Origin: an archaeon
GTDB lineage: Archaea; Asgardarchaeota; Heimdallarchaeia; Heimdallarchaeales; Kariarchaeaceae
Assembly (NCBI GenBank): GCA_024280435.1
Contig: JAJRQD010000109.1
Location: forward strand, 1,879 to 65,878
Length of the DNA stretch: 64,000 nt
Reading direction: 5' to 3'
The notes under the pieces were generated by a model. The model made no database searches, was not told the DNA's origin, and saw only the letters and a program-made list of their open reading frames with translations. This document shows, piece after piece, positions 1 through 64,000 of the stretch (its first letter is position 1; each line of letters opens with the position of its first letter). The translations under genes and the position numbers were made by a program.

Positions 1-97
1 GAGTTTTCTTTCTTTTCACTAGAAATAGTATTGTTAAACCTCCAGCCAGTAATACAAGAATTAAAGGGGAGATTAAATCTGCTGTATCAACATTCAT
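1..97 (-). CDS. 5' end of a CDS running off the left edge (TM segment followed by KRKK)
   Basis: An ATG at 97 on the minus strand opens MNVDTADLISPLILVLLAGGLTILFLVKRKKT. There is no stop before position 1, and only 32 codons are visible. Confidence 0.3.
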   Translation of the reverse strand, partial: MNVDTADLISPLILVLLAGGLTILFLVKRKKT

Positions 98-790
98 ATA
101 TGCAAATAGTAATTATTGCAGTTAATAAATATAATGAGTTACTGTCTGTTCAATAATATATTATTTTTAGATACTTTGCATTAATTTATCAGTCCAATTT
201 GATCTATTGACCAATTGAATATCCGTATTAATGATGAACAACTTATATATTTTAATTTTACTATAATATCGCAATTATTCAAAAATAAAGATATTATAGT
301 TTACTTGTTTTCGAAATTTTAGTATATTATAGTATTTTTGAGTTATAAATTGTAAATAATTAATTATAAACCTGTACATTCAGTCTTTTCAGCAAATAAC
401 AATAGAATATAGGTATTATTCAGTATCAAATACAGGAATACTAGCAGGTGTCAAATAAATTCGAAGATGGGATAAAGTGAGTATTACAAAATGTATCAGG
501 AATTCATGTAATAATACACAATAATGAGAATAATTACTGGTAAAAAACCAAGAAAATGTGGCACACAAGGTTTTCCTCACGATCTTTACCAAAGTTAAAA
601 TATATGTGTACAGTAAGAGATGATTTCTATAATTACCAGTTTCCCAGGCGAAATTCATCACAGATGCATTAATTTTTTGTACAGATACAAATTAAATTGA
701 AAAATATGATAATTCTTACAAAATTAGATCTTAAAACTTTAAAAGTGAACACTTACGATAATTTTTATTTTATATCAATATTTATAGAAA

Positions 791-3028
791 CTAAACTCTT
801 CTTTTCCTAATCAGAACGATCACTGAGAAAAGTGATAACAAGGATATATAAAATGAAGGTGCAGGTAGGTCCAAAGTAGGTACATCATCTGTACTAGTAT
901 CTGATTCATTATTATTTGTTGATGTATCATCAGTTGTTGGATCATCTGAAGCAGTATCACTTGGATCTGATGGATCATCTGATGGTGGATCGCTGGGATC
1001 TGCATTTGGTGGATTAGGATAATTCTGATTCCAATCCATATAGTTAATGAAATATCCAATAGATATTTGATCATCATAGTAATTTGTACCTGTATTTAAA
1101 CTCGCACCTATTGTAAATGTGAAATTACCATCACTGAAAGAATTGTGTAGTACATCTCCACCAATTATGAAGCCAATATTATAAATTCCAGGTGCAATAT
1201 TCATCATATTATAGAAATAACTGCCAACAAAATAATCCGTCTCTGTTTTAATATCCAAATATACATCTAAATTACCAAATTCCTTGACTTCAATAGTGGT
1301 ATTGAATATTAGATAGTCTTTCATTTGAGAATCCGGTACATTGACAGGAGCTATATAGACATCATAAGGTCTGATATATACTTCTGGATTATCATATTGA
1401 TTTGTACCAATGTAGAAATTGAAGAACTGAAAATTATAATAAGTATTACTTGTATTATTATTGAAATACAGATATTCATCTATGTATAAATCAATATTTG
1501 ATTGGTAATAACCCTGATCAAAGAAACTTGTTGATACAGATATATTGAGATAATATATTCCGGAATTATAATATTGGTCATACGCATATGAAGATGCAGA
1601 ATATGACATATTATTGATATCATAAACATTTAATGTTAAACTATAGCTGAAATAAATATCTCTATAAGCATATAAAGTTAAACCAATATTATAGTGATCA
1701 ATTAAACCATTTCCATCCAAATCCACAGGGTAAAGTGTATTATATGTTAATGTGTAATAAATACTCTCAAAAATATCACTAGAAACATTATAAAACCAGG
1801 TAGGATAAGGTTGCAGGTAATAACTAGTTCCATCTTGTATAAAGAATGAACCCTGACTTTCAACATTCAAATCCAAATATGCATAGTACGATTGTAATCC
1901 TGCTGCATAAACTAGAGAAGTACCTGTAAAGTTTCCAGCTGAGGTAACATTCATACTAAAATTATCAAATGAATCCAGAAATTCCATATAATATCCGGCG
2001 ACATATACATTGATAGTACTGAATAATTCAAAAAATCCAGGCTTATTCACAGTTACATCGTATGTTATCTCGATGAAATCAGCTGAGTAAGTGGGGCTAC
2101 TGACATAAAATCCTGTATCTATATCTAGGAAATTTATTGAAACTGAATTCAATACAAATAGTTCTTTTTCAAATATACCACTGAGTGCAGTTATTACAGT
2201 TGTATTTGAAGGTGTGTAGTAACTGTTATAATCATAAAGATAACTTCCATATATATTTATATTGAATGTCAGTATACTGTTATATTCTTGCAGGCCATAT
2301 GCAGAATAATTAAGACTACCAGAGTAAACACCAGCAGTTGTATTAAATATATCATAAGACATATAATTCAACGATTCTAAATATGAACCATTCATATATA
2401 CATCAATATTTCCATATACACTGAAATCACCTGGCTTAGTTAATTCAGCAGTGAATTGTACTTCTATAAAGTCTGCAGTTCCGGTTGCAGTTGTTACATA
2501 CGCCCCTGTTTCAATATCTAGAAAATTAATTGCATCCACTGTTATAACCAGGGGTGGTTTCTCATAAAGCACAGAACTGATGTAGTAATATGAAAGTTCT
2601 TCTGTAAAAGTACCAATATAGGTACCATTATTGTCATATTCATGGACATTTAATCTTAATTCCACATATCCATTCATGTTTAAATCATATATTTTTACAC
2701 CATCAAATGTAACCATGAAATTCATTATTCCAGAAAATGATGGATAATAATAATTATTTTCACTCATCAACCATGTTTTAGTGATGTTGTCATACATATT
2801 CACAAAAAATTGGTAATTGCTTGTTGACAAGACATTTGCATTTATATCTACATTCAAACCATCATATAATCCATTGGAATTGTTCTCAAATGGATTGATA
2901 GTTACTGTTGATGCAAATGATCCATTTACTGTAATATTATTACTAACATTCTGTAGTTCTGAGGTAGAACTATTCAGAGATGAGAATATTAATATTATTA
3001 ATACAAAAGTTATTTTTAGTACTTTCAA
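791..3028 (-). CDS. Secreted Asn/Tyr-rich surface (glyco)protein with C-terminal sorting-type anchor
   Basis: It has a signal peptide (MKVLKITFVLIILIFSSLNSS) and two tandem ~110-aa domain copies (INFLDIETGAYV... and INFLDIDTGFYV...). There are many N-x-S/T sequons and a Pro/Asp/Ser/Thr linker. The C-terminus is PAPSF, then a TM helix, then RKRRV. Confidence 0.75.
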   Translation of the reverse strand: MKVLKITFVLIILIFSSLNSSTSELQNVSNNITVNGSFASTVTINPFENNSNGLYDGLNVDINANVLSTSNYQFFVNMYDNITKTWLMSENNYYYPSFSGIMNFMVTFDGVKIYDLNMNGYVELRLNVHEYDNNGTYIGTFTEELSYYYISSVLYEKPPLVITVDAINFLDIETGAYVTTATGTADFIEVQFTAELTKPGDFSVYGNIDVYMNGSYLESLNYMSYDIFNTTAGVYSGSLNYSAYGLQEYNSILTFNINIYGSYLYDYNSYYTPSNTTVITALSGIFEKELFVLNSVSINFLDIDTGFYVSSPTYSADFIEITYDVTVNKPGFFELFSTINVYVAGYYMEFLDSFDNFSMNVTSAGNFTGTSLVYAAGLQSYYAYLDLNVESQGSFFIQDGTSYYLQPYPTWFYNVSSDIFESIYYTLTYNTLYPVDLDGNGLIDHYNIGLTLYAYRDIYFSYSLTLNVYDINNMSYSASSYAYDQYYNSGIYYLNISVSTSFFDQGYYQSNIDLYIDEYLYFNNNTSNTYYNFQFFNFYIGTNQYDNPEVYIRPYDVYIAPVNVPDSQMKDYLIFNTTIEVKEFGNLDVYLDIKTETDYFVGSYFYNMMNIAPGIYNIGFIIGGDVLHNSFSDGNFTFTIGASLNTGTNYYDDQISIGYFINYMDWNQNYPNPPNADPSDPPSDDPSDPSDTASDDPTTDDTSTNNNESDTSTDDVPTLDLPAPSFYISLLSLFSVIVLIRKRRV

Positions 3029-3191
3029 TTTGAATCCTCTTGCATAAATGAACCCATTAAAGTTTATAAAGGTTCTTTAATATAATTTTATTTTTAACAA
3101 TATATCTAAAATCAATTAGCTTTAATGTTCAATGCTTTAAATTGAATATTATATTTTTCAATACTAATAAATCAGTCCGCATTTCTCTGGA

Positions 3192-3572
3192 TCAAATGAA
3201 TTGTATTAATCTAACGCCTATGATCTCACCGATGTAGTTCATTATATAAACCATTACCCATGCAATTATTCCAACCCATGTGGACCTCTCGTAGGTTCCT
3301 CCTCTCATCAACAAAGCTTTGATGACATACACAGAGACCACAAATGTTAGAATTGGGATAATCTGTCCGATACCCAGAATGGATAACATTCCAGCAACAG
3401 CAGAAACTCCGATTATCAATACTAATATCACCACAGCAGTAATGACTGCATTGATATAGTATGACTTTGTTAATTTCACATTTCTATCACCAAATACCTT
3501 ATCACCGACAAATAATGCTAATGCAAGTAATAATGCAGAGATAGTGAATAATATTACATCTTCTAATGCCAT
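3192..3572 (-). CDS. Small integral membrane protein
   Basis: The 126-aa ORF has about four hydrophobic helices. I recognise no family. Confidence 0.55.
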   Translation of the reverse strand: MALEDVILFTISALLLALALFVGDKVFGDRNVKLTKSYYINAVITAVVILVLIIGVSAVAGMLSILGIGQIIPILTFVVSVYVIKALLMRGGTYERSTWVGIIAWVMVYIMNYIGEIIGVRLIQFI

Positions 3573-3778
3573 GATCTGATTTTATTTTATGTTTATATAA
3601 TAATATTGAGTTTGTTTTGAATATCTATCATCGAATATTTTCAATTTACTCACAGCTCCTTCAGGTGGTTGTTGAAATATATTCATATATTTATAATTCA
3701 CCGATTTATCCAGTCTTTGAAGTTTTAATTCTCCATTGAACAATAATTTTTTTATTAAATTCAATAGATATAGATTTA

Positions 3779-4237
3779 TTGAGATTACAGAGACATTATG
3801 CAGCAACAACTTATATCTTTGATAAAAAGAGCAGGAGAACATTACTACACTGGCATGAGAAATTGAGAAGTTATTTACCACCTGGTGGTCATGTGGAGGA
3901 GAATGAGGCACCTTTTGAAACAGCAAAAAGGGAGATACTTGAGGAGTATGAATTGAGAAACATTGAATTTATTCATCCAGAAATGCCAAGAAGACTAGAT
4001 GAACGATCCTTTCTACTAGAAATGCCACATTACCTTGTAGAGGAAATTATCAGGGATGATCATATACATCTTGATTGGATATTCTTTGCGTGGGTTGATC
4101 TTGAAGAATTATCAGGTGTATCAGATGATGTCAAAAAAATAATCAGATGGTTTACAATTGATGAAATTCAAAATGAAGTAAATTGTTTCGAAAATGTGAA
4201 AGAATTGGCAATTATTGGAATGTCTAAATTCTACTGA
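3779..4237 (+). CDS. NUDIX hydrolase
   Basis: It carries a Nudix box, GGHVEENEAPFETAKREILEE (GX5EX7REUXEE). The start is TTG. The antisense ORF 3582..3926 is treated as a shadow. Confidence 0.8.
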   Translation: MRLQRHYAATTYIFDKKSRRTLLHWHEKLRSYLPPGGHVEENEAPFETAKREILEEYELRNIEFIHPEMPRRLDERSFLLEMPHYLVEEIIRDDHIHLDWIFFAWVDLEELSGVSDDVKKIIRWFTIDEIQNEVNCFENVKELAIIGMSKFY

Positions 4238-4255
4238 AAAATTCTATTGATATAA

Positions 4256-4720
4256 TTAATTCATACCAAATCGATCAATTAGAAAGCTCTCTATCTCGTT
4301 TGTTATAGCGATAGTTTGCATGAACTTCTCCTCTCCAATCCCTGTTTTAATTATATGCTGTACCTCATCCCAATAGGTATATGCATTCATTATCATCTCC
4401 ATACCATTCTCGGTAACTGATATTACTTTTTGTGATCTACTAGTGCTTGATATTTGTAATTTAATGAAATCCAAATCCTCTAGAACTCTGAGATTTCTGG
4501 AGAAAGTAGATTTTTCCATGGCAAGTCTAGTTGCAGCATCTCCAATTGATGGCTTTCCATCATTGTGATCTTGCATTCCTTTTATTGTCAGCATTATCGC
4601 AAGTTGATTGATATTTATTCCAGATGGTTTAAGATAAGAATCATATATTCTGGTAACAATTCTCGATAGTTTCCTCACATTTGTCGACATACACATATCA
4701 ATTAATGAGAGGAAATCCAT
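4256..4720 (-). CDS. MarR-family winged-helix transcriptional regulator
   Basis: The pattern is MarR-like: INQLAIMLTI...IGDAATRLAMEKSTFSRNLRVLEDLDFIK...VISVTENG. It lies downstream of, and on the same strand as, the DUF2892 gene. Confidence 0.85.
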   Translation of the reverse strand: MDFLSLIDMCMSTNVRKLSRIVTRIYDSYLKPSGININQLAIMLTIKGMQDHNDGKPSIGDAATRLAMEKSTFSRNLRVLEDLDFIKLQISSTSRSQKVISVTENGMEMIMNAYTYWDEVQHIIKTGIGEEKFMQTIAITNEIESFLIDRFGMN

Positions 4721-4752
4721 ATTATATCATTTCTTTTCAATTTATTTATACT

Positions 4753-4965
4753 TTAGGTTGTTTTGGCCTTACAAGTGTTTATTCCAAAAATAGAATAGAT
4801 CAAGCATGTATTTAACAATGCAGTACCAATTGGTATGATTGATAACACAATTAATGTGATACCCAGTGTTGTGTTACTTCCTAAAAAAAATATTCCGGAG
4901 ACAATAAGAATTGCTCCAATTATTAATCTAATGTATTTATCTGTCGAACCTACGTTTTTTGCCAT
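4753..4965 (-). CDS. DUF2892 (YgaP-like) small membrane protein
   Basis: MAKNVGSTDKYIRLIIGAILIV followed by two TM helices matches the DUF2892 signature. Confidence 0.7.
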   Translation of the reverse strand: MAKNVGSTDKYIRLIIGAILIVSGIFFLGSNTTLGITLIVLSIIPIGTALLNTCLIYSIFGINTCKAKTT

Positions 4966-4979
4966 AATTGTTCATCTCT

Positions 4980-5021
4980 TTGTATATACAATAGTTGTAT
5001 ATACATTAGTTGTATATACAA
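4980..5021. promoter_or_regulatory. Three tandem 15-bp-spaced copies of a 12-bp palindrome, a putative MarR operator overlapping the promoter
   Basis: TTGTATATACAA occurs at 4980-4991, TTGTATATACAT at 4995-5006 and TTGTATATACAA at 5010-5021. These lie 15-56 nt upstream of the DUF2892-MarR operon start at 4965. Confidence 0.5.
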
Positions 5022-5270
5022 TCTATTTAAGTTTATTGGTAGGTGTGAAAATATTGTGTAAAAATAGTAGTACTTTGAATAAAAATAGTGATTTATTCAA
5101 AATTTCCATCAATTTAATGAATTACCTTATCAGATTACATATACTTAATAATACTGAAGTATTTAACAAATTAATTTAGGATTATTGTTTGGAACAAGAA
5201 TTTTGAGGTAGGGAATGAAATAATTGACAATCAGCTTAAAAACTTATTTGAGGAGAATAACAAGCTATAT

Positions 5271-5576
5271 GTGGCAGATTTAAATGATGAGAATATAGTC
5301 CAGGGATTATTTTCCTTTCTAAATGAATATATTGTTACTCATTTCAAGGCAGAAGAGCAGCTAATGATAGATTATAATTATGAGAAATATGAATATCACA
5401 AGAAAATACATGATGAATTTTTGAACACTATCAACAAAAAAATAAAAAAGTATAATAATAATAAATCAATTGAGATAATTTATTCAATAAGAAACCAGGT
5501 CTCTAAATGGTTGGTTCATCATATATTGAATGTAGATATACAGATGAAACGATTCTATCTATCCATACATGAATGA
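5271..5576 (+). CDS. Hemerythrin-like metal-binding protein (N-terminus uncertain)
   Basis: The hemerythrin ligand motifs THFKAEE, YHKKIHDEF and WLVHHILNVD are present. Similarity (WNKNFEVGNEIIDNQLKNLF) continues upstream to 5175 with no ATG, GTG or TTG. Confidence 0.7.
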   Translation: MADLNDENIVQGLFSFLNEYIVTHFKAEEQLMIDYNYEKYEYHKKIHDEFLNTINKKIKKYNNNKSIEIIYSIRNQVSKWLVHHILNVDIQMKRFYLSIHE

Positions 5577-5639
5577 TCTATTTTATTCTATTATAAATTT
5601 ATGCAATTATGTTACCATTTCAATAGTAACAAAATCTAA

Positions 5640-6041
5640 GTGTTAATATATGAGGTGTGTCTATTAATTATTATGAGATATAAATACAAACATCCAATTT
5701 CAACAATAGGTACAATTTTCTTCTTTGCAGGTATTTTCACACCACTACCATTTATGATGGGCTTTGGACTGGCGATAATTTGCTGGATAATAGGCAAGCA
5801 ATTTGAGGATGAATACAACAGAAACAGAGTAATCAATCCAATAATCAGTAATATAGAACATAGTGGAGCTGAGAAAATACACAGTAACAAATCAGGATTT
5901 ATTGATACAGAACCTGTTAATAAACAAACTTTGAATAGATCCCAATTCTGTGTTATGTGTGGTAATAAATATTCATTGGAATTTGATTTCTGCAATAATT
6001 GTGGACGAAAATCAGAGTACAGATTGAGAGTTAATGTCTAA
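5640..6041 (+). CDS. Membrane protein with C-terminal zinc ribbon
   Basis: It has two hydrophobic helices and then CVMCGNKYSLEFDFCNNCG (CxxC-x10-CxxC). The true start may be the internal MRYKYK. The antisense ORF 5636..5995 is rejected. Confidence 0.5.
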   Translation: MLIYEVCLLIIMRYKYKHPISTIGTIFFFAGIFTPLPFMMGFGLAIICWIIGKQFEDEYNRNRVINPIISNIEHSGAEKIHSNKSGFIDTEPVNKQTLNRSQFCVMCGNKYSLEFDFCNNCGRKSEYRLRVNV

Positions 6042-6204
6042 TTCATATTAATGGGATAAACAATTAGTAGATGTTGAGATTGTAATTTTCATTAGTTTTT
6101 CAATAATGTATATTATTTTCAATATAATAGTTAAATGTAAGAAACTATTATCTTAATGGTTATAAATTAATTTGCACATCATAAATATATTAGGATATTT
6201 TGTT

Positions 6205-7086
6205 ATGACAATTTTAGAATTGAAATTTGACAAAAAAATTTACTCCACCAAAGTTAGACCACTATGGTGTCCTGGATGTGGAGATTTCGCTATGTTCAAA
6301 GCATTGAAAGAAGCTCTATATGAATTACAGTTAGATCCAAAACAGACAATTCTTGTTGCAGGTATTGGTTGTAGTTCCAAAATGTCTGATGCAGTTGGTG
6401 TGTATGGATTACATAATATCCATGGAAGAGCTATACCATCCGCAACAGGTATTAAAATGGCTAATCACAATCTGAATGTCATAGTGTATGGTGGGGACGG
6501 AGATATGCTAGGTATTGGTGGAAACCATTTCACTCATGCTTGTAGACGAAATATGGACCTTACTTTAATTATTCCTAACAACCATACTTATGGATTAACC
6601 ACTGGTCAAACTTCTCCAACCAGTGATATTGGATACAAGACAAAAACTAGTCCCAAGGGATCATTTGATAGACCAGTCAATCCTGTTTTTGCAGCTATCT
6701 CAGCGGGCGCAACTTTTGTTGCAAAAGTATCATCAGCAGATAATAAGCATATGGGTAAAGTGATGACTGCTGCAATAGCACATAAAGGTATGTCAGTAGT
6801 TGTTATTGATCAATTCTGTATTACATGGAATAGGATCAATACTCCAGATTATTATGCAGATAAATATTTTGATGTACAGGAAACTGATCATGATCTCTCT
6901 AATTTCGAGGATTCTCTATTATTAGCCAATATGACAGGAGATAGAATACCATTTGGAATAATTTACCACACTGAGAAAGTAAAATCATTTGAAGAGAATT
7001 ATTCACAACTTCAAGGTAAATCTAATGTAGAGAGAAGAAGTAGACAATTGATTGATGTCTCTGATATGCTTGATAGTTATATCTAG
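6205..7086 (+). CDS. 2-oxoacid:ferredoxin oxidoreductase, beta (TPP-binding) subunit
   Basis: Matching motifs are WCPGCGDF, GIGCSS, HGRAIPSATGIK, GGDGD..IGGNH and NNHTYGLTTGQTSPT. I prefer the ATG at 6205 over the TTG at 6172. Confidence 0.85.
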   Translation: MTILELKFDKKIYSTKVRPLWCPGCGDFAMFKALKEALYELQLDPKQTILVAGIGCSSKMSDAVGVYGLHNIHGRAIPSATGIKMANHNLNVIVYGGDGDMLGIGGNHFTHACRRNMDLTLIIPNNHTYGLTTGQTSPTSDIGYKTKTSPKGSFDRPVNPVFAAISAGATFVAKVSSADNKHMGKVMTAAIAHKGMSVVVIDQFCITWNRINTPDYYADKYFDVQETDHDLSNFEDSLLLANMTGDRIPFGIIYHTEKVKSFEENYSQLQGKSNVERRSRQLIDVSDMLDSYI

Positions 7087-7198
7087 AAGAAAACACTGAT
7101 AAAATTATATTAATAAAACAGTAAATAATTGATATACAATATATATTGGACAGAGTTGTTCCTGTAATATATTAATAAATAGGAGTTCATATTATTTT

Positions 7199-7765
7199 AT
7201 GAACAGTGATAATGATGATTTCATATCACTAGATGATCTAGATGATATTTTAGATATAGATAGTGAAACAAATAATTTAGATATAGATAGTGAAACAGAT
7301 AATGAATTCAGAGAAATGATTGATAGACGTGATAAAATTGCATCCTCATTGAATGAAGAGGATGTATTGAGAATAGTTGCACAAAATATCTTAACTAATA
7401 ATGAATACCCCACTGCGATCAAACTAGAACAATTACTTACCACAATACCTGAAATATCTGAATTAAAACAGATTATTGATGATGTTTATCACGATAGACA
7501 AATAAGTAGATCAGAATACCGAACTCTTGTCGGTTTATTGGATAATAATTCTGAGAGTGAAATCCATCAAGTTATCCACAATGTATTACTTCATGATAGA
7601 ATTTCTATACAGACTAAACTTGAATTATTACTGATCTGTGTTCCAGAATTTGATGATCTGATCACTAGAATCGGTGATGAGCTTGAGAAGGATCATATCG
7701 GGGAAGATGATTATAACTATATTATTGACTGTCTGTGGAAACGGAGGAATAATCGAAGAAATTAA
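7199..7765 (+). CDS. Acidic hypothetical protein
   Basis: The 188-aa ORF has an Asp/Glu-rich N-terminus containing a duplicated LDIDSET(N/D)N and a basic C-terminal tail. Confidence 0.5.
   Translation: MNSDNDDFISLDDLDDILDIDSETNNLDIDSETDNEFREMIDRRDKIASSLNEEDVLRIVAQNILTNNEYPTAIKLEQLLTTIPEISELKQIIDDVYHDRQISRSEYRTLVGLLDNNSESEIHQVIHNVLLHDRISIQTKLELLLICVPEFDDLITRIGDELEKDHIGEDDYNYIIDCLWKRRNNRRN
7250..7303 (+). repeat. 27-bp tandem duplication inside a CDS
   Basis: ttagatatagatagtgaaaca(a/g)ataat occurs twice back to back with 1 mismatch. Confidence 0.85.
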
Positions 7766-7862
7766 TTAATATTGATTTTATAGCACACAAAAATTATAGA
7801 TTACAACAATTATAACTAATTGTTCCTATAAATTATAAAATACAGTTATAGAAGCATGATTA

Positions 7863-8600
7863 TTGAATTCATACTCATCACCATTATTCATTTTTAATCA
7901 TGAGGTCAGATTAAAAATACTTGAATTGCTATTGAATGGTCCTATGACACAGACACAAATTGCAGAGTTTATTAATATCTCAGCATCTGAAATATCTAGA
8001 CATCTATCAAAACTGGGTTCATCACATTTTATTAGTAAAGATGATAGAAAGTACACTATAACTGAATATGGAAGCACTTCTATGAGATTATTCGGTCCAT
8101 TGAAGTTTTGGTTTGATAATTCAAAATATTTCAATAATCATCCAGTTAATTTATCAGATGATTTTATACTTCAAATGGATATACTTGATAATGCAGAGTT
8201 TATTGAGGGACAGGGATTTGTAATGATTAAATTTGATGAGATGATTAAAAATGCTGAGATTGAGGTGTTTACCATGACAGATCAGCCATTTCCCTTTGGA
8301 AAAGAAAATGTAAAGGCACATTACATTCTTCCACCTGAATTCATGAAATATGATTTGAATCCAGCAGAGAGTTTGAAATTGAAAGAGATTGATATCAGAT
8401 TCCATGATAAATTACCAATTGCTTTACTGATTATTGATAAGAAAACAGGTTCAATTCATTTTCCAGATAATACTGGTAGAATAGATTTTAATTTTGGTTT
8501 CTTCTCTAGTGATAAAAAAGTAGTTGCCTATTTAATTGATTTATGGAATTATTACTTCAATACAGGAACACCAGTTTCATATTATGATAAATCAAACTGA
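7863..8600 (+). CDS. ArsR-type wHTH regulator with DUF1724-like C-terminal domain
   Basis: The N-terminus is RLKILELLLNGPMTQTQIAEFINISASEISRHLSKL. The ~245-aa length and architecture are typical of archaeal HTH-DUF1724 regulators. Confidence 0.75.
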   Translation: MNSYSSPLFIFNHEVRLKILELLLNGPMTQTQIAEFINISASEISRHLSKLGSSHFISKDDRKYTITEYGSTSMRLFGPLKFWFDNSKYFNNHPVNLSDDFILQMDILDNAEFIEGQGFVMIKFDEMIKNAEIEVFTMTDQPFPFGKENVKAHYILPPEFMKYDLNPAESLKLKEIDIRFHDKLPIALLIIDKKTGSIHFPDNTGRIDFNFGFFSSDKKVVAYLIDLWNYYFNTGTPVSYYDKSN

Positions 8601-8669
8601 TATTCAAGCAATATTTTGAAGCATAAAAAAAATTTGTATCAATAGAAAGTTGATCTTATCTATCTGTGG

Positions 8670-8909
8670 ATGTATTATTTTATTGTGAACAAATCATTAA
8701 TACTCACAGTAGCAGATCCACAGGATATCATCTCATTCTATCTTGAAAAAGAGTTCAATCTGATTGTAAATACCAGAGAGCTAATCAAGATAACTTTGAT
8801 TGAGAATGTACTGATCTTTGAATTCGATAATCTGGAATTTAGACTTGAGATCTCATTCGAAGATCTGATGAATATACGTGATGATAACAATGAATTGGTA
8901 CACAGGTGA
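8670..8909 (+). CDS. Small hypothetical protein
   Basis: The 79-aa ORF has a stop that overlaps the GTG start of the next gene (GTGA). Confidence 0.4.
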   Translation: MYYFIVNKSLILTVADPQDIISFYLEKEFNLIVNTRELIKITLIENVLIFEFDNLEFRLEISFEDLMNIRDDNNELVHR

Positions 8910-9769
8910 ATAAATTGACTGAAATTACATTTCCTAATCTAGAACGAAGAATTATTGGATTAACTGCTATTACAGCAGGTATAACATTATTAATTATCTC
9001 TGCATCTGGTCCTACTGGGTTTAATAAGATAATATACAAGACAAGTCCCTCAAGTATTTATCAGATAATTGGACAAGATATTGCGAATATAATATTACTG
9101 GCACCTCTGTGTTTAGTGGGGGGAATTGCCCATCTTAGACAGAAAAAGTGGGCCAAGTATTTGCTTATTCTCACTCCAATATATCTGTTCTATATGGGTT
9201 TGAGTTATGGTATTGGTATGGAATGGACTATGCAGGAATATTCTGGAAACTCACATAACTATTTCTTCCTATTTGTGATACTTATGATCAGTAGTTTAAT
9301 CCTACTAATTGGAACATTACCCCTATTCTCAGAGAATGATGCACCAGAATTCAATAGAAGCTCATTGAACATATATTCACTACTGATGATATTGTTTCTA
9401 TTGATCTTCTCTAAAATGTGGATTGATCAGGTAATACAGGTGATTAAATATGGTGATACCTCAAATGGTTCATATTCAAGCTCACCAAATTTATTCTGGG
9501 TTATAAGATACCTTGATCTTGGATTTACAATACCACTGGGATTTATCTCAATATATTTACTTTGGAGTCGTCCAAAACGTACATATCCAGTGATTCAATT
9601 ATTCTTTGGTTTCTTTATAACCATGATAACAACTGTGAATTGCATGGGTATAAGCATGCTTTTGAATAATGATCCTGAGATTGTTATTGCAGATATGTTT
9701 GTTTTTATCATTCTTGCGATATTAAGCTATACTGGATATTTCTATCTAATGAAAAATATTAAAAGCTGA
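8906..9769 (+). CDS. Polytopic membrane protein
   Basis: The 287-aa ORF has about 8 hydrophobic helices. I recognise no family. Confidence 0.6.
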   Translation: MNKLTEITFPNLERRIIGLTAITAGITLLIISASGPTGFNKIIYKTSPSSIYQIIGQDIANIILLAPLCLVGGIAHLRQKKWAKYLLILTPIYLFYMGLSYGIGMEWTMQEYSGNSHNYFFLFVILMISSLILLIGTLPLFSENDAPEFNRSSLNIYSLLMILFLLIFSKMWIDQVIQVIKYGDTSNGSYSSSPNLFWVIRYLDLGFTIPLGFISIYLLWSRPKRTYPVIQLFFGFFITMITTVNCMGISMLLNNDPEIVIADMFVFIILAILSYTGYFYLMKNIKS

Positions 9770-9884
9770 GAGACAATAATCATTCAACTAGTTTTGTAAA
9801 TGTTCAATGACTTATTAGTTGTAATTTTTTATCAAAAGAGGTGTTTTGATACTTTATTAAAACAGGAACCATGAAAAAATCAAT

Positions 9885-11210
9885 TTATTGATCTGATATT
9901 TTAGTTATATCCACCTGTACTGTCTCATTCAACTTGATATATACAATATATGCACTGATTATAGATGTTGGGATACCAAATATCATCAGTACAAGAAATA
10001 CATTATCCAATCTCTCAATTAGAATAGATTGTAAGGAGATCAGTGGGATATATATTGAGAATAGTATCAAACTTTGTATTGCCTGTATATTACCTCGCAT
10101 TCTTGTTGGAGTATTCTCAATCAACATCAATCTATTCACATCTGTTATATTCCAGAATGCACCAATTCGCAATCCCTGGATAATACCTGATAATATCCAT
10201 CTCTCATTCAGTATTACATAGTACTCGATTGGTAACAATATAGCAACCATGATGCTGTTTATTATATATGAGGGTCTTCGTCCTATCCTGTCAGTGATAA
10301 TACCCTGGATAAAGTATGCAACTCCAACGAATATGATAGAATAGGTGATTATTATATTCTTATCTCTCTCAGATATACCTTGTTGTTCCATAAATACCTC
10401 GTTATAATTCTGATTCAATCCAACAAAGAATATCATCATACCTGTTGTTATGAATATCCATTTAATCTGATGCCATGTTGGTATTCTTCTAGCATCCCTC
10501 CATGCCTGCAATAGATTGATTTTCTCAATACTATCATTATGTTTATTCTCTGATTTCATTATCACATAGGCCCTTGTTTCTTTAAGAAATAGTATAGATA
10601 GAATGATAACAATTGATCCAACAATAATTGGGAGAAAAAGAATTGGTTTCCAATTCTTGTGTTGGTCAGTGATAAATATATTTCTGAGCCATGGAACTGC
10701 GAGTAATGAGATCAGACCTGCAATTTTTACATATGAGAATACCTGTGCTCTTTTATTTGCTCTTACCTCCTCATTGATAAAGACATAGTGCATGTCATTG
10801 ATAAGAAAGAATGACATTACAGAGAAACCGATAAAATATTCATTGAAATCATTGGAAAGAACAGTGATAAGAGTACCTATGGTCATTCCAGCAGCAGATA
10901 TGATGAATATTATCTTTCTACCATATCTATCCTGATATGATTTGAATACAGTTGCAAATACTGCAAGAAATAATGTGATGATACCCAGTGAATTGAAGAA
11001 TGCAGTTGCAGATTCAAGATCTGGATAGATACCCGTATTCACAAGATATTCATTTAGTATACTCGAGCGGATATATGCAGGTGCAAGTGTTGCATATTCA
11101 TCAAGTATATGTGCCAAAGATAGTAACACGATGAGAAAAATCATATATCTTCTAGAATATTTAATCGTATCAATTCCATATCTTTCAGTTGAATCGATAC
11201 TATCATTCAT
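9885..11210 (-). CDS. MFS-type transporter
   Basis: The 441-aa ORF has about 12 TM helices. MFS-like loop motifs are present (DRYGRK after TM2, TDRIGRR after TM8). Confidence 0.8.
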   Translation of the reverse strand: MNDSIDSTERYGIDTIKYSRRYMIFLIVLLSLAHILDEYATLAPAYIRSSILNEYLVNTGIYPDLESATAFFNSLGIITLFLAVFATVFKSYQDRYGRKIIFIISAAGMTIGTLITVLSNDFNEYFIGFSVMSFFLINDMHYVFINEEVRANKRAQVFSYVKIAGLISLLAVPWLRNIFITDQHKNWKPILFLPIIVGSIVIILSILFLKETRAYVIMKSENKHNDSIEKINLLQAWRDARRIPTWHQIKWIFITTGMMIFFVGLNQNYNEVFMEQQGISERDKNIIITYSIIFVGVAYFIQGIITDRIGRRPSYIINSIMVAILLPIEYYVILNERWILSGIIQGLRIGAFWNITDVNRLMLIENTPTRMRGNIQAIQSLILFSIYIPLISLQSILIERLDNVFLVLMIFGIPTSIISAYIVYIKLNETVQVDITKISDQ

Positions 11211-11311
11211 TTATATTATAAGTCTTAATGAAATTTAAAAGAATATCGTGTCTATTTCAAATATTATATTTGTGAAATCATACATTTAAGTCTAAATAAT
11301 AGTTTTATTTC

Positions 11312-11896
11312 TTAATTATCAGATATCAATTCAGTACCATTTTTAAGCAATTCTTTTGCTTCTTCAGGAATATCTTCAAATTTATTCTCACTGATATCTA
11401 ATTCCTTGAGATGATACATTGATTTTATTGATACTGGCAACTCACTGAGATTATTATTTGATATGACCAGTCTTTTCAATTTATTAAGATCAGATATATT
11501 ATCCGGAATTCTTTTCAATAAATTTTTGCTTAGGTTAATATCCTCTATCTCTTCTAACATTGTTATCTCATCTGGAATATGAGAAATCTGATTATTTGAT
11601 AAATTAAGTTTTTTCAGATTTTTCAGATTTTTAATAGTATCTGGAATTACAGCCAATTTCATTGCACTCAAATACAATTCAACTAGTTTATCATTCTCAA
11701 ATTTGTAATTCAGACCATAATTATACAGTTCATCTTTTCTCCAATCTGCATTGCCACCACGTAGCTCCATATCTTTCTCGATCAGATATTTATCATCCTG
11801 TAACCACAGCATGGTATAATGTAGATCTGGATCTGCATCAAGGTTCATTTTATTAACATCTGTAAGGAAATCAATCAGTATATCTTTATCATTCAT
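11312..11896 (-). CDS. Leucine-rich-repeat protein
   Basis: It has five LxxLxLxxNxL units, for example LKKLNLSNNQISHIPDEI, LKRLVISNNNLSELPVSI and LKELDISENKFEDIP. Confidence 0.85.
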   Translation of the reverse strand: MNDKDILIDFLTDVNKMNLDADPDLHYTMLWLQDDKYLIEKDMELRGGNADWRKDELYNYGLNYKFENDKLVELYLSAMKLAVIPDTIKNLKNLKKLNLSNNQISHIPDEITMLEEIEDINLSKNLLKRIPDNISDLNKLKRLVISNNNLSELPVSIKSMYHLKELDISENKFEDIPEEAKELLKNGTELISDN

Positions 11897-12230
11897 AATT
11901 ATTATTTTGTTTAATCATCCTATAAATGTTATTGCGAAAATTTATTGAAACATATAATTTTGTTATCTTTATTAATTCATTATCATCAAAAGTATGTAAA
12001 ACAATTGTTTTCTGAATTTAATTTTCACATGAGTGTAATAATGATCTATTATTCAATAATTTCAAATAAGAGCTGAAATTCTGCCTTATAGTTATTAGTG
12101 CATTATCAGAGTGTAATTCTGTGTATTTTATTTTTTTAAATTATTCTTTCTGTGATAGATGAAATACAGGCTTTCATTATTGTTTAAAAAAATGTATAGT
12201 AATAAATACTTGATTATTTTTTAATGAATA

Positions 12231-12692
12231 ATGTCAGAGCAAAATACACAACTTAAGGTACCTGGTACAAGAATGGTGTTCAATATACTATCATATACAC
12301 CAATTTTCTTTATTATTTTATTATTAGGACTAGGTGCAATTATTCCCGATCTAGGTAGTAAATCTAGCACCAGTGATATATTTGATACAGACACTGATTT
12401 TGTGAATTTACTGTTTTTTATATTATTATTAATTATACCTATTCAATATATTGTGGCAAATAAAATAATTACCCATGCAAATAAAAATGAACAGAATTTG
12501 AAAAATAGATTTGGTTTTTATATCATAGCCATTAATATGTATGTGACAATTTCTATATATGGTTTATTATTGGGACTGTTATCAATATTTACAATTACAC
12601 CCCCATATCTGAATTGGATACAAGTATTAATCTTCATATCACTAAGTATATTTTTCTCTCGTGGCTTCATCTCCTCAACTATCAACCCCTGA
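12231..12692 (+). CDS. Membrane protein
   Basis: The 153-aa ORF has four hydrophobic helices. Confidence 0.5.
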   Translation: MSEQNTQLKVPGTRMVFNILSYTPIFFIILLLGLGAIIPDLGSKSSTSDIFDTDTDFVNLLFFILLLIIPIQYIVANKIITHANKNEQNLKNRFGFYIIAINMYVTISIYGLLLGLLSIFTITPPYLNWIQVLIFISLSIFFSRGFISSTINP

Positions 12693-12794
12693 TTGAAAGA
12701 GATAGAAGATCAGGAATTGTATGGAGAAAGCTATATACCGGATAATTATTGAAAATTAAATTTATTATATTAGTTGAATATACTAGTAATTCAA

Positions 12795-13676
12795 TCACAT
12801 CATACTAAGAATACCAGGTCTATCAACATGTATTGCACCATGGTTCTCAAGCATAAGTATTGCATATATTATTTTTTTAATGGAAACACCTCTCATCTGA
12901 TTAGTGAAGTCATGCAATCTCATAGTAGAGTTTTCTTTCAACAGTGCAATAATGCCTACCATATACTCGCCATCCTCGTATATATTTTTCAGATGATCCA
13001 CAGAGTCCTCTGATACATTTGAGATATACACATCATGACTTGCAAGAATAGTTCTGATCAGTTTTGCATCAAAATCAGATGGAAACATTCGTTTTTCCTC
13101 AAGAATATATATTAATGATTCAAGTATCAAACCGATATTTGATGGTAGAAGTACCTCAATTGAGTTGACTAGCATTTGCATCCATTTCTCCATCAGATTA
13201 TCCAATTTGGTGTTTGATTCAAAATACTTGATCTGCACCATCTCCATATCTGATGACAGTATTTTCACAGGGTCTGTCTCAGGAATAGTTCCAATAGTAA
13301 TATTGGCACCTGCAACTTCATTTATCATGATGATATTCAAATCATTCTTAGCTCTTATATGAGTAATATTCACCTCTGGATTTTTTGGTTTGGGTGCTCC
13401 AGGTATCATCATTTTTCTCTTTCTCTGGAATTCTGGAAGCTTCACAAAATTATAAGATCGTACATCTAGGTTGTGATCGATATATAGATTGTTAACACCT
13501 GTGACACCACCTTTACAAGTATGCAGATGTGAGAATAGAGCCAATCCATTGAATGGCGGAGGTGGATAAAAATCAGACTTATCTTTATCAGTAAATGTTA
13601 TATTCTGTTGTTTTTTGCATTCATTGCACAGATAATGTACTAATTTCAAATGTTTACCCTCTAGATGATTAATCAA
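12795..13676 (-). CDS. Hypothetical protein with N-terminal Cys/His cluster and C-terminal winged-helix-like segment
   Basis: CNECKK...HLHTCKGG sits at the N-terminus and VSIKKIIYAILMLENHGAIHVDRPG at the C-terminus. I recognise no family. Confidence 0.55.
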   Translation of the reverse strand: MINHLEGKHLKLVHYLCNECKKQQNITFTDKDKSDFYPPPPFNGLALFSHLHTCKGGVTGVNNLYIDHNLDVRSYNFVKLPEFQRKRKMMIPGAPKPKNPEVNITHIRAKNDLNIIMINEVAGANITIGTIPETDPVKILSSDMEMVQIKYFESNTKLDNLMEKWMQMLVNSIEVLLPSNIGLILESLIYILEEKRMFPSDFDAKLIRTILASHDVYISNVSEDSVDHLKNIYEDGEYMVGIIALLKENSTMRLHDFTNQMRGVSIKKIIYAILMLENHGAIHVDRPGILSMM

Positions 13677-13765
13677 TAATCATATCTTGTTATAACTTCA
13701 TTAATTATAAAGAAAATGGATGAATTTTGGTAGCTTGATATTTTATCTGCTGTTTATTGCTATTT

Positions 13766-14119
13766 TTACGATTTCATAAGTATTCGTTCATGGATGAGCC
13801 CACATCCAAAACATACTAGTTCTTCTGTCATTTTCGCAATCATCACCTTATCATTGCACTCCTCACAATTAATCTCAAGTGATTGTTTGAATTCATCCAT
13901 ATCGGAGCTATTATCCACATAGTTTTTGGTGTAGAAATAGTGATAGTCACAGTATTCACATACATATCTGATTGTACTGATATTATCCACAGACTTGATA
14001 CTCTGCCTGTTACAGAACCTGCAAATATCATTTGAATTGTACTGGTAGTTATATATCATTTTACAGGACCCACAGTATGCATCTCTTAATAGTTGATCGC
14101 AATCCACACAGTAATCCAT
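13766..14119 (-). CDS. Triple zinc-ribbon protein; the last ribbon is TFIIB-type
   Basis: The three ribbons are CVDC..CGSC, CRFC-x17-CEYC and CEECNDKVMIAKMTEELVCFGCGLIHE. The last resembles the TFB/TFIIB N-terminal ribbon pattern C-x2-C...GE.vC..CGlV. Confidence 0.6.
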   Translation of the reverse strand: MDYCVDCDQLLRDAYCGSCKMIYNYQYNSNDICRFCNRQSIKSVDNISTIRYVCEYCDYHYFYTKNYVDNSSDMDEFKQSLEINCEECNDKVMIAKMTEELVCFGCGLIHERILMKS

Positions 14120-14185
14120 AATGTCTCAATTAAAAAAAAAAGAATTGTTTTTATAAATTTATCACTAGTCAAAATGATAAGTTAC

Positions 14186-14195
14186 AAAAAAAAAA
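14186..14195 (-). terminator. Oligo-T tract (T10 on the minus strand) after the 14228..14830 gene
   Basis: A10 on the plus strand lies 33 nt past the stop, and a second A10 lies at 14132-14141. Oligo-T is the usual archaeal termination signal. Confidence 0.35.
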
Positions 14196-14227
14196 TTGTA
14201 TGAAAAAATACTTGATAGATATTTAAA

Positions 14228-14830
14228 TTATCTATTTGGATGTTTTAGCAGTTTTACTTTATCTCTGATCTCCACATGTAGATTTGAATTTGCAGTGAAT
14301 AATTTTTGATATTTGCGTATTTTGTTGGTGATAAGCACTGTGTTTCCTCTCACTGCAATTCTCTGTAGACCAAAAAGTATATGCAGTAGATTTGTCATGA
14401 ATTCATCTTTATTCTCATTATCTCTTATTTGAGAATCTAGTGCAGTTACTATCACCAGATACCCTTCCTTTTCTCCATACAGTAGATCATTGATGAGTGT
14501 ATTTATTATGCTAATACACTGATACATTTGAAATGGCCTGGCAATTGATATATTTTGTAGTACATCATTTGCGTTTCTAGTTATTGACGGAAACATGTGA
14601 GGATTGAGCATATTTGCGATATCAACCAGTATTACGGGTACATTCTGTTTATATGCATCTACCATTGTCCAGTGAAGTGCTTTGTGTATTTCTTTAATAT
14701 TTTTAGTAGTGATAACATTCACACCTCTTTGAAATTCAGAGATCTCACCATCAAGTATCTGTAATATTGGTCCATTGATTTTTAATTTATGTACTTGCAT
14801 CTCGCTTGCAACAAGAAACATATTGTTCAT
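14228..14830 (-). CDS. RecA/RadB/KaiC-fold-like protein lacking a Walker A motif
   Basis: The layout resembles RadB: LDGEI..GVNVITT (no GxxGxGKT), VILVDIANMLNP, YLVIVTALDSQIR and LQRIAVRGNTVLITNKIR. The assignment rests on motif order only. Confidence 0.45.
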   Translation of the reverse strand: MNNMFLVASEMQVHKLKINGPILQILDGEISEFQRGVNVITTKNIKEIHKALHWTMVDAYKQNVPVILVDIANMLNPHMFPSITRNANDVLQNISIARPFQMYQCISIINTLINDLLYGEKEGYLVIVTALDSQIRDNENKDEFMTNLLHILFGLQRIAVRGNTVLITNKIRKYQKLFTANSNLHVEIRDKVKLLKHPNR

Positions 14831-15244
14831 TATAATTTGGATATAATGTGTATATCTATAAAGTTAGGGCTAGCAAGAGAGGTCACCGAAAGTATTCTAG
14901 ATGTGATTTTCTGTAAATAATTGAATAAACTAGCTGAGATATAGGATTACATATTATTAAAATTCAGGTTGTGATATAAAGATCAATGAAAATGCAATTA
15001 TGGTATTTTTAAATTAGAAATAACTTTCGGAATAGTATTTGTGAATAAGGTGACACAAATATAATAATTCGTATAAATCATAATATTGGGAATTATGATG
15101 GGATCTATCCGGAGTATAGGAATCTAGTCAATGTGACTATACCACATCACCTCAAATACACTATATAATATTTTCAATATACAAATGTTAGATTATCCTA
15201 ATTAGTTAAAATAGACTTAAATACTATACAAGCATAATTAAACT

Positions 15245-15658
15245 ATGATATGGGATGACAGTCGAGAACTAGGCCTTAAACTGATTGAAATAATCAAAGA
15301 AGGATATTTTGTCAATGCACATAGATTAATTTCGCTTTATAAAGGCGAGAAAGATATTGTTTTCAAACTAGCTGAAGGTATGATCAATTTCTATGATCAG
15401 AACACAAATGAAGAGAAAATAATCAAAGCTCTGGGAATATTCGAATCCCTTGATGCAGAAGAGCTGAGGAAAATAGACCCAGATCTGATGATGGACCTGT
15501 ACTCATATTTATCTGTCACATATTCAAGAATTGGTAATAAAATACAGGCTAAGAAATATGAAACAATAGTGCTTGAAGATAGAAAAGCCAAAAAAATGGA
15601 AGCAAGAAGATTGAAAAAAGAGAGAAGGAAAAATGTAATTCCATGGTATAAAAGATAA
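15245..15658 (+). CDS. Hypothetical helical protein with basic C-terminal tail
   Basis: The 137-aa ORF ends in the tail KAKKMEARRLKKERRKN. Confidence 0.5.
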   Translation: MIWDDSRELGLKLIEIIKEGYFVNAHRLISLYKGEKDIVFKLAEGMINFYDQNTNEEKIIKALGIFESLDAEELRKIDPDLMMDLYSYLSVTYSRIGNKIQAKKYETIVLEDRKAKKMEARRLKKERRKNVIPWYKR

Positions 15659-15708
15659 AAAAATATCTTATTAATAATTTTCAGGCTGTTAAATTGTGGT
15701 AAATCACT

Positions 15709-15846
15709 TTATCCAGTAATAATTTTATCATCTTTTTTGTTTTCCATATCAATCATTGTGTTGTTTTTACATGATCTAATATGAGCAGTTAATGATATCC
15801 TTGATTCAAAGGATTTTTTGCAGTGTTTACAAACAGCATGGCTCAT
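15709..15846 (-). CDS. 45-aa C2H2-like (C2HC) zinc-finger protein (not in the ORF track)
   Basis: The sequence is MSHAVCKHCKKSFESRISLTAHIRSCKNNT.... It fits C-x2-C-x3-F-x5-L-x2-H-x3-C exactly. Confidence 0.45.
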   Translation of the reverse strand: MSHAVCKHCKKSFESRISLTAHIRSCKNNTMIDMENKKDDKIITG

Positions 15847-15960
15847 AATTTAAACATAGTTCTGTTTTATTTAAACATTGTCAGAAGAAATAAATTTTAG
15901 AAGGTAATAATGATATTTATTGCCAAATTATTTTTATAAAACTTGAAAATTGTTATCTAT

Positions 15961-16530
15961 TTATCCTGGTAGGTAGGAGAGTATTCCATCCACATCTGGC
16001 CAATCAAGAAGCAATGTGATACCCTGAACAATCAGAGTGATACTTAAAATAAGAATAATTGGAGACCATCCAAGAACTACAAGTAAACCATCCATTGCAC
16101 TTTCTTGGAAGAAACCGATAATGAATATTATCACTACTATTACAATAATACCTATAACTAACCATTTCAAGGATATATTGCTGAGAATACTGATCTCACC
16201 AACATTAGACATCACAAGATAGAATATACCAAGGCCAATAATGATAGCAGCAAGAAATGCAAAAGGTATCTTTTTCAGAGGTCTTGCAATTGTTGCAATA
16301 AAGAAAAGGAATCCAAATAATGCTGAATAATTAGTAATAGTTTGTTTGTTGTATACAATCAGTATCACAGAGGCGAATACAAGCACTGCACCTGCAAATG
16401 CTAACCATTGAAGTTTATGAGATTCTTCCTCTTCTGATTTTATCAATCTGTCAAATCCCATAACTACCCCGGCAATTCCACCGAGAATAAAAATGAACTC
16501 ATAAATTGATCCAATAAATTCTAGAACCAT
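15961..16530 (-). CDS. Polytopic membrane protein
   Basis: The 189-aa ORF has 6 hydrophobic helices. Confidence 0.6.
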   Translation of the reverse strand: MVLEFIGSIYEFIFILGGIAGVVMGFDRLIKSEEEESHKLQWLAFAGAVLVFASVILIVYNKQTITNYSALFGFLFFIATIARPLKKIPFAFLAAIIIGLGIFYLVMSNVGEISILSNISLKWLVIGIIVIVVIIFIIGFFQESAMDGLLVVLGWSPIILILSITLIVQGITLLLDWPDVDGILSYLPG

Positions 16531-16603
16531 AGTATTTGAACAATAATGTATTTATTCATAAGGCTTACTTGCAATATGTGGATTTTACATATTTTTTGTC
16601 ATT

Positions 16604-16677
16604 GTATTAAATAAATTGTTTTTAGTTTATTGATTTTAGTTTAAGATAGCAAAATATTGTTGATTAACAGACTGTGA
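16604..16677. repeat. Copy A of a ~55-75 bp direct repeat
   Basis: The sequence is gtattaaataaattgttt[ttagttt]attgattttagtttaagatagcaaaatatt ...agactgtga. A 34-nt block at 16625-16658 is identical to 19715-19748. Confidence 0.9.
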
Positions 16678-16856
16678 TTCGAGTATTTGTATTTTTATGC
16701 ATTATAAAGAGCATATCAAAGTATTGCTTCGTATTTATCCAGAACCAAATAATTTCTTAATCAATTTATGATATATGTAACTTAATGTTGCCTCGATTAC
16801 TGTGAAATATTATAGAATATGAATTGTTGAAACTTAAGTCTCAAAATCCAATAAAT

Positions 16857-17240
16857 TTAGTATTCGACATTGTTGAAATAAAGATAGAAAAATATGATCA
16901 CTATAAAGAAGATGAGTGTATTACCCATTATTTTCACTTTTTTCTTCATTTTAGGATTTTTATCCAACTTATCTTCGAACAGATACAAACTTATTAAACT
17001 AATGGATAATAGAGTTTCTAAAAATGTTATCATTGAATAATAAAGAAATTCATTTTTGTTCTGCGATGAAAAAATAAGCAATAAAATTAGAGATATAGGG
17101 AATAATATGTGAAATATTAGACTTTTTCTACTTTTGATTTTAATAGTATCAATATAACTTTTTTTCACATCAACACTAATTTCATCACTACTTTCATATT
17201 TCATATTCAAATCACCAGTAGTACTTGTCACTATTAACAA
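16857..17240 (-). CDS. Small membrane protein
   Basis: The 127-aa ORF has three hydrophobic helices. Coding status is uncertain in this gene-poor stretch. Confidence 0.4.
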   Translation of the reverse strand: MLIVTSTTGDLNMKYESSDEISVDVKKSYIDTIKIKSRKSLIFHILFPISLILLLIFSSQNKNEFLYYSMITFLETLLSISLISLYLFEDKLDKNPKMKKKVKIMGNTLIFFIVIIFFYLYFNNVEY

Positions 17241-18214
17241 AATCCCACAAGAAAAGAGTTCATGGGGAAATTATAAGACCTAATGAGACAGCTAGAAGTA
17301 ATATTTTAACGACTGTTGCTAATGCATTTGATACTGCATCTGTTGCAAAGGCAGCAGTTCCCTGCTTATCTATGAAATCTATCGATTTATCTACCTTAAT
17401 AAATATTTACAAGTAGTAGTATAAATACACTTTTTTTTTGAAAAATTGTCCTAAAATTATCTCAAATACGATTCATTTAGGTATCGGATATAATGTAAAA
17501 TTATCTAATAGTACATTTGTTTCGTGCATAATCCTAACAATCAGTTATAGAATTATATTATTATCTACTCAATAATTTTTTTCATGCATATTTTATGATT
17601 TACACAATCAGATAGTTTATCCAGATATCCGAACCAAAGAATTAGAAGATATGTCCGTATATCTTCATAAGGCTTCTTCGCGTATAACTATCTCCAATTA
17701 CAAAAGAAGATTAAGTATGAGATCAAAGATCTCTACTTTGAATGATTTCAAATTATTTGGATAAAGTAATGCCAATGATATTGATGAGTATTTCAGTGAT
17801 GAATTGAGATACTAGATGAGGAATTACCATTCTTTGATGTGGAAAGTGAACTTTTTGAGTATAAAGTATCATACGAATATGGATAATTTGATGTAAATAA
17901 GCTTTAATTCCAGAAAATAAATATGTGTATATCTTGCACATATTTAAACATATTCTTTAAAATTTTGAGACTATACTCTATCTACCCACTGTATTTTAGT
18001 ATTTTATTCATTAGATTTTCACAGTTTTTACCTAATCAATTCGACTTAAATTTTGGCAAAGTAGCACTTATACACCTTTTTTCCCATTTCCGTCCCACAA
18101 ACGGTATATATAAATTGTAATTTAGATCTAATATAAATCTCTTAATCAATCAGAGTTAAATTACATGCTTTTTTATATCCATTATAAATAAAATTAATGA
18201 CAAGATGATTTTAC

Positions 18215-19554
18215 ATGAAAGATGAAAAAAAAGAAAAACAGAAACTCTCCCTGTTAGGATCTGTATCACTTGGTACAGGAGTAATGATTGGAGCAGGTAT
18301 TTTTGTCCTTATGGGTCAAATAGCAGAACTAGTAGGTGGTTTATTTCCAATTGCTTTTCTAGCAGGTGCAATAGTTGTAGGATTTAGTTCTTATTCCTAT
18401 GTCAAATTCTCTAATACTTATCCATCATCAGGGGGTGTTGCTAAATTTTTAACGAAATCATATGGTCCAGGTACTGCAACAGGTACTTTCTCAATATTAA
18501 TGTATGTATCCATGGTTGTGGCTGAGAGTTTAGTTGCAGGTACATTTGGTACTTATACATTGAGACTTTTTCCTGAATATGCATCCTATGCTTCAGTTTT
18601 AGGTGTATTACTTATTGCAGTTGCATTTATCATCAACATATCAGGTAACAAATTTATAGAGGCAACTGCTGCCATCACGGCAATAATCAAAGTATCAGGA
18701 ATTGCCTTACTTGCCATTGTAGGCCTCATAATTTCAGGTTTTCCAAGTTTATCAGTAAATACTGTGTCTCAAAATGAACAGGTACTACCTGGATATCTCA
18801 GTTTTGTTGCTGCATTACTTTATCTATTCTTGCATATAAAGGGTTCACAACAATCACAAATCAGGGAGGTGATATCATTAATCCAAATAAAAATGTTGGT
18901 AGATCAATTATCATCTCTATCGTTATTTGTACTGTAATTTATATCCTATTAGCCTTATCAGTAGCAGGAGCACTGAGTGTTTCTGAAATTGTTATTGCTA
19001 AAGATTATGCATTGGCTGAAGCGGCAAGACCTGTCTTTGGGGAAAAAGGAACTTTATTAGTTATTTTACTTGCGATCATAGCTACTGTTTCGGGGGTGAT
19101 TGCCAGTGTATTCTCAGCTTCTAGATTGCTTGGAATGTTAAGTAAAATGAAACAAGTACCAAATCTAAAGATAGGGGGATTTAGTAACCCCGCACTTATT
19201 TTTACAGTCGGTCTAGCAATGCTTCTGACTATATTGTTTGATCTTACTCAAATTGCATCAATAGGGGCTATTTACTACTTAATTATGGATATTGCCATCC
19301 ATTGGGGTCTTTTCCGTCATCTGAAGAAGGAAGTTAAATTTAATCCTGCAATCCCATTGATTGCCATAGTAATGGATATTACTATTTTAGCAGCATTTAT
19401 CTATATGAAATATATAATTGATCCTTTTGTTCTGATAGTATCATTGATAGGTTTAATACTAATTATCATCAGCCAACGCCTTTTTATGATCTCTCATACA
19501 GATAGTGAAGGAAAAATGCATATGGGAATGGATGAAGATGATATGAAGATGTAA
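18215..19554 (+). pseudogene. APC-family amino-acid permease interrupted by a frameshift
   Basis: ORFs 18215..18937 and 19012..19554 are two halves of one permease. The second frame already reads LAYKGFTTITNQGGDIINPNKNVGRSIIISIV from 18829. The frames join at about 18827-18832 (..LYLF|LAYKGF..), which is equivalent to a 1-nt deletion. Confidence 0.8.
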
Positions 19555-19700
19555 TAATGAAATCATTGCTTAATATCGAAATTTCAGACATTTTTATGGT
19601 AAATAATAATTGATATAAATTAAACAACTATTTTATTTATAAATCTTATCAACGTACAATCTGTGAATTCAGTATATTATTGATGTACTAGTTATTATTA

Positions 19701-19766
19701 GTATTAAATAAATTGTTTATTGATTTTAGTTTAAGATAGCAAAATATTAACCTTTGTAGACTGTGA
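19701..19766. repeat. Copy B of the direct repeat
   Basis: The sequence is gtattaaataaattgtttattgattttagtttaagatagcaaaatatt ...agactgtga. It overlaps the stop codon of the 19747..21933 gene. Confidence 0.9.
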
Positions 19767-21933
19767 ATAATCTTCTTGTATTTGCATTCTCATCTTCCTG
19801 TACCACAGTGAAGTTGATTATTAATGTATTTCCAGGTTCGATATTCTCAAATTTCCAACCATGTACATTACCATCATCAGTAGATTTAACATCCTGTGTA
19901 ACACCTTCTGGTGTCATTGTCAGAGTTTCTTCGACAAGTCTGAAACCTGATGGGATCAAATCACTGACAACAATACTCTCTGTTGAGGTACCATTGTTCT
20001 CTGCTTCGATCTCAATTTCATAGGCGTTCTGACCCTCATAATCAACACCAGCTGTATCCTTGGATATATCCAGTTCTGCACGTCTGTGTACAACTACCAG
20101 TGCTAATCCCTCGATCTCAGTCTCTGCACGAACTTTTGCTTCAGGTGCTTCATATAAAAATGCCTCTGCATATGATACTGCTCTAATAGGATCTTCTCTT
20201 GGTTCTGGGTTAATTGCAACAGCTGTATACTCTATTGTCAACAATTCATCCTGATTAAATCCACCATCTTCAGTTTCCTGCAGATTCTCAAGTGATAATA
20301 TCATTCTTTGACCACCCTCTACCTCACTATCTGTCATTAATTCATAGGAATATGCATCTTTTGGCAATTCATTTCCATTTCTCTTGATAACAATTGATTC
20401 TTGTTCTGGTGCATCAAACCCTGGTGGTATCTGCTCATTGATGATAACAGCTTCCACTGGAAAAGTACCAACACCTTTGACAGTTACAACATTATCAATT
20501 GGTGTCTCACGGTATGATTCAAGCTCAAGCTCTGTGATCTCCTCACCATCTTTCATATATAGTTTGGATATCTCAATAGCCATGAATTTAAGCTTTTGAA
20601 GTGGTAATGTAAGCAAGTTCTCAGTCAGTTTAGACATCTCATGCTGTACACTGAAATCAATGAAGTTACCAAATTGAGGTGTGGAATCAGGTGATTCATA
20701 CACAAATTCAAATACCACATCTTCCGTTGGTACAATCTCACGCTCATCCTCAGTTGCCTGTTCACCATCCCAATCAAGTACTAGTTGATTTGATTCCATA
20801 TCATCTGCAAATACTGTGAACCGGTTCAGATCATAAACAAATTCAGATCTGTTGGTGAATTTGATCTCACAATCAAACAGAGTTGGTTCTTCCTCTCTCT
20901 GTTTCCTGCGAACTTTCTGTTTCATATTTGATACACCATCAATATTGGTGAATTCTAGTCCAGATACCAGTTCATCCTTGACATTGTATACAACATCTAG
21001 ATTACCTGATTCATAAGCCTCTACACCCTCTGGAAGTGTTGCTGATAGATTAATTACTACCTCCACAGTTTCACCTGCATCAATCTCCTCGATATTGAAT
21101 TCAAGACCACCTTCAGTTTTTGATATCTCACCATTATCAAGATGCATCTCACCTATATTGGCAATCTCATTGAGAGTTTTTGTACCCTTAACATTGTAAA
21201 TTGGGACTGACATTGTATTCTGTATGGTAATTTTCAATTCAAAACTCTTCTCAACACCACCCAGGAAATTTGGTGAAACTCCAGTTTCTGGATCTGCATA
21301 CGTCTGAACAACTGTAATTGGCTCGAATTCTGTCTCATAAGCATATTCTTTTTTCCATGCATTATCAGTACCGGGTGCAATCAGTCCTATGTGTATCTTC
21401 TCTTCTAATCCATCAGATTTCACTTTGTCAACATTTGCGAGTTCAAGATCCACACCTGTGATCCTTGATTTATTACCTGTATTTGTAACAATAACCTCAC
21501 CAACTGCGGCTTCTCTTTCCTGTACTTTACCATAATAATCAAGTCTTGCAAAGTTTTTCTCCAGTAGTAATACATTCAATCCTTTTCCATCTGCAGCAGC
21601 TTCTATTCTGTCCTCTTCTGCTTTGGACATACTAGATTCCACATCGTATTCACCCGCTTCAAGTGAGCTATCGCCAACTTCATCATCAAAGGCAGTACCA
21701 GAAGTACCCCCTTCCTCATCAGCAGATGATTTTGCTATTGGTTTATTTGCAAGGGCTTTGAGTGCTTTATTTGCCTCTTTCTTGACTCCTTTATCCTTAT
21801 CAGTGGATAGTTCTCTTAATCTATCCATGACAACATCATATTGTTCATCAAGATTTGCAAAACCCTTACAAGCCTCCTTTTTATCATTCTTATTTCCCTC
21901 TGAAAGGGAAAGTAATTCATCAATATTAGTCAT
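19747..21933 (-). CDS. Acidic multi-beta-sandwich repeat protein (DUF11/CARDB-like) with HEAT-like N-terminus and no signal peptide
   Basis: The 728-aa ORF has repeated motifs of the type VIVTNTGNKSRITGVDLEL, AGETVEVVINLSATLPEG and IEAENNGTSTESIVVSDLIPSGF. The N-terminus contains DKGVKKEANKALKAL. Confidence 0.65.
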   Translation of the reverse strand: MTNIDELLSLSEGNKNDKKEACKGFANLDEQYDVVMDRLRELSTDKDKGVKKEANKALKALANKPIAKSSADEEGGTSGTAFDDEVGDSSLEAGEYDVESSMSKAEEDRIEAAADGKGLNVLLLEKNFARLDYYGKVQEREAAVGEVIVTNTGNKSRITGVDLELANVDKVKSDGLEEKIHIGLIAPGTDNAWKKEYAYETEFEPITVVQTYADPETGVSPNFLGGVEKSFELKITIQNTMSVPIYNVKGTKTLNEIANIGEMHLDNGEISKTEGGLEFNIEEIDAGETVEVVINLSATLPEGVEAYESGNLDVVYNVKDELVSGLEFTNIDGVSNMKQKVRRKQREEEPTLFDCEIKFTNRSEFVYDLNRFTVFADDMESNQLVLDWDGEQATEDEREIVPTEDVVFEFVYESPDSTPQFGNFIDFSVQHEMSKLTENLLTLPLQKLKFMAIEISKLYMKDGEEITELELESYRETPIDNVVTVKGVGTFPVEAVIINEQIPPGFDAPEQESIVIKRNGNELPKDAYSYELMTDSEVEGGQRMILSLENLQETEDGGFNQDELLTIEYTAVAINPEPREDPIRAVSYAEAFLYEAPEAKVRAETEIEGLALVVVHRRAELDISKDTAGVDYEGQNAYEIEIEAENNGTSTESIVVSDLIPSGFRLVEETLTMTPEGVTQDVKSTDDGNVHGWKFENIEPGNTLIINFTVVQEDENANTRRLFTVYKG

Positions 21934-22279
21934 TTATTATTCTAATTAATCACTAGATTTTTTAAATAGTTTTCGAGAAAAATTCAAAGCATTACTAAAT
22001 TCTAACTAAAAAGAATGAAAAACAATGAATTTAGTAAAACTGATGTTAATTATATGTAATTTTAAATATATTTTTTGTATTAAGATTGCAATATTTATGT
22101 AATTACATCAAATATAATATATCAATTATCAACTTTTAATAGACAATATACTTATTATAGTAATTTGAAGGGCTGAGGATAGAAATGATATTATTTCGGA
22201 ATTACAAACATAATTTGATTAATCCTCTTTATCTGATAAAAAGATTTAATAAATAATTAAAATTAAATAGGAATATAAA

Positions 22280-22909
22280 ATGCTTAAATTGAGATTATTA
22301 TTATTATTTTCTTTTCTAACAATAATCCTTGCAACCAGCATGATTCCAATCACTGCATCAGAGAATGATAGCACTGTTGATTTGGAAGTCAACAGTGATG
22401 GAGCTCATGAGGTCAGAGTAGAGGCATCTCAATGGGAATTTGTTGCCTTTGACATGGTGCAGGTACAGAGATTAATTGATGCAGGACAGAGTGAAGCAGA
22501 TGCCATGGATGCATCAAAATACAAACATAGAATAGGTTCTTTCATAAAAGGAGCACATGTTATTCTTAGTGTTGTATCAAGAGATGTTCAACATGGTTTC
22601 TCAATAAATGAACTCGGTATTCTAGTGGCTACCAATCGACCAATTCCACCAGATGAATTTGGGGCACCCACCGTTGTTGAATTTGATGCACCTGATAAGG
22701 ATGTTACCTACTCTGGTTTCTGCCATATCTTCTGTGGATTAGGCCATCCTGATATGAAGTTAAAATTCGTGATTGGGCTTGGATCAAAAGATTTTGGACA
22801 AGAAATTTTCTGGTCAGTTATTGCAATAAATGTTGGTATTTTTGGCTTTACAATGAGGTCATTATTTTCTAAACTTGGTAAAACAGAAGAAGAGATTGTT
22901 GCAGCATAA
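22280..22909 (+). CDS. CuA-type cupredoxin (cytochrome oxidase subunit II-like), membrane anchored
   Basis: It has a signal/anchor and then QWEF, DVQHGFSINELG and FCHIFCGLGHPDM (H...C-x3-C-x3-H-x2-M, the CuA ligand set). A C-terminal TM helix follows. Confidence 0.8.
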   Translation: MLKLRLLLLFSFLTIILATSMIPITASENDSTVDLEVNSDGAHEVRVEASQWEFVAFDMVQVQRLIDAGQSEADAMDASKYKHRIGSFIKGAHVILSVVSRDVQHGFSINELGILVATNRPIPPDEFGAPTVVEFDAPDKDVTYSGFCHIFCGLGHPDMKLKFVIGLGSKDFGQEIFWSVIAINVGIFGFTMRSLFSKLGKTEEEIVAA

Positions 22910-23124
22910 ATATAATATTTAAAAGAATTTGAATGAATAAATGCAAAATAATCGGAAATATTAATATTGATTATAAATTCCAAATATAATTTGCTGATAA
23001 TATCTCAAAATACTTGTAATTTCAACGAATTTACAAATTTCGAGTTAATTTAAATTAGTAAACTATTCAAACAAAATATTATTTTCAATTAAGTTTATAT
23101 TCACAACATACTAACACACAAATA

Positions 23125-26031
23125 ATGAAAGCGAAAAAATTATTATTTATATTTTTAATATTGCTTGTGTTACCAACTGTGTATGCAAATGACACAGGTA
23201 ATATTGAGCTGAGCACAATATCAACTGATGAATTCACTATAAAACCTGTTTTGGGAGATCTAGTTCCTTCTGTACTAGAACCAGATACTGCTACTGATGT
23301 AAATATTGCAGCACCTGTATTTGATACAGATGGAATTAAGAATGCTTCTCTTTACTGGACTTACAACGATATTGATTCTAATACAGAGTTTAATACTGCT
23401 ATGACTGAAAGTCTAAATGTAGAGGTATTGAATGAGATTAATCTAAATCTTGGCAATTTGTCAAATTATACCAGCTTTGGAGAGGTATCAGATGATTTTA
23501 CCAATTTCATGTATGGAGAGACCACAATTGAGAACGTAATGAGTGATATAACTTTTCAAATTGGGGCCAATACTGCTAAGGGTAATATAATTATATATTA
23601 TAAAGTTGAATACAAGAATATAACTACTGGAAATTGGGAATTGTATGATGAGAAAGGTGTACTCTGTTGTCAGGAGATAAATGTAAATCCACCGCTGATC
23701 ACATTCAATAATGTTGCGGGAATAAAAGTAGCTGCGGTATCATATGATACAATAATAAATGATGTTAGAGCACCTAGATTTGCAAGTATTGTACTCTCAC
23801 AGGATCAGTATATTGGAACGATCCCTGCATCAACAGATGCCACTTTTGTGAATTACTATGTCAAAACTTTTGATAATACTGATAATTTCACAGTTTCTCC
23901 AACTTATGAAATATTAATGGATGATATTCCAACAATCACCTTCAATGAGGTATTACCTGCCGTTATTGGTGGCACTCAGACATTAGATCTAAATATCACT
24001 GTCTCTGATGATAATAATATCACCAGTGTTGGATCAACTGATGTTGTAGCCTATTATAAATTACAGAATTCAAATATTTGGAGATCTACCACCATGACAC
24101 TGTATAATAGGACCACACAGTTTGATGCAGTATACACTGCAAGTATTAATATCGGAGTATTGGGTGATTCTGACCCGATTATGGATATTATGATCAATGC
24201 AACTGATAATATTGGTTCAAGAAATGGTAGAACAGGTTTTGTTACAGATACAGTATTAGTTGATAATGTCGGTCCATCACTTGTCTCATTGACATTTGAT
24301 ACAAGATCTCCGGTTGTAAATTCCACCAAAGCAGATGTGATTACAAGATTAGATGTGACCATATCAGATGATTCTGGTGTTAACAGTGCCAGTGTATTTT
24401 ACAAAAAATTGAATGATACATCATTTGCACAGTTACCATTAATAAATACAAGTGGAAATCTTGGAGAAGGACAATCCCCCATTGATTTCTATGTGTTGCT
24501 CCCTGCAATTGATGAGACTAGTGTGATAGAATATTATTTCAGAGCGGTTGATTTTCTCGGTAATACCATAACTACCTCCACAAATTACTACTATGTAGAT
24601 GGAGATGGTCCAAGCATAATATTACCAACTTTATATCCCGATCATATCTCAAATATTACAGATGTGTCTGTACTTTTCAATTCAACAGATATTAGTGATA
24701 TAGCAAGTTCTAGTGTGTATTACAGCTATGACAATGGCACAGTATGGGACAGTAGTAATGCTGCCAGTATTAATTATGGTGCATCTGAAGTTGTTAATGG
24801 TTTATATGATGCAGACCCTGATTATTATAATTTACCAATAGATATTAACAATAGTAGAATTGACTACCTGTCTATGAGAGTCAATGAAACTGCAAATATA
24901 AAATATCAACGAGTGGTATTGAAAGTAACAGTAACACATGATTCTGCCACTGATCTAAGAATATGGCTGTTGGTTGATGGAAAAGAATATCTTGTATTCG
25001 ATAGAATAGATAGTTCTGGCCAGATTACAATAAATATAGATCTATTACCACTGGGAATTTCTAGATCTGTATTTGAAGATTCGTGGTTCACACTTAAGAT
25101 ACAGGATTATTCAGATGATTATTATGGAACTATTGATGCTTTCCAGATAATATTCTATGACTATGATCTTCCTTATGGATATCAATTTGAAGCTGTAATT
25201 CCAAAAGCTTTGAATGATACAACAGTTCTTTACTATATTGAGACTGTGGATCTATTTGGTAATATTGCCACAACCCCAGTATCAAATTACTATGCAGATG
25301 GAATTGCACCAGATATCAATCATCAGGCAATTACTGATATACAAACTGAGGGTGCCAATTTTATCTATGTTGAGGCAACTCTCTATGACAAGGGTGGTAT
25401 ACAATTTGCAGAGGCATATTACAAGAATAATGCAAATGATACCTGGAATGTGATCTCAATGATATTGAATGAATTTGGTAATTATTATGCGAATTTACCA
25501 ATTACAAATGTTAATGGTAATTTTAGTTATTACATAAGAGTTATAGACATGGTCAATTATCAGAATACCACTGAAGTGTACTCCTTCAGTTTCAAAGATG
25601 CACTTGGTCCATTGATTGTATATATGGATACTTTTGAAGACGTTGTTGACATGGATAAGGAGAACAAAATCAGAATTAATGCAATGATCACTGATAATAC
25701 AGCTGTGGTTAATGCAACAATTGTGTATTCTATTGATGGTAGCAAGCCAAAAGTAAAAGAAATGGTTGACAATGGAGATGGAGAGTATTATTTTGACATC
25801 ACAGTACTGAAGAGCAGTGGAAATATTAGCTTATCCATAATAGCGGTAGATGATACAGGCATAAAAACTCAATCAAAGACTTTGGTTATCAGTTTTATAA
25901 ATGCGAGTAATCTCTATCTCAATTATGGTCTGGGAACAACTGCATTGATAGCTACAACAGTGGGTTCTTTCTTTGGAGTTAAATATTTAATCAAAAGAAG
26001 AAAGGATAGGGCATTCTTCTCGAAAAGCTAG
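23125..26031 (+). CDS. Large secreted surface protein with Ig-like repeats, P-domain-like module and C-terminal TM anchor
   Basis: It has a signal peptide and repeated ...SDD.GV..A.V.Y beta-domain motifs with many sequons. The C-terminus is LIATTVGSFFGVKYLIKRRKDR. Confidence 0.8.
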   Translation: MKAKKLLFIFLILLVLPTVYANDTGNIELSTISTDEFTIKPVLGDLVPSVLEPDTATDVNIAAPVFDTDGIKNASLYWTYNDIDSNTEFNTAMTESLNVEVLNEINLNLGNLSNYTSFGEVSDDFTNFMYGETTIENVMSDITFQIGANTAKGNIIIYYKVEYKNITTGNWELYDEKGVLCCQEINVNPPLITFNNVAGIKVAAVSYDTIINDVRAPRFASIVLSQDQYIGTIPASTDATFVNYYVKTFDNTDNFTVSPTYEILMDDIPTITFNEVLPAVIGGTQTLDLNITVSDDNNITSVGSTDVVAYYKLQNSNIWRSTTMTLYNRTTQFDAVYTASINIGVLGDSDPIMDIMINATDNIGSRNGRTGFVTDTVLVDNVGPSLVSLTFDTRSPVVNSTKADVITRLDVTISDDSGVNSASVFYKKLNDTSFAQLPLINTSGNLGEGQSPIDFYVLLPAIDETSVIEYYFRAVDFLGNTITTSTNYYYVDGDGPSIILPTLYPDHISNITDVSVLFNSTDISDIASSSVYYSYDNGTVWDSSNAASINYGASEVVNGLYDADPDYYNLPIDINNSRIDYLSMRVNETANIKYQRVVLKVTVTHDSATDLRIWLLVDGKEYLVFDRIDSSGQITINIDLLPLGISRSVFEDSWFTLKIQDYSDDYYGTIDAFQIIFYDYDLPYGYQFEAVIPKALNDTTVLYYIETVDLFGNIATTPVSNYYADGIAPDINHQAITDIQTEGANFIYVEATLYDKGGIQFAEAYYKNNANDTWNVISMILNEFGNYYANLPITNVNGNFSYYIRVIDMVNYQNTTEVYSFSFKDALGPLIVYMDTFEDVVDMDKENKIRINAMITDNTAVVNATIVYSIDGSKPKVKEMVDNGDGEYYFDITVLKSSGNISLSIIAVDDTGIKTQSKTLVISFINASNLYLNYGLGTTALIATTVGSFFGVKYLIKRRKDRAFFSKS
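24880..25165 (+). other. Proprotein-convertase P-domain-like segment
   Basis: VVLKVTVTHDSATDLRIWLLVDGKEYLVFDR...WFTLKIQDYSDDYYGTIDAFQIIF matches the P-domain pattern (H..gDL.i.L..P.G......W.L.v.D....d.G.l..w.l.f). Confidence 0.5.
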
Positions 26032-26131
26032 ATTGAATTGATTATAAAAATAAACTAAAATGAATTATATTATTAAATAATTACAAGGTACTAAACTAAT
26101 AGTTTAAACGTTATCATTTGTCTGCATAGGT

Positions 26132-26929
26132 ATGAAAGAATACACAGCAATAGTGCTAGCAGGTTCTGATGTGAATGATCAAGACCCATTACTGTTAAAA
26201 GCAGGTGTGAATAATAAAGCTCTGATCAGATTAAATGGAAAGACAATGATCAGCTATGTTCTTTCAGCTGTTGATCAATCAAAAAGGATTGAAAAAGCAA
26301 TTGTTGTAGGTATTACAAAAGATGATGTTGATATTGAATTAACAAAAGAATATACATTCATAGAATCAGAGGGATCATCAAGAACCGATACTATTTTTAC
26401 AGGATTCAAACATGCTAGAAAGACACAATCCGAGGAGGATTATCTTATAATATTACCAAGTGATCTACCACTGATTAATTCAGATATGATTGATGATTGT
26501 ATTGATGCTATGAATATAGATGCAGGTTTACATGAGGGTTATTATGGTGTAGTATTCCGTGATGATTACCACAGAAAATTCCCACATAGTAATAGATCTT
26601 GGAGATATCTGAAGGATGGTGTAATTGCAGCAGGTGATATCCATGCTATAAAAATCAGGACAATACTTGCTAATGAGGAAATAATATGTAATCTAATAAG
26701 CAAAAGAAAATCATTTGTTGGTATGATCCTTAAGTTCTCACCTTTAATGATTATCAGATACTTTCTGAAATCTCTTGGATTTAAACATCTGGTGGCATTT
26801 GTGAGGAAAGCTTTCAAAATAGATGCTGTACAGTATATTATTCCACATCCTGAAGCGGGAATGGATCTTGATTATCTTGATCAATTACCCAAATTTGAGA
26901 ATTATATTGTGAATAATAAATTTGAATAA
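26132..26929 (+). CDS. MobA-like nucleotidyltransferase (NTP_transf_3-like)
   Basis: AIVLAGS....KALIRLNGKTMISYVL and ILPSDLPLI are typical of this fold. Confidence 0.65.
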   Translation: MKEYTAIVLAGSDVNDQDPLLLKAGVNNKALIRLNGKTMISYVLSAVDQSKRIEKAIVVGITKDDVDIELTKEYTFIESEGSSRTDTIFTGFKHARKTQSEEDYLIILPSDLPLINSDMIDDCIDAMNIDAGLHEGYYGVVFRDDYHRKFPHSNRSWRYLKDGVIAAGDIHAIKIRTILANEEIICNLISKRKSFVGMILKFSPLMIIRYFLKSLGFKHLVAFVRKAFKIDAVQYIIPHPEAGMDLDYLDQLPKFENYIVNNKFE

Positions 26930-27036
26930 TAAAAATATAGGATACAATTTGCATTTACACGAAATATTTAAATATATCATATAAATAAAATTAGTATAAT
27001 ATTCTCTACATTCCAATAGAGACAACATTATATAAT

Positions 27037-27261
27037 ATGTCATGTAATAGTAGTAAAATGGAAAGATCAGAGTACATCAAAGATCCATTCAAGGTATTGA
27101 AACAAATAGATACCACTGATAAAGATGAATCTGTGTACAATGAAGAAATAGATAGATTAAATATCAATGAAGATGAGGAGGATATAGAGTTCTTGAAGGA
27201 GATCATTGATTCTTTTGAGAATTTCTATTTCAAAGAGGGAATGGAAAAACATCTTAAATGA
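27037..27261 (+). CDS. Small acidic hypothetical protein
   Basis: The 74-aa ORF is Glu/Asp-rich. Confidence 0.35.
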   Translation: MSCNSSKMERSEYIKDPFKVLKQIDTTDKDESVYNEEIDRLNINEDEEDIEFLKEIIDSFENFYFKEGMEKHLK

Positions 27262-27331
27262 ATGATCATTTGACATTTTATTACCTCTCCAAATAACAAT
27301 AAATTTATGATAATACTTTCTATAATTAAAT

Positions 27332-28312
27332 ATGAGTAGTAATGAGATTATTTTCGTTCCTGCATCTGAATGTGATGCAAACGATCTTGTTGATACACTT
27401 GTACAGAGTGATCTTGCAATTTTAAAAGAATCTTACAAAGATAATGTAGAGAAAATATTATCCATTCAATATAAATATAATAATCCAGGAACCTACGTTC
27501 TCAAGAATGTGGATGAAATTATAGGTATGATCAAGATACATCTACCAAGATCCAAAGTGGGCAAAACAGTATCCATATCAACTCTGATAGGAAATCTTGG
27601 ATTCAAAGACGGGATACGAGCTACATTGCTCATGTCAAACTGGGATGAATATAAATTAAGAGTTGGAGAAGCATACATAGAGTATATTGCAATTAAACAG
27701 CAGTTTAAAAATAAGGGTTATGAAAAAATAATTATTGAAGAGGCTATCAAACTGGCAATGGAGAATGATGCAAAATATATAACTATTTTCTCTCCAGAGA
27801 AAAAGGATGAACTTCTTGAGGAGATGGAATTTAAATTCAAACGAAATGTATACTCACCAGTTGCTAAATTATATGGAGTTAATTCAAAATGGCTAAAGTA
27901 TCATTATACAATCAAAAAACTTACTCCAAATATACAGGAAGTTGTTGAGGTTGTCAAAAGAAGATATAAGTACAGAGAGGCAAGATCAGCACTGCAATTG
28001 AGTATATGGCTACTATTAGTACCAATAGTTGGAGGTATTCTAGCCTATGTAAGAGGATTTCCACTGGCCACTGCTTTCTGGATAGGACTACTTATTTTCC
28101 ATATAATTGGTATTGCCGTGATATATTATGAGAAGTCTTTGCTTGGTAAATATCTGATCAGTATAGTGATGCTGATAGAAGCAGGTAATATGGCATTGAG
28201 AACTTTAAATACAGAGGTATGGTTTGATAGAGGATGGTTATTATTGATTGTATTGATAGATATTTGGATTGCATTTGTTATATTGAGAGTATCAAATTAC
28301 ATAGAGGAATAA
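27332..28312 (+). CDS. GNAT N-acetyltransferase fused to a C-terminal 4-TM domain
   Basis: It carries an acetyl-CoA motif-A-like segment, IEYIAIKQQFKNKGYEKIIIEEAIKLA. About 120 hydrophobic residues follow. Confidence 0.65.
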   Translation: MSSNEIIFVPASECDANDLVDTLVQSDLAILKESYKDNVEKILSIQYKYNNPGTYVLKNVDEIIGMIKIHLPRSKVGKTVSISTLIGNLGFKDGIRATLLMSNWDEYKLRVGEAYIEYIAIKQQFKNKGYEKIIIEEAIKLAMENDAKYITIFSPEKKDELLEEMEFKFKRNVYSPVAKLYGVNSKWLKYHYTIKKLTPNIQEVVEVVKRRYKYREARSALQLSIWLLLVPIVGGILAYVRGFPLATAFWIGLLIFHIIGIAVIYYEKSLLGKYLISIVMLIEAGNMALRTLNTEVWFDRGWLLLIVLIDIWIAFVILRVSNYIEE

Positions 28313-28433
28313 TAGACCATAAATCCATAAAAATGAGAGATATTTTTGGTATAGGTGTTTCTTTAAACATTTATTAGATAATGAATTTATTAACTAGTAA
28401 ATAGTATTTAATATAGAATTCAAGGTTTTATAG

Positions 28434-28577
28434 ATGTCAGAAGAGAAAAAAACTGAGGAAGAGAAGGAATATTTTGCCATGGAAAAATCTTTCTCCTTGA
28501 AGAAATTCAAGAAACTTAGTAAAAAAATAAAAAAAGATGAGAAAGCAGAAAATAAGGATAAACTAGCTGAAACATGA
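28434..28577 (+). CDS. 47-aa Lys/Glu-rich peptide (below the ORF-track cutoff)
   Basis: The sequence is MSEEKKTEEEKEYFAMEKSFSLKKFKKLSKKIKKDEKAENKDKLAET. Composition is the only support. Confidence 0.2.
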   Translation: MSEEKKTEEEKEYFAMEKSFSLKKFKKLSKKIKKDEKAENKDKLAET

Positions 28578-28669
28578 TTTATTGATCATATATTTCAAAA
28601 GATAATATTCACTACACTTTTTGATGCAACAATATTAAAATCTAAATATTCAGAGTTGTTTTATTATTT

Positions 28670-28909
28670 ATGGAATATAATAAATTCAACATTTATGAAT
28701 TAATAGTTGATAATAATGGGCAGATCAAGCTACCAGATGATATAATAAGCAGATTTAATATCAGAAGTGGTCAGAAACTTATAATGACATTGAAAGATGA
28801 TGAGTTGATCATTCTTCCGAAAATTGAGGATCCTATTTCTATGTTTGCTATGACTGCAAATAAGGATGAAATCAATGAATTTAAGGAATCAAAACTTGAT
28901 TTTGATTGA
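28670..28909 (+). CDS. AbrB/SpoVT/MazE-type DNA-binding protein
   Basis: QIKLPDDIISRFNIRSGQKLIMTLKDDELIILPK matches the swapped-hairpin barrel motif. There is no partner toxin gene nearby. Confidence 0.65.
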   Translation: MEYNKFNIYELIVDNNGQIKLPDDIISRFNIRSGQKLIMTLKDDELIILPKIEDPISMFAMTANKDEINEFKESKLDFD

Positions 28910-28930
28910 ATATTGTTAATATTCAACAAT

Positions 28931-30268
28931 TCAAATTTTAAATAATTTGTTTCCTAGTTCCTCCAATATTTTATTTTCTTCTTCATTAACAAATTCTGAT
29001 TTTGGAATCTTGCTTGTGATATGATAACTTTCCTGGGCAAATTGTCTTAATCCTAACCTGAATCTTGCATCATCATTTGCAGATAACAGTATATACTTAA
29101 TATCTTTAATTTTATGAAATAATATCACACCATTGTCATGAGTTATAGTATCAATATCTCCTTTACCAGAAACCACCTCTTGAAGAAAGTTGGATAAAGC
29201 AACAACAAAACCAGATATTAATGTGAGTTTTTTCTCACTCTTATTCAAAGCTCTTTCATAAATTGGTAATTCATTTTTAACAATTATAATAAATTCAATT
29301 GCTTTTTTATCCGTTTTTATCTGACTAAACAATGTCTGAGATATATTAACCAAATTATTGATGTTAATATCAACTAATTCTAATATTTTTTTCATTATAT
29401 TTTTATCATCCATTTGAATTTCATTAATTATTTTTTGCCTATTTTCTTCAATTGCGTAATTTTCTAATAACGGAAAATCACTTATATACTTAACAAGTGA
29501 TTGATCAATAAAATCAACTGATAACCACTGTAGCATAAATAAGCTTGCTTTATAATTTTGCATAGCTTTATCTAGGTTTAAATTGTACAACTCAAAATAT
29601 GCTTTTATTACATTTAAATACATGGTTAACAATTTCTGGTCAAATTGATTTGCAAAAACTTCAAGATCAGAGATATATTTCATGACATTATTGTAAATAT
29701 ATTTTTCTCTTGACTGGAAGAATAAATTCATATTTAAAAAACAAAGAGACCTTATACCCTCTATAACATTCACATATTTGTTAATAAAATCATTTATTTT
29801 TGAACTTTCAGTAATATTAATCATTAGTTCTAATATCTCATCTTCATGTGGATGATTATCATAAATTGATAAATTTTTCTTAAGTAAGTTATTAGTAATT
29901 AAATCTTCTTTCTTTTTATTAAATATATCCAATTGATCTTCAATTAATTTTTCAAAAGAATCTTTATCAATTGGTTTGTAAACTACTTTATCGATTTTAG
30001 CATCATTAATTGCATTTACAACGAAATCAAGTTGCAGATCTGCACTCATTAGTATACGTCTAATTTCAGGAAATTTCTCTTTTATTTCAATTAATAGAGA
30101 TACCCCATCTATTTCTGGCATTGAATAATCAGACACCAATATCGCAATATCATTATCAAATAGAATTTTCATACAAGTTTCATAATCATTGGCAACAAAA
30201 ATATTCCAATTATCTTTATAAATTTTGTATAACATTTTAGTTATTATCTTCTCATCATCAATTATCAA
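28931..30268 (-). CDS. Response-regulator receiver fused to a helical linker and a C-terminal Roadblock/LC7 (MglB-like) domain
   Basis: The REC residues are intact (DDE, LVSDYSMP, ILMSA, YKPI). For the C-terminus see feature 29030..29305. The frame is open upstream to 30313 (..NVNVLIIDDE), so the start is uncertain (TTG at 30268 or ATT at 30286). Confidence 0.85.
   Translation of the reverse strand: MIIDDEKIITKMLYKIYKDNWNIFVANDYETCMKILFDNDIAILVSDYSMPEIDGVSLLIEIKEKFPEIRRILMSADLQLDFVVNAINDAKIDKVVYKPIDKDSFEKLIEDQLDIFNKKKEDLITNNLLKKNLSIYDNHPHEDEILELMINITESSKINDFINKYVNVIEGIRSLCFLNMNLFFQSREKYIYNNVMKYISDLEVFANQFDQKLLTMYLNVIKAYFELYNLNLDKAMQNYKASLFMLQWLSVDFIDQSLVKYISDFPLLENYAIEENRQKIINEIQMDDKNIMKKILELVDININNLVNISQTLFSQIKTDKKAIEFIIIVKNELPIYERALNKSEKKLTLISGFVVALSNFLQEVVSGKGDIDTITHDNGVILFHKIKDIKYILLSANDDARFRLGLRQFAQESYHITSKIPKSEFVNEEENKILEELGNKLFKI
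29030..29305 (-). other. Roadblock/LC7-like segment of the REC protein
   Basis: The sequence is KAIEFIIIVKNELPIYERALNKSEKKLTLISGFVVALSNFLQEVVSGKGDIDTITHDNGVILFHKIKDIKYILLSANDDARFRLGLRQF. It parallels MglB-type strand-strand-helix-strand-strand-helix order (compare ..VVFLVDKNGQLI....TSLASLTAGNVAAMGGLAKL......LYMTIV....LVVIFDN.TSLGLVRLRI). Confidence 0.55.
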
Positions 30269-30303
30269 TACGTTTACATTACGAATATAAATTCCCCCAA
30301 TAA

Positions 30304-30870
30304 TTAAAGCATATTATTTAGCATCATTTCTGTAATGCTTTTAAAAGCCGATTCAATATTTGAACAAGTTTTAGCACTTGTTTCAACATATTCTATATCA
30401 AAATGAGGAAAGTTTTTACCCCACTCCCTAAGTACATTAATATAATTCTCAATTTCTTCTTGCAAAATTTCTCTTGAACCATTATTTTCACATAGATCAA
30501 TTTTATTACCCACAATTAATAAGGGAACCATAAAATTATCTGTATTTTTCATATATTCTTCAATCCAATTTGGTATATTCTCAAAACTTGATTTACTAGT
30601 TAAATCATAAACTAGGATTAAACCAGAAGAATTCATATAATATTTATCCCTAACAATTGAAAACCTTTCTTGACCTGCTAGATCCCAAATTTGAAGAACT
30701 ACATTTTTATTGTCAACTTCAATAGCTTTTACAGCAAAGTCAGCACCTAAAGTAACTAGATATTCTTTATCAAAGTTTTGACCAAGATACCTCCTACGTA
30801 TTGATGATTTGCCAACATTTGCATCTCCCATTATTATTAATTTGAATATTGTTTTACTAGTGAAGTTCAC
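30304..30870 (-). CDS. Ras/Rab-like small GTPase
   Basis: The G motifs are G1 GDANVGKS, G2 TLGADF, G3 WDLAGQE, G4 GNKID and G5 ETSAK. There is no C-terminal prenylation Cys. Confidence 0.9.
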   Translation of the reverse strand: MNFTSKTIFKLIIMGDANVGKSSIRRRYLGQNFDKEYLVTLGADFAVKAIEVDNKNVVLQIWDLAGQERFSIVRDKYYMNSSGLILVYDLTSKSSFENIPNWIEEYMKNTDNFMVPLLIVGNKIDLCENNGSREILQEEIENYINVLREWGKNFPHFDIEYVETSAKTCSNIESAFKSITEMMLNNML

Positions 30871-31893
30871 ACTTTACTTATACAGAATTTTTCTTTAAAA
30901 CTTTTTATTATTTTAGGTTATTTTGATAAAAAAAAAGAAAACTGTAATTATTTTGACAAAAAAATTGTTTTATAAACAAATTAAATTTACCAAAGCATAA
31001 ATCAGATAATTATCACTAAAAGTATTATATTGAGTAAAATATTATCTTAAATTCATAAAGATAAAATATCCATAGAAATGAAGAATTGATTTTTCTTGTA
31101 ATTTAAAAATAATATCTGATATTATTTTTAATAGATCTCAATCTCCACGAATTTCATTTAATCCAGATGTAATATCACAGTATATTCCTGTGACCTTCTA
31201 ATTATTTGCTTATCTCTACAAACTATCTCATCAGATCATCTATAATTACCTTTGGTTCTATAATCCAAAATAATGTACTCATCCCTCTCCCATTGTCTTA
31301 GAGTGAATTTCGATACACATGCTAATTTTCATACTTGAACTATACTGATATCCAGATTTACATACCCAACTTTTGATATTATTTTGATTAATACCATCCC
31401 AATATCAGTGAAATGTACTTTTGAGTGGAATATTGGATAAATATCCATTTTTAATCGAAAAAACACATAATCTTAGTTTAGGAGGAAGCTCCTCCCAAAC
31501 AATGTTGTGAATCTTAGCAAATATACAGATCGCCACAATTAACCACCGCATACCTGTTTTAAGTCCTGAAAACTTGCGTTTAAGGATTTTTTTTTAATTT
31601 TGTTAATGAATTTATTGAGAACTAGAGGCTCTATTATTAGTGACATTAGTAATTATTAGTCATAGACTCTCTATCTATTAATATTTTGGGGACTATATGC
31701 AATAAGCAGTGAGTTTCTAAAATTTACAAATTTATGAACTGAAACGCTCATAATGCTTTAAGATAATTTTGGGAAATGCTTTATTTAATCTAAGTATATG
31801 ATTTAACATAATCTTAAATAAACTCATATTATTACACAAAATAATAGAAATTTTAGATATTGTTATTATATTTTAAAGATAAATAAAATAATT

Positions 31894-32457
31894 ATGAAAA
31901 ATATTATTCTAAAGCTAGTATTAATAGGAGATGGAAGAGTTGGAAAAACATCGATTCGTAAAAATTATATGGGTTATGGGTTCACAAAAAGTCATTTATC
32001 AACATTAGGTGCTGATTTTTCAGAAATATCAAATAAATTTAAATTTGGAAATGATGAAATTAAAGCTAAATTACAAATTTGGGATGTTGCAGGTCAAAAC
32101 AACTTTCAAAAAATAAGATTAAGATTTTTAACTAGAGCATCTGCAATCATATTAGTATATGATATAACAAATATGTCATCTTTTCAGAATTTACCAAATT
32201 GGCTAAAAGAAGTTTGGTCTGTGAATAAATCAAAAGATTTGCCCATATTGATACTAGGTAATAAAATTGATCTAGAAGAAGATAGGGAAGTTCCTTATAC
32301 TTTAGTTGAAAAATTTAAAAATGATCTAATTGATAAATTAAAAGAGAAAGTTGAGATAATTCATATTGAAACAAGTGCACTAACAGGTCAAAATATAAAA
32401 CAAGGTTTTGAAACAATCACTTTATCATTCTACAAGAATTTGTTAAAAACGCAATAA
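31894..32457 (+). CDS. Ras/Rab-like small GTPase
   Basis: The G motifs are G1 GDGRVGKT, G2 TLGADF, G3 WDVAGQ, G4 GNKID and G5 ETSAL. Confidence 0.9.
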   Translation: MKNIILKLVLIGDGRVGKTSIRKNYMGYGFTKSHLSTLGADFSEISNKFKFGNDEIKAKLQIWDVAGQNNFQKIRLRFLTRASAIILVYDITNMSSFQNLPNWLKEVWSVNKSKDLPILILGNKIDLEEDREVPYTLVEKFKNDLIDKLKEKVEIIHIETSALTGQNIKQGFETITLSFYKNLLKTQ

Positions 32458-32653
32458 AATTTGAAACTAGTTGATTATCAAAAAATATATTTGTTTCAAG
32501 TAGGTTAAATGTGTTCCAAATTAGTGTATTAATAATATCAAAGATGAATTAAGTGTATTTTAGGTGCAAAATTATTGTAGTAGACAAATATCAGCTAAAG
32601 TTTTAAGTCACGTTTAACAATATAATTTAATTTGTAGAAATTTTAATTAATTC

Positions 32654-35170
32654 TTACACATTTATACTTGGCTTATTATTAACGATAGGAATAAAAATGC
32701 TAAAAGTTGTACCAACGTGTTTTATACTATTAACAGAAATATTACCATTCCAATCTCTAATAATTCCATATACTGTTGATAATCCTAAACCTGTACCCTT
32801 TCCTGGTTCTTTAGTTGTAAAAAATGGTTCAAAAAGGAGAGGTAATTCATTTTCTTGAATTCCTATTCCGTGATCTTTTATCTGTAAAAGTAAATAATGA
32901 TTTTTGTTTTTCATTTCTGGAAAAACAAATTTACCAAATTCATTTTTAATTAATTCACTTCCTAAGTTTGAAACATTGAAATCATCATCAATTAGTACCT
33001 TTCGCACCTTTAGATCTATAATTCCACCTTGAGGCATAGAATCTTTTGCATTTAATACTAAATTCAAAATAACTTGTTCAAATTGTACAGGATCTCCATT
33101 TACAAATATATTTTCTTGAGATTGGTTTAATTCTAATACATACCTTTTACCTAGAAGTCTTCGAAGCATTGTACAAGTTTCATTAATAACTTCAAACACA
33201 TGAAATACCTTTGAATTTGTATCTCTTTTCTTACTGAAGTCCAGTAATTGTTTTGTAATTGAATTAGCTAACTTTACATTATTTTTTATTTCAATAACTT
33301 CTGCTTTAAGAGGACTATTTTTTGGTAGCTCATTTAACATATAATCTGCACACAGTGATATACCAGTTAAAATATTTTTATAATCATGTGAGATACCTCC
33401 AGCTAATCTACCAATAGCTTCCATTTTTTGAGATTGACGAAGTTGTTCTTCTATCATTTTTTCATTAGTAATGTCTTTTTGAACGGATAAATAGTTTACT
33501 ATTTTTCCTGATGAATCTACTATTGCAGATATTGAATTTGAAATCCAAAAATACTCACCATTTTTCTTTTTATTTTTCAATATACCTCTCCATTCTTTCT
33601 TATTTTTTATTTTACTGTATAAATCTTTATAGATTAATGAATTTGTAATTTCTGTGTTTAGAATATTTATATTCTTTCCCACAATTTCCCCATGAGAGTA
33701 ACCAGTTATCTCACAAAATTTAGGATTTACATACTCAACAATACCATTTATATCTGTAATAATTACAATACTTGGACTTTGTTCAACAGCTTTTATCAAT
33801 TTAGATAACTCTATTTTCTGTTTAGCTAACTTTTTCTGAATTTTTTGAATTTCAGTTTGGTTTCTTAAGGTTTTAATTCCAAAAGATAATGTTGAGGCAA
33901 AATTTTTTAGAAAATTAATTTCTTGTGTATCAAATACATTTTCTGCTGTTGTATACACTGAAAGTACACCAATTGTTAAGTCATTTATTTTTAATGGTAA
34001 CAATATTGATGAGTAATTAATTGGTATTTTTCCAATATTTTTATTTTTTTCAATTAGCTTATCAAGATAAATATCTCTTTGAATTATCATTTCTCCTTTT
34101 TTTAATACTGTTTCAATAATATCAATATTATATCGATATAATACATTTTTAAAATTCATTAGAGATTGAGCTGTAGTATCATTTTTAATTGCCTCAATTG
34201 TAAAGTTATCCCCATTACAATTATTCGAATAACCAATCCATGCAATTTGATAACCTCCTGTACTTGTAAGTATATTACATATTTTTGGTAAAATTATTTT
34301 TTCATCTGTCTCATAAAATAAAATGTCCATAGAACCTATTATACAATTTAAAATTCGATTCATTCTTTGAATCGATGTAGATTGTAACAAGATTTTTCGT
34401 TCTATACTTTTTCTTATTCTAATGTCTTGAATTATAGCTGTAAATAAAATCTTTTTATCAATAATTATTTCAGAAACTGAAATTGATATATCAATTAGTT
34501 GATTATTTTTCTTCAATCCTTTTACTTCAATTATTTTCCCTTTAAAAGGTCCCATGTTTGATTGTTTATAATTAAAAAGAGAGAGTTTATGTTGATCATG
34601 ATAGTTATCAGGTATTAAAACTAATATATTTTTTCCTAACAACTCATCTTTTGTATATCCAAATAATTCCAATGCTGATTTATTAATATCTTTAATAATA
34701 CCTTGTTTATTTATTGTGATTACACCATCGATTAGAGATGACAAAATTGTTTTATATTTTTCCTCACTTTCTAAAAGTTGCTTTCTTGTAATTGTTAATT
34801 GTTTTGATTTATCTATATTATTAATAATTCTTTTAATTGTTAATGGTAATTTTTTAATGTGTTTTGATGACTTTAAAATATAGTCTTCCAAACCAGATTT
34901 CATAGCTTCAACAGCTATTTCCTCACTTCCTGTTGCAGTATACATAATAACAGGACAATTTGGATGTTTTTGTTTTATTTCTTTTAAAATATAGATACCA
35001 TCACTCCATTGTAATTGATAATCAGTTATTACAATATCAAAATTATAATTATTATTATATTTATGAAATAACTCTATATTATTTATTTCAATAATATTTA
35101 GATTAGATAAATTCCTATCAAGTTCACGTTTAATTAAGAAGCGATCATCAGGATTATCATCTATAACCAA
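32654..35170 (-). CDS. Hybrid sensor histidine kinase (REC-PAS-GAF-PAS/PAC-HisKA-HATPase_c)
   Basis: It has an N-terminal REC (VIDDNPDD, ITDYQLQ, YTATG, ILKS) and two PAS cores (DGVITINKQGII.., SIVIITDINGIVEYVN..). It also has the H-box GGISHDYKNIL and the N, G1 and G2 boxes (LNLVLNAKD, DHGIGI, GTGLGLS). Confidence 0.9.
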   Translation of the reverse strand: MVIDDNPDDRFLIKRELDRNLSNLNIIEINNIELFHKYNNNYNFDIVITDYQLQWSDGIYILKEIKQKHPNCPVIMYTATGSEEIAVEAMKSGLEDYILKSSKHIKKLPLTIKRIINNIDKSKQLTITRKQLLESEEKYKTILSSLIDGVITINKQGIIKDINKSALELFGYTKDELLGKNILVLIPDNYHDQHKLSLFNYKQSNMGPFKGKIIEVKGLKKNNQLIDISISVSEIIIDKKILFTAIIQDIRIRKSIERKILLQSTSIQRMNRILNCIIGSMDILFYETDEKIILPKICNILTSTGGYQIAWIGYSNNCNGDNFTIEAIKNDTTAQSLMNFKNVLYRYNIDIIETVLKKGEMIIQRDIYLDKLIEKNKNIGKIPINYSSILLPLKINDLTIGVLSVYTTAENVFDTQEINFLKNFASTLSFGIKTLRNQTEIQKIQKKLAKQKIELSKLIKAVEQSPSIVIITDINGIVEYVNPKFCEITGYSHGEIVGKNINILNTEITNSLIYKDLYSKIKNKKEWRGILKNKKKNGEYFWISNSISAIVDSSGKIVNYLSVQKDITNEKMIEEQLRQSQKMEAIGRLAGGISHDYKNILTGISLCADYMLNELPKNSPLKAEVIEIKNNVKLANSITKQLLDFSKKRDTNSKVFHVFEVINETCTMLRRLLGKRYVLELNQSQENIFVNGDPVQFEQVILNLVLNAKDSMPQGGIIDLKVRKVLIDDDFNVSNLGSELIKNEFGKFVFPEMKNKNHYLLLQIKDHGIGIQENELPLLFEPFFTTKEPGKGTGLGLSTVYGIIRDWNGNISVNSIKHVGTTFSIFIPIVNNKPSINV

Positions 35171-35377
35171 TATTTGTGTAATCTCATCTGAAATGTATCA
35201 AACCTCCATATTATTATTTTATGGTTCGTATATAACTATAACCATAATTTTATATTTAACTTTATACTAATTTACTTTAATAAAATATGTATAAATCAAT
35301 AGATAAATCCTCGATATTTATATATTTTTGATGAAAAAATAATATTTCACCATAATTATTTCATGACACTAATTTTA

Positions 35378-36367
35378 TCAATTTGGAACCATGCATTTTG
35401 ATAATTCAATCCAAAAAATAGAATATTCAGATGGAACAGATTCCACACCAAACCTTCCATTCATTCTTTCAATTCCTTTTTTAACTATTGAAAGACCTAT
35501 CCCTGTGCCCGGATATTGCTCTTCACTGTGTAGTCTTTCAAACACGTTAAATATTTTTTCAAAGTTTTTTTCCTCTATACCTATACCATTATCCTGTATA
35601 TTGAGTCTAACAAAATTGGGTTTATCTTCACTCCAGATATTTATTTTAGGTCTGTCTTTATTAGCACTGAATTTGATTGCATTTCCTATGAGATTAGCAA
35701 TTATTTTATCTAATAATGTGTTACTTCCATAAACACATCTAACTGGTAATTCTAATTTAATAGAAACATTATTTTTTATTATACTTTCTATATTCTCTCT
35801 TATTGCATCTCTGATTAATATTTTCAAATCTAAATTTATAAATCTTAATTCTTTATAACCAATTTTATTGTATAAAAGAAGATCTTGTATCAATTTATCC
35901 ATTTTTATAACTGAGTAATTAATACGGTAAAGCATTTGTTTTCCATAAATATCTAAAACATCAGAATAATCTTCATTAATAGCGTTTGCATAGCCTTGAA
36001 TTGATCTTAATGGTGCTTTTAAATCATGAGTAACTGAAAAAACAAATTCAATGAAATCTTGATCTTTCATTTCTAATTCATTATTTTGTATTTTAATTCT
36101 ATTATCTATTTTAACAGCATCTAAGTTTAATCTATCAATTTTATTTATTAATCCTAATTTTGTATAGTATTCCTTTACAAGAATGATAATCGATAGAATA
36201 CTAAAAGTAAATGAAAATAATGATAGGTTATTAACAATTTCATTAAATGTTTGATAACTAAAAAATAACATACGGATAAAACCGATCAGAGCAACAAGTA
36301 AAACAATATTAAAAATCACAATTTTATCTATTTTAGTTAGAATAAATCTCATACAAATTAATTTCAA
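35378..36367 (-). CDS. Membrane-bound histidine kinase
   Basis: It has two N-terminal TM helices, the H-box FSVTHDLKAPL, and LIGNAIKF, DNGIGI and GTGIGLS. Confidence 0.9.
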   Translation of the reverse strand: MKLICMRFILTKIDKIVIFNIVLLVALIGFIRMLFFSYQTFNEIVNNLSLFSFTFSILSIIILVKEYYTKLGLINKIDRLNLDAVKIDNRIKIQNNELEMKDQDFIEFVFSVTHDLKAPLRSIQGYANAINEDYSDVLDIYGKQMLYRINYSVIKMDKLIQDLLLYNKIGYKELRFINLDLKILIRDAIRENIESIIKNNVSIKLELPVRCVYGSNTLLDKIIANLIGNAIKFSANKDRPKINIWSEDKPNFVRLNIQDNGIGIEEKNFEKIFNVFERLHSEEQYPGTGIGLSIVKKGIERMNGRFGVESVPSEYSIFWIELSKCMVPN

Positions 36368-36418
36368 TATTAATAATAATAGTTTTTGACTTTTGTTTAA
36401 TAATTTATCATTTTTTAT

Positions 36419-38182
36419 TTACTTTCTTATTTTCATTTTCAGATCAGATACCTGAAATGAGAAATACTTGTTGAATAATAATGAATATTCACCATTTTTC
36501 ACTATTAATTCATCATGTGTACCTTCTTCTGATAGTTTACCATCTGATAGTACAATAATTTTGTCACTGTGCAGTATTGTGGTGAGTCTATGTGCAATAA
36601 CAATTGAAGTTCTATTTTCAATAAGATTAGATATTCCCTCCTGTATTTTTGCCTCTGTATAAAGATCAAGAGAAGCAGTAAATTCATCTAGTATCAGTAT
36701 TTTTGGATCTGCAAGTAATGCACGGGCAAGAGAGATCATCTGTCTCTGGCCCTGGCTGAGATTTGCTCCCTCTTCATTCAGTACTGTGTGGATACCATCT
36801 GGTAATGTATTCAAAAACTCAGTTGCCTGTACCGCATCCAATGCTTTGTGTACATCATCAATACTTGCATCTGGTTTTGCCATCAATAGATTATCTAGTA
36901 TAGTACCTGTGAACAGAAATATATCCTGGGCAACATATGCGATATTTTTTCTGAGAGAATTTAGATTATATTCATCAATATTATTATTATCAATTAATAT
37001 TTCACCTGTATACCCTCCATAGAATTTCATCAACAAAGAGACTATTGTTGATTTACCAGCTCCAGTAGCTCCAATTAGTGCCACAGTATTTCCAGCTTCA
37101 ATTACAAATGATAGATCTGATAAGACTGATTCACCACTGATATATTCAAAATTAAGATTTTTGAATTCAATCCTACCCGAAATATCATCTGCTATCAATC
37201 CATCATGTTTAATTACCTCCTGCGTATCATCATCAGCCATGATTGATAATAATCTCTCAAGTGCTGCAAATGATGTTTGAAACTGATTATAAGCACGTGC
37301 TATCTGGCTAATTGGACTGTACAGATAACTTTGCAGTAGAATAAACAGATATAACAATGTTATGCTGATATTATCAATAGTTGTGGCCACATATATCAGT
37401 ATAATTATCCCGAGGTGCTTCAGGAAATCCTGAATTGGCCCAACTGCAAATACTGCAAGTGCGCGGGTCTTTGAAGCATTGTATGTCTCTTCATTAAGAT
37501 ATTTGAATTTGTTGAAATTCTCTGCTTCTCTACCAAATGTCTTTGAAACACTCAATGAAGACATTGTCTCTCCAAAATTAGCATTGACAATTGCAATCTT
37601 GGATCTCCATCTCATTGATATTCTTCGTTGTAATTTTCTCATCATTATAACTGCAATAAATAATACTGGAACAAGCACTGTTGATGCAAATGTGAGTTTG
37701 ATATCTATTACCATCATAGTTATGAATACACCCACAAATACAAAGAACTGAGCGAAGGTATTGGATAGTCTCTCTGCAGAGCTGGCTAATTCATTGGAAT
37801 CATTAACAATTCTTGACACAAGTTTTCCAGATATTGCATTATCAAAGAATGTGATATTATTATTCAATACCTTCTCAAAAGCATCTACTCGTAATTTGTG
37901 GATGAATCTAGAATTTACAATTGCAATAATCATAGATTGTGACATCTGTGCAAAGAACATGAGGATCAACATAAAGCCATAGAGCGAGCTGTAAAACAAT
38001 ATATTATCTATTGGTCCATTGATTTTTAATAGATCCAGTGCAACTTTCAGAAGTAGTGGTCCTGCAACAGATACCACCACATTAGCAATTATCACTATTG
38101 ATAGAAAGAATAGCATCAGTTTCTCATCTCTTAGCCAGATCCATAGCTGTCCCCATAGATTTTTCTCGCTTATATCAGTCAT
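36419..38182 (-). CDS. ABC exporter half-transporter (TMD-NBD); consensus Walker B, non-canonical signature
   Basis: It has Walker A GATGAGKST, signature LSQGQRQ and Walker B ILILDE. Its start overlaps the upstream stop (ATGA). Confidence 0.9.
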   Translation of the reverse strand: MTDISEKNLWGQLWIWLRDEKLMLFFLSIVIIANVVVSVAGPLLLKVALDLLKINGPIDNILFYSSLYGFMLILMFFAQMSQSMIIAIVNSRFIHKLRVDAFEKVLNNNITFFDNAISGKLVSRIVNDSNELASSAERLSNTFAQFFVFVGVFITMMVIDIKLTFASTVLVPVLFIAVIMMRKLQRRISMRWRSKIAIVNANFGETMSSLSVSKTFGREAENFNKFKYLNEETYNASKTRALAVFAVGPIQDFLKHLGIIILIYVATTIDNISITLLYLFILLQSYLYSPISQIARAYNQFQTSFAALERLLSIMADDDTQEVIKHDGLIADDISGRIEFKNLNFEYISGESVLSDLSFVIEAGNTVALIGATGAGKSTIVSLLMKFYGGYTGEILIDNNNIDEYNLNSLRKNIAYVAQDIFLFTGTILDNLLMAKPDASIDDVHKALDAVQATEFLNTLPDGIHTVLNEEGANLSQGQRQMISLARALLADPKILILDEFTASLDLYTEAKIQEGISNLIENRTSIVIAHRLTTILHSDKIIVLSDGKLSEEGTHDELIVKNGEYSLLFNKYFSFQVSDLKMKIRK

Positions 38183-39921
38183 TTACTCACCTCCAACTCA
38201 GGTAATTCATAGGTATGTTCAAATAATTTTCTATATTCAAGAGATGTACGTAGTATCTCATGATGAGGCCCATTAGCAACGATACTATTGTTATCAAAAA
38301 CAATAACTTTATCGGAATCTGAAATTATTGATAATCTATGAGTTATAATCACTGAGGTTCGGGTTTTCAGTACTGTTTTGATTGCACTCTGTATCTGATA
38401 CTCAGTCTCGGCATCAAGAGCAGAACTTGCATCATCCATTATCAGTACTGATGGATCAATGATCAGAGCACGTGCAATAGCTATTCTCTGCTTCTGACCA
38501 CCAGACAGTGTAATTCCTCTCTCTCCAACCAGTGTATCATATCCTTCATTGAATGATTGTATGAATTTATCAGCCTTGGCCATCTTTGCAGCATCAATAA
38601 TCTCATCCATAGTTGCATCAGGTCTACCAAATGCAATATTACCACTTACTGTATCTGAGAAAAGAAATATCTCCTGTTCAATACTAGATATCTGTGATCT
38701 CAGAGTATTACTGTCATACTCACCTATTTTTGTTCCATTTATCAGTATCTCTCCCTGCTGTGGATCATACAATCGCAGTAATAGTTTGATAAAAGTTGAT
38801 TTACCAGATCCTGGTCCACCGACAATTGCAATAGTCTCACCTTTTTTAATCTCAAGATTGATATCTTTCAATGCCCATTCTCTATCATCACTATATCTGA
38901 AAAAAACATTTTTGAATTCAATACTTTCCTCTATTCCAGTAAATTCTTTATTTCCAAATTTAAGATGAGGTATATCATCCTCCATCATTTCCTGTAATCT
39001 CTGTGCAGCTGCAATCATTCTGACAGTCATATTGACAATTCTTTTGATTCTGCGGCTCATAAACTGTATCAAGGTGATTAGACCTATGAACACTACAAAT
39101 TCACCCAGTGAGAGGTCATTGATTGAGATCAAATAAACTCCATAGACCACTGTCAAAGCAAGTACAATATTTATCAATAAAGATGGTGGATAGAAAGCCG
39201 ATAGCATACCAAATTTTCTCACATGGCCTGCATGTTTCTCTGAAATCTGGGAGAATTTATCCACACCTATTTTCTCAGCATTATAACTTTTTAATTCATT
39301 TATACCTCTGAATAATTCATGTGAATTCACACTTAACTCACCAAATACCTCACGAAGTGCAATACTCTCAGGCCCAAGTTTTTTTCCATAGTAATATACA
39401 AGTATCACATAGATTGGGAATGATACAAATAGTAAAATTGATAATTTCCAATTTATATAAATAAATACTGCAAGTGAGGTGACAAGCAGAGTAGCAATCT
39501 GTATTAAAATTCTTATTGCAGGAGAAAGACCGATATTAATTGCACGTGTATCTCCAGTTGCCCGTGCCATCAAATCACCTATTTTTATACCATCATGATA
39601 ATGTAATGGTCTAAACTGTAATGCTTGGTATAAGTCTGCGGTCATATCTGTGGTCACTCTATGGGCATGTAATTCATTGATTACTGCAACTATATAGAAT
39701 ACAATTGCCTGTACTGTGACCAGAATTAAAAGATAGATTATCCAATCAATTATCTCAGAGATGGCTGCGTTTGTGACAAACAAATCAATTATTTTTCCAA
39801 TTATCAAATTAGGACTTGAAAATAGTATAATCTCAATTACAGATCCTACAACAGTGATGAAAAATAAAATTGGGTACCTATTCAGATAACTAACTATCCA
39901 TTTAATTTCCTTGTTTTTCAC
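38179..39921 (-). CDS. ABC exporter half-transporter (TMD-NBD); Walker B Glu replaced by Asp
   Basis: It has Walker A GGPGSGKST, signature LSGGQKQ and Walker B VLIMDD (Asp in the catalytic Glu position). Confidence 0.9.
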   Translation of the reverse strand: MKNKEIKWIVSYLNRYPILFFITVVGSVIEIILFSSPNLIIGKIIDLFVTNAAISEIIDWIIYLLILVTVQAIVFYIVAVINELHAHRVTTDMTADLYQALQFRPLHYHDGIKIGDLMARATGDTRAINIGLSPAIRILIQIATLLVTSLAVFIYINWKLSILLFVSFPIYVILVYYYGKKLGPESIALREVFGELSVNSHELFRGINELKSYNAEKIGVDKFSQISEKHAGHVRKFGMLSAFYPPSLLINIVLALTVVYGVYLISINDLSLGEFVVFIGLITLIQFMSRRIKRIVNMTVRMIAAAQRLQEMMEDDIPHLKFGNKEFTGIEESIEFKNVFFRYSDDREWALKDINLEIKKGETIAIVGGPGSGKSTFIKLLLRLYDPQQGEILINGTKIGEYDSNTLRSQISSIEQEIFLFSDTVSGNIAFGRPDATMDEIIDAAKMAKADKFIQSFNEGYDTLVGERGITLSGGQKQRIAIARALIIDPSVLIMDDASSALDAETEYQIQSAIKTVLKTRTSVIITHRLSIISDSDKVIVFDNNSIVANGPHHEILRTSLEYRKLFEHTYELPELEVSK

Positions 39922-40078
39922 AATGTCATTTTATTTATTCTTTTTTTAATTACTTGTAAATGAGCAATAATGAATGGAGCTAGTGTAATATATTTCTACT
40001 ATCGAATTACAGGCAGTCTCTATGCTAGAAACAGTAGTAATTATCTAGCCCCCGGGATAAATAATAATTATAGTAAAG

Positions 40079-40270
40079 TTATGTTATTGTTATCTCCTGA
40101 TCATACACAAATTCAATCTCAAAATAGTCCCCATTGTATTTGGGGATTATTCTGACCAGAAAAATTGATAAAACACTAGCATTATCAGTTACATGGATTT
40201 TAGGATTAATATTAATTCCAATTGTAAGATTTAAAAACTGAACAAAGATAATCGAAAGTAATTTTTTCAT
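40079..40270 (-). CDS. Possible small secreted protein
   Basis: The 63-aa ORF has a signal-like N-terminus (MKKLLSIIFVQFLNLTIG). Support is weak. Confidence 0.25.
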   Translation of the reverse strand: MKKLLSIIFVQFLNLTIGININPKIHVTDNASVLSIFLVRIIPKYNGDYFEIEFVYDQEITIT

Positions 40271-40277
40271 CTAAAGT

Positions 40278-40868
40278 ATGCGTTTAAACAAAAATTACCA
40301 CCAATATATTAAAGATACAGTTTACATGTTAACATGGTTGTCTAAAGTTTCAAATAAAACAAAAATTGTGTTAATTGGCGATTCGAGGGTGGGAAAAACA
40401 TCTCTTAGACGGCAGTATATGGGTGATTCGTTCAGAGGTACGTATAGTGCCACTATGGGGGCAGAATTCAGTGTCAAGAAATTAAAAGATAATATCATAA
40501 CAATCTATGATCTTGCAGGAGATCCAAAATCCAAAATATTCCGAATGCAGTATTATCCGGGTACTCAGGGAGTATTAATGGTTTTTGATGTTAATTCTAG
40601 GAATTCATTTGAAAATATACGTGTTTGGATTGACGAGATCAGAGAAAATATCAAATCTCAGCTTGTCATATTTATTCTTGGTAATAAAATAGATCTTTTT
40701 GATAATTCATTGGATCCAGTAACCGAGGTTGAGGCGTATAAACTGAGCAAAGAGCTCGAAGAAGAATTGGGGTGCTCTGTATCCTATTTATCTACCTCTG
40801 CCTTAACAGGTCATAATGTAGATGTTGCGTTTTCTAAAATACTTGCTGAGATCCAATTCAGATATTAA
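40278..40868 (+). CDS. Ras-like small GTPase lacking the catalytic Gln (G3 = DLAGD)
   Basis: The G motifs are G1 GDSRVGKT, G2 TMGAEF, G3 YDLAGDP, G4 GNKID and G5 STSAL. An alternative start is the ATG at 40326. Confidence 0.85.
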   Translation: MRLNKNYHQYIKDTVYMLTWLSKVSNKTKIVLIGDSRVGKTSLRRQYMGDSFRGTYSATMGAEFSVKKLKDNIITIYDLAGDPKSKIFRMQYYPGTQGVLMVFDVNSRNSFENIRVWIDEIRENIKSQLVIFILGNKIDLFDNSLDPVTEVEAYKLSKELEEELGCSVSYLSTSALTGHNVDVAFSKILAEIQFRY

Positions 40869-40958
40869 ATACATTTATTAATAAAAAATATTAAAAAATA
40901 ATGCAATAAAAAATTTACAGCTATTATCTTTATTAATTGAAAGGTATAAAAGATTAAT

Positions 40959-41576
40959 ATGGAGATTTCTGAATTAAGGGGGTTATTAATTGGCTCAAAA
41001 GCAACCGGAAAGACCACTTTCATAAGACGTTTATCTAGAACTAAAAAGAGTGAGTATGGTTTGACTATGAAATCAACAGATTACAATATTGAATTACAGA
41101 TTCCAAAAAGAGATGGAAGTGTAGTTTCAGTATCGGTAATAATCTCAGATACTCCTGGACAGAGGGATTTTGCATATCAATCTTTCTCAGATGGTATAAA
41201 AACTGATTTTATTGTGATGTTCTATGAGACAAATACACTGGATACTTTTAATCAGTTATCAATTTGGCTTGCTGATATTAAAAATCTAGGTATAATAAAA
41301 AATCGTAAATTACCAATATTCTTTGTAGGTAATAAAATTGATCTCAAGGATGATAGAATGATTTCAGATCAGTATATAGAGGCATTTTTGGATAGTTTCA
41401 AAAAAAGATACAATTGGGATGCACCGGTACAGCATTATTTTATCTCTGCAATTGATTCCAGCACTTTAGATATACTAACAGTACTAAGAAGGATGTTTGT
41501 GATAACTTATAAGCATATGAAGGCATTTAATATTCAACCAACACAGGAAATTTATAGATTAGGAGGATTTACATGA
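40959..41576 (+). CDS. Divergent small GTPase (Roc/Arf-like G3)
   Basis: The G motifs are G1 GSKATGKT, G3 DTPGQ, G4 GNKID and a G5-like ISAID. Its stop overlaps the LRR gene start (ATGA). Confidence 0.75.
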   Translation: MEISELRGLLIGSKATGKTTFIRRLSRTKKSEYGLTMKSTDYNIELQIPKRDGSVVSVSVIISDTPGQRDFAYQSFSDGIKTDFIVMFYETNTLDTFNQLSIWLADIKNLGIIKNRKLPIFFVGNKIDLKDDRMISDQYIEAFLDSFKKRYNWDAPVQHYFISAIDSSTLDILTVLRRMFVITYKHMKAFNIQPTQEIYRLGGFT

Positions 41577-42379
41577 ATTTAGATAATTTGGATCCAGAGA
41601 CTGTGTCAATAATTAAAAAAGAGATACATGGAATGACTTATCTTAATCTTGGAGGGTATAAACTTGATAAGATACCAGATTTTGTATTTGATATGGATAA
41701 TCTTGGTTATCTTGACTTATCCTACAACAATTTATCAGAGATAAATGAGATCCCATCTGATTTGATCTATCTATCAATCAGATACAATAATATCAAATAT
41801 TATGATTTTGCAAATAAAGGTTTGAAAAGAATTATTTTAGAGGGAAACAGAATAAATGAAGTACCACTGATCAATTCTGATAACTTACTTGCGATTAATT
41901 TATCATTTAACAAGCTGGAGCAGTTTCCAGAATTAAAAACTAAAAATCTAATTTTACTCAATTTACATGGAAATAGAATTTTTCATGTGCCAGATGATTT
42001 GTGTAGACTGAGTAATCTAGTCAAATTATATTTGGGTTTCAATAAAATAGAGAGATTACCGGATTGTTTTGGAGAACTTCAGGATCTCAAATTTTTCAGT
42101 ATTCAATCTAATAATTTACTTGAGATACCTGCGAGTACATTCAAGATATTCAGGCGAATACATTTTGATTTTTCAAATAATTATGAGTTGAGAACACCTT
42201 TGAATGATATTAATTCTATGTCTCTGGTGAATTACGGTGTGGAAGCACCTTCTATCAATGTATATTCAGATCCCAAGTTAAGAGAGAATACTAGAAAAAG
42301 ATCCTCTGACAATGTAGAGTTTCCATGGGAGAAGGAGATCGCAATCAAAGAAGAATTATACAGAAGAATCATGATCTAA
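41573..42379 (+). CDS. Leucine-rich-repeat protein, translationally coupled to the preceding GTPase
   Basis: There are about 8 LRRs, for example LGYLDLSYNNLSEI, LLAINLSFNKLEQFP and LVKLYLGFNKIERLPDCF. AGGAGG lies 6 nt upstream of the ATG. Confidence 0.85.
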   Translation: MNLDNLDPETVSIIKKEIHGMTYLNLGGYKLDKIPDFVFDMDNLGYLDLSYNNLSEINEIPSDLIYLSIRYNNIKYYDFANKGLKRIILEGNRINEVPLINSDNLLAINLSFNKLEQFPELKTKNLILLNLHGNRIFHVPDDLCRLSNLVKLYLGFNKIERLPDCFGELQDLKFFSIQSNNLLEIPASTFKIFRRIHFDFSNNYELRTPLNDINSMSLVNYGVEAPSINVYSDPKLRENTRKRSSDNVEFPWEKEIAIKEELYRRIMI

Positions 42380-42474
42380 CTATATGCAAATATTTACAAA
42401 TTAATTCAGATATGATTATAAGCATCCAAATATATTTTTATAAGCATATACCTAGTTTAGATATATAAAGTACT

Positions 42475-43311
42475 GTGATTACTATGTACGAGGAGATAAA
42501 AAATGAGATCAGAGCCACTGGATATACTGGTGAGCTGGATTCATATAACCGGATAGAATTGTTAGCAATTCTTGAATTTGGTGATCCACGTGCATTCAAG
42601 CAGATAGAGTACGATTTCTCAGAAGGACAGAATGTGAATTACTCACTTGGGACTATTGATAAATTCATCCGTACTCCCAAAGAACGAGCCACAATATCTA
42701 AATTCAAAAAAATTATGAATTATCTTGATAATTTACCCGAGAAATACTCAGCAGTGAAGAAGCATATAAGAAATTATGATATGGATAGATTGATTGTAGC
42801 ACTTGAAAACTACAGATCCACAACTATCCTCAGAGTACTAATTATTCTCGTCAAAGAAAGGGCCAATGAATTTGGTGTAAATTGTGATATAAATGAATTC
42901 AAGGAAATATACAGAATTACTCGTCTCAATGTGATAAATAGTAAGTCAATTCTGTTAAATGCAAATATCATCTCTAATATCAAAAAAGATACTCTGATGA
43001 TACAAGTTCAGAATATATTGTTGCAGTACAAAGAGGAACTAGGAGATGAATACATGCAAGTACTAAGTGTTTGCAAATCATTCAGAGATAAATTCCCTGA
43101 TGCAATCAAAGGCAAACTATCAGCAGTTGTGGTGACATTGCTATCTATCAAGTTGGTAACTGGTAAATCCAGTGTTGATCTGGCAAAAAGCTATTCTGAG
43201 AATTATAGACCAATATATCAGAAATTATACAGAGCAGAGAAACGAGATGTAAACTACAGAAATGAGTTATCAATTGTGAACAAAGATAATTCAATAAATT
43301 ATTTTGATTAG
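42475..43311 (+). CDS. Helical hypothetical protein (possible cyclin-box/TFIIB-core-like repeats)
   Basis: The 278-aa ORF contains KGKLSAVVVTLLSIKLVTGKSSVDLAKSY, which is reminiscent of the cyclin-fold helix pattern. Support for this is weak. Confidence 0.5.
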   Translation: MITMYEEIKNEIRATGYTGELDSYNRIELLAILEFGDPRAFKQIEYDFSEGQNVNYSLGTIDKFIRTPKERATISKFKKIMNYLDNLPEKYSAVKKHIRNYDMDRLIVALENYRSTTILRVLIILVKERANEFGVNCDINEFKEIYRITRLNVINSKSILLNANIISNIKKDTLMIQVQNILLQYKEELGDEYMQVLSVCKSFRDKFPDAIKGKLSAVVVTLLSIKLVTGKSSVDLAKSYSENYRPIYQKLYRAEKRDVNYRNELSIVNKDNSINYFD

Positions 43312-43397
43312 TAAAATTTATACAATTTATGGAGATATATTGGTAAAGTATATATTCAAAGGGCAGAATTACTGTTTGTCAGCAATGGTGAAATTAA

Positions 43398-44036
43398 TTG
43401 GAAACAGATAGTGATATTATTGATGGATTAATTCAATCCATATTACATCAAATGCCTAAGATTTCTGCACTAGCATTGGAATTTATAAACTCGGAGGATC
43501 TTGAGAGACTATCCAATATCTGTTTATTCAAAGACAGAACTGATATTATGAGATACACAGTTGCTTTGGTAATGAATCGAATGTATGAATTCGAGGTTGA
43601 GTATGAAGAAGAAGAATTTTTGATGTATTTTAATTTAATCAAAAGAGAAATATGGCAAATACAAGCTGAATTATTGCAAAAAATACCATCAACCGAGGTA
43701 GAGGGATGGAAGACAAGAAAGCTGATAAAAGAAGCCCATGATATGATCGATGAGATGACTGGAAAATTCATAGATAAAGATATGGTGGACATATTAAAAA
43801 AACAGATTGATTTGTTACCTGGAGATCATCCAAAGATATTTCAAAGAAGAAGAGGACAATCTATTGGATTACAACTTGTTTTCCTTGTATTGACAATTAT
43901 TGAGGGTAGTGAGGTAAAAGATGTATTGAAAAGATATGAGGAGATGTATGAAATGACAAGAGAGGATATTTATCCGTTGTATCAGAGTACTAAAAGAATT
44001 TACTATCGTATGCTTTATCTTGGAAAGAGAAATTAA
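43398..44036 (+). CDS. Helical hypothetical protein, similar in style to the preceding gene
   Basis: The 212-aa ORF contains RRRGQSIGLQLVFLVLTIIEGSEVKDVLKRY. It has a TTG start. Confidence 0.5.
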   Translation: METDSDIIDGLIQSILHQMPKISALALEFINSEDLERLSNICLFKDRTDIMRYTVALVMNRMYEFEVEYEEEEFLMYFNLIKREIWQIQAELLQKIPSTEVEGWKTRKLIKEAHDMIDEMTGKFIDKDMVDILKKQIDLLPGDHPKIFQRRRGQSIGLQLVFLVLTIIEGSEVKDVLKRYEEMYEMTREDIYPLYQSTKRIYYRMLYLGKRN

Positions 44037-44074
44037 AAATACTATTGGAATATCAACTGATAAATATGATTTTA

Positions 44075-44974
44075 TCAAAATTTGATGGTTACTGGACCAA
44101 TTGGAGTGAATGTGGTCATTCTCTTGGGTTTTATTCCAGAAGGAAATTCATAATTCTCTTCCCAGAGGTCTTCCTCTCTCTTTCTGTATATCTCCTCCTT
44201 CTCTCCTTTCTGATATGATTTTCCACCAACAAATCCATGCAGTGCAATATGTGATTTCAGTAATCCAAGTATGAGTATGATCATCTGATCATCACTCCAG
44301 TTCTCAGAGATAGATGCCTGTTGAATATATATGAAATTTGCCTTGCTAGCCTTTCCTGGAATACCTGCACCGGAATAATGTCCTTTGGTGAACCTGCCGA
44401 TGACAGTTATCTCAGGAAGCTCATCCATCTGCTGTTTGTGTTCACTTCCCCAGGTATCTGAATAGTTGGTGAGATAGTTCAAATGAAATCCATTACAGAT
44501 ACCCGTTGCATTCTCTGCTGCATTGATCAGTTTTGAAAGAGAGTATTTATCATGTACATCATGACCATAGTATGTCAATTTGATATTCTTTTTGTAAGCA
44601 GTTTTGATAAAATCTGCTCCAATCTGTTCCACCCCATCAAATATTGCCTTCATTCGATCCATTGTTTTGTAATTCCTAAGTGTGTGTATCAGAAATGTGG
44701 CACGTTTGCCACCCATCTTCTTGAGTATTGATGCAAATCTGAGTGAGAAAGTAGCACCCTCCATATATCCAGTAACCATATCATGTTTGGTACCTGTACG
44801 ATGTCCATCAAGTATCAGGTATGGTGACAGATATTTTAGCATTTCAAGATCATCCACAGACATATTCATGGTATCAAGTGATTGCAGTATAAAATTATAG
44901 ATTTCTTTTTCTTCTTTTTTAATTGGTTTTATTAAGGACATGCAATGTATAATTTCATGTTTGTTTATAAACAA
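44075..44974 (-). CDS. Hypothetical protein, possibly a divergent cis-prenyltransferase (UPP synthase-like) fold
   Basis: The motif order parallels UppS: LILDGHRTG (IMDGNGRWA), TFLIHTLRNYKTMDR (TLYAFSSENWNR), NIKLTYYGHD (NVRLRIIGD) and LNYLTNYSDTWG (LNIAANYGGRWD). The functional call is low confidence. Confidence 0.4.
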   Translation of the reverse strand: MFINKHEIIHCMSLIKPIKKEEKEIYNFILQSLDTMNMSVDDLEMLKYLSPYLILDGHRTGTKHDMVTGYMEGATFSLRFASILKKMGGKRATFLIHTLRNYKTMDRMKAIFDGVEQIGADFIKTAYKKNIKLTYYGHDVHDKYSLSKLINAAENATGICNGFHLNYLTNYSDTWGSEHKQQMDELPEITVIGRFTKGHYSGAGIPGKASKANFIYIQQASISENWSDDQMIILILGLLKSHIALHGFVGGKSYQKGEKEEIYRKREEDLWEENYEFPSGIKPKRMTTFTPIGPVTIKF

Positions 44975-45224
44975 AAATCATGATCTGATAATGCATGAGG
45001 ATAAATTCATACTGATGATAAAATAGCTGAATGATCTGAGGAGAGATCCGGAGATGATTATAAATTACACTGAGTGTCTGCTGCAATTCGATCGGGATAT
45101 GCTGATCGATGATATTGTCTCAATCAACAGAATAGTTATGTGAATATCTGTACTGTTAATCTACAGTTTCACAATTATATTTTTATAGTATCACTGTGGA
45201 TATTGTATTTGCGGATATTACATT

Positions 45225-46505
45225 ATGAGTACTGTGGAGGAACAATACAACAAATTACTGCTTGAGAGTAAGTTACTGCAGGAGAATAATCTGAATAGAT
45301 ATTTGGAGAGATATAAGGATAGTTTCATTGATAATCTTAATAAGGGAATTGTTGATCTATCAGATAGAAATTTGAGTATTATTCCCATGTCATTATTAGA
45401 GATGGATATCAGAGAACTTAATCTCAGGAATAATAACTTTGAGATATTACCGGATAGTTTTGGAAAATTTAAAAATCTTGAGAAACTGGATCTCGAAAAT
45501 AATCAACTCACCACCTTACCAGATAGTTTTGGACAACTGCAAGAACTCTGGAAACTAGATCTCGGTAGTAACCAATTCACCACATTACCGGATAGTATTG
45601 TAGAGTTAGAAAATCTAAAGAAACTATATCTCAATAATAATAAACTGAGTACATTACCAGATAGTATTGGACAACTGCAGAATCTTGAGAGACTATATCT
45701 CGATGATAATCAACTCACCACAATCCCGGACAGTATTGCACAACTGCAGAAACTTGAGAGACTAGATCTCTGGGGTAATCAACTCACCACATTACCGGAT
45801 AATATTACACAATTGAAAAATCTGGAATTGCTAGATCTCAGTAATAATCAACTCACCACAGTACCGGATAGTATTGGACAACTGCAAAAACTTAGAGAAC
45901 TATATCTCAGTAATAATCAACTCACCACAGTACCGGATAGTATTGTACAACTGCAAAATCTTAAGAACCTAAATCTAAAGAATAACCAATTCACCACATT
46001 ACCCGAAAGTATTGCACAACTACAGAAACTTGTGAGACTATATCTCAGTAATAATCAACTCACCACAATCCTGGACAGTATTTCACAATTGAAAAATCTG
46101 GAATTGCTAGATCTCGAGTATAATCAACTCACCACATTACCTGATAGTATTGTAGAGTTAGAAAATCTAAAGAAACTATATCTCAGTTATAATATACTGA
46201 CCACAATACTGGACAGTATTGGGCAATTGAAAAAACTTGAGATACTGCACCTTATTAGAAATCAATTAACATCATTACCGGATAGTTTTGGACAACTGCA
46301 AAATCTTGCAGAACTGAATCTAAGGGAAAATCAATTGACCACATTACCAGATAGTTTTGTAGAGTTAGAAAATCTTAGGGAATTAAATCTCGAGAATAAT
46401 CAACTGAGCTCAAGACCAGATTACATTGATGATTTGAATTATCTTGAGGAATTATATCTAGATGGTAATAAATTCTATACAGATAAATATTTACCTGATA
46501 TTTAA
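45225..46505 (+). CDS. Leucine-rich-repeat protein with about 16 consecutive 23-residue repeats
   Basis: The repeat consensus is LxxLxLxxNQLTTLPDSIGQLQN, the same type as Roco/SHOC2-like LRRs. Confidence 0.9.
   Translation: MSTVEEQYNKLLLESKLLQENNLNRYLERYKDSFIDNLNKGIVDLSDRNLSIIPMSLLEMDIRELNLRNNNFEILPDSFGKFKNLEKLDLENNQLTTLPDSFGQLQELWKLDLGSNQFTTLPDSIVELENLKKLYLNNNKLSTLPDSIGQLQNLERLYLDDNQLTTIPDSIAQLQKLERLDLWGNQLTTLPDNITQLKNLELLDLSNNQLTTVPDSIGQLQKLRELYLSNNQLTTVPDSIVQLQNLKNLNLKNNQFTTLPESIAQLQKLVRLYLSNNQLTTILDSISQLKNLELLDLEYNQLTTLPDSIVELENLKKLYLSYNILTTILDSIGQLKKLEILHLIRNQLTSLPDSFGQLQNLAELNLRENQLTTLPDSFVELENLRELNLENNQLSSRPDYIDDLNYLEELYLDGNKFYTDKYLPDI
45400..46440 (+). repeat. Array of 69-bp coding repeats (LRR units), some nearly identical
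   Basis: 45577-45633 and 46129-46185 differ at 1 of 57 nt. Confidence 0.85.
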
Positions 46506-46666
46506 GTTGTGAAATTATTTCACTAGTAATATCATTGAATTTATTTTAATACATACTCTGGACTACTTTATATTTATTGTACTATGAATTCAATCAATTT
46601 TACAATAGAATTATCATTTAACGATATAGATTTTTCTTTATAAGTAAACCTGTATATTACTACATT

Positions 46667-47005
46667 ATGATAGATACAATACGAAGAAATAATTTCCACC
46701 ATATTATTATGAATACAGATGGCTATGATATTAGTGAGCTTAGAAAATACCTTCGGGTATTAAGAGAGGAGGCACAACAAAATAATGTTCCAATCAGGAT
46801 TGTAGTTGATGATGATACAGAAAATCAGGATAGCATGTTATTCTGGTCCAAAACGTATATTCATTCTGAGATTGATGATTTGAAGCAAATGCAATGTGAT
46901 GGTGGTGTTGAATCCTATGAGATCAGAATAATCTCAGATCATAAGGAAACAATCTCAGAGATAAATTCAGATATTGATTATGATAAAATATACCTTTATC
47001 ATTGA
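46667..47005 (+). CDS. Hypothetical protein
   Basis: The 112-aa ORF has no recognisable motif. Confidence 0.4.
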   Translation: MIDTIRRNNFHHIIMNTDGYDISELRKYLRVLREEAQQNNVPIRIVVDDDTENQDSMLFWSKTYIHSEIDDLKQMQCDGGVESYEIRIISDHKETISEINSDIDYDKIYLYH

Positions 47006-47131
47006 ATATTTCCATCTAGTATACATAATTTCTGAAAAAATAAATTAGCAATCCGGGTTACTTTTATATCTATGACATATTGAAAATGCAGAATTATTCA
47101 TCCATGTTTGTTGAAATTGATTTTATTCGGA

Positions 47132-48280
47132 TTACAGATTTGAGTAACTCTCAAATTTCAATAGAATACTGTGAGATTCATTAATTTTATTATGTAGCTG
47201 TATCATCTTATCATTGATCATACTAAGAGAATTATTGATCTCATTAGAAGTGGCAGCCACCTCTTCACTTGATGCGGAGGTCTCTTCTGATAGGCTTGAA
47301 ATATCCTCGATAGCAATTCTGAAATCATTGAACATACCTTTGATAGTGATTGAAATCTCGTTGACAACATCTTTTATTCTGTTTGCAGCCTTGTTTGATT
47401 CATCTGATAATTTTCTTACATTCTCTGCAACAACTGCAAAGCCTCTTCCATAATCACCTGCACGTGAAGCCTCTATTCCTGCATTAAGTGCAAGTACATT
47501 TGTCTGGAAAGATATATCTCCAACTCTCTTGCTCTCCTCAGTGATCATTTTTATAATATCATCAAGGGTCTGTCCACTTGCATTGAATCTTTCTGATACT
47601 TGATTCAGCATATCAGATTGCTGTGAAGAGCCATTTGCCATACTAGTTGTGGTGGCAGATATCTCCTCAATACTTGCAGTAGCCTCTTCTGATCTTGCAG
47701 TTAATTCATCTGATGTACTTTTCACATTCAATGACATATTATACAACTCACCCAGTAGGTTCTGTACTGAGATGATCATCTCATTGAAAAAATTTGCAAT
47801 GTTACCCAAAACAGGGTCATTGATTATCTTGGAATTCTCTATCTTCTCAAATTCTCCATGCTTGAATTTAATAGAAACATGATTTATCTCATCTAAAAAT
47901 TCATCCATCACATGAAATGTGGCATAAAAACCCCCAAGCCAGACGATCAGAGATGGGAAAAATGTAGGTATCCACAGTTTTAAAGCATCTGATGTGATCA
48001 CAGGATTGTTTATTCCTGTATACTCATCTATTTTACCAAAAGTTAATGCAGAGATTGTGACATTTGTAATATGAAATGTTAATTTGAAACGAAAGTCATC
48101 AGTACCAATAGTTCTGTACATATATGCAAATATAACCACTGTTATTAGCCCTGTGGAGATAAAATGATTTATCCAATTATACAGATTAATTCCATAGAAT
48201 GATCCATTTATTGATGAACTGATGATAATGTAGATATAGAAAAATGGAGCAACTAGCTCCATGTAATTATACCATTTCAT
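47132..48280 (-). CDS. Methyl-accepting chemotaxis protein-like transducer
   Basis: It has four N-terminal TM helices. The conserved signalling hairpin is present: [37 protein letters not shown]. Confidence 0.85.
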
Positions 48281-48580
48281 ATTTTAATAAATTATAACTG
48301 ATTTATTACTATTTTCATTTACTTGAATAATATAATTTCTTTATAGCGAATAAATTACTGAATATATTATTTGTTTATCTGTACGCTCTTCTATCAGAAT
48401 TTCATTGATATGTATTCCAAAAGATGTTTTCAAGAAACACCATTCAACCCGATTACTTTGATCATCTCCTTTGATCAGATAACGAATTATCATGGGTGAT
48501 CTCTGATCAGATACTGATATTCATAATTATTTATTAAAAGATACTATAAATTGCTATATTAATTTAGGGGTTGTTTGCAG

Positions 48581-51500
48581 TTAGATATTTATTTTTACTG
48601 GAATAATAAGATTTGATGTAATTAGTATGAATATCATCTCTATTTGATTATAGGAGCTATCAAATTCAATCTTATCATTAATTATTACAATAACTGAATT
48701 TGTTATCTCTTGGTTGAATGAATATATTTGATACAATTGAGAATTGATATCAGGAGATATTTCAGATGTGACAGTTGAGTTTATCTCGGTATCTGTGCTG
48801 AGATTTTCTACCTCATTAGAATCTGAATATCTATCTTCTTCTGAATTTCTATCTTCTTCAGAAGTTGAATTATACACAGTATCATTTTGATATGCTTTCT
48901 CATCTAGCTCATCAGAAAGATCTAGCTCATCCGAGATATCTGTATTATCAGAAAGATCTATATCATCCGAGATATCTGTACTATCAGAAAGATCTATATC
49001 ATCAGATAATTCGTCGTAATCGTCATATTCATAATCCAAATCATCATCATCTGCAAAATCATGCTCATCCTCATGGTCATCATCATGGTCTAATTTTATT
49101 TCCAAAGAATCGGGGATAAGATTTTTATTGGTATCTCCAGATCTAGGGTCCAAACCAATTGATAATTCAAATTTATCCGAAATTTTATCACCATCAGTAT
49201 CAAAATTACTAATGTCTGTCTTCAATGAATTTATTCTTGAAAAGCCTTCCAGACCATCAATTATGCCATCACCATCTTGATCTCCACCTCTGACAACAAT
49301 TGCAGGTAGATCAACTCTATGATCGTCATCATGGTCTTCTTCATAATGATTATGGTAATATTCATCCTCATGATCTTCTTCATGATGTTCATCATCACAG
49401 TGTTTTTCATCGTGATCATCATCACAATCAGGTCTTCTATCAAAATGTAATTTATCATTCCAACTCTCGATATACTGAAAACCCCAGTTATCAAATGATG
49501 AGCTATCAAGGAAATTATTCACTATTACACTCACCTCACCAGAATTCACAGTTAACCATGAATGTTGACCGAGATCACTTGATGTCCAGAATGCACCTGT
49601 CATCTCTCTTGTCTGAGATCTTGGATTATATGAGATACCAAAGAAATTATTATTCCAGATCACACCAAATTCAAAATCACTATTCGTAAAAGTTGATGCT
49701 GGTTGTCTGAAATTCACATAAGATCTTTTTTCCTGCCATCCACTACCTTGATTCTCAAAGAATGTGAAGCCTGGACGACGACCTAGATTGATTAATAAAT
49801 CAGCATCTCCATCATCATCATAATCCACAGCTTGTAGCTGTTTCACAACTCTTGTGAATTCATGCAGACCGATATGGCTAAGACCATACTCTACATCACC
49901 AAAATATCCTGGAATATATTCAAAATATCCATTGCTTGAATTTCCTGTGTACTGTAAATACATAAAGTTATTCTGTGTGATGAATAATAGATCATCAAAA
50001 CTATCTCCATTGAAATCAGCAGAGACAAATTCAATTACCGCATTAGATCCGAGTAGGTTCATCAATGCATCATCTATCACTGTGGTGTTGATATAATCAG
50101 TCAGCACATATTCATCTGATACAAATTTCCATATATCAATCTGATTATCTCTGTACACAAGCAACTCTGGAATACTATTTTCATATATTGATGAGAAGGT
50201 GAGCATTACTCTTCCCTGATAGTAATTATCCACATTGTATAATTCTGGAACATCCTGTATTCCTTTATTATTGGTATTGTATGGATCAAGAAGCATCTTG
50301 AAACTACCATCATAGAAATACAGATTATTTTCTGCATTATCATTTGCAGAATTACCAAAATCAGGTCCCAGCATAACTTGATCATACTTGTCAAGCTCAT
50401 CTTCTAGATTTTCAAAGCTAAATTGAGGGTTGATCCAGTTGTTAACACTCTTGTAATTAGGATTTGGAACTACATCCCAGCTACCATAATTACTCTGTGT
50501 AAATAATTGGTCCTCATATGAATTTGAAAACTCAAGCATACTTGGATCCCAACTATTAACCCTGGAATTTGAGCTGAAACCAATCATTTTACCCTCTGTG
50601 GTACTCATGAATAATACCGGTGTGTTATTATCAGGTACCTCATCAAAGAAGATACTTCTGACACTTGACATCCGGAGATTTATTCTCACAGCCTCGATTG
50701 ATTCTATCCTTAGATCAACTGTTGTGTTTGAGGATAAAGAGAGATATCTTACATAATTCCAGTGTCTCTTGGATACCATGGGATCAATATCAATATGAAT
50801 AGTCTTATTATCCTCAGACATCCATATATTTAATTTACTATCACAATGATGTTCCTCACAATCATCATCTTCTCTATCATCATCAAATTCTGAATAATCA
50901 TCATCATGCTCATCATCATGCTCATCATCATGTTCATCATCATGTTCATCATCATGCTCATCATCATGCTCATCATCAAGATCTTTCATCAGTTTTATCC
51001 GAATATCTGATAAACTACCATTAAATGCTTCTGCAAGATTGATATTTATATCAGACATTGAATTACCACCAGCTACTACTTCCTCTATGTTTCCAAAATC
51101 AACTGTGATGTTTGCACCATTACTGGCCAATGAACTGAAATGATTATCAGGTGCATTCTCAAGTCCACTCGTGAAGGGTGAGATCACATTTCCAGGATCT
51201 AACCAACTCATAGGTTCTGTAATAATACCATTGAAAGTAACATTACTTGCAGATAATAATATATCAGCATAATTGTCTATTGGATAAGCTCCGGTTCTTT
51301 CCCACAGATATGGATTTAATGTGATTCTATCAAGATAGAATTGATTGCTGACTGTATCATAATCAAGTAACATAACATCCTGTCCTCTGGCAAGTATCGC
51401 CACCTCTTCAGTACCATCCTCATCAATATCAGCAGATTCTAACTGGATGATTGATTTCCACAGAGTTGTGGTATCCTCCCATATACGCTTGAAACATAGA

Positions 51501-52426
51501 TCAAAGTTTACTTTATCATCATCATCATCATCATCATCATGAGACTTTGATTTGACAGTCTGATCACATTGATTCTTCTTTTTATCATCATCATCATCAT
51601 CATGATTAGAATTGATCACAGCAGTAGCATTACTCTTCTCATAGATCAGAATACCACCATGCTTCAATCCAATAATAATATCAAGCAAACCATTATCATT
51701 CAGATCACCTGTGGTTACTGATAATGCACGATCTTTCAGATTATCAGTTCTAAACCTCTCATTATACTGTTCCCACATACTATTCTTGGAATCAAATTGT
51801 ACGGGATCAATACCAAATATATGTACTCGGTTTTTGGATGACGCAACAATGATCTCTCTGAATCCATCATTCTCTATATCAACTATCTCTATATCCCACA
51901 TATCATTGGAGAATATAGATTTCCATACCAGATTGAATACTGTTTTGTCAATCTGTTGCTCAAATATATAGACAAATCCAGATGAACTTGCTATCGACAG
52001 ATCCAGAATACCATTGTTATCAATATCTGAGAATTCAAGATCAAGTACGTTTCCCCGGAATTTAGTCTCATCAATTCTTGTGAATAAAATATATTCCTCA
52101 GTTAAAGTATCCCATTTATAGATAAGAACAGCTTTGATCTGATCATTTGAATGAAATCTAGTACCCACTGCAAAGTATTGACCATCCTCTGTCATTGTAA
52201 CTGATTGTATCTGATCTTTTATCTCCTTATGATCTGAGCCTTTATCATCCTGTGAACTCAGTTTAAATGCAGTATCTGCACTTATAGAAGCAGATTCAGA
52301 TAAATTTCCATCTGCATTAATTAACCCTGCAGATGAACTCTGTGAAAATACAAGTATCATCATCAGAACTACTGTCAGAGTCAATTTAAGTAGATCCTTA
52401 AATTTATTAATTCTTATTTCTCTCAT
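48581..52426 (-). CDS. Giant secreted FG-GAP/integrin-alpha-like repeat protein with His/Asp/Cys-rich inserts
   Basis: It has a signal peptide (..VFSQSSSAG) and six or more FG-GAP-like Ca loops. The acidic tracts are (DDEH)n, poly-D and DCDDDHDEKHCDDEHHEEDHEDE. It has TSP3-like DTDGDKISD and a hydrophobic C-terminus. GGAGG lies 8 nt upstream of the ATG. Confidence 0.85.
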   Translation of the reverse strand: MREIRINKFKDLLKLTLTVVLMMILVFSQSSSAGLINADGNLSESASISADTAFKLSSQDDKGSDHKEIKDQIQSVTMTEDGQYFAVGTRFHSNDQIKAVLIYKWDTLTEEYILFTRIDETKFRGNVLDLEFSDIDNNGILDLSIASSSGFVYIFEQQIDKTVFNLVWKSIFSNDMWDIEIVDIENDGFREIIVASSKNRVHIFGIDPVQFDSKNSMWEQYNERFRTDNLKDRALSVTTGDLNDNGLLDIIIGLKHGGILIYEKSNATAVINSNHDDDDDDKKKNQCDQTVKSKSHDDDDDDDDKVNFDLCFKRIWEDTTTLWKSIIQLESADIDEDGTEEVAILARGQDVMLLDYDTVSNQFYLDRITLNPYLWERTGAYPIDNYADILLSASNVTFNGIITEPMSWLDPGNVISPFTSGLENAPDNHFSSLASNGANITVDFGNIEEVVAGGNSMSDININLAEAFNGSLSDIRIKLMKDLDDEHDDEHDDEHDDEHDDEHDDEHDDDYSEFDDDREDDDCEEHHCDSKLNIWMSEDNKTIHIDIDPMVSKRHWNYVRYLSLSSNTTVDLRIESIEAVRINLRMSSVRSIFFDEVPDNNTPVLFMSTTEGKMIGFSSNSRVNSWDPSMLEFSNSYEDQLFTQSNYGSWDVVPNPNYKSVNNWINPQFSFENLEDELDKYDQVMLGPDFGNSANDNAENNLYFYDGSFKMLLDPYNTNNKGIQDVPELYNVDNYYQGRVMLTFSSIYENSIPELLVYRDNQIDIWKFVSDEYVLTDYINTTVIDDALMNLLGSNAVIEFVSADFNGDSFDDLLFITQNNFMYLQYTGNSSNGYFEYIPGYFGDVEYGLSHIGLHEFTRVVKQLQAVDYDDDGDADLLINLGRRPGFTFFENQGSGWQEKRSYVNFRQPASTFTNSDFEFGVIWNNNFFGISYNPRSQTREMTGAFWTSSDLGQHSWLTVNSGEVSVIVNNFLDSSSFDNWGFQYIESWNDKLHFDRRPDCDDDHDEKHCDDEHHEEDHEDEYYHNHYEEDHDDDHRVDLPAIVVRGGDQDGDGIIDGLEGFSRINSLKTDISNFDTDGDKISDKFELSIGLDPRSGDTNKNLIPDSLEIKLDHDDDHEDEHDFADDDDLDYEYDDYDELSDDIDLSDSTDISDDIDLSDNTDISDELDLSDELDEKAYQNDTVYNSTSEEDRNSEEDRYSDSNEVENLSTDTEINSTVTSEISPDINSQLYQIYSFNQEITNSVIVIINDKIEFDSSYNQIEMIFILITSNLIIPVKINI
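50899..50978 (-). repeat. 12-bp tandem repeat x6.5 encoding (EHDD)n
   Basis: catcatcatg(c/t)t units run at 50899-50970, with a partial unit after them. Confidence 0.9.
51515..51603 (-). repeat. Two (ATC)n trinucleotide runs encoding poly-Asp
   Basis: (atc)~8.5 lies at 51515-51540 and (atc)~6.5 at 51584-51603. Confidence 0.9.
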
Positions 52427-52428
52427 AA

Positions 52429-55400
52429 TTAGGACCTCCCTGTGAATATTTTCTTCCGAATTACTGGAACTGCAACCACCCCGAGTATGCCACTACCCAC
52501 CAGAATTGCACTTATCAGACCAAACTGATCCAATAAATTAACCGGTATAGTAGCATTGACCGAGAAGATAATCACATCACGATAAATATCTCCAGAAGAT
52601 GTGGACACAAATGCCTCAAGGATATACGTACCCTCATCAAATTTTGCATCCAGATCATACCATAAGCCAGGGTTTGTCTTCTCATAGTATGATAGTGTTG
52701 TATTTGCAGAGAAAGTACCAACTATATTTCTATACCTGTACCAGGATCTATCCACATTTGTAATATTAAATACCACAATTGCCAACTCTCCATCTGAATT
52801 CTGATACTCTGTATTGGCAAACGGAGAGAGTATCATCAATGGACCCTGAAATGATGCAAGAATTGCATCCATCTCACTCTCACTAGTATATACATTGGGA
52901 TCTGACAACACTATAATCTCGAATCCATCCGAAAATGTATCATTATCACTATCTGCCCAATCTGGCCTTGTATTGTAGAGATATACCTCATCTCCATCAG
53001 AGATCGTATCTTTATCCACATCTGGATCAAATACTGCCCAGTCATTTACCTCAACAGTAGGATACTCTCCAGAATATTCTAATCCATCTTCCAATCCATC
53101 TAGATCCAGATCTAGATCCAGACCATCTATAATTCCATTATTATTGACATCATCAAAACCAATTTCAGGAGAGAAAGCAGGAAAGTTAGGCTGATATATT
53201 ACCAGCTCTGGACCGTCAGGAAGCATATCTTGATCTGTATCTGCTTCCCAAGAGTAGGTATTATAGTATTGCACAGTTATATTTCTAACGACATAATCCT
53301 TCGGAAGTATATCCCTATCAATAGTAATCTGCATAATACCACTATCTCTAATTGCATCGAAATCCACATTAGGATAATGTACAAACTCAGTCTCCGACTT
53401 TTTCAATAACTCAAGTGAATCAATTATCAAATCACCATCTGTATCTGCATCAATCGGCGATAAATCAAGATAAGTGTAATATTCATCAAAATCAAGAATC
53501 TGATCACCATCACTATCTGGATTATTTGCCTTGGATCCATTCAGAACCTCAGTTTGATCATCTACACCATCAAAATCTGTATCTCTAAGCACTGCAGATG
53601 AATTATATGGTTCTGAAATATCAACAATCAAGTTAATACCATCATCTGAAATATCAATATTTAACTCTTCCCCGTCTTCTAGCGAGTCACCATCTGTATC
53701 AGCAGAATTTGGATCTAGTGCATATGTAACTGATGCTAGACCACTGGCAAGATATATCTCCTCACCATCACTCAATCCATCAAAATCTCCATCTGGGTTA
53801 TTAGGATTGGTATTGGTATTGAATACCTCCTCATAATCATTCAGATTGAACAGATAACTACCATCTGGATTGAGAATACTATCTCTATCTGTATCTGCCT
53901 CAAGTGGTGAGGTTTGATAAACAAATATCTCATCATAATCTGAAAGTTTATCCAAATCTGTATCTGCTGAATTTGGATCTGTACCATAGATGTATATCTC
54001 ATTTCTATCCGAAATTCCATCATTATCCAGATCAGTAGAGGTTGGACTAATGCCCAATTCTACTTCCTCACCATCCAAAAATCCATCGGAATCAGTATCT
54101 TGCAGTAATGGATCGCTACCATAGATATTTACTTCATCAAAATCACTCAATCCATCAAAATCACTATCTGAGGATCTGAGGTTGGTACCAAGTACATAAT
54201 ACTCATCATAATCTGAAAGTTTGTCCAAATCTGTATCAGCAGAATTGGGATTAGAGCCCAGTAGTACCTCTAATCGATCATTTAATCCATCTCGGTCGGT
54301 ATCTGCATCGTATATATCTGTGGAATTGCTGTTTTCAAATTCATCAATTAGGCCATCATTATCAAAATCTCCAGATAATGGATCAGTGGGTATTTGATAC
54401 TGATAATAGAGTTCATATCCATCACTGACCATTACCACACCAACTCCTCCAGGACCGGTATCTGCATCAGAATCAGCCCTTGTTGGATCTGTGTAGAAAG
54501 TACGTGTAACATAATCACCACCTTCGATAATAGTTGCAGTGATACCTCTTATCTCAACACCATCTCTCATATCACCTAGATATGTTCTTGATGGTAGTAT
54601 CTCACCAGAATATGCCTGCATATATGAATCATCATCTGTATCATTATCCAATGGATGAGTATATCCTTTGTTCCAGATCATATCAGTCTCATTTGAATAT
54701 GGTACATATGGTTTATCTCCACCATAATATGGCCCATTCTTGCCTTCCTGGCCGTCCAGAAGCATATCATTATCAGTATCTGGATTCAGAGGATCTGTTT
54801 GGTTGTAATATACTTTACCACCAATTATCACTGAATTCACACTGGGTGTGATTCCAGACATGTCATATACGTAATTTATCTCAAAATAATCTGTAAGCCC
54901 ATCTCGGTCGGTATCTGCGTTAAGTGGATCTGTACCGTAGATTGATACCTCTTCATAATCAGTTAATTTATCATAATCACTGTCTTTACGCAGTGGATTT
55001 GTATTTAAAGCGATTTCAACTGAATCAATTATTCCATCTCCATCAGAATCTGGGATTGTGGGGTCTGTCATATAGAATTTCAGCTCTTCTTTGTCGCTCA
55101 GACCGTCACCATCTGTATCACTGGAGGTTCTGTGTAGAGATTGTATATCTTTGATACTATTTTTGTCATAATTAAGTACGCTCAGACTAGATCCATCTAG
55201 ACTACCGATGTTTAGGCCGGGGAATCTTCTCTCATATTCATCAGGAATACCATCATAATCGTTGTCATAGCCCATACCACCATTTTTCAGTACATCATCT
55301 CTTTTCTTGGGAGATAGATCAAATGGTCCGAATGGTTCTAGTACAGCTCTCCAACGCCATGTTTTCTTCTTGAACAGGAATTTTACTGTAATAGCAGCTT

Positions 55401-56460
55401 CTAGAATGATTAGTATTCTGAATATTATTCTGAGTGGTTGAGTTCTTCTGATGAAGTCCTGATCGAATGTCAATACTAGTCTTATTCCAGCGTAGAAACT
55501 AAGTTTAGCACTTGCGATAAATAGGTTCACCCCGATTGATAATCGTATACCTGCTTCAATCAGGAATCTTAGTATTGCGATACCACTTGCAGATGTTGTC
55601 GGGGTATCTGCTCGCATAAGTATCACCAGGTCTATTCCAAACTGAATTCGTAGTACTAATAGATCAAGACCGATATATCCTGCCAATCTGCTCATGAATC
55701 CACCTCCCAGACCTCCGGTGAATAGATCAAGTATTGTGATATCTCGATATATTCGTATACTGATTTCTAATCCCCATGCGATAACTTTCAGGAATGATTG
55801 AGAATCAAATCCATTGGCACCTAGTTCAAATAATTGTATTGCAAAGTATGCATATCCGGAAAATTCTATATTTACACCTAGTAGTGCCAGTAGTATCTCA
55901 AATATTCCACTCTCAGAGGTAGCCAGTTGTTTCAATCCAAAGTTACCAGATATCACGGGTGCGATCTTGAGGAATGATAATATTCTCTTAAGCATTCCAC
56001 CGAGATCCAGTCCACTGAGTACATTGCTTCCATCGAATAATAGTGAGATAATGAAATCTCTCAGTCCAATTCTGTCAAAATCAATGTTTGCAGTTATTTC
56101 GAAACTATATGAGAATTCAAATAATGTGAATGGTCCGAAGCCAATAGGCATCTCACCACCAATACTGAAGAATTTGAATTTATCAAACAGTACATTTAGT
56201 TTCTCAAGTAAATTATCAATTATATCAGATAGTATTGTTGCCATCCATCTTTTCAATTCATTGATTAGCCATCCAATTCCATCCTGGAAGAATTCCACTG
56301 CACTTGGAATTAGATCAATAAAGAATTTGACAGTATCAAATGCTTCTGGAGATAATAGTCCCTGTAGTGTATTGAGCACGTATGGTGTGAGATCCTGCAT
56401 TATCTGTTCTAGTGATGGTAATTCCACTTTGAATTTATCATCAACTAATCCTTTGAACAT
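52429..56460 (-). CDS. Giant thrombospondin-type-3-repeat protein with hydrophobic N-terminal domain and C-terminal TM anchor
   Basis: It has about 25 DxDxDGxxDxxE repeats and the C-terminus ILVGSGILGVVAVPVIRKK. It has no signal peptide and no SD. It is in frame with the upstream ORF across a single TAG. Confidence 0.85.
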   Translation of the reverse strand: MFKGLVDDKFKVELPSLEQIMQDLTPYVLNTLQGLLSPEAFDTVKFFIDLIPSAVEFFQDGIGWLINELKRWMATILSDIIDNLLEKLNVLFDKFKFFSIGGEMPIGFGPFTLFEFSYSFEITANIDFDRIGLRDFIISLLFDGSNVLSGLDLGGMLKRILSFLKIAPVISGNFGLKQLATSESGIFEILLALLGVNIEFSGYAYFAIQLFELGANGFDSQSFLKVIAWGLEISIRIYRDITILDLFTGGLGGGFMSRLAGYIGLDLLVLRIQFGIDLVILMRADTPTTSASGIAILRFLIEAGIRLSIGVNLFIASAKLSFYAGIRLVLTFDQDFIRRTQPLRIIFRILIILEAAITVKFLFKKKTWRWRAVLEPFGPFDLSPKKRDDVLKNGGMGYDNDYDGIPDEYERRFPGLNIGSLDGSSLSVLNYDKNSIKDIQSLHRTSSDTDGDGLSDKEELKFYMTDPTIPDSDGDGIIDSVEIALNTNPLRKDSDYDKLTDYEEVSIYGTDPLNADTDRDGLTDYFEINYVYDMSGITPSVNSVIIGGKVYYNQTDPLNPDTDNDMLLDGQEGKNGPYYGGDKPYVPYSNETDMIWNKGYTHPLDNDTDDDSYMQAYSGEILPSRTYLGDMRDGVEIRGITATIIEGGDYVTRTFYTDPTRADSDADTGPGGVGVVMVSDGYELYYQYQIPTDPLSGDFDNDGLIDEFENSNSTDIYDADTDRDGLNDRLEVLLGSNPNSADTDLDKLSDYDEYYVLGTNLRSSDSDFDGLSDFDEVNIYGSDPLLQDTDSDGFLDGEEVELGISPTSTDLDNDGISDRNEIYIYGTDPNSADTDLDKLSDYDEIFVYQTSPLEADTDRDSILNPDGSYLFNLNDYEEVFNTNTNPNNPDGDFDGLSDGEEIYLASGLASVTYALDPNSADTDGDSLEDGEELNIDISDDGINLIVDISEPYNSSAVLRDTDFDGVDDQTEVLNGSKANNPDSDGDQILDFDEYYTYLDLSPIDADTDGDLIIDSLELLKKSETEFVHYPNVDFDAIRDSGIMQITIDRDILPKDYVVRNITVQYYNTYSWEADTDQDMLPDGPELVIYQPNFPAFSPEIGFDDVNNNGIIDGLDLDLDLDGLEDGLEYSGEYPTVEVNDWAVFDPDVDKDTISDGDEVYLYNTRPDWADSDNDTFSDGFEIIVLSDPNVYTSESEMDAILASFQGPLMILSPFANTEYQNSDGELAIVVFNITNVDRSWYRYRNIVGTFSANTTLSYYEKTNPGLWYDLDAKFDEGTYILEAFVSTSSGDIYRDVIIFSVNATIPVNLLDQFGLISAILVGSGILGVVAVPVIRKKIFTGRS
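52919..55273 (-). other. Thrombospondin type-3 (Ca-binding) repeat region
   Basis: Examples are DTDGDGLSDKEE, DSDGDGIIDSVE, DTDRDGLTDYFE, DFDNDGLIDEFE, DTDSDGFLDGEE and DSDNDTFSDGFE. Confidence 0.8.
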
Positions 56461-56463
56461 TGT

Positions 56464-59400
56464 CTATGCAAGTCGAATGAAGTAAATCACTGCAAAATCA
56501 TCAATTCCTCTATCTGCAAGAGTTTTCTGTATTTTTTCCATCACAAGATTGATTGTGAACAGTCCTAGTGATCTGAGAATACCACTTATTGATGTCTCAG
56601 TATCAAATGATGAGCTTATCAGTGATAGAATGAAAAATGGTATTTCACCAACAATTAGACTAAGTCTGTCATTCTGTGTTTTGGATAGAAGTGAGGTTGG
56701 TATTCTGCTGAATAGTTCAGCAGTTACGTCTCTCAGGAATTCAGATGATTTTATTCTTGCCTCTTCTAGTGCCTGTTGTGGTGTTAATGATCCGGATGAA
56801 GCGATGATCATGGCTAGTGAGGGGGATTCCTTCAGTACTGCTAGAATATTCAATACTCCAGGTATGACAAACGTCATTATAGTCTCAATAGAAGTTCTTA
56901 CACTATCATTCACATCTTTCAGGAATAATTTCAGTCCATCTCGAATGAGAGAATCTAGATTTGCAGTTGTCAATGTCCTCAGAGGAGAATTGAAGTCTGC
57001 AATTTTACTTACCAAAAATCTTAGTATATCACCAATAAATGCTCTTGTATCAAGATCAATGGAGGTCAATCCACCAATTACAGTATCAATAATAGTATTG
57101 GCTATTGTATTCTCATTTATAGTACCATTTAGAACTGATTTTACCAGTTCCACATAATCTTTGATTTTTGATTGTAAATCAGGTGCTGATAATCCAGTAG
57201 CTGTGTATACAGAGCTGAATAATTTATCAATTGCCTCTGATATTGGGAAATTCTCCAGAAATGATTTTGCATCCTTGATTCCACCCAGTTTACCTGCGAT
57301 CCAGTATGCTAACTTGCCTATCTCAATCAATGGCTTGAATGCATCAAGATATTTCTGTATGAATGTATTGGTGTCAATTGGGTCGATAGCAAGTGGTTTG
57401 ATAAATGATGTACTGATGAAGTTAGTGCTTACCTGATCTATTTTATCAGGATTGGATGTGAATCCGCTGACACTTACTCTGATAGTATTATATCCTGTGT
57501 TAGAAGGATCTGGTGCTGAATCATTATAGTATGCCATTCCATCTATATCTTTTGAGAACATTATATTTCTGAAGTCAAAAGTATTTAGAGTTATCTGATC
57601 AACTCGCATCACTACTCTGACATCAAAAATTGATGAATTACCTGGAATTGCAAATGATGCAGATACAGGTCCATTAGATCCGGGTGCCCATGTATATGGT
57701 CCATCCACAGTGTAATTGAATGTTGATACAAGTTCAAAATTATTATTTAATCCATCCTTATCCACATACACATCAAAGAAATAATTCTCATCCAATAATC
57801 CATTATCACTTACCACATCAACAAATTCTAATTGTACAGTCACAGTATCTCCCTTGAGAAATAGTTGCTTACCCTGTCCACGTACCTGATATCCAAGCTC
57901 CTTGAAGACGATATCAATGACTGATGGTAGTGTAACCAGTTCCTGATGAGAACCTTCTATCTCATAATTTGTGGCACCAACAAGAGCTGGAGAATCTGTT
58001 GGGACTACTCCATCAAATCTGTTCAGGTACCAGGGATTTCCACCAAAGGTGATATAATTCTCTCCTGGTGGTTCCTCATATCCAAGTGCTTGTAATAATG
58101 GGCTTCCTGGTATCATATCATCAGCAGATGCAGCCCAATCGTCATAGAATAGATTTGTAGATCCTATATATGCCTCCCATGTTCCATGATTAGGTGTACC
58201 ATGCATAAATAATCTATCCACTCTTGCAGCCCAGGTATCATCAATATTTGGATCACTAGGACCTGCTTCCAGTAAATATCGGGAGATCAATCCACCATAG
58301 GAATATGCAATAATATTAATCTTTTCATTTACATCTACTCTTGCATTGATTAGATCCTCTACTTGATTTGCAAGCTGTGAGGTATTAAGATTGCCAGTAC
58401 CCAGTGTGGCATCGTATGTCAATGCCTGTGTACCGGGTAAATTATCATCAAAATCAATCACCTCAATTCCCTGAGCCTCTAGAATAGCAATCATAGTATT
58501 GAAGACAGTGGGATCACTTCTCCATCCTGGTATCATTACAACTCTTGGTACGGGTATTGCAGGACCTTTTCCCTGTGCAAAATATTCTGCCACTCCATTG
58601 GCAATTGATAGTCCAGCCTGTGTCTTATTTGCTGTGTACTCAAATTTTGCCCTGTCCTGTGGGTTGGTAATAAAACCTACCTCTACAAGTGCCTGTGGTA
58701 TTGTTGGTGTACCTCTGATGACTGCAAAATTAGCTGTTTTCACACCTCTTGGATACATATCAAGATCTGCCACCATATTGCTGTAAATCTCTGTTGCAAG
58801 GTCTCCACCATATTGATTATCTGTATGATAGTATACCTCATGTCCTCTTGCATTTGGTCTCACAGTACCATTATCAAATTTGAATGCATTGAAGTGTACA
58901 CTGATAAATGCATCTGCATAATCATTCACACCATCTAAATTTGTATCATTAGCAATTCTAGCTCTGGTTTTAAGATCATCTGAAATGCTGGCATTGAAAT
59001 TTTTATCAGTCTCTCTTGTCATCACCACATTTGCACCCAGATTTAGGAGTGCATCCTTCAATTCTAGTGATACATCAAGTGTCCAATCTTTTTCATAAAG
59101 TATCGTTCCATTTGTGTATTCAAAATATGCACCATTGTAAATACCTCCATGTCCCGGATCAACTACTATTGTTCTTCCTATAAGTGGATACAGATTTGGA
59201 ATTAACTCTGTAAATATCAGATCTGGAAGTACTTGATCAATATATTCAGATGAATCCTGTGTTTGGAATACTCCCAGCATGGATTTGAATACAGATCCAA
59301 GTACTGATTTTACTCTTCCGAGAAATGTCTGATCTGTGGAACTTGTAGTTGCAGTATTTGCAAGTGTGGATAATTGGCTCTGATTCGTTACCACTTCTTT

Positions 59401-60792
59401 AATATCAAATTTTAACCAACTTTTGAATATCTGATCAAGAAAGTTATCAAGAACTAGATTTGAAATCCAGGATAGTATAGCCTGGAATACATTCTCTCCA
59501 TCACTAATTTTCTTTATCAGTACTGCCAGTTCATCGTTAAGTATTGCCTGTGCAATTGCCACAACAGTGGAATTAGCAGGGAAAAATTCTTTTATCATTT
59601 TCAGTGAGAAGGCTATTATCTCCTCAGGTCCACCTCTTAGTGCATTGAATCCCTCAAGAGCTATCTCTACATACCTTCTGTACTCACTGAATCCTGGAAA
59701 ACGCTCAACTATTATATCAAGTGCTAATCCTAGAATATTATCTACACTGGGATCATTGATTATGCCCAGTACTTTTGGTATATATTTCATTATTTCATTT
59801 ATCTGATTAACAACTTCTGGGGATAATTCCACATATTGAACATATTTTAGTAAGATACCAAGTAGAGTATCCAGTACCTTTCCAGCAGGTCCCTCGATAC
59901 CAGTTTTAGTTGGTATATTTGCAATTGTGAAATCACTCTGTGCATTATTTAGTACCAATCCATATTCATTTTTATTGATAAGAGACTGAGTAACCGCCTC
60001 ATAGAGAGGAATAGATACACCAGCAGGAGTTAGGTAATTAGCAGTTCTTGGACTTGCATCCATGATATTATCAAATCTATCCTGTTGAGCTACTTTATCT
60101 ATCTGTCCGATAGGATTTACGGGTTCATAACTTCTCTGTACCATTTCATTGATATTCTCAGAGAAATATTTCACAACCAATGCTCTGATATGATCTGCGG
60201 ATGTTCTATATTCATCATTAGGTGCATTTTCAGCTATATAATTACCAACCAACCAGATTGCATTGACTACTGCCAATTTAGCATCTGTCATCTCAGTCTG
60301 ATCATCAACTAGAGATGCATATTGTATTGCAGCACCCAATCCAGCAGTTGCCTGTCTTGTATTTGCCATTGAAAGTATATGCTGCTTATCTGGATAATCT
60401 AAAATGTATTTGGCCAGTTCAGACCATTCATATGATTTACCACCAATAATTGGTCCATCAATATTTGTATCATATACATGAATAACTATCCAGTATGATG
60501 AATCAATACTGAGTAAATCTGTTATCTGATCAATCTCGAATAAATCAACTGGTTGATAGAATGGTGATAGGAATTGCTCGATTCCATTTGCCATATCATA
60601 AGCCTGTGTATCTTTAGAACTGTATGCAATGGCAATCTTCTTATCAAATACGGGTACAACTTTTAGTAAATCCTCTGGATCTGTAATCTTAGCAGCTTCT
60701 GCAGTATTTGCTGCTGCCTGTACAGAGTAGAAACTACTCAGTATGAGTAGAATTATAATCATTATCGTAAATGAGATTGTTTTGTTTTTCAT
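56464..60792 (-). CDS. Giant secreted protein with MurNAc-L-alanine amidase and lipase-like alpha/beta-hydrolase domains flanked by helical modules
   Basis: It has a signal peptide (..SSFYSVQAAANTAEA). For the domains see 58580..59175 and 57920..58545. It ends in TAG. Confidence 0.85.
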   Translation of the reverse strand: MKNKTISFTIMIIILLILSSFYSVQAAANTAEAAKITDPEDLLKVVPVFDKKIAIAYSSKDTQAYDMANGIEQFLSPFYQPVDLFEIDQITDLLSIDSSYWIVIHVYDTNIDGPIIGGKSYEWSELAKYILDYPDKQHILSMANTRQATAGLGAAIQYASLVDDQTEMTDAKLAVVNAIWLVGNYIAENAPNDEYRTSADHIRALVVKYFSENINEMVQRSYEPVNPIGQIDKVAQQDRFDNIMDASPRTANYLTPAGVSIPLYEAVTQSLINKNEYGLVLNNAQSDFTIANIPTKTGIEGPAGKVLDTLLGILLKYVQYVELSPEVVNQINEIMKYIPKVLGIINDPSVDNILGLALDIIVERFPGFSEYRRYVEIALEGFNALRGGPEEIIAFSLKMIKEFFPANSTVVAIAQAILNDELAVLIKKISDGENVFQAILSWISNLVLDNFLDQIFKSWLKFDIKEVVTNQSQLSTLANTATTSSTDQTFLGRVKSVLGSVFKSMLGVFQTQDSSEYIDQVLPDLIFTELIPNLYPLIGRTIVVDPGHGGIYNGAYFEYTNGTILYEKDWTLDVSLELKDALLNLGANVVMTRETDKNFNASISDDLKTRARIANDTNLDGVNDYADAFISVHFNAFKFDNGTVRPNARGHEVYYHTDNQYGGDLATEIYSNMVADLDMYPRGVKTANFAVIRGTPTIPQALVEVGFITNPQDRAKFEYTANKTQAGLSIANGVAEYFAQGKGPAIPVPRVVMIPGWRSDPTVFNTMIAILEAQGIEVIDFDDNLPGTQALTYDATLGTGNLNTSQLANQVEDLINARVDVNEKINIIAYSYGGLISRYLLEAGPSDPNIDDTWAARVDRLFMHGTPNHGTWEAYIGSTNLFYDDWAASADDMIPGSPLLQALGYEEPPGENYITFGGNPWYLNRFDGVVPTDSPALVGATNYEIEGSHQELVTLPSVIDIVFKELGYQVRGQGKQLFLKGDTVTVQLEFVDVVSDNGLLDENYFFDVYVDKDGLNNNFELVSTFNYTVDGPYTWAPGSNGPVSASFAIPGNSSIFDVRVVMRVDQITLNTFDFRNIMFSKDIDGMAYYNDSAPDPSNTGYNTIRVSVSGFTSNPDKIDQVSTNFISTSFIKPLAIDPIDTNTFIQKYLDAFKPLIEIGKLAYWIAGKLGGIKDAKSFLENFPISEAIDKLFSSVYTATGLSAPDLQSKIKDYVELVKSVLNGTINENTIANTIIDTVIGGLTSIDLDTRAFIGDILRFLVSKIADFNSPLRTLTTANLDSLIRDGLKLFLKDVNDSVRTSIETIMTFVIPGVLNILAVLKESPSLAMIIASSGSLTPQQALEEARIKSSEFLRDVTAELFSRIPTSLLSKTQNDRLSLIVGEIPFFILSLISSSFDTETSISGILRSLGLFTINLVMEKIQKTLADRGIDDFAVIYFIRLA
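57920..58545 (-). other. Alpha/beta-hydrolase (lipase/PGAP1-like) domain
   Basis: It has VVMIPGWRSDP, the nucleophile elbow IIAYSYGGLISRYL, and downstream FMHGTPNHG and GVVP..S. Confidence 0.6.
58580..59175 (-). other. N-acetylmuramoyl-L-alanine amidase (Amidase_3) domain
   Basis: It has VVDPGHGG, DVSLELKD, RARIAND, AFISVHFNAF and ALVEVGFITNPQD. All expected Zn-ligand and catalytic positions are present. Confidence 0.8.
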
Positions 60793-61225
60793 TTTAATGT
60801 AATCTCCACTAAATTAATTAGTGCATTTTTAGTACTCGAATTTTATGAGTACATTAAATTAAATTGCAATCAACATCTATATTATTTAAATTAAATGTAA
60901 AAATTAGATTTTGTTAAGTGGTTAAAACTCTCTATCTTCAATGAAATTACGAATTACAATATATTGGAATATAATAAAATTATATTTGCTATATTTTATT
61001 ATTTGTTTCAATTCTTTTATTAAATTGATAAAAAAAAATTAAAATAATTACACACAAATACATTATATAAATTTGCTTTATTTTGAATAGTAAAGGTCAG
61101 AGAATAGATTTAGTATTTATTTGATAGTTTTATGTTTTGATAAAAATGCAAAAAATATTTATTTTTAATATAAAAATATTTATTTATCATCTTGTACATA
61201 CAAATTTTAAGTTATGAATTTCACA

Positions 61226-61560
61226 CGCTCTGCTGATGACTCCATTGATTCTATTACATTCTCTGGGGCTACTTTTCCCATTATTGCTCCATTAATTTAT
61301 CTCCACAGCTATTGCACCTGTGTACTCTGTTTGCCTTATAGTTCCACAGTATGTCTGCGAGGTGTAGCCCTCATCTACAAACTCAATGTTAATTCCATAG
61401 AGCACACATTTACTCCTCAGATTATCCTTGAATTTACCATATAGTATTTTGGGCTCTGTCAGCAACAGTGAAATATTGATAAAGTGAAATTAAATAGTAT
61501 GATACACAATCTTCATTCACGCTTATTCAGCAAGAAATCATTGTTTTCCAGGAAATAAAA
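61226..61560 (-). pseudogene. tnpB: Decayed IS200/IS605-family TnpB fragment
   Basis: The minus-strand frames read ..LENNDFLLNK.., ..YGKFKDNLRSKCVLYGINIEFVDEGYTSQT.. and ..RCNSCGDKL... These are interrupted by stops and frameshifts. The plus-strand ORF 61214..61444 is its antisense shadow. Confidence 0.5.
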
Positions 61561-61700
61561 GCTAATTTCTGTACAATGATAAGAGTTTACTTGAGAAAAA
61601 TAATAAATGAAATTCTTTATTCATTAAATAACTATCAATTATTAATTAAAAATACTAAATTTCTCATTAATATTTATATAATTTACCCAAATTTACAAAT

Positions 61701-61892
61701 GTGGAAAATATAAAAACTGTTTTCTGGAATAATGTTACTTCTAAAGTGAAAAGAGAGAATGATAATTTTTCTGAGAAACTTGTTGATAAGATGAAAATAT
61801 TATATTCTAGAGAAGGAATTAATGGGGTAAAGGAACTATTTGATGAGTTAGATAGATCTGTTGATATTGGGAGAATTATAAATGAAGATTAG
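61701..61892 (+). CDS. Small hypothetical protein overlapping the start of the ATPase gene
   Basis: The 63-aa ORF has a GTG start. Its last 11 nt overlap the ATG at 61882. Confidence 0.4.
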   Translation: MENIKTVFWNNVTSKVKRENDNFSEKLVDKMKILYSREGINGVKELFDELDRSVDIGRIINED

Positions 61893-64000
61893 AGAGATTT
61901 CACTTGAGAATTTCAGATCGTTCAGTTCGATACAGGTTCAATTACCACAGATACCAATACTTGTGATATATGATAGTAACGGCAGTGGAAAAACCACATT
62001 ACTAGAAGGCATTATTTTTGGTGTAAAGGGAGAGATTGAGGCATATAAATCAAGTGAGTATGGTTCAATTGATGCTCTTTATAATTTAAGAGAGACTAGA
62101 AATAAGAGAATCATCTCGAGTATTTTACTAGAGGATAAAGAAGGATCTGTCTTGATAGAGGCTAATCGTCCTAAGAGGAAAAGAACATACCTGACTAAGA
62201 GTAATAAATTTGATATAAAATTCAAGGTCAATGAAGAAAATAAATCATTGCAAGAGTTTCAAGAAATATGTGATAATTATCTTGGAATTGATTATAATAT
62301 GTTTCCTCTTGCTAACTTTCTATCACAGAATGTAATTAATGATGTACTTGTGTCTGATGCAAAGGTGAGAGGTGAGGTCTTTAGTAAATTATTATCCACT
62401 GATTGGATAAATTCAATAATCGATTATATCAGCTCAAATATCACCAATATTAGAAAAAGAAAAAAGGTATTAGAGAGTAAATGGGAGAACCTCAATCTGA
62501 TATTGAAAAATACTCAACTAGATAGTTTGTATCAACAAATTATGGAAAATGTGAAATTACTTATCAACAAAGGAATCACTCTTCAAGAAAATTCAAAGGT
62601 TAATCCAATAGATATCAATTCAAGAATAAAAACCATTGCAGAGATACTGAGCATCAATGAGATCACAGAATACCTTTCAACAAATGACATTGACAATGCA
62701 CTTGGTAAAACAAGAAGAGAAAAATTTGTTAAAAAAATATACAAATCAATAAATGACTTGAAAGTATCCTCTAGTGTGAAAGAAAAAAGTGTAGAGAATA
62801 TGAGTACAGTTATTTCTGAGATAAAAGATAATATTAAACAGAAATCATTATCTGAGAAATTATTAATTAGGATAAAAAATGATATCAATAAAATAGAAGT
62901 GAATATCAATAAAATAAGCGATATTAAGCAGAATATAAATGCTAAAATAATTGATGTGAATGAAGAATTAGATATTGTTACAAGAAAAAATAAAGAGATT
63001 AAAAAAATTGAGGGGGATATTAATAGAATTGACAAAAAATATGGTAATATTGAGAAAATACAATTGTTGAAAATAGAGCTCACAGATAATATTGATGAGA
63101 AATCTGATGAGATAGTAAATATTGAGAAAATAATTCCAATTATCAATAATACTGAAAGAAAAATAACTAGGAACAAAAAGGAATATACTATATTGGAAGA
63201 GAATATAGAAAGATTAGAATTGGAGTATTCTGCAGCTGAACTGGTAGAAAAATGCAATTATATTGAAAAAGAATTGAAAGAAATTGAGATAGTAGAGAAG
63301 ATAGATACAGCAGATCTTAAACTATATAACCAATTAATAATGAATGAGGCAGATGAAGAGACAATCAAAAATATAATTCAAGGAATTAAAAATGAGGTCA
63401 ATAAGATCGATTACAGATCTAGAATTTTCGAGCTTGAAAAATTCATAGTATCAAAGGAAAATAATAAAAATAAAGAAATTGATTCAATTACTGAGAATAT
63501 TGCGGAAATCAAGGATAAACTTACCAAAGATACTGAAATTAGAAATGAATTATTAGATAAAAAAGATACTGTTGATAAAAATATAGATAAACAGTTGAGT
63601 ATTTCTGATAAAAGTAAACTAAACTATTTCATTATTGCAATATCATTGGCTATATCATTAGCAGGTATTTTTGGAATAAAGTTCCTATTATTATTTTTAT
63701 TTCCAGGAATAATATTCCTTGGACTTCAATACAATATAATCTCACCCACTCCTTTATACGGATTTATTCCATTAAAATATAGACTAGCTCAATTTGAGAA
63801 GGATCAATCAGAAATAATGAATAAAATAGAGATTGTTGATGAGAGGATAATACATATTGAGGATAAACTCAGATTTTACAGTGATCAGCTAACTGAGCTG
63901 AATAAAATGAAATACAGCCCACCTGCATGGATTAATCAAATTGATCCAGAATTGATGATAAAAGAATACAGTAAATTTGAGAAAATAAGTTCTGAGCTGA
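61882..64000 (+). CDS. Rad50/SbcC/SMC-like ATPase (N-terminal head, long coiled coil, internal TM hairpin); 3' end outside the window
   Basis: I read the frame codon by codon from ATG 61882 and found no stop to position 64000 (706 or more codons). It begins MKIREISLENFRSF...IYDSNGSGKTTLLEGI (Walker A). A Lys/Glu/Asn/Ile-rich heptad-like region follows, then LNYFIIAISLAISLAGIFGIKFLLLFLFPGIIFLGL. GGGAGA lies 7 nt upstream. It is absent from the ORF track, presumably because it is open-ended. Confidence 0.8.
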   Translation, partial: MKIREISLENFRSFSSIQVQLPQIPILVIYDSNGSGKTTLLEGIIFGVKGEIEAYKSSEYGSIDALYNLRETRNKRIISSILLEDKEGSVLIEANRPKRKRTYLTKSNKFDIKFKVNEENKSLQEFQEICDNYLGIDYNMFPLANFLSQNVINDVLVSDAKVRGEVFSKLLSTDWINSIIDYISSNITNIRKRKKVLESKWENLNLILKNTQLDSLYQQIMENVKLLINKGITLQENSKVNPIDINSRIKTIAEILSINEITEYLSTNDIDNALGKTRREKFVKKIYKSINDLKVSSSVKEKSVENMSTVISEIKDNIKQKSLSEKLLIRIKNDINKIEVNINKISDIKQNINAKIIDVNEELDIVTRKNKEIKKIEGDINRIDKKYGNIEKIQLLKIELTDNIDEKSDEIVNIEKIIPIINNTERKITRNKKEYTILEENIERLELEYSAAELVEKCNYIEKELKEIEIVEKIDTADLKLYNQLIMNEADEETIKNIIQGIKNEVNKIDYRSRIFELEKFIVSKENNKNKEIDSITENIAEIKDKLTKDTEIRNELLDKKDTVDKNIDKQLSISDKSKLNYFIIAISLAISLAGIFGIKFLLLFLFPGIIFLGLQYNIISPTPLYGFIPLKYRLAQFEKDQSEIMNKIEIVDERIIHIEDKLRFYSDQLTELNKMKYSPPAWINQIDPELMIKEYSKFEKISSEL

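Follow-up and report, generated by a model that had tools for sequence, protein, structure and literature searches.

What use would an archaeon that presumably makes no murein have for a complete murein amidase, and what would such an enzyme cut? The question is raised by a 64-kb stretch of DNA (the window). Its host appears to be an Asgard (Heimdall-group) archaeon: four Ras-family GTPases are encoded within the window, and archaeal or Asgard names occur among the relatives of the protein described below. The host is taken as murein-less because it is an Asgard archaeon, a group not known to synthesise murein. Rfam and tRNA scans of the 64-kb window gave zero matches. We think it reasonably probable that the amidase belongs to a pair of enzymes displayed on a giant Asgard surface protein and acting on bacterial envelopes. 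The relevant features all lie on the minus strand and are given here in the direction of translation.

56464..60792, minus strand: ORF1 (1442 aa), comprising signal peptide, N-module, amidase, hydrolase, beta module and helical module 2
60712..60792, minus strand: Sec-type signal peptide MKNKTISFTIMIIILLILSSFYSVQA, followed by AAN (hydropathy peak 2.36)
59188..60711, minus strand: N-module, aa 28-535, without Pfam family, common to ~30 giant archaeal proteins
58558..59187, minus strand: Amidase_3 domain, aa 536-745 (Pfam, alignment, fold model)
59149-59151, 59092-59094, 58894-58896 and 58681-58683, minus strand: amidase codons H548, E567, H633 and E704, respectively
58912..58950, minus strand: loop NDTNLDGVNDYAD within the amidase, aa 615-627 (26-sequence alignment)
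57898..58557, minus strand: alpha/beta serine hydrolase of the class-2 lipase / PGAP1 / DUF7379 type, aa 746-965, triad S831, D927, H949
57361..57897, minus strand: beta-rich module, aa 966-1144, without Pfam family or reliable fold
56467..57360, minus strand: helical module 2, aa 1145-1442, where the scaffold resumes (50% identity to P0143 from P0143 residue 534)
56464..56466, minus strand: in-frame TAG; GAG (Glu) in the sister assembly, Gln in a 50%-identical relative
52429..56460, minus strand: ORF2 (1343 aa), comprising hydrophobic module, TSP3 Ca-binding repeats, C-terminal domain and C-terminal membrane anchor
48581..52426, minus strand: FG-GAP (integrin-alpha-like propeller) protein, 1281 aa, beginning 2 nt after ORF2

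ORF1 and ORF2 are the N-terminal and C-terminal halves of one gene, which encodes 2777 aa in the sister assembly. Translation from the ATG at 60792 yields the basic n-region of the signal peptide; the database gene call for ORF1 begins 10 codons further in and has no signal peptide. Because the protein carries a Sec-type signal peptide, the amidase and the hydrolase are taken to face outwards. The FG-GAP gene is a partner kept both in the sister locus and in the locus of a distant relative (L001, L002/L003).

The amidase is identified by several lines of evidence. Pfam Amidase_3 (PF01520) matches residues 542-735 of ORF1 (E 5.7e-38; 131.1 bits versus a cut-off of 27) over positions 1-173 of the 174 in the profile. 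An earlier interpretation of the DNA, made from its letters alone, had placed a catalytically intact amidase at 58580-59175; this interval corresponds to residues ~540-738 of ORF1, in agreement with Pfam. A phmmer search of the PDB matched 12 murein amidases (best E 1.8e-15). Solved structures share 25-31% identity with the domain, and no sequence exceeds 50%. The AlphaFold2 model, built on 26 sequences, has a pLDDT of 92.9. Its top Foldseek matches are CwlD (7rag), LytH (7tj4), 4rn7, AmiC2 (5emi), Cwp6 and CwlV (1jwq), with a target TM of 0.85-0.90 for single-domain targets and E from 1e-18 to 6e-16 (CwlD, LytH, 4rn7, AmiC2, CwlV). The comparison with characterised amidases that had been proposed as a check is thus borne out, the domain aligning with and superposing on CwlD, LytH, CwlV and AmiC2.

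On the basis of published structures, we take H548, E567 and H633 to be the zinc ligands and E704 to be the catalytic Glu. The GHGG His (H548), the VEVGF Glu (E704) and a Glu-Lys pair that includes E567 are invariant across the 26-sequence amidase alignment, and the column of the SVHFNA His (H633) is nearly so. These columns align to GHGG, EKD, SxHxNA and ExGF of 4rn7, LytH and Cwp6. The sequence-only reading was therefore right that all zinc ligands and the catalytic Glu are present (H548, E567, H633, E704) but had misplaced the metal-binding Glu. It had chosen the Glu of SLELKD (575-580), which falls in a variable stretch of the alignment; the correct residue is E567, whose LYEKDW motif corresponds to the EKD of 4rn7, LytH and Cwp6. 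Its view of the domain as an active enzyme and not a binding-only relic still appears sound, since a complete Amidase_3 domain with every family-invariant residue and a confidently predicted canonical fold makes activity the sensible reading.

In AmiA, AmiB and AmiC, an autoinhibitory helix lies between the second His and the catalytic Glu, and targeting is by AMIN or Tat. The autoinhibitory insert presumably comprises ~40 residues (AmiC numbering). H633 and E704 are only 71 residues apart, which leaves no space for an insert of this kind. NCBIfam models of AmiA/B/C cover no more than the final ~60-80 residues of the amidase, with scores far under their cut-offs, and no AMIN domain was found by Pfam in ORF1 or ORF2. 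The spacing, the weak NCBIfam matches and the missing AMIN domain set it apart from the regulated division amidases of the AmiA/AmiB/AmiC type. The domain would instead be an N-acetylmuramoyl-L-alanine amidase that depends on zinc and is of the small, unregulated CwlV/CwlD/LytH type. Its loop NDTNLDGVNDYAD fits the DxDxDGxxD Ca-binding pattern of TSP3 repeats and holds an insertion; 24 of the 25 amidases aligned with it have none at this place, and that of P0137 is shorter and unrelated. No cell-wall-binding domain was detected by Pfam in ORF1 or ORF2 at E <= 0.01; an SH3_3 match at the C-terminus of ORF2 (E 0.059) is at chance level.

A lipase-like hydrolase had been described as fused beside the amidase. 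It does lie directly C-terminal to it, but across a linker of ~10 residues (QGKGPAIPVP), not 40-50. The nucleophile elbow AYSYGG (S831) and the motifs FDGVVP (D927) and GSHQEL (H949) are invariant with respect to two relatives. The window hydrolase scores 31.3 bits with DUF7379 (cut-off 33) and 20.0 with DUF676 (cut-off 20.3), and P0144, which is 55% identical to it, passes the DUF7379, Abhydrolase_1 and Lipase_2 cut-offs. A profile search against the PDB returned a putative lipase, 7v3k (9.5e-6), and the Bacillus subtilis LipA family (~0.003-0.04). The beta-rich module accompanies the hydrolase in every relative that carries a hydrolase. The model of the hydrolase and beta module is poor (pLDDT 54.6), and Foldseek matched it to generic alpha/beta hydrolases, with doubtful phospholipase-C matches at TM 0.2-0.3. 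An apparent alignment of P0224 running past the amidase into the hydrolase was discarded, as P0224 has no hydrolase module.

The amidase, the Ser-Asp-His hydrolase and the beta-rich module together form a cassette of ~609 aa inserted into a giant scaffold. P0001 residues 16-535 align to P0143 residues 3-505 (42% identity), and residues 1135-2777 of P0020, the 2777-aa sister protein, align to P0143 residues 534-2179 at 50% identity. It follows from these flank alignments that ~609 aa stand in place of ~28. The scaffold family consists of archaeal surface proteins of ~2,150-2,250 aa (P0143, P0145, P0149, P0156, P0306 and others). In these, signal peptide, N-module, helical module, hydrophobic module, TSP3 repeats and C-terminal anchor follow one another, with an FG-GAP gene next in line. 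The window protein belongs to this family, both cassette flanks being homologous to P0143 and the module order being the same. TSP3 repeats were found in 16 of the 23 members of the scaffold alignment and in five members scanned separately. A word-indexed search with the conserved region gave four scaffold relatives; an exhaustive search of representatives was far richer.

Only two of ~30 scaffold members bear such enzymes. The other is P0157, where an NlpC/P60 domain (34 bits versus a cut-off of 23; DCSGL and HHVGIY motifs) sits in an insert at a position similar to that of the window cassette. No murein hydrolase was found in the 27 other scaffold members scanned, which had only TSP3 or PKD domains. 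The cassette was found in one species-level lineage only, and a scan of GTDB representative genomes with the whole protein gave no match. A literature search on Asgard surface proteins returned unrelated papers only. The context, an enzyme-pair cassette within a giant archaeal surface protein, is new.

These features can be assembled into a probable course of action. A cassette of bacterial ancestry would have entered an exported, Ca-binding surface protein, C-terminally anchored and co-encoded with an FG-GAP propeller, at the junction of its N-terminal module and its second helical module. Murein outside the archaeal cell would be bacterial only, and the scaffold probably delivers both enzymes to the surface of a bacterium. 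Once in place, the amidase would cut stem peptides off the glycan strands of bacterial murein while the hydrolase would attack ester-linked lipids of the envelope, and their combined action may weaken or open the envelope of the neighbour. The earlier suggestion that the pair could attack both wall and membrane of a bacterium thus fares well: both enzymes are predicted to be exported, the triad is intact and only foreign murein is expected outside. The biological purpose might be killing, feeding or intimate attachment.

Several observations speak against this course of action. LytH and CwlD, the closest solved relatives, require partner proteins for activity, according to the titles of their PDB entries. 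In addition, the protein has no recognised murein-binding domain, the cassette was seen in one species-level lineage only, the gene is split by the TAG in this assembly, and the hydrolase has a poor model and Pfam scores slightly under the cut-offs.

A wider and more speculative proposal, which we regard as rather unlikely, is that the giant TSP3 protein and its FG-GAP partner constitute a general Asgard cell-contact platform, with envelope-breaching enzymes slotted in at one site: amidase and lipase here, NlpC/P60 in another member. If so, these archaea would engage in contact-dependent attachment to, and opening of, bacterial cells. This would provide a molecular handle on how the archaeon from which eukaryotes descend could have engaged physically with bacteria, as partners or as prey.

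The same enzymes in the same topology could also serve nutrition, and this alternative carries appreciable, if minor, weight. Here, the surface-held amidase and esterase would digest murein and lipid debris of dead bacteria, and the stem peptides and fatty acids set free would feed an archaeon that ferments peptides. An amidase alone frees peptides, which fits a heterotroph; no murein-binding or targeting domain is present, and neither an immunity function nor a toxin-like partner is visible in the operon. However, it would be costly to hold a digestive enzyme on an adhesin-like scaffold of 2,777 aa that has a propeller partner. Moreover, so few scaffold members (two of ~30) carry enzymes of this sort, and no peptide or amino-sugar transporter adjoins the operon.

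It is improbable that the substrate of the amidase is one of the archaeon's own polymers or some non-murein amide, for example in remodelling the host's own envelope glycoproteins. The lineage-specific loops of the domain, including the Ca-binding-like insert, might point in this direction, but every family-invariant residue of murein amidases is kept and the fold matches theirs at TM 0.85-0.90. Asgard archaea are not known for murein synthesis. Close scaffold relatives are wholly devoid of the amidase domain, indicating that it is not part of a core envelope function.

A third alternative, very improbable in our view, is that the TAG marks the loss of the giant gene in this strain and that the enzymes are functionless relics. 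The TAG stands at 56464-56466, a position occupied by GAG in the sister strain and by Gln in a distant relative; an ATG follows two codons later and opens ORF2, which would have no signal peptide of its own. Since enzymes and membrane anchor fall on opposite sides of the TAG, this strain may not produce the displayed form. Against decay, the TAG is a lone change in 8.3 kb. The rest of the gene differs between the strains by 11 synonymous and 4 amino-acid (missense) changes, a ratio indicative of constraint, and none of the four changes beyond the TAG alters an amino acid. Both enzymes are encoded ahead of the TAG and would leave the cell all the same, though released and not anchored. The TAG may also be an assembly error. 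Sequencing runs holding the gene were searched for and none was found. Nothing supports pyrrolysine read-through of the TAG; the GAG of the sister strain makes it more likely that the TAG is an assembly error or a simple nonsense variant.

The nearest amidase relatives are all bacterial, as would be expected had a bacterial gene been misjoined to archaeal DNA during assembly or binning, but such an artefact can be dismissed as highly improbable: the cassette lies in frame inside one ORF with both flanks homologous to archaeal giants, an independent assembly has the identical arrangement, GC3 is host-like and the window holds Ras-family GTPases. Indeed, the same gene and arrangement occur in the second, sister assembly (99.8% identical; reached through the cluster member P0020, since exact look-up of the 1442-aa and 1432-aa products matched no contig), and cassette GC3 (0.23-0.27) equals that of host genes, so that codon usage is host-like; contamination is dismissed on these grounds. 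Sequence similarity suggests bacterial ancestry of the cassette, the nearest amidases being those of Bacillota. The nearest named ones are from Bacillus sp. TS-2 (50%), a Bacillota MAG, Geomicrobium and Haloimpatiens. A phylogeny had been proposed to distinguish bacterial from phage origin: the nearest relatives are bacterial, but no sister of the domain is placed with good support in the tree (the best local support values are 90 and 86), so the donor can be named no more closely than 'Bacillota-like'.

No closer relatives of eukaryotes are known than the Asgard archaea, whose physical interaction with bacteria is central to models of eukaryote origin. An amidase and a lipase-type hydrolase, set in a thrombospondin-repeat giant with an integrin-alpha-like propeller partner, offer a clonable candidate for the chemistry of archaeon-bacterium contact. 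If active, the cassette would represent an antibacterial module of two enzymes, drawn from a source as yet unexplored.

Among known systems, the small Amidase_3 enzymes of Bacillota (CwlV, 1jwq; Clostridioides difficile CwlD, 7rag/4rn7; Staphylococcus aureus LytH, 7tj4; Cwp6, 5j72) share Pfam family and fold with the window domain. Both have the same His/Glu/His plus Glu site and neither has the long AmiA/B/C autoinhibitory insert. The Bacillota enzymes act on the wall of their producer, as autolysins, spore-cortex or division enzymes, whereas the window host is presumably murein-less. Unlike them, the window amidase occupies a mid-position in a 2,777-aa surface protein and has an added TSP3-like Ca-binding loop.

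Several archaeal proteins provide functional parallels. Cinquedea of Haloferax larsenii is a secreted alpha/beta-hydrolase phospholipase that kills bacteria via their membrane lipids (bioRxiv 10.64898/2026.06.10.730825). Like the window hydrolase, it is a secreted archaeal serine hydrolase with a Ser-Asp-His triad, and it serves as a functional precedent. However, Cinquedea is a stand-alone protein of the DUF900/DUF726 type and the window hydrolase is DUF7379/DUF676/Lipase_2-like, so that the two are set apart by Pfam family. The GH25 lysozyme of Aciduliprofundum boonei, transferred from bacteria (Metcalf et al. 2014, PMC4241558), is likewise a bacterial murein hydrolase gained and kept by an archaeon, but it is a muramidase and a small stand-alone protein. 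The giant extracellular murein-lytic proteins of DPANN archaea (Castelle et al. 2021, PMC8204110) resemble the window protein as very large archaeal surface proteins with murein-cutting domains and a presumed bacterial target. They combine a lytic transglycosylase with a DPANN scaffold, in contrast to the Asgard protein with its TSP3 repeats, FG-GAP partner, amidase and lipase. No SLT domain was found by Pfam in the window protein, and DPANN giants were absent among the best 150 matches of the exhaustive search, where no sequence relation between the scaffolds was seen.

The closest parallel in theme is the work of Strock et al. (2025, PMC12352652), whose archaeal peptidoglycan hydrolases, found in 175 of 3,706 archaeal genomes, include Woldo and Danwoldo and kill bacteria. 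Asgardarchaeota receive seven mentions in the supplementary tables, among them SH3_3+GH25, LysM+SLT and SH3_16+NlpC/P60, and no Amidase_3 appears among the Asgard entries in the supplement passages covered here. In both cases, an exported murein hydrolase of bacterial type occurs in a murein-less archaeon and a bacterial target is proposed. The definition used in that survey calls for a Pfam cell-wall-binding domain beside the catalytic one; the window protein, having none, falls outside it. Surveys that demand a wall-binding domain overlook those archaeal murein hydrolases whose targeting would fall to a large scaffold. The enzymes of Strock et al. are small, soluble and modular, and the window amidase is an internal cassette in a giant anchored scaffold. 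As archaeal murein hydrolases, Asgard ones included, are already published (PMC12352652), the window protein extends an existing theme and is not a new kind of system.

The amidase stretch at 58580-59175 lies inside the first of two reading frames that together make up a giant gene:

56464..60792, minus strand: ORF1, 1442 aa, the N-terminal half
56464-56466: TAG closing ORF1
52429..56460, minus strand: ORF2, 1343 aa, the C-terminal half, whose ATG follows in the same frame after one intervening codon

According to Pfam, residues 542-735 of ORF1 form a complete Amidase_3 domain (E = 5.7e-38; 131 bits, cut-off 27). The top NCBIfam model is of the CwlD type, with a score under its equivalog cut-off; the AmiA/B/C models cover only the C-terminal ~60-80 residues of the domain, and phmmer matches in the PDB are murein amidases exclusively. 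Alignment of 26 sequences reveals invariant columns at D545-P-G-H548-G, E567-K568, R593, D596, R610, G650 and E704, that of H633 being nearly invariant. The four motifs listed in the sequence-only reading (GHGG, SLELKD, SVHFNAF and VEVGF) are all present, but the Glu of SLELKD had been mistaken for a zinc ligand. Since this stretch is variable in the alignment, its Glu is ruled out; E567 in LYEKDW, which aligns with the EKD of 4rn7, LytH and Cwp6, is instead the predicted zinc-binding residue. An AlphaFold2 model built on the same alignment (pLDDT 92.9, pTM 0.91) retrieves CwlD, LytH, 4rn7, AmiC2, Cwp6 and CwlV as top Foldseek structures; for the single-domain ones the target TM-scores are 0.85-0.90. 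With 71 residues separating H633 from E704, the domain resembles the small CwlV type; this stretch is too short for the autoinhibitory insert carried by AmiA/B/C, a comparison based on AmiC residue numbering.

The amidase also bears a loop, NDTNLDGVNDYAD (residues 615-627; 58912-58950), an insertion absent from 24 of the 25 aligned amidases. At this position P0137, one of the aligned amidases, has a shorter, unrelated insert. The loop matches the DxDxDGxxD calcium-binding pattern of the giant protein's own TSP3 repeats, and BLAST pairs it with the TSP3 repeats of P0143, a giant relative of 2179 aa. It may render the amidase Ca-dependent.

The second enzyme, a serine hydrolase, starts ~10 residues past the amidase end, not 40-50 residues away as had been estimated. 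It falls just below the Pfam cut-offs for DUF7379 (31.3 against 33) and DUF676 (20.0 against 20.3); P0144, a relative 55% identical to it, clears those for DUF7379, Abhydrolase_1 and Lipase_2. The nucleophile elbow AYSYGG (S831), FDGVVP (D927) and GSHQEL (H949) are invariant when aligned with two relatives, and in the PDB a profile of the three sequences picks up the putative lipase 7v3k (9.5e-6) as well as the lipase A family of Bacillus subtilis. In its relatives the hydrolase invariably precedes a beta-rich module of ~180 aa. The structural model of hydrolase plus beta module is poor (pLDDT 54.6) and yields no reliable fold for the latter.

An exhaustive HMMER search with residues 1-1200 against 1.84 billion representative proteins shows that the giant protein is modular, its modules recurring separately. 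The N-module recurs in ~30 giant proteins, mostly of 2,040-2,250 aa, the amidase is matched by thousands of bacterial proteins, and the hydrolase-plus-beta module is found in small, stand-alone secreted proteins. The latter occur in two settings: a contig bearing LysX_arch and LysW, which is probably archaeal, and contigs of 70% GC, which look actinobacterial. Residues 16-535 of the window protein align to 3-505 of P0143, and residues 1145 onward (ORF1 numbering) to P0143 534 onward, at 50% identity all the way to the C-terminus. Hence ~609 residues (536-1144) stand in for ~28: the enzymes are a cassette inserted in a scaffold. In 27 other family members, Pfam detects only TSP3 domains and, in rare cases, PKD. 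The sole exception is P0157 (2800 aa, JGI metagenome contig), in which ~430 additional residues sit at a similar position. These carry an NlpC/P60 domain (34 bits, cut-off 23; residues 706-784, L004 4478-4714) that keeps the Cys and His motifs, DCSGL and HHVGIY. The scaffold would thereby hold a murein-peptide hydrolase of a second type, unrelated to the first. Among the proteins collected for analysis there is no second case of amidase combined with hydrolase.

The nearest amidase domains are at most 50% identical to that of the window. A bacterial origin is favoured by the nearest named relatives, all Bacillota (Bacillus sp. TS-2, a Bacillota MAG, Geomicrobium and Haloimpatiens). The tree offers no well-supported sister. 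The cassette has the same GC3 (0.23-0.27) as the remaining gene and its neighbours, which makes contamination very unlikely and implies a transfer old enough for full adaptation. Four Ras-family GTPases are encoded in the window, along with several LRR proteins, and a related cluster contains members labelled Asgardarchaeia. P0154 (L007 6438-10172; 1244 aa), encoded beside a heliorhodopsin gene on a 28%-GC contig, combines a GH18 chitinase-like domain with two Amidase_3 domains in tandem (39% identity to the window amidase), a membrane anchor and, at the C-terminus, a zinc-ribbon tail. It may be a further murein amidase on an archaeal surface.

Provided that the ATG at 60792 is the start, the giant protein begins with a Sec-type signal peptide. 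The database gene call begins at Met11 (1432 aa), skipping the codons at 60763-60792; the earlier start adds MKNKTISFTI and, with it, the basic n-region that a proper signal peptide needs. ORF2 has the other strong hydrophobic segment at its C-terminus, with a short basic tail behind it. Between these ends lie, in order, the N-module, the cassette, a helical module, a hydrophobic module of ~400 aa, an acidic region of Ca-binding TSP3 repeats (~780 aa) and a C-terminal domain. The 2,786 residues (52429-60792) include no cysteine, and Pfam finds no wall-binding domain in ORF1 or ORF2. A gene for an FG-GAP propeller protein (1281 aa) begins 2 nt past ORF2, a pairing that recurs in the sister locus and in that of a distant relative.

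The TAG codon is GAG in the sister assembly GCA_024278115.1, which encodes a single protein of 2777 aa, and a 50%-identical relative has Gln there. Over 8334 bases the two copies show 17 differences (11 synonymous changes, 4 missense and 1 nonsense, the TAG), and all 4 differences downstream of the TAG are synonymous. These comparisons make the TAG either a strain variant or an assembly error. If real, it would leave the enzyme half exported, yet released instead of anchored; the ORF2 half could be translated from its own ATG, but without a signal peptide. Across 49.4-64 kb, the giant-gene region, identity to the sister locus is 99.75%, against only ~96.6-97% in the adjoining 42.5-49.4 kb (compared from 42540). 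This suggests that the surface-protein operon has recently swept through the strains or been exchanged between them. An LRR gene (45225-46505) has internal repeats of ~400-830 bp (75-79% identity) at 45411-46421, which show up as multiple off-diagonal hits in a BLAST comparison with the sister contig.

In the working model that we consider most likely, the giant protein would be exported, stay attached to the cell through its C-terminal anchor and be stiffened by the Ca-binding repeats, with amidase and lipase-type hydrolase exposed on the outside. Because the host would have no murein of its own, the amidase would encounter this polymer solely on bacteria or bacterial remains. With no wall-binding domain in the giant protein, contact would have to be supplied by the scaffold together with the propeller protein. 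The purpose may be killing, feeding or partner attachment. We place contact-dependent action on living bacteria first, and scavenging, in which the surface enzymes serve feeding, second.

Murein hydrolases in archaea are already known from published work. Strock et al. (PMC12352652) place them in ~5% of archaeal genomes, mention Asgardarchaeota seven times in a supplementary table and demonstrate killing of bacteria by two haloarchaeal enzymes; the definition used there demands a wall-binding domain, and the window protein has none. Giant murein-lytic surface proteins have been described in DPANN archaea (PMC8204110), and one alpha/beta hydrolase secreted by an archaeon is a bactericidal phospholipase (bioRxiv 10.64898/2026.06.10.730825). 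The novelty of the present case lies in its lineage, its scaffold, the placing of the enzymes inside the protein and the pairing of amidase with lipase.
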